Shown: positions 1 to 34,173 of the stretch, in pieces | How the letters are laid out: every line of letters begins with the position of its first letter | Numbering within the stretch: the stretch's first letter is position 1 | Source of the DNA: Deltaproteobacteria bacterium | Lineage (GTDB): Bacteria; Myxococcota; JACRCW01 | Assembly: GCA_016218805.1 (NCBI GenBank) | Contig: JACRCW010000103.1 | Span: 1 to 34,173 of the forward strand | Direction of reading: 5' to 3' | Length of the DNA stretch: 34,173 nt | Notes under the pieces: model-generated | The model's database searches: none | What the model was told of the DNA's origin: nothing | What the model saw: the letters and a program-made list of their open reading frames with translations, nothing else | Program-made: the position numbers and the translations under genes

Positions 1-1
1 C

Positions 2-351
2 CCGGCCGCCGGGGCTGGGTTGAGCTGCCCGCAGCGCAGCGTGGCGGCGGTGTCGGCGGCGGGGATGTTCCCGTGCCAGGCGCGTTGCACGCCGGGAGAC
101 AGCTCCCCGTGCCGCACGGGTGAGGGTTGCGTGTCCCGTGACGACGGAGCGGAGAGCTACTGCATGCCCATCTACCCAACGGATCCGGCGGCCAGCGGCG
201 CACTCAGCTGCGCGGCGGACAGCCTGGCGGCGGTGTCCGCGGCGGGCGTCTTCCCGTGTCAGGCCCGTTGCCGCACCGGTGAAAGTCATTCCTGCCGGAC
301 GGGTGAGGGCTGCGTGTCCCGTGACGACGGTGCCACGAGCTACTGCATGCC
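2..351 (+). repeat. Intragenic tandem repeat with a 183-bp period (2 copies visible)
   Basis: gggtgaggg(t/c)tgcgtgtcccgtgacgacgg occurs at 118 and 301. Confidence 0.9.
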
Positions 352-382
352 CCTCCACCGGGGGCCCGCCCGCGGTGGGTAG
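2..382 (+). CDS. C-terminal part of a cysteine-rich repeat protein (5'-truncated by the window edge)
   Basis: The frame is open from position 2 and contains two near-identical 61-aa units with 6 Cys each (LSC...FPCQARC...CRTGEGCVSRDDG..SYCMP). Stop TAG at 380-382. Confidence 0.7.
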   Translation, partial: PAAGAGLSCPQRSVAAVSAAGMFPCQARCTPGDSSPCRTGEGCVSRDDGAESYCMPIYPTDPAASGALSCAADSLAAVSAAGVFPCQARCRTGESHSCRTGEGCVSRDDGATSYCMPLHRGPARGG

Positions 383-408
383 CCCGCGCGGGGCGGTTGG
401 CCGCGTCC

Positions 409-1272
409 TCAACCGGTCTTGAGCGCGTGCACGTCCGCCGGTGCGTCGTCCACGTCCGTGGGCTGCGGCTGGTGCAACGGGAGCCCCAGCGCGCGCACGC
501 CGTCCGCCGGCACCGCGCCCAGCCGCCGCAGCGCCACCGCCTCGGCGGCAATGGCCACGGCAATCTCCTCAGGCGTCTGCGCGCCCAGGTCCAGGCCCAC
601 CGGGCTGTGCAGCCGGCGCAGATCCTCCGGCGTGAACCCCTTGTGCCGGCAGCGTTCGCGCGTGCGCAGCGCCTTGCGGCGGCTGGCAATGAGCCCCAGC
701 CAGTGCGCCGGCCGGCGCAGGCACCGCTCCACCAGCGCCTGGTCCAGCGCGTGGTCATGCGTGCACACCAGCACGTACGCGCGTTCAGAGAACGGCAGGC
801 GCGCCAGGTCCGCCTCTGCCGTCCCGTCCACCAGGGACACCGCGGACGGGAACCGCTCCAAGGTGGCAAACCCCGCGCGCTCATCCGCCACGTGCACGTC
901 AAAACCCAGCGGGGCCATCACCCGCGCGCATGCCAGGGCCACGTGACCACCGCCCAGCAGGATGAACGCGGGCCGCGGCAGCAGCGGCTCCAGGTACAGG
1001 CGCATCACGCCGCCGCAGCACATGCCCAGCTCCTGGCCCAGCTTGACCTCGACAAAACGCGGTTCGCCCGCGCGCAGCACGTCCGGGCACGCGGCCACCG
1101 CGGCGTGCTCCACTGCACCGCCCCCCACCGTCCCGCGCGTTTCCCCGGACGACAGCCACACCATCCGCGCGCCCGGCTTGCGGGGCGTGGAGCCGCGGCA
1201 GTCCACCACCGTCACCACCACGGCAGGGGTGCCGGTGCGCTCCAGTGCGGCCAGTTCGTCGTAGGACACCAT
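409..1272 (-). CDS. xdhC: XdhC/CoxI family molybdoenzyme accessory protein
   Basis: Motifs GSTPRKPGARM, GTVGGG.VE, LGMCCGG.M, LLGGGHVA, THDHALD, LGLIAS, PVGLDLGAQTPEEIAVAIAAE. Confidence 0.9.
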   Translation of the reverse strand: MVSYDELAALERTGTPAVVVTVVDCRGSTPRKPGARMVWLSSGETRGTVGGGAVEHAAVAACPDVLRAGEPRFVEVKLGQELGMCCGGVMRLYLEPLLPRPAFILLGGGHVALACARVMAPLGFDVHVADERAGFATLERFPSAVSLVDGTAEADLARLPFSERAYVLVCTHDHALDQALVERCLRRPAHWLGLIASRRKALRTRERCRHKGFTPEDLRRLHSPVGLDLGAQTPEEIAVAIAAEAVALRRLGAVPADGVRALGLPLHQPQPTDVDDAPADVHALKTG

Positions 1273-1311
1273 GCCGGAGGGTTTACCTTGCTGTCTGCGG
1301 GGGGCAAGCCG

Positions 1312-1980
1312 TCACTTGCGCGGCGGTTCAGCCATGGGCGGTGGCGGTGCACCCGGGGGCGGCGCGCCCGCCGCGGGCGGGGGTGCGGCGGGCGGCGGGA
1401 GCGGCGCGGTGGGCTTGTCCGTCTTGTCCGGGATGAGCTGGAAGGTGAAGGTGGTGTCCCCAATCTTGAACGTGTCCCCGTGCAGCAGTGTGCGGCGGTC
1501 CACGCGGTGGCCGCCCACAAAGATTCCGTTCTTGCTCCCCAGGTCATGCAGCGCAAAGTACCCGGTGGACTCACGTGAGACGGACGCGTGCTGCCGGCTC
1601 ACGCCTTCATCCTCCAGCACCACGTCACAGCTGTCCCGGTCCCGGCCAATGATGGTGCGCGCGCGCGTCAGCGTCAGCGGCGTGGGCGGGATGCCCGGCC
1701 GTGTCACCAACAGCACGCCGGTGCCGCCACGGCGCTCGCGGACCTTCTTTTCGCGGCGGCTGGATTTCACCATTCGCGTGGGTTCCGTCTCATGGGGCGG
1801 GGGCCGCGCCGGAGCGGCTGGCGCAGCGGGGGCCGCCGGCGCCGCGTTGGGGGCCGGCGGCGGCTCGGTTCCCAGCGCCGGGACGTGGGCGGGCGGGGCC
1901 GCCGCGGCCGGGGCCGCGCCGGGGGGCGGCGCGCCCTGGGGCGGTTGCGGGTTCGCCGGAGGCGCCTTGGGATCGTTCAT
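1312..1980 (-). CDS. FHA domain protein with Pro/Ala-rich N- and C-terminal arms
   Basis: FHA motifs IIGRD, VSRQHA, DLGSKNGIFV, LLHGDTFKIG. Confidence 0.88.
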   Translation of the reverse strand: MNDPKAPPANPQPPQGAPPPGAAPAAAAPPAHVPALGTEPPPAPNAAPAAPAAPAAPARPPPHETEPTRMVKSSRREKKVRERRGGTGVLLVTRPGIPPTPLTLTRARTIIGRDRDSCDVVLEDEGVSRQHASVSRESTGYFALHDLGSKNGIFVGGHRVDRRTLLHGDTFKIGDTTFTFQLIPDKTDKPTAPLPPPAAPPPAAGAPPPGAPPPPMAEPPRK

Positions 1981-2016
1981 CGCGGCGCGGAGTGCAGCGC
2001 GCGGGCACGGGCGCTG

Positions 2017-3402
2017 TCAATCGCGCGCGGCGGCGGCCTTCTCCACGTCGTCCGCGGATGGACCGTCCATCCCGTCCAGCGTGACCTCCACCTGCTTGAC
2101 CCGCCGTTCCGTGCGCGAGGTCACCCGCCAGGTGGCCCCGTGCCCCAGGTAGCTGCGCCCCGCCTGCGGAATCTCGCCCGCCAGCATGAGCACCACGCCG
2201 GCCACCGTCTCCGCCGCCAGGTCCTGCGGCAGGCGCAGCCCCGTGGCGCGCTCCAGCTCGCGCAGCGGCGTCATGCCCGCGGCCATCCACCGGCCCGGCG
2301 CCACCTCGCGCAGCCCGTCGGTGGAGGGGTCCTTGGACTCGTGGAACTCGCCCACCAGCTCTTCAAACAGGTCCTCCACCGTCACCATGCCCACCAGCCC
2401 GCCGTGCTCATCCACCACCATGGCCACGCGCTCACGCTTCTCCTGCATCAGGCGCAGGAGCGCGGGCGCCCGCGTCGTCTCAGGGACGAACATGGCCTTG
2501 CGCACCAGGTCATGCAGCACCAGCAGGTTGCCGTGCTGGACGGTGGTCATCACGTCGGTGGCGGTCACGTAGCCCAGGATCTTGTCCGGGGTCTCGTCCA
2601 CCACGGGCATGCGGTGGAAACCCTCTTCACAGAACACGCGGAGGATCTCCTCGCGGCCGGCGCGCATGTCCACGGTCTTGAGGCGCGCGCGCGGCACGCA
2701 CACCTCGCCCGCGGTGAGGCTGTTGAAGTCCAGCGCGCGTGACGCAATATCCCCGCTGCGCGGATCCAGCGCGCCGGACCGGCTGGCCTCTTCAATGAGC
2801 ACGCGCAACTCCTCCGCGTTGACGCGGGATTCCGTGAAGCTGGCGCGGTCCCCAAACGGCTTGAGCAGCAGGTTGGAGGACTGGGTCAGCAGCCACACCA
2901 CGGGGCGCGCCGCGCCGGACAGCCAGGCCAACGGGCGCGCGGACCACAGCGCCAGCGTCTCCGCGTGGTGCATGGCCACGCTCTTGGGGACCAGCTCGCC
3001 AATGACCAGCGTCACATACGCCACGCCCCCCACCACCATGCCCAGCGCCAGTTCGCCGGGAAGCGCGGGGTAGGCCTCCGCGCCGGGCACATGGGCAAGC
3101 GCGCCGCGCAGCCACGCCGCCACCGTGTCTGTCAGGCGTGCGCCGCCAAACGCCGCGGCCAGCGACGAGATGAGCGTGAGCCCCACCTGTATGGTGGCCA
3201 GCAGGTTCTCCGGGTGGGCGCGCAGGGCCAGCACGCGCGCGGCGCCCGCGTGGCCGCGGCCGGCCAGCTCCTTGAGCCGGCTGTGGCGCGCGGTGACCAT
3301 CGCCATCTCCGCCGCCGAGAACACGCCATTGGCCACCACGAGCCCCAAGATGAATATCAAGTCTCCCAGCATGAACGTGCGCACCCCCGGGGGAAGCTCC
3401 AT
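2017..3402 (-). CDS. Hemolysin family / CNNM (DUF21-CBS-CBS-CorC_HlyC) membrane protein
   Basis: NGVFSAAEMA, LATIQVGLTL, VIGELVPKSVA, a CBS pair (VVDEHGGLVGMVTVEDLFEELVGE) and a CorC-like C-terminus. ATG at 3402 has GAGGA upstream; ATG at 3372 is an alternative start. Confidence 0.9.
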   Translation of the reverse strand: MELPPGVRTFMLGDLIFILGLVVANGVFSAAEMAMVTARHSRLKELAGRGHAGAARVLALRAHPENLLATIQVGLTLISSLAAAFGGARLTDTVAAWLRGALAHVPGAEAYPALPGELALGMVVGGVAYVTLVIGELVPKSVAMHHAETLALWSARPLAWLSGAARPVVWLLTQSSNLLLKPFGDRASFTESRVNAEELRVLIEEASRSGALDPRSGDIASRALDFNSLTAGEVCVPRARLKTVDMRAGREEILRVFCEEGFHRMPVVDETPDKILGYVTATDVMTTVQHGNLLVLHDLVRKAMFVPETTRAPALLRLMQEKRERVAMVVDEHGGLVGMVTVEDLFEELVGEFHESKDPSTDGLREVAPGRWMAAGMTPLRELERATGLRLPQDLAAETVAGVVLMLAGEIPQAGRSYLGHGATWRVTSRTERRVKQVEVTLDGMDGPSADDVEKAAAARD

Positions 3403-3510
3403 GGTGGGTCCTCGTCGGGGTTGAAGCAAGGGGCAGCCGGCGGGTTGCAGGCCCCACGGACCGCTGGTATTTGCCGCGTCCCGCTGCGCATGGCACCCGG
3501 CCGTGCACGA

Positions 3511-3600
3511 GGAGAGATGGCCGAGCCTGGTTGAAGGCGCCTGACTCGAAATCAGGTTTACCGCAAGGTAACGGGGGTTCGAATCCCTCTCTCTCCGCCA
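3511..3600 (+). tRNA. tRNA-Ser(CGA)
   Basis: Acceptor GGAGAGA/TCTCTCC-GCCA, anticodon arm CCTGA-CT-CGA-AA-TCAGG, long variable arm, GGTTCGAATCC T-loop, encoded CCA. Confidence 0.97.
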
Positions 3601-3680
3601 CGGAAACCCCGGCGGGGGGCCATGCGGGCGGGAAGACGCAAGTTGGCAAGAGCAGTTGACGACGAGGAGGAAAGCGACAA

Positions 3681-3768
3681 GGAGAGGTGACCGAGAGGCC
3701 GAAGGTGCACGACTGGAAATCGTGTGTACCGAAAGGTACCGAGGGTTCGAATCCCTCTCTCTCCGCCA
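3681..3768 (+). tRNA. tRNA-Ser(GGA)
   Basis: Anticodon arm CACGA-CT-GGA-AA-TCGTG, variable arm GTACC-GAAA-GGTAC, T-loop GGTTCGAATCC, encoded CCA. Confidence 0.97.
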
Positions 3769-3796
3769 GATGTTCCGCCCCTGTCCCGGGGCGTAT

Positions 3797-3880
3797 GACC
3801 ACCGCGCAACCGCAACGCCCGAACCCCGCCAGGTCCGGAAGGAAGCAACGGTAGGGCGCACTGCGGTGTGCGCGGTGGTC
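3797..3880 (+). ncRNA. ffs: Small bacterial SRP RNA (4.5S)
   Basis: Long hairpin GACCACCGCGCA...TGCGCGGTGGTC containing the helix-8 motif CAGGTCCGGAAGGAAGCA, followed by T6. The tRNA-Ser-ffs-dnaX context is conserved in bacteria. Confidence 0.93.
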
Positions 3881-3941
3881 TTTTTTGGGGTCCCGCGCGC
3901 CGTGCTATGGCGCACCGCCCGCAAGGGAAAGGAGCCCGCTC

Positions 3942-5642
3942 ATGTCCTACGTTGTCCTGGCCCGCAAGTGGCGTCCGCAGGCGTTTGAGGATGTCATTGG
4001 CCAGGAGCACGTGGTGCAGACGCTGCACAACGCCATCGGGTCCAACCGGGTGGCGCACGCCTTCCTGTTCACCGGGGCGCGCGGCGTGGGCAAGACCACC
4101 GCGGCGCGCCTGTTGTCCAAGGCGCTGTGCTGCGAAAAAGGCCCGCGGCCGGAGCCGTGCAACGCGTGTGCGGCCTGCCAGGAGATCACCTCCGGCAACA
4201 GCGTGGACGTGCTGGAGATTGACGGTGCGTCCAACACCGGCGTGGATGACGTGCGGGAGCTGCGCGAGAGCGCGCGCTACCTGCCGCAGCGCCTGCGCCT
4301 GAAGATCTTCATCATTGACGAAGTGCACATGCTGTCCGTCAACGCGTTCAACGCGCTGCTCAAGCTGCTGGAGGAACCGCCGCCGCACCTGAAGTTCATC
4401 TTTGCCACGACGGAGCCGCACAAGATCCCCATCACCATCCTGTCCCGGTGCCAGCGCTATGACTTCAAGCGCATCCCGCCCAAGGTGATGGCCAGCCGGC
4501 TGCAGAAGATCTGTGAGGACGAGAAGCTGGTGATTGGCGAGGGCGCGCTGGAACTGGTGTGCCGCGCCGCCGAGGGCGGCATGCGCGACGCGCTGTCCCT
4601 GCTGGACCAGGTGCTGTCCTTTGTGGGGCAGGGGCAGCCCATCACCGCGCAGGCGTGCGTGGAGGCGTTGGGGATCATTGACCGGCGCACCGTGGTGGAC
4701 ATCACGGAAGCGCTGCTGCACCGGCAGGCGGACAAGGCGCTGTTCCTGGTGCGCGAGGCGTCCAACCGCGGCTTTGATCTCAAGCAGCTGGGCGGGGAGC
4801 TTTTGACGGAGCTGCGGCACCTCACGGTGGCGCAGGTGACCCGGGAACCGGAGCAGGTGATGGACCTGCCCATGCACGAGGTGGAAGCGCTCAAGGTCCG
4901 CGCAAAGCTGGTGAGCGCGGAGGAGTTGCACCGCCTGTTCACCACGCTGATGGCGCGGCTGGACACGCTGTCCCGCACCGGTGAACCGCTGCTGGCCATG
5001 GAGATGGCGGTGCTTTCGCTGTGCCTGGCGCCCCCGGCGGCGTCACTGCAGCAGGTGTCCGACCTGGTGGCGCGCCTGGAGGCCGCGGCCGGTGGAGCCC
5101 CGCTGCAGGTGCCCGCGTATGCGCCGCCGCCGCCCGCCGTCACCGCGGCGCCCACACCTCCGCCCCCGCCGCCAGCACCCACTCCAACTCCACCTCCGCC
5201 TCCTCCTCCACCGGCCACTCCGCCGGCCAGCACGGCCGCCGTTCCCGAGGGCGCGGACCCCACGTTTGTGAAGCTGCTGCAGAAACTGCAGGAAAAGCGT
5301 CCGGCGCTGTCCAGCTTCCTGGAAATGGCAGGCATCCGCATTGACGGGAAGACACTCACGCTGTCCTTCAAGCAGGCCTTTTACCTGGACGCGATGAAAC
5401 AGCCGGAAAACGACAAGGGGCTGCGTGACGCGCTGGTGGAGGTGCTGGGCGAGGGCGCCACCTACGTCATCACGGGTGGTGAATCCGCCGATATGGGCGA
5501 CAGCATGGTGGACATGCGGGACCGCGAGACCGCCCGCAAGGAAGCGGAACGCCTGGAGCGCGTTCGCAACAACCCCATTGTGCAGGCGGCGCAGAACCTG
5601 TTTGGCGCCAACATCCGCGAAGTGAAGGCGCCGGAGAGCTGA
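3942..5642 (+). CDS. dnaX: DNA polymerase III subunit gamma/tau
   Basis: MSYVVLARKWRPQ, Walker A GARGVGKTT, Zn Cys cluster, EIDGASN, DEVHML, SRC motif. AAGGAG RBS before ATG 3942. Confidence 0.97.
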   Translation: MSYVVLARKWRPQAFEDVIGQEHVVQTLHNAIGSNRVAHAFLFTGARGVGKTTAARLLSKALCCEKGPRPEPCNACAACQEITSGNSVDVLEIDGASNTGVDDVRELRESARYLPQRLRLKIFIIDEVHMLSVNAFNALLKLLEEPPPHLKFIFATTEPHKIPITILSRCQRYDFKRIPPKVMASRLQKICEDEKLVIGEGALELVCRAAEGGMRDALSLLDQVLSFVGQGQPITAQACVEALGIIDRRTVVDITEALLHRQADKALFLVREASNRGFDLKQLGGELLTELRHLTVAQVTREPEQVMDLPMHEVEALKVRAKLVSAEELHRLFTTLMARLDTLSRTGEPLLAMEMAVLSLCLAPPAASLQQVSDLVARLEAAAGGAPLQVPAYAPPPPAVTAAPTPPPPPPAPTPTPPPPPPPPATPPASTAAVPEGADPTFVKLLQKLQEKRPALSSFLEMAGIRIDGKTLTLSFKQAFYLDAMKQPENDKGLRDALVEVLGEGATYVITGGESADMGDSMVDMRDRETARKEAERLERVRNNPIVQAAQNLFGANIREVKAPES

Positions 5643-5695
5643 ATTCCAGCCGCGGTCGCGTTGCGTTCAGAAAAACGTGCCGGTAGCAAGACCGC

Positions 5696-6157
5696 ATGGC
5701 TTCGCGAAAGAGCAAAGTGCCCCTGCGCGGCGTGGTGAAGGGCAAGAACCCGATCACGGTGGCGCCGTCCGACACGGAGTTGGGCCGGATGGGGCTGCTG
5801 CTTGAGCACATGTCCGACAAGGTCGACCTCGTCCACGAAGGCATGATGATCATCCGCGAGTCGCTGGAGCGGCGCATTGCGGAGAGCAAGGCGGACTTGT
5901 CAGCGCGCCTGGATACGGTGGAGTCCGTGATCCGCCACCTGTCCGCTGAAGTCCGCAAGAACAGCGACGACATCCGTAAGAACAGCGACGACATCCGTAA
6001 GAACAGCGACGACATCCGCAAGAGCAGCGAGGCGATTCGCCGCTTGGAGCAGGCGGTTGATGCGGTGCGCGGGGACCTGTCTGGCAAGGCGGATGCCGCG
6101 GACCTGCGCCGGCTGGAGGAGCGTGTCACCGCGCTGGAGCGGCGGCTGGCCTCCTGA
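5696..6157 (+). CDS. Hypothetical coiled-coil protein with heptad tandem repeats
   Basis: Clean ORF in the gap after dnaX with heptad periodicity and (I/V)RKNSDD repeats. Confidence 0.7.
   Translation: MASRKSKVPLRGVVKGKNPITVAPSDTELGRMGLLLEHMSDKVDLVHEGMMIIRESLERRIAESKADLSARLDTVESVIRHLSAEVRKNSDDIRKNSDDIRKNSDDIRKSSEAIRRLEQAVDAVRGDLSGKADAADLRRLEERVTALERRLAS
5952..6035 (+). repeat. 21-bp coding tandem repeat, 4 copies
   Basis: tccg(c/t)aagaacagcgacgaca at 5952, 5973 and 5994, plus a degenerate copy at 6015. Confidence 0.92.
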
Positions 6158-6181
6158 CTCCCTGACGACAGCGACCGCCGC

Positions 6182-6583
6182 TCAGAGGCTCAGTGGGCCG
6201 TCCTCGTCAATCTTGGACATCAGCAGCTGGGTGACGTCCGTGCCGGGCTCACACATCAGCACCGCGCCGCGTTCCAATACCAACGTCACCTGCTTCTCCT
6301 TCATCAGCTTCTCCAGGTGCCCCTGCGCGCGCTTGAGCAGCGTGGCGCGCAGCGTGGCCTGCTGGTCCCGGATGCCCTGCAGCGCTTCCTTTTCGTGTGC
6401 CTCCACCTTGGCTTCCGCGGCCTTCTTCTCCGGGCCCTTGGCGGCGGCGGCTTTCTCCTGGAGCTTCTTGTGCTCCGCCTGCGCGGCCTTGAACTTCTGC
6501 TGCAGCGACCGCGCCGCTGACCGCCCCACCGTCGAGTCATCCAGCAGCCGCGGCATGTCCACCACGAGGTAAGCCATTGTCAT
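6182..6583 (-). CDS. OmpH/Skp-like chaperone with no apparent signal peptide
   Basis: N-terminal strand YLVVDMPRLLDDSTVGRSA, long charged helical hairpin, C-terminal KEKQVTLVLERGAVLM...DVTQLLMSKID. This is the Skp layout. Starts at ATG 6583 or 6577. Confidence 0.75.
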   Translation of the reverse strand: MTMAYLVVDMPRLLDDSTVGRSAARSLQQKFKAAQAEHKKLQEKAAAAKGPEKKAAEAKVEAHEKEALQGIRDQQATLRATLLKRAQGHLEKLMKEKQVTLVLERGAVLMCEPGTDVTQLLMSKIDEDGPLSL

Positions 6584-6658
6584 CACGGTCCTCCGGGGCA
6601 ACTTTTCCGGACGAATTGCGATAAGCTCACTCGTCCTTCTGTCTGCGAGGAGTGCACC

Positions 6659-7813
6659 GTGTCCATCTCCAACGTCAACCGCGGTACCGGCTTGAACACC
6701 CCAAGCGTCGGCGGCAGCGGCCCGGTCACGGGCACCACCACCCCGGCGCCGGCCACCACGCAGACCCCTGCCGGCACCGGTGACGGGTTCTCCGTCGGCG
6801 GGACCGCGCGCGCGCCCGCGCAGACGCCGGCGCAGAAGGAGTGGGGCAACTCGGTCAACCGCTACCAGGACCGGCTCAATGACGTCCTGGGCAACAACGC
6901 GCAGGCGTTTGCCAACGCGGCGGCGCACGGGACGCGTACCCCGGCGCAGGGCGGTGACATCACCGACGCGCAGCGGGACCAGCTGGTTGGGGCGACCAAG
7001 GACCTTATGATGGACATGCCGGTGTCCATGCTGGCGCCCAGCGCGCAGAAGTACCTGGCGGACAAGGGCCTGGACGTCCCCAACCTGGGCGACAAGAAGC
7101 TCAAGGACCTGGGCAAGGTGGGCGGGGACCTGGCCAAGGACCTGGCGGAGAAGTTCCGCAAGGACAGCCCGGGCGCGTTCTACGGGCTGGCCGCGGCGGG
7201 CGCCGTGGGCGCGGGCGCCTACGGCTACCTCAAGGGCAGCGAAGCGCTGGGCAAGCTGGGCATCAAGCCGGAATTCAAAACAAGGGTTTTCAGCGACCAC
7301 CTCACGCTGCGCGCGTCCGCCGCCTGGGAGGAGAAGTTCTCCAACTTCCGGGGCACCGTGGGCGCGGAGAGCCGGTTTGGCGTGGGCGGCGCCAACGTCA
7401 CAGTGGGCGCCGAGGTCACCGCCGGCGTGCGCAACGGGCTGGAGAGCTACAAGGTGAACGGCAGCGTCGCGCGGGACGGGACCACGCTGTCGGGTTCGGC
7501 CACGTTTGACGGCAACAGCGTGTTCCAGTCCGGCAACCTGTCGCTTTCCCGGGATACCCGCAATGTGGACTGGGCGCTGTCCGGCAACTTTGGACAACGC
7601 GGGCACCTGGACAGCCTGGGGGCTTCCGTCAGCGTCACGGAAGACAAGTTCCGCCTCTCCGCCGGCGCGGAGCATAACTTTGTCACCAACACCACCACGG
7701 GAAACCTGGGCGTCACCTACCGCCCGCGCGAGAACGTGGACCTGGGGCTGAGCGCGTTCCGCGACAGCACGGGCAACTCGGGCGTCGGGGTCGGTGTGAA
7801 GATCTCGTTCTGA
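6659..7813 (+). CDS. Hypothetical protein: Thr/Pro/Gly-rich N-terminus, helical middle, predicted C-terminal beta-barrel ending VGVGVKISF
   Basis: GAGGAG RBS before GTG and strong GC3 codon bias. The last ~180 aa are alternating amphipathic strands ending in Phe. Confidence 0.8.
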   Translation: MSISNVNRGTGLNTPSVGGSGPVTGTTTPAPATTQTPAGTGDGFSVGGTARAPAQTPAQKEWGNSVNRYQDRLNDVLGNNAQAFANAAAHGTRTPAQGGDITDAQRDQLVGATKDLMMDMPVSMLAPSAQKYLADKGLDVPNLGDKKLKDLGKVGGDLAKDLAEKFRKDSPGAFYGLAAAGAVGAGAYGYLKGSEALGKLGIKPEFKTRVFSDHLTLRASAAWEEKFSNFRGTVGAESRFGVGGANVTVGAEVTAGVRNGLESYKVNGSVARDGTTLSGSATFDGNSVFQSGNLSLSRDTRNVDWALSGNFGQRGHLDSLGASVSVTEDKFRLSAGAEHNFVTNTTTGNLGVTYRPRENVDLGLSAFRDSTGNSGVGVGVKISF

Positions 7814-7885
7814 TCTTCGCTGACGCGCTGCACCGGACCACTACAATGTGCCGCGCGGCGCACCCCGCCCGCCGAGGGTTCCTGC

Positions 7886-9925
7886 TTGACCAACGGCCAC
7901 GACGTCCTCGGCGACCTGGCGGTGGTCCTGTGCGTGGCCGCCGTGACGACGGTGGTGTTCCAGCGGCTGCGCCAGCCGGTGGTGCTGGGCTACGTGCTGG
8001 CCGGCATCCTGGCCGGGCCGCAGATGCCCATCAGCCTGGTCAGTGACACCGCCAGCATCCACACGCTGTCTGAACTGGGCGTCACCCTGCTCATGTTCTC
8101 GCTGGGCCTGGAGTTCAGCGTGCGCAAGCTGCTGCGCGTGGGCCTGCGGGCGGCGGTCACCGTGGCCGTGGAAGTGGGCACCATGCTGTGGCTGGGGTTC
8201 AACGCCGGGCGCCTGCTGGGCTGGAGCGTGAAGGAGAGCCTGCTGGCGGGCGGGCTGGTGGCCATCTCGTCAACCATGATTGTTGCCCGTGAACTGGGCG
8301 AGCACCCGGTGGAGTCCCGTCTCAAGTCACTGGTGCTGGGCGTGCTGGTGTTTGAGGACCTGGCGGCCATTGTGCTGCTCACGCTGTTCACGGCCATGGG
8401 GCACGGCCTGGATCCCACCACGGACCGCGTGCTGGACACGCTGGGCCGGATGGGTCTGTTCCTGGGGGTTGTCGTCGTGCTGGGGATGCTGCTGGTCCCG
8501 CGGCTGGTGCGCGCGCTGCTGGCGCTCAAGCGCGCGGAGACGCTGCTGGTGGCCGCGGTGGGACTGTGCTTCCTGATGGCCCTGGTGGCGCGTGAGCTGG
8601 GTTACTCCGTGGCGCTGGGCGCGTTCCTGGCCGGGTCCCTGGTTGCCGAATCCGGTGGCGGGCAGCGCGTGGAAAAGCTGGTGGAGCCGCTGCGGGACCT
8701 GTTTGGCGCGGTGTTCTTTGTGTCCGTGGGGATGCTGGTGGAGCCCGGTACGGCCATGGAGAACCTGGGTGCCGTGGCGCTGCTGGCCGCCGTGGTGGTG
8801 GGCGGCAAGCTGGTGGGCGTGACGCTGGGCTCCTTTCTCACGGGCCACGGCGTGGCCACCAGCCTGCAGGCCGGCCTCACCCTGGGACAGATTGGCGAGT
8901 TCAGCTTCATCATTGCCACGCTGGGGCAGTCCGCGGGCATGGCGGGCCGGCAACTGTTCCCCGTGGCGGTGACGGTGAGCGTGCTGACCACGTTCCTCAC
9001 GCCGTGGCTCATCCGCGCGGCGCGCCCGTTTGCCGCCGCGGTGGACCGCAGGCTGCCGCGGCCGGTGCAGACGTTTGTCACGCTTTACGGGTCCTGGCTG
9101 GACCGCCTGGGCGCCACGTCCACAACCAGGACCACCGCCGTGCGGCGGTTGCTGGGGCTGCTGGCGGCGGACGTGGCGCTGGTGATCACCGTGGTGGTGG
9201 GTACGTCCGTGCTGCTGACGCGGTTGCTGGCGCAGCTGGCCGGTGCCGCGGGTGTGCCGCAGGTGGTGGCGCAGGTGGTGATCCTGGCCAGTGCGCTGTT
9301 GCTGTCACTGCCCGCGTTCTGGGGACTGGTCACCGTGTCCCGCCGCCTGGCGGAGCACCTGTCCCGCACGGCGCTCCCCTCGGGCGAGCGCTCCGTGGAC
9401 ATGGCGCTGGCCCCGCGCCGCGTGTTGGTGCTGAGTCTGCAGTTGGTGATCCTCGTCGTGGCGGGGATCCCGGTGCTGGCGGTGACGCAGCCGTTCCTGC
9501 CGCCGTTTGGCGGGGCGCCGGTGCTGGTGGTGCCGGTGGTGGCGCTGGCCGTGTTGTGGTGGCGCAGCACGCGCAGCCTGGAGGGGCACGTGAAGGCCGG
9601 CGCCATGGCCATCCTGGATGCGCTGGGGCAGGCCGCCACCGTCAGCGCCCTGGCGCCGGACCTCTCCAAGGTGGAGGAGCTGCTGCCGGGGTGCGGGACC
9701 ATGGTCAGCGTGCGCCTGGGCGCGGGTGCGCCGGGCGTGGGGCAGACGCTGGGAACGCTCAACGTGCGCGGGTTGACCGGGGCCACCGTTGTCGCCATTC
9801 AGCGCGGACACGGCGGCATGACGCCCACGGCGCAGGACGTGTTGCGCGAAGGCGATGTGCTGGCCCTCATTGGCACGGATGAAGCGGTGGCCGCCGCGCA
9901 GCACCTGCTGGCGGACCCGGCGTGA
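7886..9925 (+). CDS. CPA2 cation:proton antiporter with C-terminal TrkA-C (RCK_C) domain
   Basis: QPVVLGYVLAG, ELGVTLLMFSLGLEFS, ISSTMI, GVLVFEDL, LGAFLAG, QIGEFSFIIA; C-terminal LNVRGLTGATVVAIQR..LREGDVLALIG. Confidence 0.92.
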   Translation: MTNGHDVLGDLAVVLCVAAVTTVVFQRLRQPVVLGYVLAGILAGPQMPISLVSDTASIHTLSELGVTLLMFSLGLEFSVRKLLRVGLRAAVTVAVEVGTMLWLGFNAGRLLGWSVKESLLAGGLVAISSTMIVARELGEHPVESRLKSLVLGVLVFEDLAAIVLLTLFTAMGHGLDPTTDRVLDTLGRMGLFLGVVVVLGMLLVPRLVRALLALKRAETLLVAAVGLCFLMALVARELGYSVALGAFLAGSLVAESGGGQRVEKLVEPLRDLFGAVFFVSVGMLVEPGTAMENLGAVALLAAVVVGGKLVGVTLGSFLTGHGVATSLQAGLTLGQIGEFSFIIATLGQSAGMAGRQLFPVAVTVSVLTTFLTPWLIRAARPFAAAVDRRLPRPVQTFVTLYGSWLDRLGATSTTRTTAVRRLLGLLAADVALVITVVVGTSVLLTRLLAQLAGAAGVPQVVAQVVILASALLLSLPAFWGLVTVSRRLAEHLSRTALPSGERSVDMALAPRRVLVLSLQLVILVVAGIPVLAVTQPFLPPFGGAPVLVVPVVALAVLWWRSTRSLEGHVKAGAMAILDALGQAATVSALAPDLSKVEELLPGCGTMVSVRLGAGAPGVGQTLGTLNVRGLTGATVVAIQRGHGGMTPTAQDVLREGDVLALIGTDEAVAAAQHLLADPA

Positions 9926-9928
9926 GTC

Positions 9929-10615
9929 TCAGCGCCGGGAGCGGTCCACGGGGATGGCAATGGGCGCACCGGCCGCACCGCCCTGCGCCTGCCCGGCGAC
10001 GAGCTGGCGGTCATGCGCGGGGGGAATGGCCGCATTTCCCCGCAACGCGCGCGCCAGCGCCAGCACCTGCTGCATGAAGCGGTGCGCCTCTTCCGGGGAC
10101 ATCCGGTACGAGCACGCGCGCCGGCAGTGCAGCCCCGCCGCGTCCACGCGGATGGCGGCCAGGTCCGGCCGGAACGCAAACACCGCAATGATGGCCCGCC
10201 GGACGGCCTCCAGCCGCAGCAGCGCGCGCAGCACGTCCGGTTTGTCCGCGGAGGCCCGCACGGCGGCGTCCAGTGTGGGGTCACCGGATTCCACGGCGTG
10301 GGAACCCAGCGTTTCCAGCGCCAGGTGCAGCGGGCGGCGCGGGACCACGTGGATGCTGGTGCGCCCATCCAGCGGGTCCGGCCTGGCCCGCACCTCCATG
10401 CAGCGCCCGTCCCGCCCGTGGCGGGACCAGCGCAGCTCCACGCGGAAGTCGTCCGCCACCCAGGTGACGTTGTCGTCACGGAACAGGCGCGCGGTGGTAG
10501 TGAACCCGTTGGGCTTGGCAAAATACTGCCGGAATTGCTGCCGCTGCCGGTGCCGGGACGCCGCACCCATGGCGGCAAGGGTGCCCATCCCCACCAGGAA
10601 CAGGATCTCAATCAC
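9929..10615 (-). CDS. Hypothetical protein with an N-terminal membrane anchor
   Basis: GTG start 6 nt after the metG stop; hydrophobic N-terminus IEILFLVGMGTLAAMGAA followed by basic residues. Confidence 0.6.
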   Translation of the reverse strand: MIEILFLVGMGTLAAMGAASRHRQRQQFRQYFAKPNGFTTTARLFRDDNVTWVADDFRVELRWSRHGRDGRCMEVRARPDPLDGRTSIHVVPRRPLHLALETLGSHAVESGDPTLDAAVRASADKPDVLRALLRLEAVRRAIIAVFAFRPDLAAIRVDAAGLHCRRACSYRMSPEEAHRFMQQVLALARALRGNAAIPPAHDRQLVAGQAQGGAAGAPIAIPVDRSRR

Positions 10616-10621
10616 CGGCGG

Positions 10622-12727
10622 TCAACGCACCTTGTTCCCGGGGGCCACATCGCCCGCGGGCTGGATGACGCGGCACAACTCGCCGTCGTCGGCGGCCAGC
10701 ACCATGGCTTCGCTCAGGCCAAACTTCATCTGCCGCGGGGCCAGGTTGGCCAGCACCACCACGCGCTTTCCCACCATGTCCGCCGGTGCGTAGCTCTTGC
10801 GAATGCCCGCAAACACGTTCTTCATCCCCAGCGGGCCCAGGTCCACCGTCAGGCGCAGCAGCTTGTCCGCACCCTCCACCAGGTTGGCCTCCTTCACCAG
10901 CCCCACACGCAGGTCCAGCTTGCCAAAATCCTCAATCCCAATGAGCGCGGGCGGCTCCGCCTCCCCCTTCTTCTCCTCCTTCTTCTTCTTGGGCGGCGCG
11001 GCGGCGGCGGCGGTTGTCGTCGGCGTGGTCACGGGGGGAGCGGCCCCGGCCTCCGCGTGGGTGGCCGCCACCAGTGATTCAATGTGTTTCTTCTCCACGC
11101 GTTCAAACAGCCGCACAAAGGGCCCGTATTCCGTCTCCCCACCCAGGTCCGCCTTCCCGTCCCGCGCAATCAGCGGGCGCCACTCGCCGGGTCCGTCGTG
11201 GAGCTTGAACATCCGCGCCACCAGGTCAGCAAAGCGCGGCAGCACCGGGTGCATGGCCACCGCCACCAGTTTCCCCGCGTTGAGCGCAATGGACAGGACC
11301 TGCGCGGCCGCGGCGGGGTCTGTCTTGAGCAGCGCCCAGGGCGCCTTGTCCTGGATGTACTTGTTCACGTAGTCGCTCAGGTCCAGCACCTTGCGGATGG
11401 CCAGGCCGTATTCGCGCTCCGTGTACAGGCGGCCCACCTCCGGCAGGCCGTCACGTTCAAACGCCAGCACCACGTCACGCGCGGCCGCGTCCGTCACGTC
11501 CGCCAGCCGCGGGATGCGCCCGCCCAGCTTCCCGGTGACAATCTGCATGGAGCGGCTGAACAGGTTGGTCAGGTTGTTCACCAGCTCCCCGTTCACCCGG
11601 CCAATGAAATCATCAAAATTCAGGTCCAGGTCCTCCAGCCGCGGGCTGAACTTGCTGCACAGGTAGTAGCGGAACAGCTCCGGTGGGAGCTGGTCCAGGT
11701 AGGTGCGTGCGTTGATGAACGTTCCGCGGGACTTGCTGAGTTTCTCACCGTTGGCGGTGAGCATCCCGTGCGCGTGCACCGCATCCGGCTTGCGAAAGCC
11801 CGCGTCATGCAGCAGCGCGGGCCAGAACAGGATGTGGAAGTACAGGATGTCCTTCCCAATGAAATGGTACAGCTCCGCCGTGCTGTCTTTGCCCCAGAAC
11901 TCCTCCAGCTTGCGGCCGGACCGGGCGCACCACTCGTCGGTGGCGGAGACGTAGCCAATGGGCGCGTCCAGCCAGACGTAGAAGTACTTGTCCTTTTCCC
12001 CGGGAATGCGGAAGCCGAAATACGGCCCATCCCGGCTGATGTCCCACGGCTTGAGTCCCTCCTTCAGCCACGTCTCGGCAAAGTTGCGCACCTCACCCTG
12101 CACGCTGCCTGCGCTGTCCAGCCAGGCGCGCAGCGGGGCTTCGTTCTTGGGAAGGTCATAGAAGTAATGAATGGAATTGCGGGAAACGGGCTTTTCACCG
12201 GTGAGCACGCTTTTGGGGTCAATGAGATCCCGCGGGTCATACGTGCGGCCGCACTTCTCACAACTGTCCCCGTACTGGTCCGGTGACTTGCACACGGGGC
12301 AGGTGCCCTTGATGTAGCGGTCCGGCAGGAAGCGCCCCGCCTTGTGGTCAAACATCTGCTCCACGTCCTTCTGGAAGATGTGCCCCGCCGCACGGGCCTT
12401 CTCGTAGAAGGTCTCCGCCCACCGCCGGTTGGTGTCCGAATTGGTTGACCCATAATGGTCATGGTGCACCAGGAAATCCTTGAAATCCCGCACGTGCTGC
12501 TCGGCGGACTGGCGCACCAGTTCCTCCGGCGTGATGCCGCGCTTGGCCGCGTTGACCTCAATGGCGGTGCCGTGCGTGTCATCCGCGCACAGGAAGATGG
12601 CGTCATTGCCGGCCAGCCGGTGCCCGCGGACAAACACGTCCACCTGCGTGTGTTCCAGCATGTGGCCCAGGTGGATGGGGCCGTTGGCGTAGGGCAGGGC
12701 GGCCGTGACCAGGATGCGCTTGGACAT
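10622..12727 (-). CDS. metG: Methionine--tRNA ligase with C-terminal tRNA-binding domain
   Basis: ALPYANGPIHLGH, Zn knuckle CPVC..CEKC, YVWLDAPIGY, KLSKS, C-terminal OB fold (GADKLL, NLAPRQMKFGLSEAM). Confidence 0.98.
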   Translation of the reverse strand: MSKRILVTAALPYANGPIHLGHMLEHTQVDVFVRGHRLAGNDAIFLCADDTHGTAIEVNAAKRGITPEELVRQSAEQHVRDFKDFLVHHDHYGSTNSDTNRRWAETFYEKARAAGHIFQKDVEQMFDHKAGRFLPDRYIKGTCPVCKSPDQYGDSCEKCGRTYDPRDLIDPKSVLTGEKPVSRNSIHYFYDLPKNEAPLRAWLDSAGSVQGEVRNFAETWLKEGLKPWDISRDGPYFGFRIPGEKDKYFYVWLDAPIGYVSATDEWCARSGRKLEEFWGKDSTAELYHFIGKDILYFHILFWPALLHDAGFRKPDAVHAHGMLTANGEKLSKSRGTFINARTYLDQLPPELFRYYLCSKFSPRLEDLDLNFDDFIGRVNGELVNNLTNLFSRSMQIVTGKLGGRIPRLADVTDAAARDVVLAFERDGLPEVGRLYTEREYGLAIRKVLDLSDYVNKYIQDKAPWALLKTDPAAAAQVLSIALNAGKLVAVAMHPVLPRFADLVARMFKLHDGPGEWRPLIARDGKADLGGETEYGPFVRLFERVEKKHIESLVAATHAEAGAAPPVTTPTTTAAAAAPPKKKKEEKKGEAEPPALIGIEDFGKLDLRVGLVKEANLVEGADKLLRLTVDLGPLGMKNVFAGIRKSYAPADMVGKRVVVLANLAPRQMKFGLSEAMVLAADDGELCRVIQPAGDVAPGNKVR

Positions 12728-12897
12728 GGATGAGAACCTCCGTCGGGGGACTCACTAGGCCAGCATTGCCCGGCGCGTCACGGGCGGATCAACATTGCCC
12801 CGGGACTCCCCCCTTCCCTATGGTGCGCGCGCACGGACGCACCAGCAGGGGGCCCAGCGTCGCGGACGGGTGCGCGTTCCGCGGACGGAGTGACCGT

Positions 12898-14085
12898 ATG
12901 AGGCTCGGCGACCTGCTCGTCCAGGCTGGCTACATCACCGAGGACCAGCTGATGGCGGCCCTGGTGGAACAGCGGAAGTTTGGCGGGCGGCTGGGCGACA
13001 TCCTGGCGCAGAAGGGCTTCTGCTCCGAGGACGCCGTGGCCCGCGCACTGGCCAAGCAGCTGGGGCTCCCGTTTGTGGACCTGGCGCGCGCGCCCATCCC
13101 GCCCAAGCACGTGCTGGCGCGCCTGCCCATTGACGTGTGCCTCCAACTCAACGTGGTGCCGTGCGTGTTCCGGGAGAAGGACAACACGCTGGTGGTGGCG
13201 CTGACCAACCCGCGTGACAAGGACACGGTGAAGAAGCTGGAGGACACCACGCGCTGGAAGATCCAGGTGGCGGTGGCGGGGACCAAGGGCATTGCCAAGG
13301 CGCGGGCCGCTTTCTACGGGCACAAGGATGAGATGTCCCTGGGCGAAGAAGCGCCCGACGCGAGCCTGCTGGACACCCAGGGCCGCACCGTCCGCAAGCG
13401 CGCCGAGGACGTGGAGCGGGAATACGTGGCCCGCAAGGCGCAACGCAGCTCATCCGCCAATGCCATTCCCGCCGTTCCTCCGGGGATGGTCCCCGCCGTC
13501 CCGGTGGCGCCGCCCGTCTCTCCCGGGTGGGGTCCACCTCCGCCGCCGCCGCACCCCATGGTGGCGCAGGGTTACCCGGTAGGCCCGCCGCCGCCCGCGG
13601 TGGCGCAGGGTTACCCGGTGGCTGCCACGCCGCCACCACCGCCGCTCGTGCAGGGGACGGTGCAGGAGATCCGCGGATTCACGGATTCGCAGGGGCGCAC
13701 CGCCATCAAGAGCGTGCAGGCGATCATGGAGGAGGCGCGGCAGAAGAAGCTGGCGGAGGCCGCCCGCCTGGAGGCGCAGGCGGAAGAGGCCAAGAAGGCC
13801 AAGAAGAAGCCGCCCAAGCTGCCGGCTGACGCCGAGTCTGACGCATTTGCCCCGGCGGGTTCCAAGGCGCCGGTGGACACGGCGGGGCTGGCAGACCCCG
13901 CGGTGACCACGGCGGAGGACGCCGCCGAGCCCGGGCCCACGCGCGAGGAACTGCTGGCCACCATTGAAGCGCTGCGCGCCGAGGTGCATGCGCTCAAGGC
14001 GGTGGCGGTGGTCCTGTTCCGCAAGGGGTACGTCACCCCCGCGGAGTACCAGGCCCAGATGGCGAATTCCGTGACTTCCGCCTGA
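12898..14085 (+). CDS. Stand-alone MshEN / T2SSE_N domain protein (candidate c-di-GMP receptor)
   Basis: Tandem motifs RLGDLLVQAGYITEDQLMAALVEQ and RLGDILAQKGFCSEDAVARALAKQ separated by 5 aa; no Walker motifs downstream; GGAG before ATG 12898. Confidence 0.85.
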   Translation: MRLGDLLVQAGYITEDQLMAALVEQRKFGGRLGDILAQKGFCSEDAVARALAKQLGLPFVDLARAPIPPKHVLARLPIDVCLQLNVVPCVFREKDNTLVVALTNPRDKDTVKKLEDTTRWKIQVAVAGTKGIAKARAAFYGHKDEMSLGEEAPDASLLDTQGRTVRKRAEDVEREYVARKAQRSSSANAIPAVPPGMVPAVPVAPPVSPGWGPPPPPPHPMVAQGYPVGPPPPAVAQGYPVAATPPPPPLVQGTVQEIRGFTDSQGRTAIKSVQAIMEEARQKKLAEAARLEAQAEEAKKAKKKPPKLPADAESDAFAPAGSKAPVDTAGLADPAVTTAEDAAEPGPTREELLATIEALRAEVHALKAVAVVLFRKGYVTPAEYQAQMANSVTSA

Positions 14086-14641
14086 GCGGCTCTGACGCCG
14101 CCACCCACGCGGAGAATGCCGCGAAATCCAGCACACGGCCATGCCAGCCCGGCGTCATGTCCACCCATTTCCAGAGATTCATGCTGTCCGTGGGCGTGCG
14201 GATGCACGGCAGTGCGGGCGGGGGGGAGCTGAACGCGCCGTCCGGCCCGCGCATGTGTGACCGGTCCGAGGCAAAGTGCGCCCGCAGCGTGGCGACGTCC
14301 ACCACGCGGAACCACGGGTGCCACACCGGGTCCGCCGTGGCCACGTGCGGGAACGCGCGCGCGAGGTACTCCGCCGCCGCGCACGGAAACGCCAGCGTGC
14401 TGTCCAGGTCAAACACCTGCCAACTCCCACCGCGGCGCCCCACCACCACGACGTGATAATCCCAGCAGACCGGCTCGGCGGGGGAGGGCGCGGCGCGCTG
14501 GCAGAACACGGGACAGGCCCGCGCGGGGTTGGAGATGAACACCACGTGCACGTCGTCCGCGGCCAGGGCGGGGTCCGCGGCCAGCCGCCAGGCGTTCTCT
14601 TCACAGTAATGGGCGGCGTACCAGGCGGGCCGGGCGGTCAC
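14033..14641 (-). CDS. Protein N-terminal glutamine amidohydrolase (NTAQ1/WDYHV family) homolog
   Basis: YCEEN, VFISN, WDYHV, DLDSTL, FASDRSHM and PP..PCI in family order. The GTG start at 14641 is approximate. Confidence 0.88.
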   Translation of the reverse strand: MTARPAWYAAHYCEENAWRLAADPALAADDVHVVFISNPARACPVFCQRAAPSPAEPVCWDYHVVVVGRRGGSWQVFDLDSTLAFPCAAAEYLARAFPHVATADPVWHPWFRVVDVATLRAHFASDRSHMRGPDGAFSSPPPALPCIRTPTDSMNLWKWVDMTPGWHGRVLDFAAFSAWVAASEPLRRKSRNSPSGPGTPRG

Positions 14642-14886
14642 GCGCCCGTGCCTACCACGCCCCCGCGCGATCCGCGCGCGCACCCCCGCCCGCGTGGCTG
14701 GATTCCCCTTGCCGATCAACAGCGTGCCCCGCGCGCCACCGCGGGGTGTTGCCCGCGGTAGCCGTCCTGCTAGCGTCCGCCCGCCCCCCGGGAGGGCCCG
14801 CGATTAACGTCATTTGGCGCGGTCTCTGCCCCGCTCCCCATGCCCGGGGTGCGGAGCCCTTCAGTGGCCTCCCGGGGCGCGGAGCC

Positions 14887-17049
14887 ATGCGCATCGCGTT
14901 CACGCACAATCTCAAGCTCACGCAGGATGCCTCAGAAGCGGAGTTTGACACTCCGGCCACCGTGGATGCCGTCACCCGGGCGCTGCAGTCCCTGGGTCAC
15001 GTCGTGGAAAAGGTGGAAGTGGGCGGTCCCGCCAGCCATCTGGTGGCGCGGCTGGAGGCCTTCAGCCCGGACATTGTCTTCAACACCGCGGAGGGCCGCG
15101 CCGGACGTGCGCGGGAAGCGTTCTATCCCGCGCTCTTTGAGCAGCTGCGCATCCCGTATACCGGGTCGGACGCGTACACCTGCACGCTGACGCTGGACAA
15201 GAACCTGTCCAAGCTCGTTGTGGCGCAGGCGGGCGTGGACGTGGCGCAGGGCCGCGTGCTCAAGCAGCTGGAGGACCTGCCGCAGGGACCGCTGTTCTTT
15301 CCCTGCCTGGTCAAGCCCAACCATGAAGGCTCCTCCAAGTTCATCTCGGATGAGAACGTTGCGGGTGACCGTTCAGACCTCAAGAAGATTGTGGAGCGCG
15401 CGCTCAAGGAGTGCCCGGACGGTGTGTTGGTGGAACAGTTCATTCCCGGCCGGGACATCACGGTGGATTTCCTGGAGGGTCCGCACGGCGTGCTGGAACC
15501 CGTGGATTACGCCGTGGATGCCTCCTACAAGCGGAAATACAATCTCTATGATTTCCGCCTGAAGAACGAGTTGGCGCACCTTGTCCAGGTCCGCTGTCCC
15601 GCGCTCATTCCGCGTGACGTGGCGGCGCGCGTCCAGGCGGTGGCCCGCGTGGTGTTCAAGGCGCTGGGCATCCGGGACACCGCGCGCGCGGACTTCCGCC
15701 TGGGTGATGACGGGCGCGTATATTTCCTGGAATGCAACGCGCTGCCGTCCCTGGCGCCGGGCAACAGCCTGTACCAGGCCGGCAAGCGCGTGGGCCTGGA
15801 TGAGACGCAGGTGGTGGGCTCCATCCTCCGCTCCGCCGCCGCGCGCGCGGGCCTGCTCAAGGAGGCCCCCGCGGAGCCGGTCAAGAAGAAGGCCGCGTTG
15901 CGGGTGGGGTTTGCGTACAACATCAAACGCATCAAGCCCACGCAGGACGGCAGCGCCGGTGACGAAGAGGCCGAATTCGACTCCGAGGGCACGCTGGACG
16001 CCATTGCCAAGGCGATTGCGTCCCACGGGCACGAGGTGGTGCGCCTGGAGGCCAATCCGGACCTGCCGCGGGCGCTGATGGCCAACCCGGTGGACGTGGT
16101 GTTCAACATTGCGGAGGGTTTTGGCGGACGCGCGCGCGAGGCGCACGTTCCCGCCATGCTGGAGCTGCTGGCCATCCCGTACACCGGGTCTGACGCCGCC
16201 ACGCTGGCCGTGGCACTGGACAAGGCGCTGGCCAAGCGGGTGCTCAAGCAGCATGACATCCCCACGCCCGCGTTCATGGTGATGAACACGGGCAAGGAGC
16301 GGTTGGATAAGTCACTCAGATTCCCGCTCATTGTGAAGCCCAACGCGGAAGGGACCAGCAAGGGCATAGGCCCCACGTCCGTGGTGGACAATGAAGCGGA
16401 ACTGCGCGAGCGCGCGCGCGAACTCATTGAGCGGTACAACGGCCGCGCGCTGGTTGAGGAGTACATCTCCGGACGGGAGTTCACCATTGGCCTGCTGGGG
16501 GACCCGCATCCCAAGGTCCTGCCGCCCATGGAGATTGTCTTCACGGATCCCAACGTGAAACGCCCGCTGTATGACTTTGCCATCAAGCAGGACTGGAACA
16601 AACACGTGCAATACATCTGCCCGGCGCAGGTGACGCCGCAGATCCAACGCAAGCTGGAGCGCGTGGCAGAGGACACCTTTGAAGCGCTGGACTGCCGGGA
16701 CGTGGCCCGCGTGGACGTGCGCCTGAGCGAGGACGGCATTCCCTACGTGCTGGAGGTCAACCCGCTGCCCGGTCTCACGCCCGGCTTTTCGGACCTGGTG
16801 CTCATAGCCCGCGCGGCCGGTGTGGATTACCACGGCCTCATTGGTGAGATCCTGGCTGGCGCCATCCGCCGCCTCAAGCTGCAAAAAGCCGGATTCAAGA
16901 CCGGCAAGAGCAAGCCGCCCAAGGCGCCCGTGACGGCGCCCGCGCCGGCCGGCACCGCGGGGGGCGGTGCGGTGGCCGGGCAGAATGGCAGCGCGTCCAC
17001 GCCCCCCATGCCGGCGCCGGCGGAGGGCAAGCCACCGGTGATCCCGTGA
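14887..17049 (+). CDS. Tandem (two-domain) D-Ala-D-Ala ligase-like ATP-grasp protein
   Basis: Two homologous halves, each with EAEFD, FN.AEG, PYTGSDA, LDK, VKPN.EG.SK, D.AR.D.RL and LE.N.LP. GGAG RBS before ATG 14887. Confidence 0.88.
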   Translation: MRIAFTHNLKLTQDASEAEFDTPATVDAVTRALQSLGHVVEKVEVGGPASHLVARLEAFSPDIVFNTAEGRAGRAREAFYPALFEQLRIPYTGSDAYTCTLTLDKNLSKLVVAQAGVDVAQGRVLKQLEDLPQGPLFFPCLVKPNHEGSSKFISDENVAGDRSDLKKIVERALKECPDGVLVEQFIPGRDITVDFLEGPHGVLEPVDYAVDASYKRKYNLYDFRLKNELAHLVQVRCPALIPRDVAARVQAVARVVFKALGIRDTARADFRLGDDGRVYFLECNALPSLAPGNSLYQAGKRVGLDETQVVGSILRSAAARAGLLKEAPAEPVKKKAALRVGFAYNIKRIKPTQDGSAGDEEAEFDSEGTLDAIAKAIASHGHEVVRLEANPDLPRALMANPVDVVFNIAEGFGGRAREAHVPAMLELLAIPYTGSDAATLAVALDKALAKRVLKQHDIPTPAFMVMNTGKERLDKSLRFPLIVKPNAEGTSKGIGPTSVVDNEAELRERARELIERYNGRALVEEYISGREFTIGLLGDPHPKVLPPMEIVFTDPNVKRPLYDFAIKQDWNKHVQYICPAQVTPQIQRKLERVAEDTFEALDCRDVARVDVRLSEDGIPYVLEVNPLPGLTPGFSDLVLIARAAGVDYHGLIGEILAGAIRRLKLQKAGFKTGKSKPPKAPVTAPAPAGTAGGGAVAGQNGSASTPPMPAPAEGKPPVIP

Positions 17050-18311
17050 GCGCGGTGCCGGCACAGAAGCCGCGGCGGCCACGGCTCCGCCAGCTGGGCG
17101 TCACCATTGGACGCTTTCCCACGGGGCGGTTCAACGCCATCACGGACGTCAAGGGCGTGCGCGTGGGCCACGTGACGCTGCTGGAGGGCGAAGGCGGCCC
17201 CGGCAACACGCGCGGCCAGGGACCGGTGCGCACCGGCGTCACCGCCATCCTCCCCAACGACAACATCTACAATGACCGGTTGATGGCCAATGCGTTTGTC
17301 CTCAACGGCGCGGGCGAACTCACCGGCGTCACCCAGCTCAATGAATGGGGCCTGCTGGAAACACCCATCATCCTCACCAACACCCTCAGCGTGGGCCGCG
17401 CGCATGACGGCTGCGTGGACTGGATGGCGCGGCGCTGGACGGAGATTGGCTCCACGGAGGACGTGGTCATCCCCGTGGTGGGCGAATGCGACGACAGCTG
17501 GCTCAATGACGCCCCCGGCCGCCACGTGAAGCCCGAGCACGCGTTCCAGGCGCTGGAGAACGTGGCCCCCGGCCCCGTGCCGGAAGGCAGCGTGGGCGGC
17601 GGCACCGGCATGGTGTGCTGCGAGTTCAAGGGCGGCATTGGCACGTCGTCACGCAAGGTGCCCTCCGAAGCGGGGCACTACACCATCGGCGTGCTGGTGA
17701 TGACCAACTTTGGGTACATGCGGAACCTGCGGATGGACGGCGTGGCCGTGGGGCGCATGCTGGAGCCCGAGTTTGATCACCTGAATAAACGCACCAATTC
17801 GTACGGGTCCATCATCTGCGTGGTGGCCACGGATGCGCCGCTGCTCTCCCCGCAAATCCAGCGTATCTGCAAACGCGCCGCGCTGGGCATCGGCCGCGCG
17901 GGCAGCCACGCGGAGCACGGCAGCGGGGAGATCGTCGTCGGGTTCTCCACCGCCAACAAGGTCCCGCGCGAAACGCGGAAGATGACCACGCGCGTGGAGG
18001 TCCTGCTGGACCCATCGCTGGGCAACCTCTACGAGGCCACGCTGGATGCCACCGAAGAGGCCATCCACAACGCGCTCTGCGCTGCCGACGACATGATCGG
18101 CTTCAATGGCCGCAAAGCGCCCGGTCTCCCGTGGCGCAAAGTGCAGTCCCTCATGGCGCGCTACCGCCCCGGCCAGCCGCCCGCCGCCCTGGTGGACCCC
18201 AACGCTCCCGGTGACGAGGACACGCCGGAGCATGAACCGGTGGATCCTTCGCTGCAGCCGGAATTGCCGCTGGGGCCCATTGACCTCAACGCCAAGCTGG
18301 CTGAGAGCTGA
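17046..18311 (+). CDS. DmpA / peptidase P1 (S58) family aminopeptidase
   Basis: NAITDV.GV.VGH, RTGVTAILP, NGAGELTG, PVVGECDD, EGSVGGGTGM, KGGIGTSSR, autocleavage site G|SIICVVATDAPL, GSGE. 4-nt overlap with the upstream gene. Confidence 0.93.
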   Translation: MSAVPAQKPRRPRLRQLGVTIGRFPTGRFNAITDVKGVRVGHVTLLEGEGGPGNTRGQGPVRTGVTAILPNDNIYNDRLMANAFVLNGAGELTGVTQLNEWGLLETPIILTNTLSVGRAHDGCVDWMARRWTEIGSTEDVVIPVVGECDDSWLNDAPGRHVKPEHAFQALENVAPGPVPEGSVGGGTGMVCCEFKGGIGTSSRKVPSEAGHYTIGVLVMTNFGYMRNLRMDGVAVGRMLEPEFDHLNKRTNSYGSIICVVATDAPLLSPQIQRICKRAALGIGRAGSHAEHGSGEIVVGFSTANKVPRETRKMTTRVEVLLDPSLGNLYEATLDATEEAIHNALCAADDMIGFNGRKAPGLPWRKVQSLMARYRPGQPPAALVDPNAPGDEDTPEHEPVDPSLQPELPLGPIDLNAKLAES

Positions 18312-18602
18312 CGCCCGCTACGCCCGGGTACCAAGCGGATTCACCCTCAGCGTCCCAACGAGGCGGATGCGGGGTCCAACCTCATTGACGTCGACGACGG
18401 AGCGCAGCGACGTCGGCGAGGGGGGGGGGCCGCAGGAGAGCCGCCTGTCTGCACGGCGGCGGGCAGGCGTGCTGCGCAGCGTGCGCGGTCCGCCTTGGAG
18501 GGTCCACCGCGCAGTCCGGATCTCCCGTTGTATTGGCATTCATTGAAATGTATGTGGGCCCATACGATGGGCCGGGCGCGGGTGTATGGTGGCAGTTGTG
18601 AC

Positions 18603-18622
18603 GTGGATACCGCGGTATCCAC
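18603..18622. promoter_or_regulatory. Perfect 20-bp palindrome; candidate activator site for the nos promoter
   Basis: GTGGATACCGCGGTATCCAC is self-complementary and lies about 150 bp upstream of the -24/-12 motif. Confidence 0.5.
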
Positions 18623-18769
18623 CCTCCGGTTCGCGTCGCGCCGGTTTTGTCGCATGAATTGCGCGGCCCCGCCCGGGCGCGTGATGGATGCTGGCTTTCT
18701 TCTCAACGTTCCGTCGCGTCAAACGGGACTTGAGGGCGCAAACCCGAGCCCGCGGCGCGCCCCCTGACT

Positions 18770-18785
18770 TGGCACAACGTCTGCT
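18770..18785 (+). promoter_or_regulatory. Putative sigma54 (-24/-12) promoter of nosZ
   Basis: TGGCACAACGTCTGCT has exact GG-N10-GC spacing and lies 58 nt upstream of the nosZ ATG. Confidence 0.7.
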
Positions 18786-18843
18786 CACGCGGACCGCACC
18801 CCAGGGCGCGCCTGGCGCGACCCGACCATTTTGGAGGAGCACC

Positions 18844-21120
18844 ATGAAACTCGACGGTAGAACGCTGGTTGCAGCGGGCCTGGCCTTTGTGGCCGCCGAC
18901 GCGCTGGCAGCAGATACCCTGCAGGACGTCATCAAGCAGCGTGGCCTCACGCAGCAGGACGTGCTGTCCGCAGCCAAGACCTACGTGCCCACCGGAAAGC
19001 GGGATGAGTTCATCACGTTCAGTTCCGGCGGCCAGAGCGGCTCCGTCATTGTGTACGGCGTGCCCTCCATGCGCATCCTCAAGTACATTGCCGTGTTCAC
19101 GCCGGAACCCTGGCAGGGCTACGGCTTTGACGAAGAATCCAAGAAGGTCCTCAAGGACGGCAACATTGCCGGCCGTGAAATCACCTGGGGCGACACGCAC
19201 CACCCGGCCATCTCGGAGACCAACGGCGCCTACGACGGGCAGTTCCTGTTCATCAACGACAAGGCCAACCCGCGCATTGCCGTCATTGACCTGCGGGACT
19301 TTGAGACCAAGCAGATCATCACCAACCCCGTGTATAAGAACGAGCACGGCGGCGCGTTTGTCACGCCCAACACGGACTGGGTCATTGAGGCCGCGCAGTA
19401 CGCCGCTCCGCTGGAAAACGGATATTTCCCGCTGGAGCAGTTCAACGAGAAGTACCGCGGTGGCGTGACCTACTGGAAGTTTGACCGCGCCAAGGGCCGC
19501 ATTGTGGGTGACCAGTCCTTCTCATTTGAACTGCCGCCGTACAGCCAGGACCTCTCGGATGCCGGCAAGGGCCCGTCTGACGGGTGGGCGTTCACCAACA
19601 GCTTCTGCTCTGAGCGCTACGTGGGCGGCATTGAGCTGGGCCGCCCGCCGTTTGAGGCCGGCTGCTCCGCCAAGGATACCGACTTCCTCCACGTCATGAA
19701 CTACAAGAAGGCCGCCGAGCTGGTGAAGGCCGGCAAGGCCAAGAAGATCAACGGCCACAACGTGCTCCCCATGGACGTGGCGGTGAAGGAGGGCGTGCTG
19801 TTCCTGGTGCCGGAGCCCAAGAGCCCGCACGGTTGTGACGTCACCCCAGACGGCAAGTCCATCATTGTGTCCGGCAAGCTGGACACGCACACCATGGTGT
19901 ACTCGTTTGAGAAGATTCAGGCGGCCATCAAGGCGGGCAAGTTTGAGGGCAAGGACCCGTACGGGATTCCCATCATTTCCATGAAGGACGCGCTGGACAA
20001 GATGGTGGAGATTGGTCTGGGCCCGTTGCACACGCAGTTTGATTCCAAGCCCTGCACTGCGTACACGTCCGTCTACGTGGACAGCCAGGTGGCCAAGTGG
20101 GACTACTGCCAGGGCAAGGTGCTGGACAAGCTGAGCGTGCACTACAACATCGGGCACCTGATGACCATGGAAGGTGACTCGGTCAACCCCAAGGGTCACT
20201 ACCTGGTGGCGCTCAACAAGCTGGCCATTGACCGCTTCAACCCGGTGGGCCCGCTGCACCCGCAGAACCACCAGCTCATTGATATCAGCGGTGACAAGAT
20301 GCAGCTGCTGTATGACATGCCGCTCCCGCTGGGTGAGCCGCATTACGCGGTGGCCATCAAGGCGGACATGCTCAAGCCCGGCGTGCGGTACAAGGTGGGC
20401 ACCAACAGCCGCACGGATGAGAAACACCCCGGAATGGTGCGCGCGGGCGAGGAGAAGATTGTCCGGAGCCCGGGCAAGGTGGAGGTGTTTGGCACGCTGA
20501 TCCGGTCACACATCACGCCGGAGATCATTGAGGTGGAGAAGGGTGATGAGGTCACCATCAACCTGACCAACCTGGAGCGCGCCGAGGACGAAACGCACGG
20601 CTTCACCATCAGCGGCATGAACGTGCACGCGTCCGTGGAGCCGGGCAAGACGGTGAGCGTGAAGCTCAAGGCGGACCGCGAAGGCGTCTTCCCGTACTAC
20701 TGCACCGAGTTCTGCTCCGCGCTGCACCTGGAGATGCAGGGCTATTTCCTGGTCAAACCCAAGGGCTACAAGGCCGCCGCCGCTGCCGCGCAGAAGGCGG
20801 ACTACACCCAGGCGGATTACGAGAAGCAGAAGAAGACCTGCATTGACACGCAGGCTGTCATTGATTCCGTGGTTGGCTACATCACCAGCACCAACTTCAA
20901 GGACTTCCCCGAGGTGGTGGCCATGGTGGAGGACGCGACCGAGCAGTTGAAGGCCGCGGAGCCCTACAAGGCCAAGATGGAAGAGGCCGCCAAGAAGCAG
21001 GACTGGCAGAACGCCACGCTGTGGGCAGGCCAGTGGTGGCAGTACCAGGTCAAGGCGGCGGACATTGGGCTGCGCGCCAAGACCTATCTGGAGCAGAACG
21101 GCGCCAAGAAGGTGAAGTGA
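18844..21120 (+). CDS. nosZ: Nitrous oxide reductase, clade II (Sec-dependent)
   Basis: Sec signal; AAKTY.PTG..DE...FSSGGQSG; seven CuZ His (DTHHP, NEHGG, SPHG, PLHT, IGHL, EPHY); CuA site (THGF, CTEFCSALHLEM); ~120-aa helical C-terminal extension; GGAGGAG RBS. Confidence 0.98.
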   Translation: MKLDGRTLVAAGLAFVAADALAADTLQDVIKQRGLTQQDVLSAAKTYVPTGKRDEFITFSSGGQSGSVIVYGVPSMRILKYIAVFTPEPWQGYGFDEESKKVLKDGNIAGREITWGDTHHPAISETNGAYDGQFLFINDKANPRIAVIDLRDFETKQIITNPVYKNEHGGAFVTPNTDWVIEAAQYAAPLENGYFPLEQFNEKYRGGVTYWKFDRAKGRIVGDQSFSFELPPYSQDLSDAGKGPSDGWAFTNSFCSERYVGGIELGRPPFEAGCSAKDTDFLHVMNYKKAAELVKAGKAKKINGHNVLPMDVAVKEGVLFLVPEPKSPHGCDVTPDGKSIIVSGKLDTHTMVYSFEKIQAAIKAGKFEGKDPYGIPIISMKDALDKMVEIGLGPLHTQFDSKPCTAYTSVYVDSQVAKWDYCQGKVLDKLSVHYNIGHLMTMEGDSVNPKGHYLVALNKLAIDRFNPVGPLHPQNHQLIDISGDKMQLLYDMPLPLGEPHYAVAIKADMLKPGVRYKVGTNSRTDEKHPGMVRAGEEKIVRSPGKVEVFGTLIRSHITPEIIEVEKGDEVTINLTNLERAEDETHGFTISGMNVHASVEPGKTVSVKLKADREGVFPYYCTEFCSALHLEMQGYFLVKPKGYKAAAAAAQKADYTQADYEKQKKTCIDTQAVIDSVVGYITSTNFKDFPEVVAMVEDATEQLKAAEPYKAKMEEAAKKQDWQNATLWAGQWWQYQVKAADIGLRAKTYLEQNGAKKVK

Positions 21121-21166
21121 CCTGAAGGGATGGGTTGTGCAGTGGGCGCAGGACCGCCCGCTGCGC

Positions 21167-21219
21167 AACCGTCCTCCTGCGCCGGTGTCGTCGTGGCACC
21201 GGCGGAGGTGGACGGTTTT
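21167..21219 (+). terminator. Long hairpin with short U-tract downstream of nosZ (possible partial terminator or mRNA stabiliser)
   Basis: AACCGTCC..GCCGGTG / CACCGGC..GGACGGTT followed by TT. Confidence 0.45.
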
Positions 21220-21254
21220 CCCACGAAAACCCTGACCGGGACGGAGACGCTACA

Positions 21255-22022
21255 ATGCGGTGGAATTCATATGCAGTGATGGCGGCCAACCTGGCGCTGG
21301 CCCTGGCGTGCGGCACCCGGACGGATGCGTCAGCTCCGGGAACCGGCACGGCAACCTCCGCCTCCATGCCCGCGCTGGCGCCGCTGCCCGCGCCGGGCGC
21401 GCCGGCTTCCGCCACCGCGCCGCCATCCACCACGCTGGACCCCGTGCTGGTGGCGCAGGGCGCCAAGCTCTTCAATGACCGCACGTGCGTGGCCTGCCAC
21501 GGCAAGGACGCGCAGACGCCGCTGTTGCCCAACTATCCCAAGCTGGCCAGCCAGAACCAGGCGTACATTGAGCAGCAGATGCGCGACATCAAGTCCGGCA
21601 CGCGCGCCAACGGCCAGACCGCCGCCATGAAGGGAATCATGGTGATTGTGGAGGACCGGGAAATCCCGCCGCTGGCCGCCTGGCTGGCCGCGGGCGCGCC
21701 CGGGGCCGCCGCGGGCGCCGCCGGTGGCACGCCAACCCTCGTCATCCAGCCGCCGGACCCGGCGCTGGTGGAGCGGGGCGCCAAGCTGTTTGTGGACCGC
21801 ACGTGCCTGGCCTGCCACGGCAAGGACGCCAAGACGCCCATCATGCCCACCTATCCCAAGGTTGCCGGCCAGAACGCCGCGTATGCCGAGCAGCAGATGC
21901 GCGACATCAAGGCGGGCGTCCGGGCCAACGGTCAGACCGCCGCCATGAAGGGCATCATGCCGTTGGTGGATGACAAGGAAATCCCCGCGTTGGCCGCGTA
22001 CCTGTCCACGCTGCCGCGCTGA
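21255..22022 (+). CDS. Lipoprotein dihaem c-type cytochrome (NosC-like, internally duplicated)
   Basis: Lipobox-like LALALAC; CVACH and CLACH in two near-identical domains with PK(L/V)A.QN..Y...QM.D and distal Met candidates (AAM). Confidence 0.88.
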   Translation: MRWNSYAVMAANLALALACGTRTDASAPGTGTATSASMPALAPLPAPGAPASATAPPSTTLDPVLVAQGAKLFNDRTCVACHGKDAQTPLLPNYPKLASQNQAYIEQQMRDIKSGTRANGQTAAMKGIMVIVEDREIPPLAAWLAAGAPGAAAGAAGGTPTLVIQPPDPALVERGAKLFVDRTCLACHGKDAKTPIMPTYPKVAGQNAAYAEQQMRDIKAGVRANGQTAAMKGIMPLVDDKEIPALAAYLSTLPR

Positions 22023-22089
22023 AGCGTGAGCGGGCCCATCACCCCGCGCATGACTAAATAACAACAACGGCTCCAAGGAAGGAATACCG

Positions 22090-22806
22090 ATGAATCACAC
22101 CAAGCCGCTCCTGATTACCAGCCTCGTGGTTCTCTTTGCCGGCGGGTTGCTGGCGCAGAAGCCCCAGCCCAAGGCCGCCGGCATTGAGGCGCAAGGCTAC
22201 AAGTGGAACGCCGAATACGGCGAGAAGATGGAGGCCATGAAGAAGAAGGGTGACGTGACGGCGGGCGAAGAGGCCTACGAGACCTGCGCCGCCTGCCACC
22301 TCCCCAGTGGCGCCGGGCGCCCGGACGGGACGTTCCCGCAGCTTGCCGGGCAGCACCCCTCCGTGGTCATCAAACAGATTGCCGACATCCGCGCCGGCCT
22401 GCGCGACAACCCCATCATGTACCCGTTTGCGATTACGCTGACGGACCCGCAGCAGCTGGCCAACGTCTCCGCGTACATCCAGTCTCTCCCCATTCCGCAT
22501 GACAACGGCAAGGGCCCGGGCGCGGAGCTGGCCACCGGCAAGCGTCTGTATGAGCGTGACTGCCAGACCTGCCACGGCGCCAACGGCGAGGGCGACGCGA
22601 GCAAGTTCTACCCGGTGCTGGCCGGACAGCACTACAAGTACATGCTGCGCCAGGCCACGGACATCCGCGACGGACGGCGGCGCAACGCCAACCCGGACAT
22701 GGTGAAAGTGATCAAGCCGTATACCGACAAGGATATCGACGCGATTGTCGACTACATGTCGCGCCTGCAGATGCCCGACAAGAAAGCCGCTGCAAAGAAG
22801 AAGTAA
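22090..22806 (+). CDS. Dihaem cytochrome c4-type protein (NosC-like)
   Basis: Sec signal; CAACH and CQTCH; two P.LAGQH motifs. Confidence 0.92.
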   Translation: MNHTKPLLITSLVVLFAGGLLAQKPQPKAAGIEAQGYKWNAEYGEKMEAMKKKGDVTAGEEAYETCAACHLPSGAGRPDGTFPQLAGQHPSVVIKQIADIRAGLRDNPIMYPFAITLTDPQQLANVSAYIQSLPIPHDNGKGPGAELATGKRLYERDCQTCHGANGEGDASKFYPVLAGQHYKYMLRQATDIRDGRRRNANPDMVKVIKPYTDKDIDAIVDYMSRLQMPDKKAAAKKK

Positions 22807-22868
22807 CCGCGCGCCCCGGCACCGGGGCGCCCCCGGGCAGTTCCGACGTCGCGCCGGGGTCACGGGGG

Positions 22869-23867
22869 ATGGAGGAGCTGGACATGACACCCCGTTCGTC
22901 GCCCCTTGCCAGCGTTCTTGCCGTGGTGGCCGGGCTGGTCATGGCCACCGCCTATTTCACTCCTGTGTGGTGGGTGTCCCTCACCGCGCCCAACTACCCG
23001 GTGGACCGCTTCCCGGATGGGATCCGGATCCACTTTGGGTTTGAAGGCGTGAGCAACGGCTGCACCACGGCCGCCAAGACCAGCCGCGTGGCGCAGGAGA
23101 CGCAGCAGGAGGACCTGGGCTGGCGCTCTGACGAGGAGAAACCCGCGCCGGAGAAGAAATCCGCGGAATCCGGCGGCGCGCTGGACTGCGTCCATGAAAT
23201 GAACACCATCAACCATTACGTGGGAATGCGGCCCATTGGCGTGGGCGCGCCGGTGGAGCGCAACCTCAGTCGCTACATACTTGGGATGTTTGGTGTGATG
23301 ATCCTGGGGTTTGCACTGCGGAACCGGCGCGCGCGCGTGGTGACGCTGGGCGCCGGGTTTGGCGTGGTGGCGGCGTGGATGGTGGTGGACCAGTTTGTGC
23401 GCGGGCGGCTGGCGGCGGTGGTCACGGAGTACACGGAGGAAGCGGGCAAGTACTTCCGCGAGGCGGAGAAGATCACCGCGTGGGGTGAGACGCTGCACAC
23501 CGTCGCCGTGGCGGTGGTGCTGGTGCTGATTGCGCTGATGGCATTCATGGTGTTTGCCGCCTGGCGGTGGCACGGGTTCCAGCTGGCGCTGGGGATTGTT
23601 CCCGCGCTGCTGCCGCTGTTCTTTGTGGCGGCGTACGCGGCGTGGTTGTGGTTCTTTGGTCACACCATGCACCCGTGGGGCGCTTTCACGTTGAAACCGT
23701 TCATGCCCACGGTGTTTGGTGACGGGATGGTGGCGCAGTTCAGCACGCATTCCTACCCGCACTACGGGTTTGGGTTGCTGGCGCTGTCTTCCGTGCTGCT
23801 GCTGGTGGCGGTGGCGCGCCGCCGCCTGGAGCTGATGGATGAACCCGCCGCCCCGGTGGCCGGATAG
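22869..23867 (+). CDS. nosB: NosB-like membrane protein of clade II nos clusters
   Basis: WWVSL.APNYP..FPDG, EMNTINHYVGM, WLWFFGH.M, KPFMPTVFG.G.VAQF.THSYP..G. ATG 22884 is an alternative start. Confidence 0.85.
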   Translation: MEELDMTPRSSPLASVLAVVAGLVMATAYFTPVWWVSLTAPNYPVDRFPDGIRIHFGFEGVSNGCTTAAKTSRVAQETQQEDLGWRSDEEKPAPEKKSAESGGALDCVHEMNTINHYVGMRPIGVGAPVERNLSRYILGMFGVMILGFALRNRRARVVTLGAGFGVVAAWMVVDQFVRGRLAAVVTEYTEEAGKYFREAEKITAWGETLHTVAVAVVLVLIALMAFMVFAAWRWHGFQLALGIVPALLPLFFVAAYAAWLWFFGHTMHPWGAFTLKPFMPTVFGDGMVAQFSTHSYPHYGFGLLALSSVLLLVAVARRRLELMDEPAAPVAG

Positions 23868-23870
23868 CGC

Positions 23871-25193
23871 ATGCGGCAGGCGGCCTGGGCCCTGGGATTG
23901 CTGGTGTCAGCCTGGGCCGTGCTGGCGGACACGGAGAAGCATGATGACATGGCGCCCGCCGCCGCGGGCGCGTGGGGCGCATCCTGGGAGCCGTCCCAGC
24001 GGCCCGCGGGCCCGGCGGACCCGTCCCTGCCCTGGTTCCAGAAGCTGGTGGATGACGCGCCCGCGGGCAGCGTCCTCAAGCCGCCTCCCGGCCGCTACTC
24101 CGGACCCGTGCTCATGCAGAAGGTGCTCACCATTGAGGGCGCCGGCGTCACCATTGATGGCGGCGGCAAGGGCACCGTGTTTGTTGCGGACGTCAGCGGC
24201 GCCACCCTGCGCGGGCTCACGTTCACCGGGTCGGGTGATTCGCATTCCACCGACGACGCGTGCCTCAACCTGCGCGGGAACGGCAACACGCTGCAGGAAA
24301 ACGTGTTTGAGGATTGCCTGTTCGGGATTGACCTCAAACAGGCCAACCGCAACGCGGTGGTGGGCAACCGCATCCGCTCCAAACGCGTGCCGCTGGGCCT
24401 GCGCGGGGACGCCATCCGCCTGTGGTACAGCAAGGACAACCGCGTGGAGGGTAACGTCGTCACCGATTCGCGCGATGTGGTGGTGTGGTACTCCGACGGG
24501 AACATCATCAAGGGGAACACCGGGACCGGGAGCCGGTATTCGCTGCATTTCATGTTTGCGCAGCACAATGTGGTGGTGGACAACCGGTACGACAACAACT
24601 CCGTGGGAATCTACGTGATGTACACGCAGGGCGTGGAGATCCGGAACAACGTGATTTCACGGTCCGCTGGACCCACGGGGATGGGCATTGGCTTCAAGGA
24701 GGCCAGCAGCTCCGTGGTCAGCGGCAACACCCTCATCTACTGCGCCGTGGGTATCTCCTCGGACCTCTCTCCGGACGAGCCGGATACCACCATTGAGATC
24801 TCGGACAACCGCATTGCGTACAACGGCGTGGGCCTGTCCATTGTGGGCAACAAGACGGGCACGGTGATCATGCGCAACGTGTTTGAAGGCAACATTGACC
24901 AGGTGTCCCAGAGCGGCGGCGGCAGCGCCATGCACAACACGTGGAAGGGAAACTACTGGGATGATTACCAGGGGTTTGACCGGAACCGTGACGACGTGGG
25001 GGACACGCCCTATGAACTGTACGCGTACACGGACCGCATCTGGATGGAGATGCCGGTGGCGCGCTTCTTCAAGAACGCGCCATTGATGGAGGCCATTGAT
25101 TTCCTGGAGCGCCTGGCGCCGTTCTCCACGCCGGATCTGCTGGTGAAGGATGAACAGCCGCTGTTTGTCCGGCCCCACGGAGGTCACCCATGA
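23871..25193 (+). CDS. nosD: Nitrous oxide reductase maturation protein NosD
   Basis: Signal peptide, beta-helix (CASH) repeats, RGDAIRLWYS, RYSLHFMF, GNYWDDYQGFD...VGDTPY; H/M/M triad intact. Confidence 0.95.
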   Translation: MRQAAWALGLLVSAWAVLADTEKHDDMAPAAAGAWGASWEPSQRPAGPADPSLPWFQKLVDDAPAGSVLKPPPGRYSGPVLMQKVLTIEGAGVTIDGGGKGTVFVADVSGATLRGLTFTGSGDSHSTDDACLNLRGNGNTLQENVFEDCLFGIDLKQANRNAVVGNRIRSKRVPLGLRGDAIRLWYSKDNRVEGNVVTDSRDVVVWYSDGNIIKGNTGTGSRYSLHFMFAQHNVVVDNRYDNNSVGIYVMYTQGVEIRNNVISRSAGPTGMGIGFKEASSSVVSGNTLIYCAVGISSDLSPDEPDTTIEISDNRIAYNGVGLSIVGNKTGTVIMRNVFEGNIDQVSQSGGGSAMHNTWKGNYWDDYQGFDRNRDDVGDTPYELYAYTDRIWMEMPVARFFKNAPLMEAIDFLERLAPFSTPDLLVKDEQPLFVRPHGGHP

Positions 25194-26035
25194 GCGAGCC
25201 CGTCAACAACGGTGGCAAGCCGGCCCCCGCGCCAGGTGGCAAACGCCAGCAGGAGGAGCGCCGCAAGTTCCTGCGCGCGGCGGTGGTGGGAACGGGTGTC
25301 GTCGGGTTTTCGCTGGCCGGGTTCCTCCCCGTGCTGGAGGATGACCACGGCCGCCGGCTGCGCCCACCCGGCGCGCTGGATGAAAAGGACTTCCTGGCCG
25401 CGTGCATCAAGTGCGGCCAGTGCGTGCAGGTGTGCCCCGTGGAGGCGATCCACCCGGCGGACCTGTGGGACGGGTTTGGCGTGGGCGTCCCGTTCATCGA
25501 TCCGCGCAAGCAGGCGTGCGACTTTGCGTGCGACGTGGGGCAGTGCATCCTGGCGTGCCCGACGGGTGCGCTGGAATACCGAAAGCCCGCGTTCCTGGCT
25601 GTGCGCCCCGGCGCCCAACTGCCCGCGCCGCCGGTGCTGCTGGCCAAGGAGAATGACCCCAACCCCACGCTGCAATTCAAGGAGCGCATGGGCGTGGCGC
25701 GGCTGGACCGCCCGGATGCGTGCCTCTCCGTGCTTGGAAAGGGCGTGAAAGGCCCCGCGCGAGGTGAGAGCTTCCGCGGATTGAAGCGCTACACGGACGT
25801 GGACCGCTGGAACCCGGTGCGCGTGCGCGAACACCCGTACGACCTGGAACGCTGTGACCTGTGCGTGCGCGAGTGCCCGATCAAGGGCGCCATCAGCATC
25901 CAGGCGGACGATACCGGGCGCCTCACGCCCACGGTGCACGCGGAATGCGTGGGCTGCGGCGTGTGTCAGATGATGTGCCCGGTGGAGCCGGCAGCCATTG
26001 TGGTGGACGCGCGCGGAACGTGGGGAGGTGCGTGA
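25190..26035 (+). CDS. nosG: NapG/MauM-family periplasmic polyferredoxin
   Basis: Tat motif RRKFL, LRPPGA, CIKCGQCVQVCP, CDLCVRECP, CVGCGVCQMMCP. Confidence 0.9.
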   Translation: MSEPVNNGGKPAPAPGGKRQQEERRKFLRAAVVGTGVVGFSLAGFLPVLEDDHGRRLRPPGALDEKDFLAACIKCGQCVQVCPVEAIHPADLWDGFGVGVPFIDPRKQACDFACDVGQCILACPTGALEYRKPAFLAVRPGAQLPAPPVLLAKENDPNPTLQFKERMGVARLDRPDACLSVLGKGVKGPARGESFRGLKRYTDVDRWNPVRVREHPYDLERCDLCVRECPIKGAISIQADDTGRLTPTVHAECVGCGVCQMMCPVEPAAIVVDARGTWGGA

Positions 26036-27012
26036 TGGGACGCCGCCTCGAAGACTTCCGCCGGATGCTGGGAGCCGAGCCGCGCCGCCCCGAACCGGGG
26101 GACTACTCACCCGGCGCGCGGCAGATTCATGACACCAAGAGGCTGAAGAAGTCCGACTTTGACGCGCTCAAGCAGGTGGCGGTGAAACACCGCGCCAACA
26201 AGCGCTGGCGCCGCCGCCGGTGGACCACGCTCATCGTCGTCAACCTGCTGTTCGTGCTGTCATACTGGCTGGATGTGCAGCTGGTGGAGGGATCGCTGTC
26301 GGGGTCGCGGTTCCTTGGTTTCCACATGATTGATGTGAATGCCGCACTTCAGCTGATGCTGGCGCACAAGCACCTCATCACCAACCTGCTCATCGGCACG
26401 GCCACCATTGCGCTGGTGTGGGGCGTGCTGGGCGGGCGGTCGTTCTGCTCGTGGGTGTGCCCGTATCACCTGCTGGCGGAATGGGCGGAAAAGCTCCACC
26501 TGCTGCTCGCGGCGAAGAAGATTGTGAAAGACCACCCGTTGCACCGCGGGTTGCGCGTGGTGCTGTGGGCGCTGTTTGCCGTGCTGGCGTACGGCACCGG
26601 GTACACCGTGTATGAAACCATCTCCCCGACGGGAATCCTCTCCCGCGCGATGATCTACGGCCCGGGCGTGGTGCTGTTGTGGATCTTTGCGCTGCTGGCG
26701 TTTGAAGTGCTGTACAGCCGCCGCGCGTGGTGCCGGTACATGTGTCCGGTGGGACTGACCTATGGCGTGGTGGGCACGGTTTCACCCGTCAAGGTCAGCT
26801 ATGACCTGTCCAAGTGCTTTCATGAACAGGATTGCCGCAAGGTCTGCCTGGTCCCGCACGTGCTGGACACCGTCGTGAAGGGCCGCGCGGTCACGGAGAT
26901 CGTTGACATTGGGAATGACTGCACGCGCTGCGGACTGTGCGTGGACACCTGTCCATCCGGAGCACTCCACTTCACCATCACCGGTGTCACCAAGCGCCGA
27001 ACAGGGGAATGA
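26035..27012 (+). CDS. nosH: NapH/MauN-family membrane ferredoxin (quinol dehydrogenase subunit)
   Basis: TM helices, GGRSFCSWVCP, WCRYMCPVG, CTRCGLCVDTC; TGATG coupling to nosG. Confidence 0.92.
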   Translation: MGRRLEDFRRMLGAEPRRPEPGDYSPGARQIHDTKRLKKSDFDALKQVAVKHRANKRWRRRRWTTLIVVNLLFVLSYWLDVQLVEGSLSGSRFLGFHMIDVNAALQLMLAHKHLITNLLIGTATIALVWGVLGGRSFCSWVCPYHLLAEWAEKLHLLLAAKKIVKDHPLHRGLRVVLWALFAVLAYGTGYTVYETISPTGILSRAMIYGPGVVLLWIFALLAFEVLYSRRAWCRYMCPVGLTYGVVGTVSPVKVSYDLSKCFHEQDCRKVCLVPHVLDTVVKGRAVTEIVDIGNDCTRCGLCVDTCPSGALHFTITGVTKRRTGE

Positions 27013-27016
27013 CGCG

Positions 27017-27907
27017 ATGATACGGCTCAGCAGGCTCACCAAGTCGTTCAAGCGGCTGCGCGCCGTGGACGCGCTGGACCTTGGGATTGAGAAGGGTGAG
27101 CGCATCGCCCTGGTGGGCTCCAACGGCGCCGGCAAGACCACCATGATCCGCTGCATTCTCGGCGAATACACATTTGAAGGCGATGTCGCGGTGGGCGGCA
27201 AGCATCCGCGGCGCGCCCGCAGCGAGGTGCTCGGGCGAATAGGTTTTGTCCCCCAGCTGCCACCGCCCCTCAAGATGCCGGTGAGCGAATTGCTGCGTTT
27301 CTCCGCCGCCGTTTCCGGACGCAAGGTGTCCGATATCTCGGAGATTGCCACGCGGCTGGGCCTGGATGTCACCACGTTTGCACGGCAGCCGTTCTTCAAG
27401 CTGTCCGGCGGGCAGAAACAGAAACTGCTGATTTCCATTGCGCTGGGACGGAACGCGGAGGTCCTCATCATGGATGAACCCGCTGCCAACCTGGACCCGG
27501 AAGCCCGCCACGCGTTCTTCACCCTGCTGGCTGAACGCGTCACCACCGCCACCATGCTCATCTCCAGCCACCGCCTGGACGAAGTGGCCGCGCTGGTGAA
27601 CCGCGTGATTGAGATGGACCGCGGGAAGATTGTGCTGGATGACAAAGTGACCGATTCACCGCTTACCGGCCTGCTGGCGTGCACCGTCACCCTGCGCCGC
27701 CCGGACCTCGCCATCGGGAAGGCGCTCACTGAGTGGAAGTTCACCCCGTCCGCCGATGGTCTGGTGTGGACGGGGAGTGTTGCCGGAGCGGACCGGTTGC
27801 GCTTCACGGGTCTGCTGTCACGGTATGTGGGCCTGCTCACCCGCGTGGCGCTGGATGAGAAACACAGCGGCGCCGGCAATGGCGTGGCGGAAGGTGCGGC
27901 GCCGTGA
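27017..27907 (+). CDS. nosF: ABC ATPase of the NosDFY complex
   Basis: GSNGAGKTT, LSGGQKQK, IMDEP, SSH; position within the nos cluster. Confidence 0.92.
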   Translation: MIRLSRLTKSFKRLRAVDALDLGIEKGERIALVGSNGAGKTTMIRCILGEYTFEGDVAVGGKHPRRARSEVLGRIGFVPQLPPPLKMPVSELLRFSAAVSGRKVSDISEIATRLGLDVTTFARQPFFKLSGGQKQKLLISIALGRNAEVLIMDEPAANLDPEARHAFFTLLAERVTTATMLISSHRLDEVAALVNRVIEMDRGKIVLDDKVTDSPLTGLLACTVTLRRPDLAIGKALTEWKFTPSADGLVWTGSVAGADRLRFTGLLSRYVGLLTRVALDEKHSGAGNGVAEGAAP

Positions 27908-28416
27908 GCCCGCACACTGCCTCCACCCCGCACCCGGCCATGCCCCGCATGGCCGACCTCCCCCACAAGGGGGGAGGCTACGCAGGGGCGGCAGGGGCGG
28001 TGATGCTCGCACTCAGCCTTGCGGTGGCGGCGGGCTGCAACACCGGGGACAAAGATGGGCCCGTTGACGTCATCTTTGACCGGGATGCGTGCGCCCGCTG
28101 CAGCATGATCATCTCTGACCGCCACTTCGTCGCCGAAGTGCGCGGCGGTCCCCGCCGGGAAGTCGCGAAATTCGACGACATCGGCTGCGCGATTACGTGG
28201 TTGGACGCGCAACCGTTTGCGAGCGACCCCACCACGCGGATTTGGGTCGCCAGGCTGGACGATGGCTCCTGGGTCGACGCGCGCGCCTCCCGCTTCGCCG
28301 GCGGCAAGACCTCCCCCATGGGGTACGGGTTCGCCGCGGTCATTGACACGGAAGGCGTGGATTTCCAGGCGGTCCAGCAGCACGTGCGGGCCATGGCCCA
28401 GCGGAGGAACAAGTGA
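27904..28416 (+). CDS. nosL: NosL-family copper chaperone lipoprotein
   Basis: Lipobox AAGC; D.CARCSMIISD, FDDIGCA, SPMGYGF. The true start may be a downstream ATG. Confidence 0.88.
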   Translation: MSPHTASTPHPAMPRMADLPHKGGGYAGAAGAVMLALSLAVAAGCNTGDKDGPVDVIFDRDACARCSMIISDRHFVAEVRGGPRREVAKFDDIGCAITWLDAQPFASDPTTRIWVARLDDGSWVDARASRFAGGKTSPMGYGFAAVIDTEGVDFQAVQQHVRAMAQRRNK

Positions 28417-29240
28417 GTCACCTCGTCCTGACAGCCCGGCTTGACGTGCAGGAATCCGTCCGCGCCCGCTGGTTCCTCGTCTACGCGTTGATCTTCGGCG
28501 GCATCGTTGCCGCGTTCTTCGCATTTGGCGTCACCGAATCCCGCGTGCTGGGCTTCATGGGCCTGTCCCGCCTGCTGGTCACGTACATCCAGCTGGTCAT
28601 GGCCATCATGCCCATCTTCATCCTGCTCACCACCGTGCGCTCCGTTGCCGGTGACCGCGAAGCGGGCGTGTTTGAATACCTCCTATCCCTCCCGGTGGGC
28701 CTGGGCTCCTGGTACTGGGGCCGCATTTTCGGGCGTTTCCTCGTCGTGTTCCTGCCCGTGTTCCTGGCCATGCTGGGCGCCGCGGGCTGGGCCGTTTACC
28801 GCGAAATAGAAGTCCCCTGGAAGATGTTCGGCGTCTACACCGGCCTGATGGCCGCCATGTCCTGGTGCTTCTTGGGCCTGGGCATGTGGATCTCCACGCT
28901 GGCGCGCTCCACCGACGTGGCGCAGGGCGCCGCGTTCATGATGTGGCTGGTGTTCCTGTTGTTCCTGGACCTCATTCTCCTGGGCGTGCTCATCCAGGGG
29001 CGCGTGCCCGCCAACGCGGTCATTGCCATTGCGCTGGTGAACCCGCTGCAGGTGTTCCGCACCGGCGCACTGATGCTGTTTGATCCGCAGCTCGTCGTGT
29101 TCGGACCAGCCGCGTACGTGATTCACGACTATTTTGGCGGGCCCAACTTCATTGTGTACGCCATGGCCTATCCCACGCTGGTGGGCACGCTGGCCGCCGG
29201 CCTGGGCTACCTCACGTTCCGGCGGGGCGACCTCGTGTGA
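28413..29240 (+). CDS. nosY: ABC permease of the NosDFY complex
   Basis: Multiple TM helices, DREAGVFEYLLSLP, NPLQVFR. Confidence 0.92.
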   Translation: MSHLVLTARLDVQESVRARWFLVYALIFGGIVAAFFAFGVTESRVLGFMGLSRLLVTYIQLVMAIMPIFILLTTVRSVAGDREAGVFEYLLSLPVGLGSWYWGRIFGRFLVVFLPVFLAMLGAAGWAVYREIEVPWKMFGVYTGLMAAMSWCFLGLGMWISTLARSTDVAQGAAFMMWLVFLLFLDLILLGVLIQGRVPANAVIAIALVNPLQVFRTGALMLFDPQLVVFGPAAYVIHDYFGGPNFIVYAMAYPTLVGTLAAGLGYLTFRRGDLV

Positions 29241-30493
29241 CGCCCGCGTTCGCGCTCCTGGCCGCGGCGGCGCTGCCTCCGCTGCAGCCGCTCATTGATG
29301 CGGCTCCCCCGGGCTCCGTGCTGGTCCCGCCGCCGGGACGGTACGCCGGGCCCGTGGTCATTACGCGGGCCCTCACCCTGGACGGCGCGGGCCGCGTCAC
29401 GGTGGACGGGCAGGGCACCGGCAGCGTCATCACCATCCGCGCGGAAGGCGTCACGCTCAGGCGGTTGCACATCACCGGATCCGGCACCAGCCATGACCAC
29501 ATGGACGGCGCCATCACCGTGGAAGCGGACCACGTGGAAATCCGGCACAATGACCTGGACAACACGCTCTTTGGCGTGCAGGTGAACGCGGCGCACGGCG
29601 TGCTGGTGTGCGGGAACACCATCCGTTCCACGCGTGACGAGCCGGGCCTGCGCGGCGACGGCGTGCGCATCTGGAACGGGAACCACAACACGGTCAGCGG
29701 CAATGACATCGTGGAGGCGCGGGACGTGACGTTTGCCAACGCGCGGGACAACCTGCTGGCGGGCAACCGCGTGGCGCATGGGCGGTACGGGTTGCAGATG
29801 GTGTTCGCGCCGCGCAACCGCGTGGAGGATAACCAGTTTGAGAGCAACCTCACCGGCATCGCCGTGCTGTACTCGGATGACGTCGTGATCCGGCGCAACC
29901 GCGTGGTGGATTCGCAGGGCGTGTCCGGGGTGGGCGTGGTGTTCAAGGAGTCCAGCCAGGGCGTGGTGGAGGACAACGCGTTTGTGCGCTGCTCCGTCGG
30001 CGCGCGGACCAACTCGCCCACGCACCCGCTGAACGTGGTGTATTTCCGGAGAAACCTGTTTGCGCACAACACGGCGGGCATGGACTTCTACGGCGAGAAC
30101 GGTGGCCACGTGATTGAACACAACCGGTTTGATCACAACCTGGTGCAGGTCACGGTCAGCGCGCCCATGAGCGCGCGCGGCAACGGCTGGCTGGGCAATG
30201 AGTGGGATGATTACCAGGGTTTTGATCGCGACGGTGACGGCGTGGGGGACCAGCCGTATGAACGCTTTGCGTTTGCCGACCGCATCTGGCTGGAGACGCC
30301 GTCCGCCACGTTTTTCCGCAATTCCCCCGTGCTGGAACTGCTGGACTTCCTGGAACGGCTGGCGCCGTTCTCAAATCCGGAGCTGGTGCTGCGTGATCCC
30401 CGGCCGGCCATGACGGCCGCAGGCACGGGCCCCGCGGGACCCCCGCGCGAACGGCCCCGGTTCATTCCCTCCTGTCCTGGAGATGTGCCGTGA
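29237..30493 (+). CDS. Second NosD-family protein (paralog lacking the H/M/M triad)
   Basis: Beta-helix repeats, LRGDGVRIWN, GNEWDDYQGFDRDGDGVGDQPYE, DFLERLAPFS shared with nosD. Confidence 0.88.
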   Translation: MTPAFALLAAAALPPLQPLIDAAPPGSVLVPPPGRYAGPVVITRALTLDGAGRVTVDGQGTGSVITIRAEGVTLRRLHITGSGTSHDHMDGAITVEADHVEIRHNDLDNTLFGVQVNAAHGVLVCGNTIRSTRDEPGLRGDGVRIWNGNHNTVSGNDIVEARDVTFANARDNLLAGNRVAHGRYGLQMVFAPRNRVEDNQFESNLTGIAVLYSDDVVIRRNRVVDSQGVSGVGVVFKESSQGVVEDNAFVRCSVGARTNSPTHPLNVVYFRRNLFAHNTAGMDFYGENGGHVIEHNRFDHNLVQVTVSAPMSARGNGWLGNEWDDYQGFDRDGDGVGDQPYERFAFADRIWLETPSATFFRNSPVLELLDFLERLAPFSNPELVLRDPRPAMTAAGTGPAGPPRERPRFIPSCPGDVP

Positions 30494-31212
30494 TGTGTCG
30501 TCGTCAGCTGGGTGCGTGGTGGGTGGGCGTGCTGGTGTTGTTGCCGTCCGGTGCGTCCGCGGGGCAGTTGGAGAACGGCAAGGACGTGTACGGCCCGTGT
30601 GCCGCGTGCCACGGCGCCAACGGTGAAGGCGGCAAAGGCGGCGAATACCCGCGCCTGGCGGGCCAGCCCCCGGTGTACCTGGTGGGGCAGTTGAAGTTGT
30701 ACCAGGAACGCAAGCGCTACAACGTGGCCATGTTCCCGTACACGGAGCCGCGTGAACTCTCCGAAGCGGACATGCAGGACGTGGCGGCGTACCTCACGCA
30801 GATCACGCTCCCGGCGAAAACACCCGTTTTCAAGGACACGGACAGCGCGCTGGACCGCCTGCTGGCCATGGAGCGCGTGCTGGTGGTGCCGCGCGTGGCC
30901 GGTGACGTGGAGAACGGGAAGGCGACCTTCAAGCGCAGCTGCGTGTCCTGCCACGGGCCGGAGGGACGGGGGAAGAAGAACAACCCCGTGCTCCTTGGGC
31001 AGTACCCGGACTACCTGCAGCGGCAGGTGGACGCCTTCCGCAAGGGTGACCGGCCGCATGACAAGAAGACCGCCGGGGAGGGCGTGTTCTTCAAGCTGGA
31101 GCAGAAGGACGTGGTGGACATCTTCGCGTACCTGACGGCCATCCAGGACAAGGACCCGGAGGTTCCGGCCGCAGGGTCGTCGACGGCGGGGAGCGGCGCA
31201 GCGGCGGAATAG
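30490..31212 (+). CDS. Dihaem cytochrome c4-type protein
   Basis: Signal peptide; CAACH and CVSCH; PRLAGQ and PVLLGQ motifs. Confidence 0.9.
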   Translation: MMCRRQLGAWWVGVLVLLPSGASAGQLENGKDVYGPCAACHGANGEGGKGGEYPRLAGQPPVYLVGQLKLYQERKRYNVAMFPYTEPRELSEADMQDVAAYLTQITLPAKTPVFKDTDSALDRLLAMERVLVVPRVAGDVENGKATFKRSCVSCHGPEGRGKKNNPVLLGQYPDYLQRQVDAFRKGDRPHDKKTAGEGVFFKLEQKDVVDIFAYLTAIQDKDPEVPAAGSSTAGSGAAAE

Positions 31213-31227
31213 GCCAGGTTGACGTGT

Positions 31228-31252
31228 GGTCATTTTTGGACCAAAAATGACC
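31228..31252. promoter_or_regulatory. Perfect inverted repeat (12-1-12); candidate operator overlapping a promoter
   Basis: GGTCATTTTTGG-A-CCAAAAATGACC, between TTGACG (31219-31224) and the ATG at 31255. Confidence 0.6.
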
Positions 31253-31254
31253 GC

Positions 31255-32412
31255 ATGTACACACGGGATCTGGCGGGGCCACTGGGACGGCAGAAGCGGA
31301 GCGTGCTCCTCCTCGGCCCGCGGCAGACGGGCAAGTCCACCCTGGTGCGCGGGCTGCGTCCCGAACTCGAGATCAACCTCGCGCACGAGCCCACATTCCT
31401 GGAATTCGCGTCCAACCCGCGCGAGTTGGAACAGCGCCTGGCGGCTGCGCGACCGCGAACGGTGTTCATTGACGAGGTGCAGCGCCTGCCGAGCCTGTTG
31501 AACACGCTGCAGGCGCTGCTGGACGGCGGCAGCCGCACGAAGTTCCTGCTCACCGGTTCCAGCGCTCGCAAGCTGAAACGGGGCCGCGCCAACCTGCTGC
31601 CCGGCCGTGTGGTGTCCTTCAATATGGGTCCTTTAACGTCGAGGGAACTCGGCGACGCGTTCCGTCTCACGCAGGCGCTGGAAGAGGGGTTGCTGCCCGG
31701 CATCTACGCGGAGCCGGAACGCGCGCAGCGGCGCCGCGTGTTGCAGACCTACGCCTCCACGTACCTGCGTGAGGAGGTGCAAGCCGAGGCGCTCACGCGC
31801 CGCATTGAAGGGTTCTCCCGTTTCCTGAACGCGGCCGCGGCACGCTCCGGGCAATTGCTGGACTTTGCCAAGCTCGCCGCGTCGGCCGCGGTGCCGCGTC
31901 AGTCGGCCATCCGTTACTTCGAGATTCTCGAGGACACGTTGCTGGCGCGGCGGGTTGAACCGTGGACGCAGAACGCGACGGTGCGCACCGTGAAACACCC
32001 GCGTTTCTACTTCTTTGACACGGGCGTGCTGAACGGGCTGCTGCGCACGTTCTCCGCGTCGGCGCCGCGCATTGGCTCGCTGTTTGAGCACTTCATCCTG
32101 CATGAGCTGGTGCAGCGGGCGGAGAACGCCGGCGTCACCGTCCGCGTGGACCACTACCGGACCGAAGGCGGCGCCGAAGTGGACTTTGTGGTGACGACGG
32201 AAACGGGGGTGTTCGCGCTGGAGTGCAAGGCCACGGGGAACCTGGGCGCGGGGGACGTGCGCCACCTGCGTGCGTTCCGGGAGGCGTACGGCGGAAAGCT
32301 GTCCCGGTTGCGGTGCGTCCTGCTGCACACCGGAAACACGGCCAAGGCCGCGGACGGGATTGAGGTCCTCCCGTGGGCGCAGGGGCTGGCTGAGGTGGGT
32401 GTCGACGGGTGA
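31255..32412 (+). CDS. AAA_14 family ATPase with DUF4143 domain
   Basis: GPRQTGKST, FIDEVQRLP, LTGSSARKL, LLPGR, P.FYFFDTGV, FEHFI, YRT..GAEVDFV, ECK (PD-(D/E)xK-like tail). Confidence 0.9.
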   Translation: MYTRDLAGPLGRQKRSVLLLGPRQTGKSTLVRGLRPELEINLAHEPTFLEFASNPRELEQRLAAARPRTVFIDEVQRLPSLLNTLQALLDGGSRTKFLLTGSSARKLKRGRANLLPGRVVSFNMGPLTSRELGDAFRLTQALEEGLLPGIYAEPERAQRRRVLQTYASTYLREEVQAEALTRRIEGFSRFLNAAAARSGQLLDFAKLAASAAVPRQSAIRYFEILEDTLLARRVEPWTQNATVRTVKHPRFYFFDTGVLNGLLRTFSASAPRIGSLFEHFILHELVQRAENAGVTVRVDHYRTEGGAEVDFVVTTETGVFALECKATGNLGAGDVRHLRAFREAYGGKLSRLRCVLLHTGNTAKAADGIEVLPWAQGLAEVGVDG

Positions 32413-32416
32413 CGGG

Positions 32417-32680
32417 CTACTTCACGACCCGCGGCATCCCCAGGCGCTTCTCAATGCGGTGGATGCGCTTCTCGTGGTCGCGGTAGCGGTCGCCGGAGAA
32501 CTCCAGCAGGTTGTCAAACCGCATCGAAAGGTCCGCGAAGCCCTTGGCGGTCTCGTGCGCCAGGTCGTCCACGCGGCCGGACAGGCCGTCCACACGCCCA
32601 TTCAGCGCCTGCAACTCCTTGCGGATGTCCCGCAGGATCTCCACCACCAGGTCGCGGGGTCCGCCTTCCTTGCGTGCCAT
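32417..32680 (-). CDS. Small hypothetical coiled-coil protein (87 aa)
   Basis: MARKEGGPRDLVVEILRDIRKELQALNGRVDGLSGRVDDL...HEKRIHRIEKRLG with heptad pattern. Confidence 0.65.
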   Translation of the reverse strand: MARKEGGPRDLVVEILRDIRKELQALNGRVDGLSGRVDDLAHETAKGFADLSMRFDNLLEFSGDRYRDHEKRIHRIEKRLGMPRVVK

Positions 32681-32832
32681 GGTCTTCACGCTACCGGCGC
32701 CAGCGGGCCCCGGCAACGCGCCCTCCCGGATCTCCGCCGTCCGCGGGATCTCCGTGCCTCCGGAAAAACCGTTGTCCCGCGCCACCTTCCGGATGCCGCT
32801 TCCGGGCCGGTCCTGCCGGCCGCCAATCCCCC

Positions 32833-32861
32833 TTGACGCTCCGTGTGAGTCCATGTAGAGA
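32833..32861 (+). promoter_or_regulatory. Putative sigma70-type promoter of the str operon
   Basis: TTGACG-N17-TAGAGA followed by a GC-rich discriminator-like stretch. Confidence 0.45.
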
Positions 32862-33067
32862 GCGCGCCCCCGCTGGGAAACCAGAGGGGCGCGTGAACGG
32901 GCTCCATGCCCACGACGCGGTCGCAGTGATGCGGCGAACGGCTCTTTGAAACGCCCAAGGCGGTTGAGAGCCATCTCAGTATCTGGACGCGGCGCCGAGG
33001 GCGCGGTGGGCAGGTGAGGTGGCTCTGGCGTTTCAAGGGACCCGCAACCACGGAAGGAAGAAACGGA

Positions 33068-33466
33068 ATGCCGACCATCAACCAGCTCGTGAGGAAGGGA
33101 CGCCAGGCGGTTCGGTACAAGACCAACAGCCCGGCCCTGAAGGGTGCTCCGCAGAAGCGCGGCGTTTGCACGCGCGTCTACACGACGACCCCCAAGAAGC
33201 CCAACTCCGCACTCCGCAAGGTCGCCCGCGTGCGCCTGAGCAACCAGATGGAAGTCACCACGTACATCCCGGGCGTGGGCCACAACCTGCAGGAGCACTC
33301 GGTGGTGCTCATCCGCGGTGGCCGCGTGAAGGACCTTCCCGGCGTCCGTTATCACATCATCCGTGGCACGCTGGACGCCGTGGGCGTGGCCAACCGCAAG
33401 CAGGGCCGCTCCAAGTACGGCGCCAAGAAGCCCGGCACCGGCACCGGCGCCGCCGCCCCCAAGTGA
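33068..33466 (+). CDS. rpsL: 30S ribosomal protein S12
   Basis: [41 protein letters not shown]. Confidence 0.99.
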
Positions 33467-33964
<498 letters not shown>

Positions 33965-34008
33965 ACCGTTTTCCCCCTCTTTCACTCTGAATTCTTCCGG
34001 AGAGCGTC

Positions 34009-34173
34009 ATGGGCAAGGAAAAATTCGACCGTAGCAAGCCGCACGTGAACATCGGGACCATTGGCCACGTGGACCATGGCAAGACCACGCTGACCGCGGC
34101 CATCACCAAGGTGCTGGCGGCCAAGAACCCCAAGATCGTGTACCGGGCGTACGACTCCATTGACAATGCGCCG
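34009..34173 (+). CDS. tuf: Elongation factor Tu (3'-truncated by the window edge)
   Basis: [36 protein letters not shown]...YDSIDNAP. Confidence 0.97.

Follow-up and report, generated by a model that had tools for sequence, protein, structure and literature searches.

A Signal-Less Skp-Family Protein Paired with a Signal-Less Barrel-Type Protein in Myxobacteria Points to Undescribed Handling of a Barrel Protein before Export

Results

Two Divergent Genes Encode a Skp-Family Protein and a Barrel-Type Protein

In the window (the whole stretch of 34,173 nucleotides that was analysed), two genes are located head-to-head. The gene of an OmpH/Skp-family protein without a signal peptide, here called cSkp, occupies positions 6182–6583 of the minus strand (133 aa, stop codon included). 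The gene of a 384-aa barrel protein, also without a signal, occupies positions 6659–7813 of the plus strand, with a GTG start and with the stop codon included. The divergent spacer between them (6584–6658) is 75 bp long, and a direct reading of its sequence places both ribosome-binding sites inside it: GGAGG at 6590–6594, 6 nt upstream of the cSkp ATG (6581–6583, minus strand), and GAGGAG, 6 nt upstream of the barrel GTG at 6659. The start codons and ribosome-binding sites agree with the head-to-head pair across 75 bp described in the initial annotation. A consensus scan for promoters and terminators was empty in the spacer, with no sigma-70-like promoter. Housekeeping genes flank the module. 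The sequencing runs listed for the locus are three DNA runs from one groundwater study; no RNA runs are listed.

cSkp matches the Pfam family OmpH (PF03938) with an E-value of 1.3e-11 and 45.3 bits (cut-off 32.4). Residues 6–124 of the protein correspond to positions 3–140 of the 141 positions of the profile. Since the coverage is almost complete from residue 6, there is no space for a signal in cSkp: the protein begins 5 residues ahead of its first strand and lacks the N-terminal Sec signal of Skp. A profile built from 18 cSkp orthologs detects the E. coli Skp structures 1u2m and 1sg2 over the whole chain (E 2e-6), and its matches to Skp structures as a group (1u2m, 1sg2, 9yjt and 9nhx) range from 2e-6 to 5e-6. 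cSkp was without a signal at every locus examined, and in the orthologs an in-frame stop lies only 3–21 codons upstream of the start. Together with the profile coverage, these stops bear out a Skp that starts at its first beta-strand. By comparison, canonical OmpH genes of the same genomes, seen in G227, G247, G112 and G010, encode signal peptides. The length of cSkp varies from 108 to 143 aa, and in the f11 forms 24 residues are missing from the arm region. The isoelectric points range from 4.5 to 9.4, with neither a consistent trend nor a uniform surface charge. A word-index search for cSkp relatives returned the window's own protein alone.

The Barrel Protein Begins with a Disordered N-Terminus and a Conserved Helical Domain

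Between the in-frame stop at 6518–6520 and the GTG at 6659 there is no ATG, GTG or TTG; thus, an upstream start that would supply a signal peptide was looked for in the barrel gene and is absent. In most barrel orthologs, an in-frame stop is located 1–6 codons ahead of the start. It could still be supposed that an unrecognised upstream start gives one or both genes a normal signal peptide, as the cSkp frame is open far upstream (an ORF of 497 aa in a genome of 68% G+C). However, the 60 codons upstream of cSkp encode no run of hydrophobic residues and lie partly over the barrel gene of the opposite strand, and the stops of the orthologs lie 1–8 codons upstream of both genes. Such an annotation artefact is largely refuted, and we regard its chance as close to negligible.

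The N-terminus of the barrel protein, residues 1–55 (6659–6823, plus strand), is disordered (pLDDT 26–33) and has a high content of S, T, P and G. In the first 60 residues the maximum Kyte–Doolittle (KD) mean over 10 residues is only 0.34. The disordered, signal-less N-terminus read from the sequence at the outset is confirmed. S, T, P, G, N, Q and A make up 80% of the first 50 residues, and the first 30 contain no acidic residue, which is also the case for most members of the family. Comparison of N-termini revealed a short semi-conserved start, M-x-x-I/V-x-N/G/R.

The helical middle and the Gly/Ala-rich segment that had been described were both found, and both are conserved. The helical domain covers residues 57–170 (6827–7168, plus strand) in the predicted model and the alignment. 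Its modelled helices span residues 57–77, 81–89, 103–118, 127–135 and 153–169, and A81, A85, L109, P121, L125 and G137 are invariant. It is followed by the conserved Gly/Ala-rich helix PGAFYGLAAAGAVGAGAYGYLKG at residues 171–193 (7169–7237, plus strand; pLDDT 79–89 in the domain model). This helix holds the highest 19-residue KD window of the whole barrel protein, 1.12, which falls under the value of 1.6 usual for a membrane helix. We considered whether the helix could be a signal-anchor and thus the general export signal of the family. This was rejected because its hydrophobicity is low, because the signal-bearing forms of the f18 subclade retain it in the mature protein, and because it is missing from the paralogs of Corallococcus and Pyxidicoccus.

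The barrel protein matches no family in Pfam or NCBIfam. An Atlas search with it gave no named family, only barrel-type structural entries with a TM-score of 0.39–0.50. Among 1.84 billion proteins, the family has 189 representatives at E ≤ 0.001.

The C-Terminal Half Is Predicted to Form a Porin-Type Sheet with a BAM-Like End

Residues 205–384 (7271–7810, plus strand) are predicted to form a porin-type membrane beta-sheet or barrel of amphipathic antiparallel strands, with a mean pLDDT of 94.1. The initial annotation had counted roughly 14 amphipathic strands. Their amphipathic character was confirmed, with a mean KD of +1.63 on the hydrophobic face and −1.56 on the opposite face, but DSSP assigns 13 strands in two models. 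The strand number differs across the barrel family. In structural comparison (VIA), the Z score was 13.6 to the porin of Rhodopseudomonas blastica and 13.5 to VDAC, and the best 50 matches listed in a wide structural search are all membrane barrels, as are those listed in the other structural searches. The sheet superimposes best on parts of 16–24-strand barrels, with an rmsd of 3.0–4.2 Å, versus 8.8–9.4 Å for 12–14-strand barrels, and it may not close as a monomer.

The protein ends with VGVGVKISF (7784–7810, plus strand), which the family alignment shows to be beta-signal-like. The family consensus is VGVGVTWRF; G377 and G379 are invariant and the last F is nearly invariant. The consensus shows the features of a beta-signal: G at position −6, F at −1 and, at −3, a residue that is aromatic or hydrophobic. 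VGVGVKISF resembles the C-terminal beta-signal of BAM-assembled barrels, and the BAM-like end proposed for the window is conserved in the family. These models and matches support a membrane beta-barrel-type fold for the beta-domain and a BAM-like C-terminus. The window's protein has no cleavable N-terminal Sec signal, and neither have about 61 of 74 N-terminally complete representatives.

We also compared the protein with autotransporters (type V), which combine a signal peptide, a passenger and a 12-strand barrel with a linker helix inside it. Its profile gives a weak match (E 5e-5) to the IgA1 protease passenger 3h09, which is probably compositional. The barrel protein has no signal peptide, and the barrels of intimin and invasin match it only at an rmsd of 9–14 Å.

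The Pair Is a Conserved Myxobacterial Module

The cSkp profile was run over 401 Myxococcota genomes, and the score distribution was bimodal: 49 genomes reach at least 96 bits, and canonical Skp proteins score no more than 61 bits. At least 48 of these 49 genomes belong to the 60 or more that hold the barrel gene, and at least 43 of the 48 have the two genes next to each other in divergent orientation, with at least five families represented. These tallies (60, 48 and 43) are lower bounds, as the screen used was stricter, and the co-occurrence counts are inflated by kinship of the genomes. A cSkp gene is adjacent in 26 of 29 loci of relatives. The linkage expected of a functional pair is thus found, and its recurrence rules out a chance pairing in the window. 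The pair is a conserved myxobacterial module. In the family tree its inheritance pattern tracks taxonomy, and it looks vertically inherited. In the one genus to which both Pyxidicoccus and the 9-Mb, Myxococcus-sized genomes belong, the module was not found, save for distant paralogs. Apart from the barrel protein, a crude screen of the window's genome gave no clear case of a barrel-type end on a protein without a signal. Therefore, the module looks like a dedicated device and not like a branch of a general pathway. A literature search brought up no paper on a Skp and a barrel protein that are paired and both lack a signal, and a search on the paralog locus tag COCOR_02300 found no paper.

There are exceptions to the pairing. 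One genome (G028, 93% complete) has a first-tier cSkp without a detectable barrel homolog, and two others (G005 and G111) have second-tier signal-less Skp-like proteins (66–80 bits), likewise without one. The barrel gene occurs without cSkp in G112 (98% complete), in G390 and in divergent f2 forms. In f12 the two genes are unlinked, and cSkp adjoins tsaE. It is conceivable from these genomes that cSkp works in the cytoplasm as a chaperone or regulator with a general or a different task, that the adjacency reflects shared regulation only, and that the barrel protein is handled without it. However, the near-complete overlap of the two gene sets and the head-to-head arrangement across families speak against this, as do the known clients of the Skp fold, which are unfolded barrel proteins. 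We consider a general role improbable.

One Subclade Carries a Signal-Like Segment

In the f18 loci (L037, L044, L045 and L046), the barrel gene encodes an n/h/c-type segment that ends in AHA|Q or AFA|G. This segment sits behind an N-terminal extension of 60–97 residues. The extra residues are coding according to GC3, which is 0.91–0.95 there versus 0.53–0.66 upstream of the start (L037 and L044). The neighbouring cSkp is still without a signal. Across the family, about 13 of the 74 N-terminally complete representatives have a signal-like segment, mostly internal (residues 17–116). When distant paralogs are used to root the family tree, f18 falls, with weak support, among signal-less lineages, a position that fits a gain of the signal.

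In f18 the barrel protein has a signal-like segment and cSkp has none. Judged from these sequences, the destination of the client would therefore be outside the cytoplasm, and cSkp would act before export.

The same subclade bears on the idea that the barrel protein is a pore aimed at the producer itself, with cSkp as its antidote. The protein would then be a lysis or toxin factor able to harm the membranes of its own cell, and cSkp would sequester it until release, as in a chaperone-controlled toxin–antitoxin pair. A small neutralising partner is indeed encoded beside a potential pore former, and recruitment of a SecB-like chaperone into a toxin–antitoxin system is a precedent. But the genes are divergent and form no operon, their neighbours are housekeeping genes, and the inheritance looks vertical. 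PADLOC has no match for the module, and PHROGs gave only a 15-bit match to cSkp, which is no real match. The signal-bearing subclade implies regular export. Thus, we consider this explanation very unlikely.

The Export Route of the Signal-Less Majority

Besides type III-type gates, we know of no mechanism for moving a signal-less 384-aa protein over the inner membrane. The type III export protein FHIPEP was found in 348 of 401 genomes (a tally that includes one unpublished genome, G195) and in 59 of 60 barrel genomes. FHIPEP is near-universal in the phylum, and therefore its co-occurrence with the module says nothing for or against a type III route. In the loci read, the module is never adjacent to type III genes. 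The window's genome has a single strong FHIPEP match, within the flagellar cluster; a second match is weak (21.7 bits, contig C86). cSkp belongs to the OmpH family and to none of the known type III chaperone classes. For the signal-less majority, a type III-type export gate into the periplasm is possible but on balance doubtful, and chaperone-assisted Sec export without a signal is unlikely. Some other route is a serious possibility, although we would not put it at even chances.

The barrel protein might also be an exported weapon, kept unfolded by cSkp and injected by a contact-dependent apparatus (type III-like or Tad/Kil), so that the BAM or SAM machinery of the target inserts a lethal pore. 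Many Myxococcota are predators. The disordered, signal-less N-terminus, free of acidic residues over its first 30 positions in most members, would suit such a protein, as would the BAM-type motif at its C-terminal end and the FHIPEP of the barrel genomes. A needleless type III-like export apparatus with unknown effectors is described in M. xanthus (PMC12075869). However, FHIPEP does not discriminate between genomes with and without the barrel gene, the one strong match in the window's genome is flagellar, and in the loci read type III genes never lie beside the module. No immunity gene is evident. In f18 the same protein would be sent to the producer's own periplasm via a Sec-like signal, and in the genus of Pyxidicoccus and the Myxococcus-sized genomes only distant paralogs were found. 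Injection into a target is, in our judgement, decidedly improbable.

Discussion

The pair points to an undescribed handling of a barrel protein before export. The initial annotation had proposed that a cytoplasmic Skp holds an unfolded barrel protein that is exported by a non-Sec route. This reading gains partial support from the conserved absence of signals, the linkage of the genes, the barrel-type fold and the pre-export argument from f18. We see a nearly even chance that cSkp acts in the cytoplasm as a holdase, much like SecB, for a barrel protein destined for the envelope. In this model, cSkp would remain in the cytoplasm, bind the aggregation-prone beta-domain of its neighbour and keep it unfolded, as SecB does with outer-membrane protein precursors, and hand the client over to an inner-membrane export step. 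In f18 this step would most likely be Sec, because a cleavable-looking signal follows the extension. After export, the C-terminal beta-signal of the client, a presumed envelope protein, would let the producer's own BAM act on it. BAM would then assemble a wide porin-like sheet or barrel, possibly oligomeric, in the outer membrane; the helical domain would lie towards the periplasm or the pore, together with the Gly/Ala helix.

Two chaperones are the closest points of comparison. cSkp is homologous over the whole mature chain to the periplasmic Skp (also called OmpH or HlpA) known from E. coli and further Gram-negatives, and the presumed client of cSkp is also an unfolded barrel protein. In contrast to periplasmic Skp, cSkp is shorter and is encoded beside one client and not near bamA. 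Since it has no signal peptide, its compartment would be the cytoplasm. SecB is the cytoplasmic export holdase of Proteobacteria, with many clients that all have signal peptides. The proposed role of cSkp would resemble that of SecB, namely to keep the precursors of outer-membrane proteins from folding in the cytoplasm until they are translocated. This likeness is functional and inferred, as cSkp has a different fold and matches OmpH and not SecB. A search of five module genomes found SecB (PF02556) in none of them.

The module also resembles type III substrate/chaperone pairs, in which the gene of a small cytoplasmic chaperone neighbours that of a substrate with a disordered, non-hydrophobic N-terminus. 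Unlike in these pairs, the chaperone has a Skp fold and not a class I–III type III chaperone fold, the substrate is a barrel with a BAM-type end, the genes are unlinked to type III genes, and one subclade carries a Sec-like signal instead.

Classical porins and other wide barrels (the R. blastica porin, OprB and the PapC usher) share with the model an antiparallel sheet of amphipathic strands and a C-terminus that ends in an aromatic residue, with Z scores of 12.7–13.6 and an rmsd of 3.0 Å over 176 residues for PapC and 3.6 Å over 165 residues for OprB. They differ in that the barrel protein has no N-terminal signal, has an extra helical domain and Gly/Ala helix, and has only 13 strands, yet the curvature of a 16–24-strand barrel. 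In mitochondria, cytosolic chaperones keep the signal-less precursors of VDAC and Tom40 in solution, and a C-terminal beta-signal serves for their assembly. Both proteins are among the best structural matches to the model (Z 12.7–13.5), which has an odd strand count as well. However, our system is bacterial and has no sequence relationship to them, and the model fits bacterial porins just as well. A bacterial counterpart of the mitochondrial barrel route, in which most members cross the inner membrane without a Sec-type signal and cSkp serves as both holdase and targeting factor, seems to us rather unlikely. The 13-strand sheets may then pair to give a barrel (about 26 strands) in the envelope of the producer or of a target.

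To our knowledge, all textbook outer-membrane barrels use Sec and a cleavable signal to reach the periplasm, and only there do they encounter Skp. The module inverts both rules, with a Skp homolog that appears to be cytoplasmic and a barrel protein that is usually signal-less. If the proposed holdase model is true, this rare family would provide a tractable case of barrel handling before export in genomes where SecB was not found. It would also provide a natural experiment, as a Sec-like signal was added in one subclade and not in others. In that case, the barrel protein may also reveal a new export signal or route, and it would offer a class of candidate substrates for those type III-like machines of myxobacteria that have no known cargo.

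Gene layout and neighbourhood of the pair

In the window, contig C68 of a groundwater bin (origin according to the sequencing-run listing; Myxococcota, 6.4 Mb, 92% complete, ~68% G+C), the gene of a signal-less OmpH/Skp homolog (cSkp; 6182–6583, minus strand, 133 aa) and that of its signal-less partner, the barrel protein (GTG at 6659, end at 7813, plus strand, 384 aa), are divergent. The start codons are separated by 75 bp. The ATG of cSkp (6581–6583) is preceded by GGAGG and the GTG of the barrel gene by GAGGAG, each with a 6-nt spacer. This arrangement, described in the initial annotation, was confirmed, and the module it forms is conserved at phylum level. Around it lie dnaX, a coiled-coil protein, a Kef-type cation/proton antiporter and MetRS, an ordinary set of neighbours with no secretion genes. 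The 153-aa coiled-coil protein (5696–6157, plus strand) adjoins cSkp, contains three tandem RKNSDDI heptads and gives only weak coiled-coil family matches. Farther off lies a nitrous oxide reductase cluster (18685–31212) with a NosZ-like propeller and cupredoxin, c-type cytochromes, two NosD copies, a ferredoxin and an ABC-2 permease. In loci of family f11 (e.g., L026, 1421–1459), the divergent start codons of the pair are only ~37 bp apart. Two ordinary promoters would not fit into such a spacer, so the f11 promoters must sit within the neighbouring genes.

Properties of cSkp and the barrel protein

The cSkp protein matches Pfam OmpH with 45.3 bits (cut-off 32.4), the profile aligning from its position 3 onward with residue 6 onward. 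A profile built from 18 cSkp orthologs aligns over the full length of the solved E. coli Skp chains (E 2e-6). In the loci of relatives, the N-terminus always lies 1–8 residues ahead of the first strand (consensus LVVDL..LLD.S..G), and in many of them an in-frame stop is located just 8 codons 5' of the start. Unlike cSkp, canonical OmpH genes in the same set of genomes (G227, G247, G112 and G010) have clear signal peptides. In the window's genome, cSkp is the sole OmpH match at E ≤ 0.001, and the 92% complete bin yielded no canonical, signal-bearing OmpH/Skp at this threshold; the genes after bamA (contig C77) encode an M10 peptidase and an unassigned secreted protein. Signal-less Skp-like proteins without a barrel partner are present in genomes G028, G005 and G111.

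The barrel protein has no family match in Pfam, NCBIfam, PADLOC or PHROGs. No start codon separates the GTG from the in-frame stop that precedes it, so an upstream start cannot supply a signal, and the signal-less state read in the initial annotation stands. Its first 60 residues contain no hydrophobic stretch (the 10-residue KD mean peaks at 0.34). In the models, a disordered S/T/P-rich head (residues 1–55) is followed by a helical domain (57–170), a conserved Gly/Ala-rich helix (171–193) and 13 strands (205–382). The domain model of residues 165–384, with a 47-sequence alignment as input, has a mean pLDDT of 94.1. Among the matches listed, all structural neighbours are membrane beta-barrels, among them the Rhodopseudomonas blastica porin (Z 13.6), VDAC (Z 13.5), OprB, the PapC usher, Tom40, LptD and TonB-dependent transporters. 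The strand faces alternate (hydrophobic +1.63 vs. polar −1.56). The C-terminus, VGVGVKISF, conforms to the family consensus VGVGVTWRF, which resembles the ends of enterobacterial porins. Against the PDB, the alignment A1 profile also picks up, weakly (E 5e-5), residues 701–869 of 3h09, the beta-helical passenger of H. influenzae IgA1 protease; this match is probably compositional.

The barrel had initially been read as having about 14 strands. The membrane-barrel fold and the BAM-like end of this reading stand; the strand count does not, as DSSP gives 13 in both models. Good superpositions of the model were obtained with parts of wide barrels, namely the PapC usher (rmsd 3.0 Å over 176 aligned residues), OprB (3.6 Å, 165) and Tom40 (3.6 Å, 164), and poor ones with 12–14-strand barrels: OmpG (8.8 Å, 172), Omp33 (9.2 Å, 168), KdgM (9.4 Å, 146), and FadL and its P. 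aeruginosa homologue (8.9 and 9.1 Å, 178 each). The modelled strand number and the wide-barrel superposition argue against a small closed monomer. Together with the widely varying length of the beta region (340–583 aa among the first matches), they make an oligomeric wide barrel possible.

Distribution and linkage of the two genes

The barrel family is rare. A word-indexed search gave 17 matches, and among 1.84 billion proteins there were 189 representatives at E ≤ 0.001, 105 of these at E ≤ 1e-30. At least 60 of the 401 sampled Myxococcota genomes have a barrel match, a floor from a search with a stricter first look. Over the same genomes, the cSkp profile scores are bimodal: 49 genomes score at least 96 bits (first-tier cSkp), five lie at 66–80, and canonical Skp reaches at most 61. 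It turned out that 48 of the 49 first-tier genomes hold the barrel and that in 43 of these 48 cSkp and the barrel gene are direct head-to-head neighbours, so both linkage and co-occurrence are borne out, with counts that overstate the statistical weight because related genomes are not independent. In the exception, G028, a more permissive search for the barrel was also negative. The pair is 12 kb apart in G319, 4.2 kb apart in G138 and unlinked in family f12 (G010, G020, G036). Where unlinked, the f12 cSkp adjoins a putative tsaE, read from translation alone, in both L071 (G010) and L083 (G036).

First-tier cSkp is absent from 12 of the 60 barrel genomes. Three hold distant paralogs only (G145, G160, G322), two have divergent f2 forms (G021, G029), four are fragmentary or truncated by the end of a contig (G043, G049, G307, G381), and the match in G384 is weak and partial (E 1.5e-19). 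G112 and G390 seem to be real exceptions. In G112, which has no cSkp, the barrel homolog is directly followed by a second signal-less protein (312 aa; L039, 9977–10915, plus strand) with an S/T/P-rich start, the end GNVGVEVKF and no Pfam family. Distant signal-less paralogs of 357–358 aa, both annotated as hypothetical, occur without cSkp in Corallococcus coralloides (COCOR_02300, WP_014395130.1; L048, 8590–9663) and Pyxidicoccus (WP_267863279.1; L047, 8640–9710); both have the N-terminal motif and the barrel end, and neither has the Gly/Ala helix. Variants in genus g142 (L049, 6997–9651; L050, 8768–10312) keep the N-terminal domain, the Gly/Ala helix and the beta region, carry an extra C-terminal helical domain and lack the aromatic barrel end.

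A subclade with a signal-like segment

Barrel orthologs of family f18 open with 60–97 extra residues (MKNDGIGRRPK..., MVESVNKPNVS...), followed by a segment that has every hallmark of a signal peptide, e.g., KFRAAITGMLLALALTFTSVAPSHA|QD and KLKKGVVAALLGFTLIGAAVAPAHA|QD. The extra residues are coding: their GC3 is 0.91–0.95 vs. 0.53–0.66 upstream of the ATG (L037, L044). At locus L046, the stretch from the ATG to the hydrophobic segment contains no alternative start. Among 74 N-terminally complete family representatives, 12 exceed our own hydrophobicity threshold, one of them not signal-looking, and two more lie just below; in all, about 13 have a signal-like segment (at residues 17–116) and about 61 do not. 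All nine f18 genomes holding the barrel have first-tier cSkp, which stays signal-less beside the barrel gene, 266–483 bp away. When the tree is rooted on the distant paralogs, f18 falls among signal-less lineages, in a group with weak support, a position that fits a gain of the signal in f18. Signal-bearing and signal-less forms have a common N-terminal motif (M-x-x-I/V-x-polar, then a basic residue), which hints at a role beyond Sec targeting.

Possible export route of the signal-less forms

Hydrophobicity in the barrel protein peaks at the Gly/Ala helix, yet the 19-residue window there reaches only 1.12, and the helix is kept in signal-bearing forms. SecB was found in none of the five module genomes searched. 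When 3722 coding-like ORFs from the window's genome were crudely screened, 60 had a barrel-type end, 35 of these with an N-terminal hydrophobic segment; among the remaining ones, the barrel protein was the only clear barrel-like case.

The initial annotation suggested a type III-type route, possibly into prey membranes. FHIPEP, a marker of type III-type export gates, cannot discriminate because it is present in 348 of the 401 genomes. The one strong match in the window's genome lies inside a flagellar cluster, and a second (contig C86) is weak; the proposed route is not supported. The cluster (contig C158, 40000–59999; L062) comprises FlgK/L, FlgF/G, FlhA/B, FliPQR, FliMN and MotAB, including hook-associated and rod genes, with names read from ORF translations. 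It is a full flagellar gene cluster in a bin of Myxococcota, which are better known for gliding. A study of M. xanthus (PMC12075869) describes a needleless type III-like apparatus that has a sorting platform and an export gate in the inner membrane, lacks secretin and needle, and has unknown effectors. A gate of this kind could pass a protein to the periplasm, but no observation made here connects the module with it.

A literature search covering few subscription journals gave no description of a signal-less Skp paired with a signal-less barrel. The best-supported reading of the sequences is the core idea of the initial annotation, a cytoplasmic Skp that would hold a barrel protein whose handling does not depend on a normal signal; it would act before translocation, whichever the route. 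Delivery into prey membranes is not supported. The destination to which the signal-bearing subclade points is the envelope of the producer itself, and the mature barrel protein would work outside the cytoplasm in all lineages.
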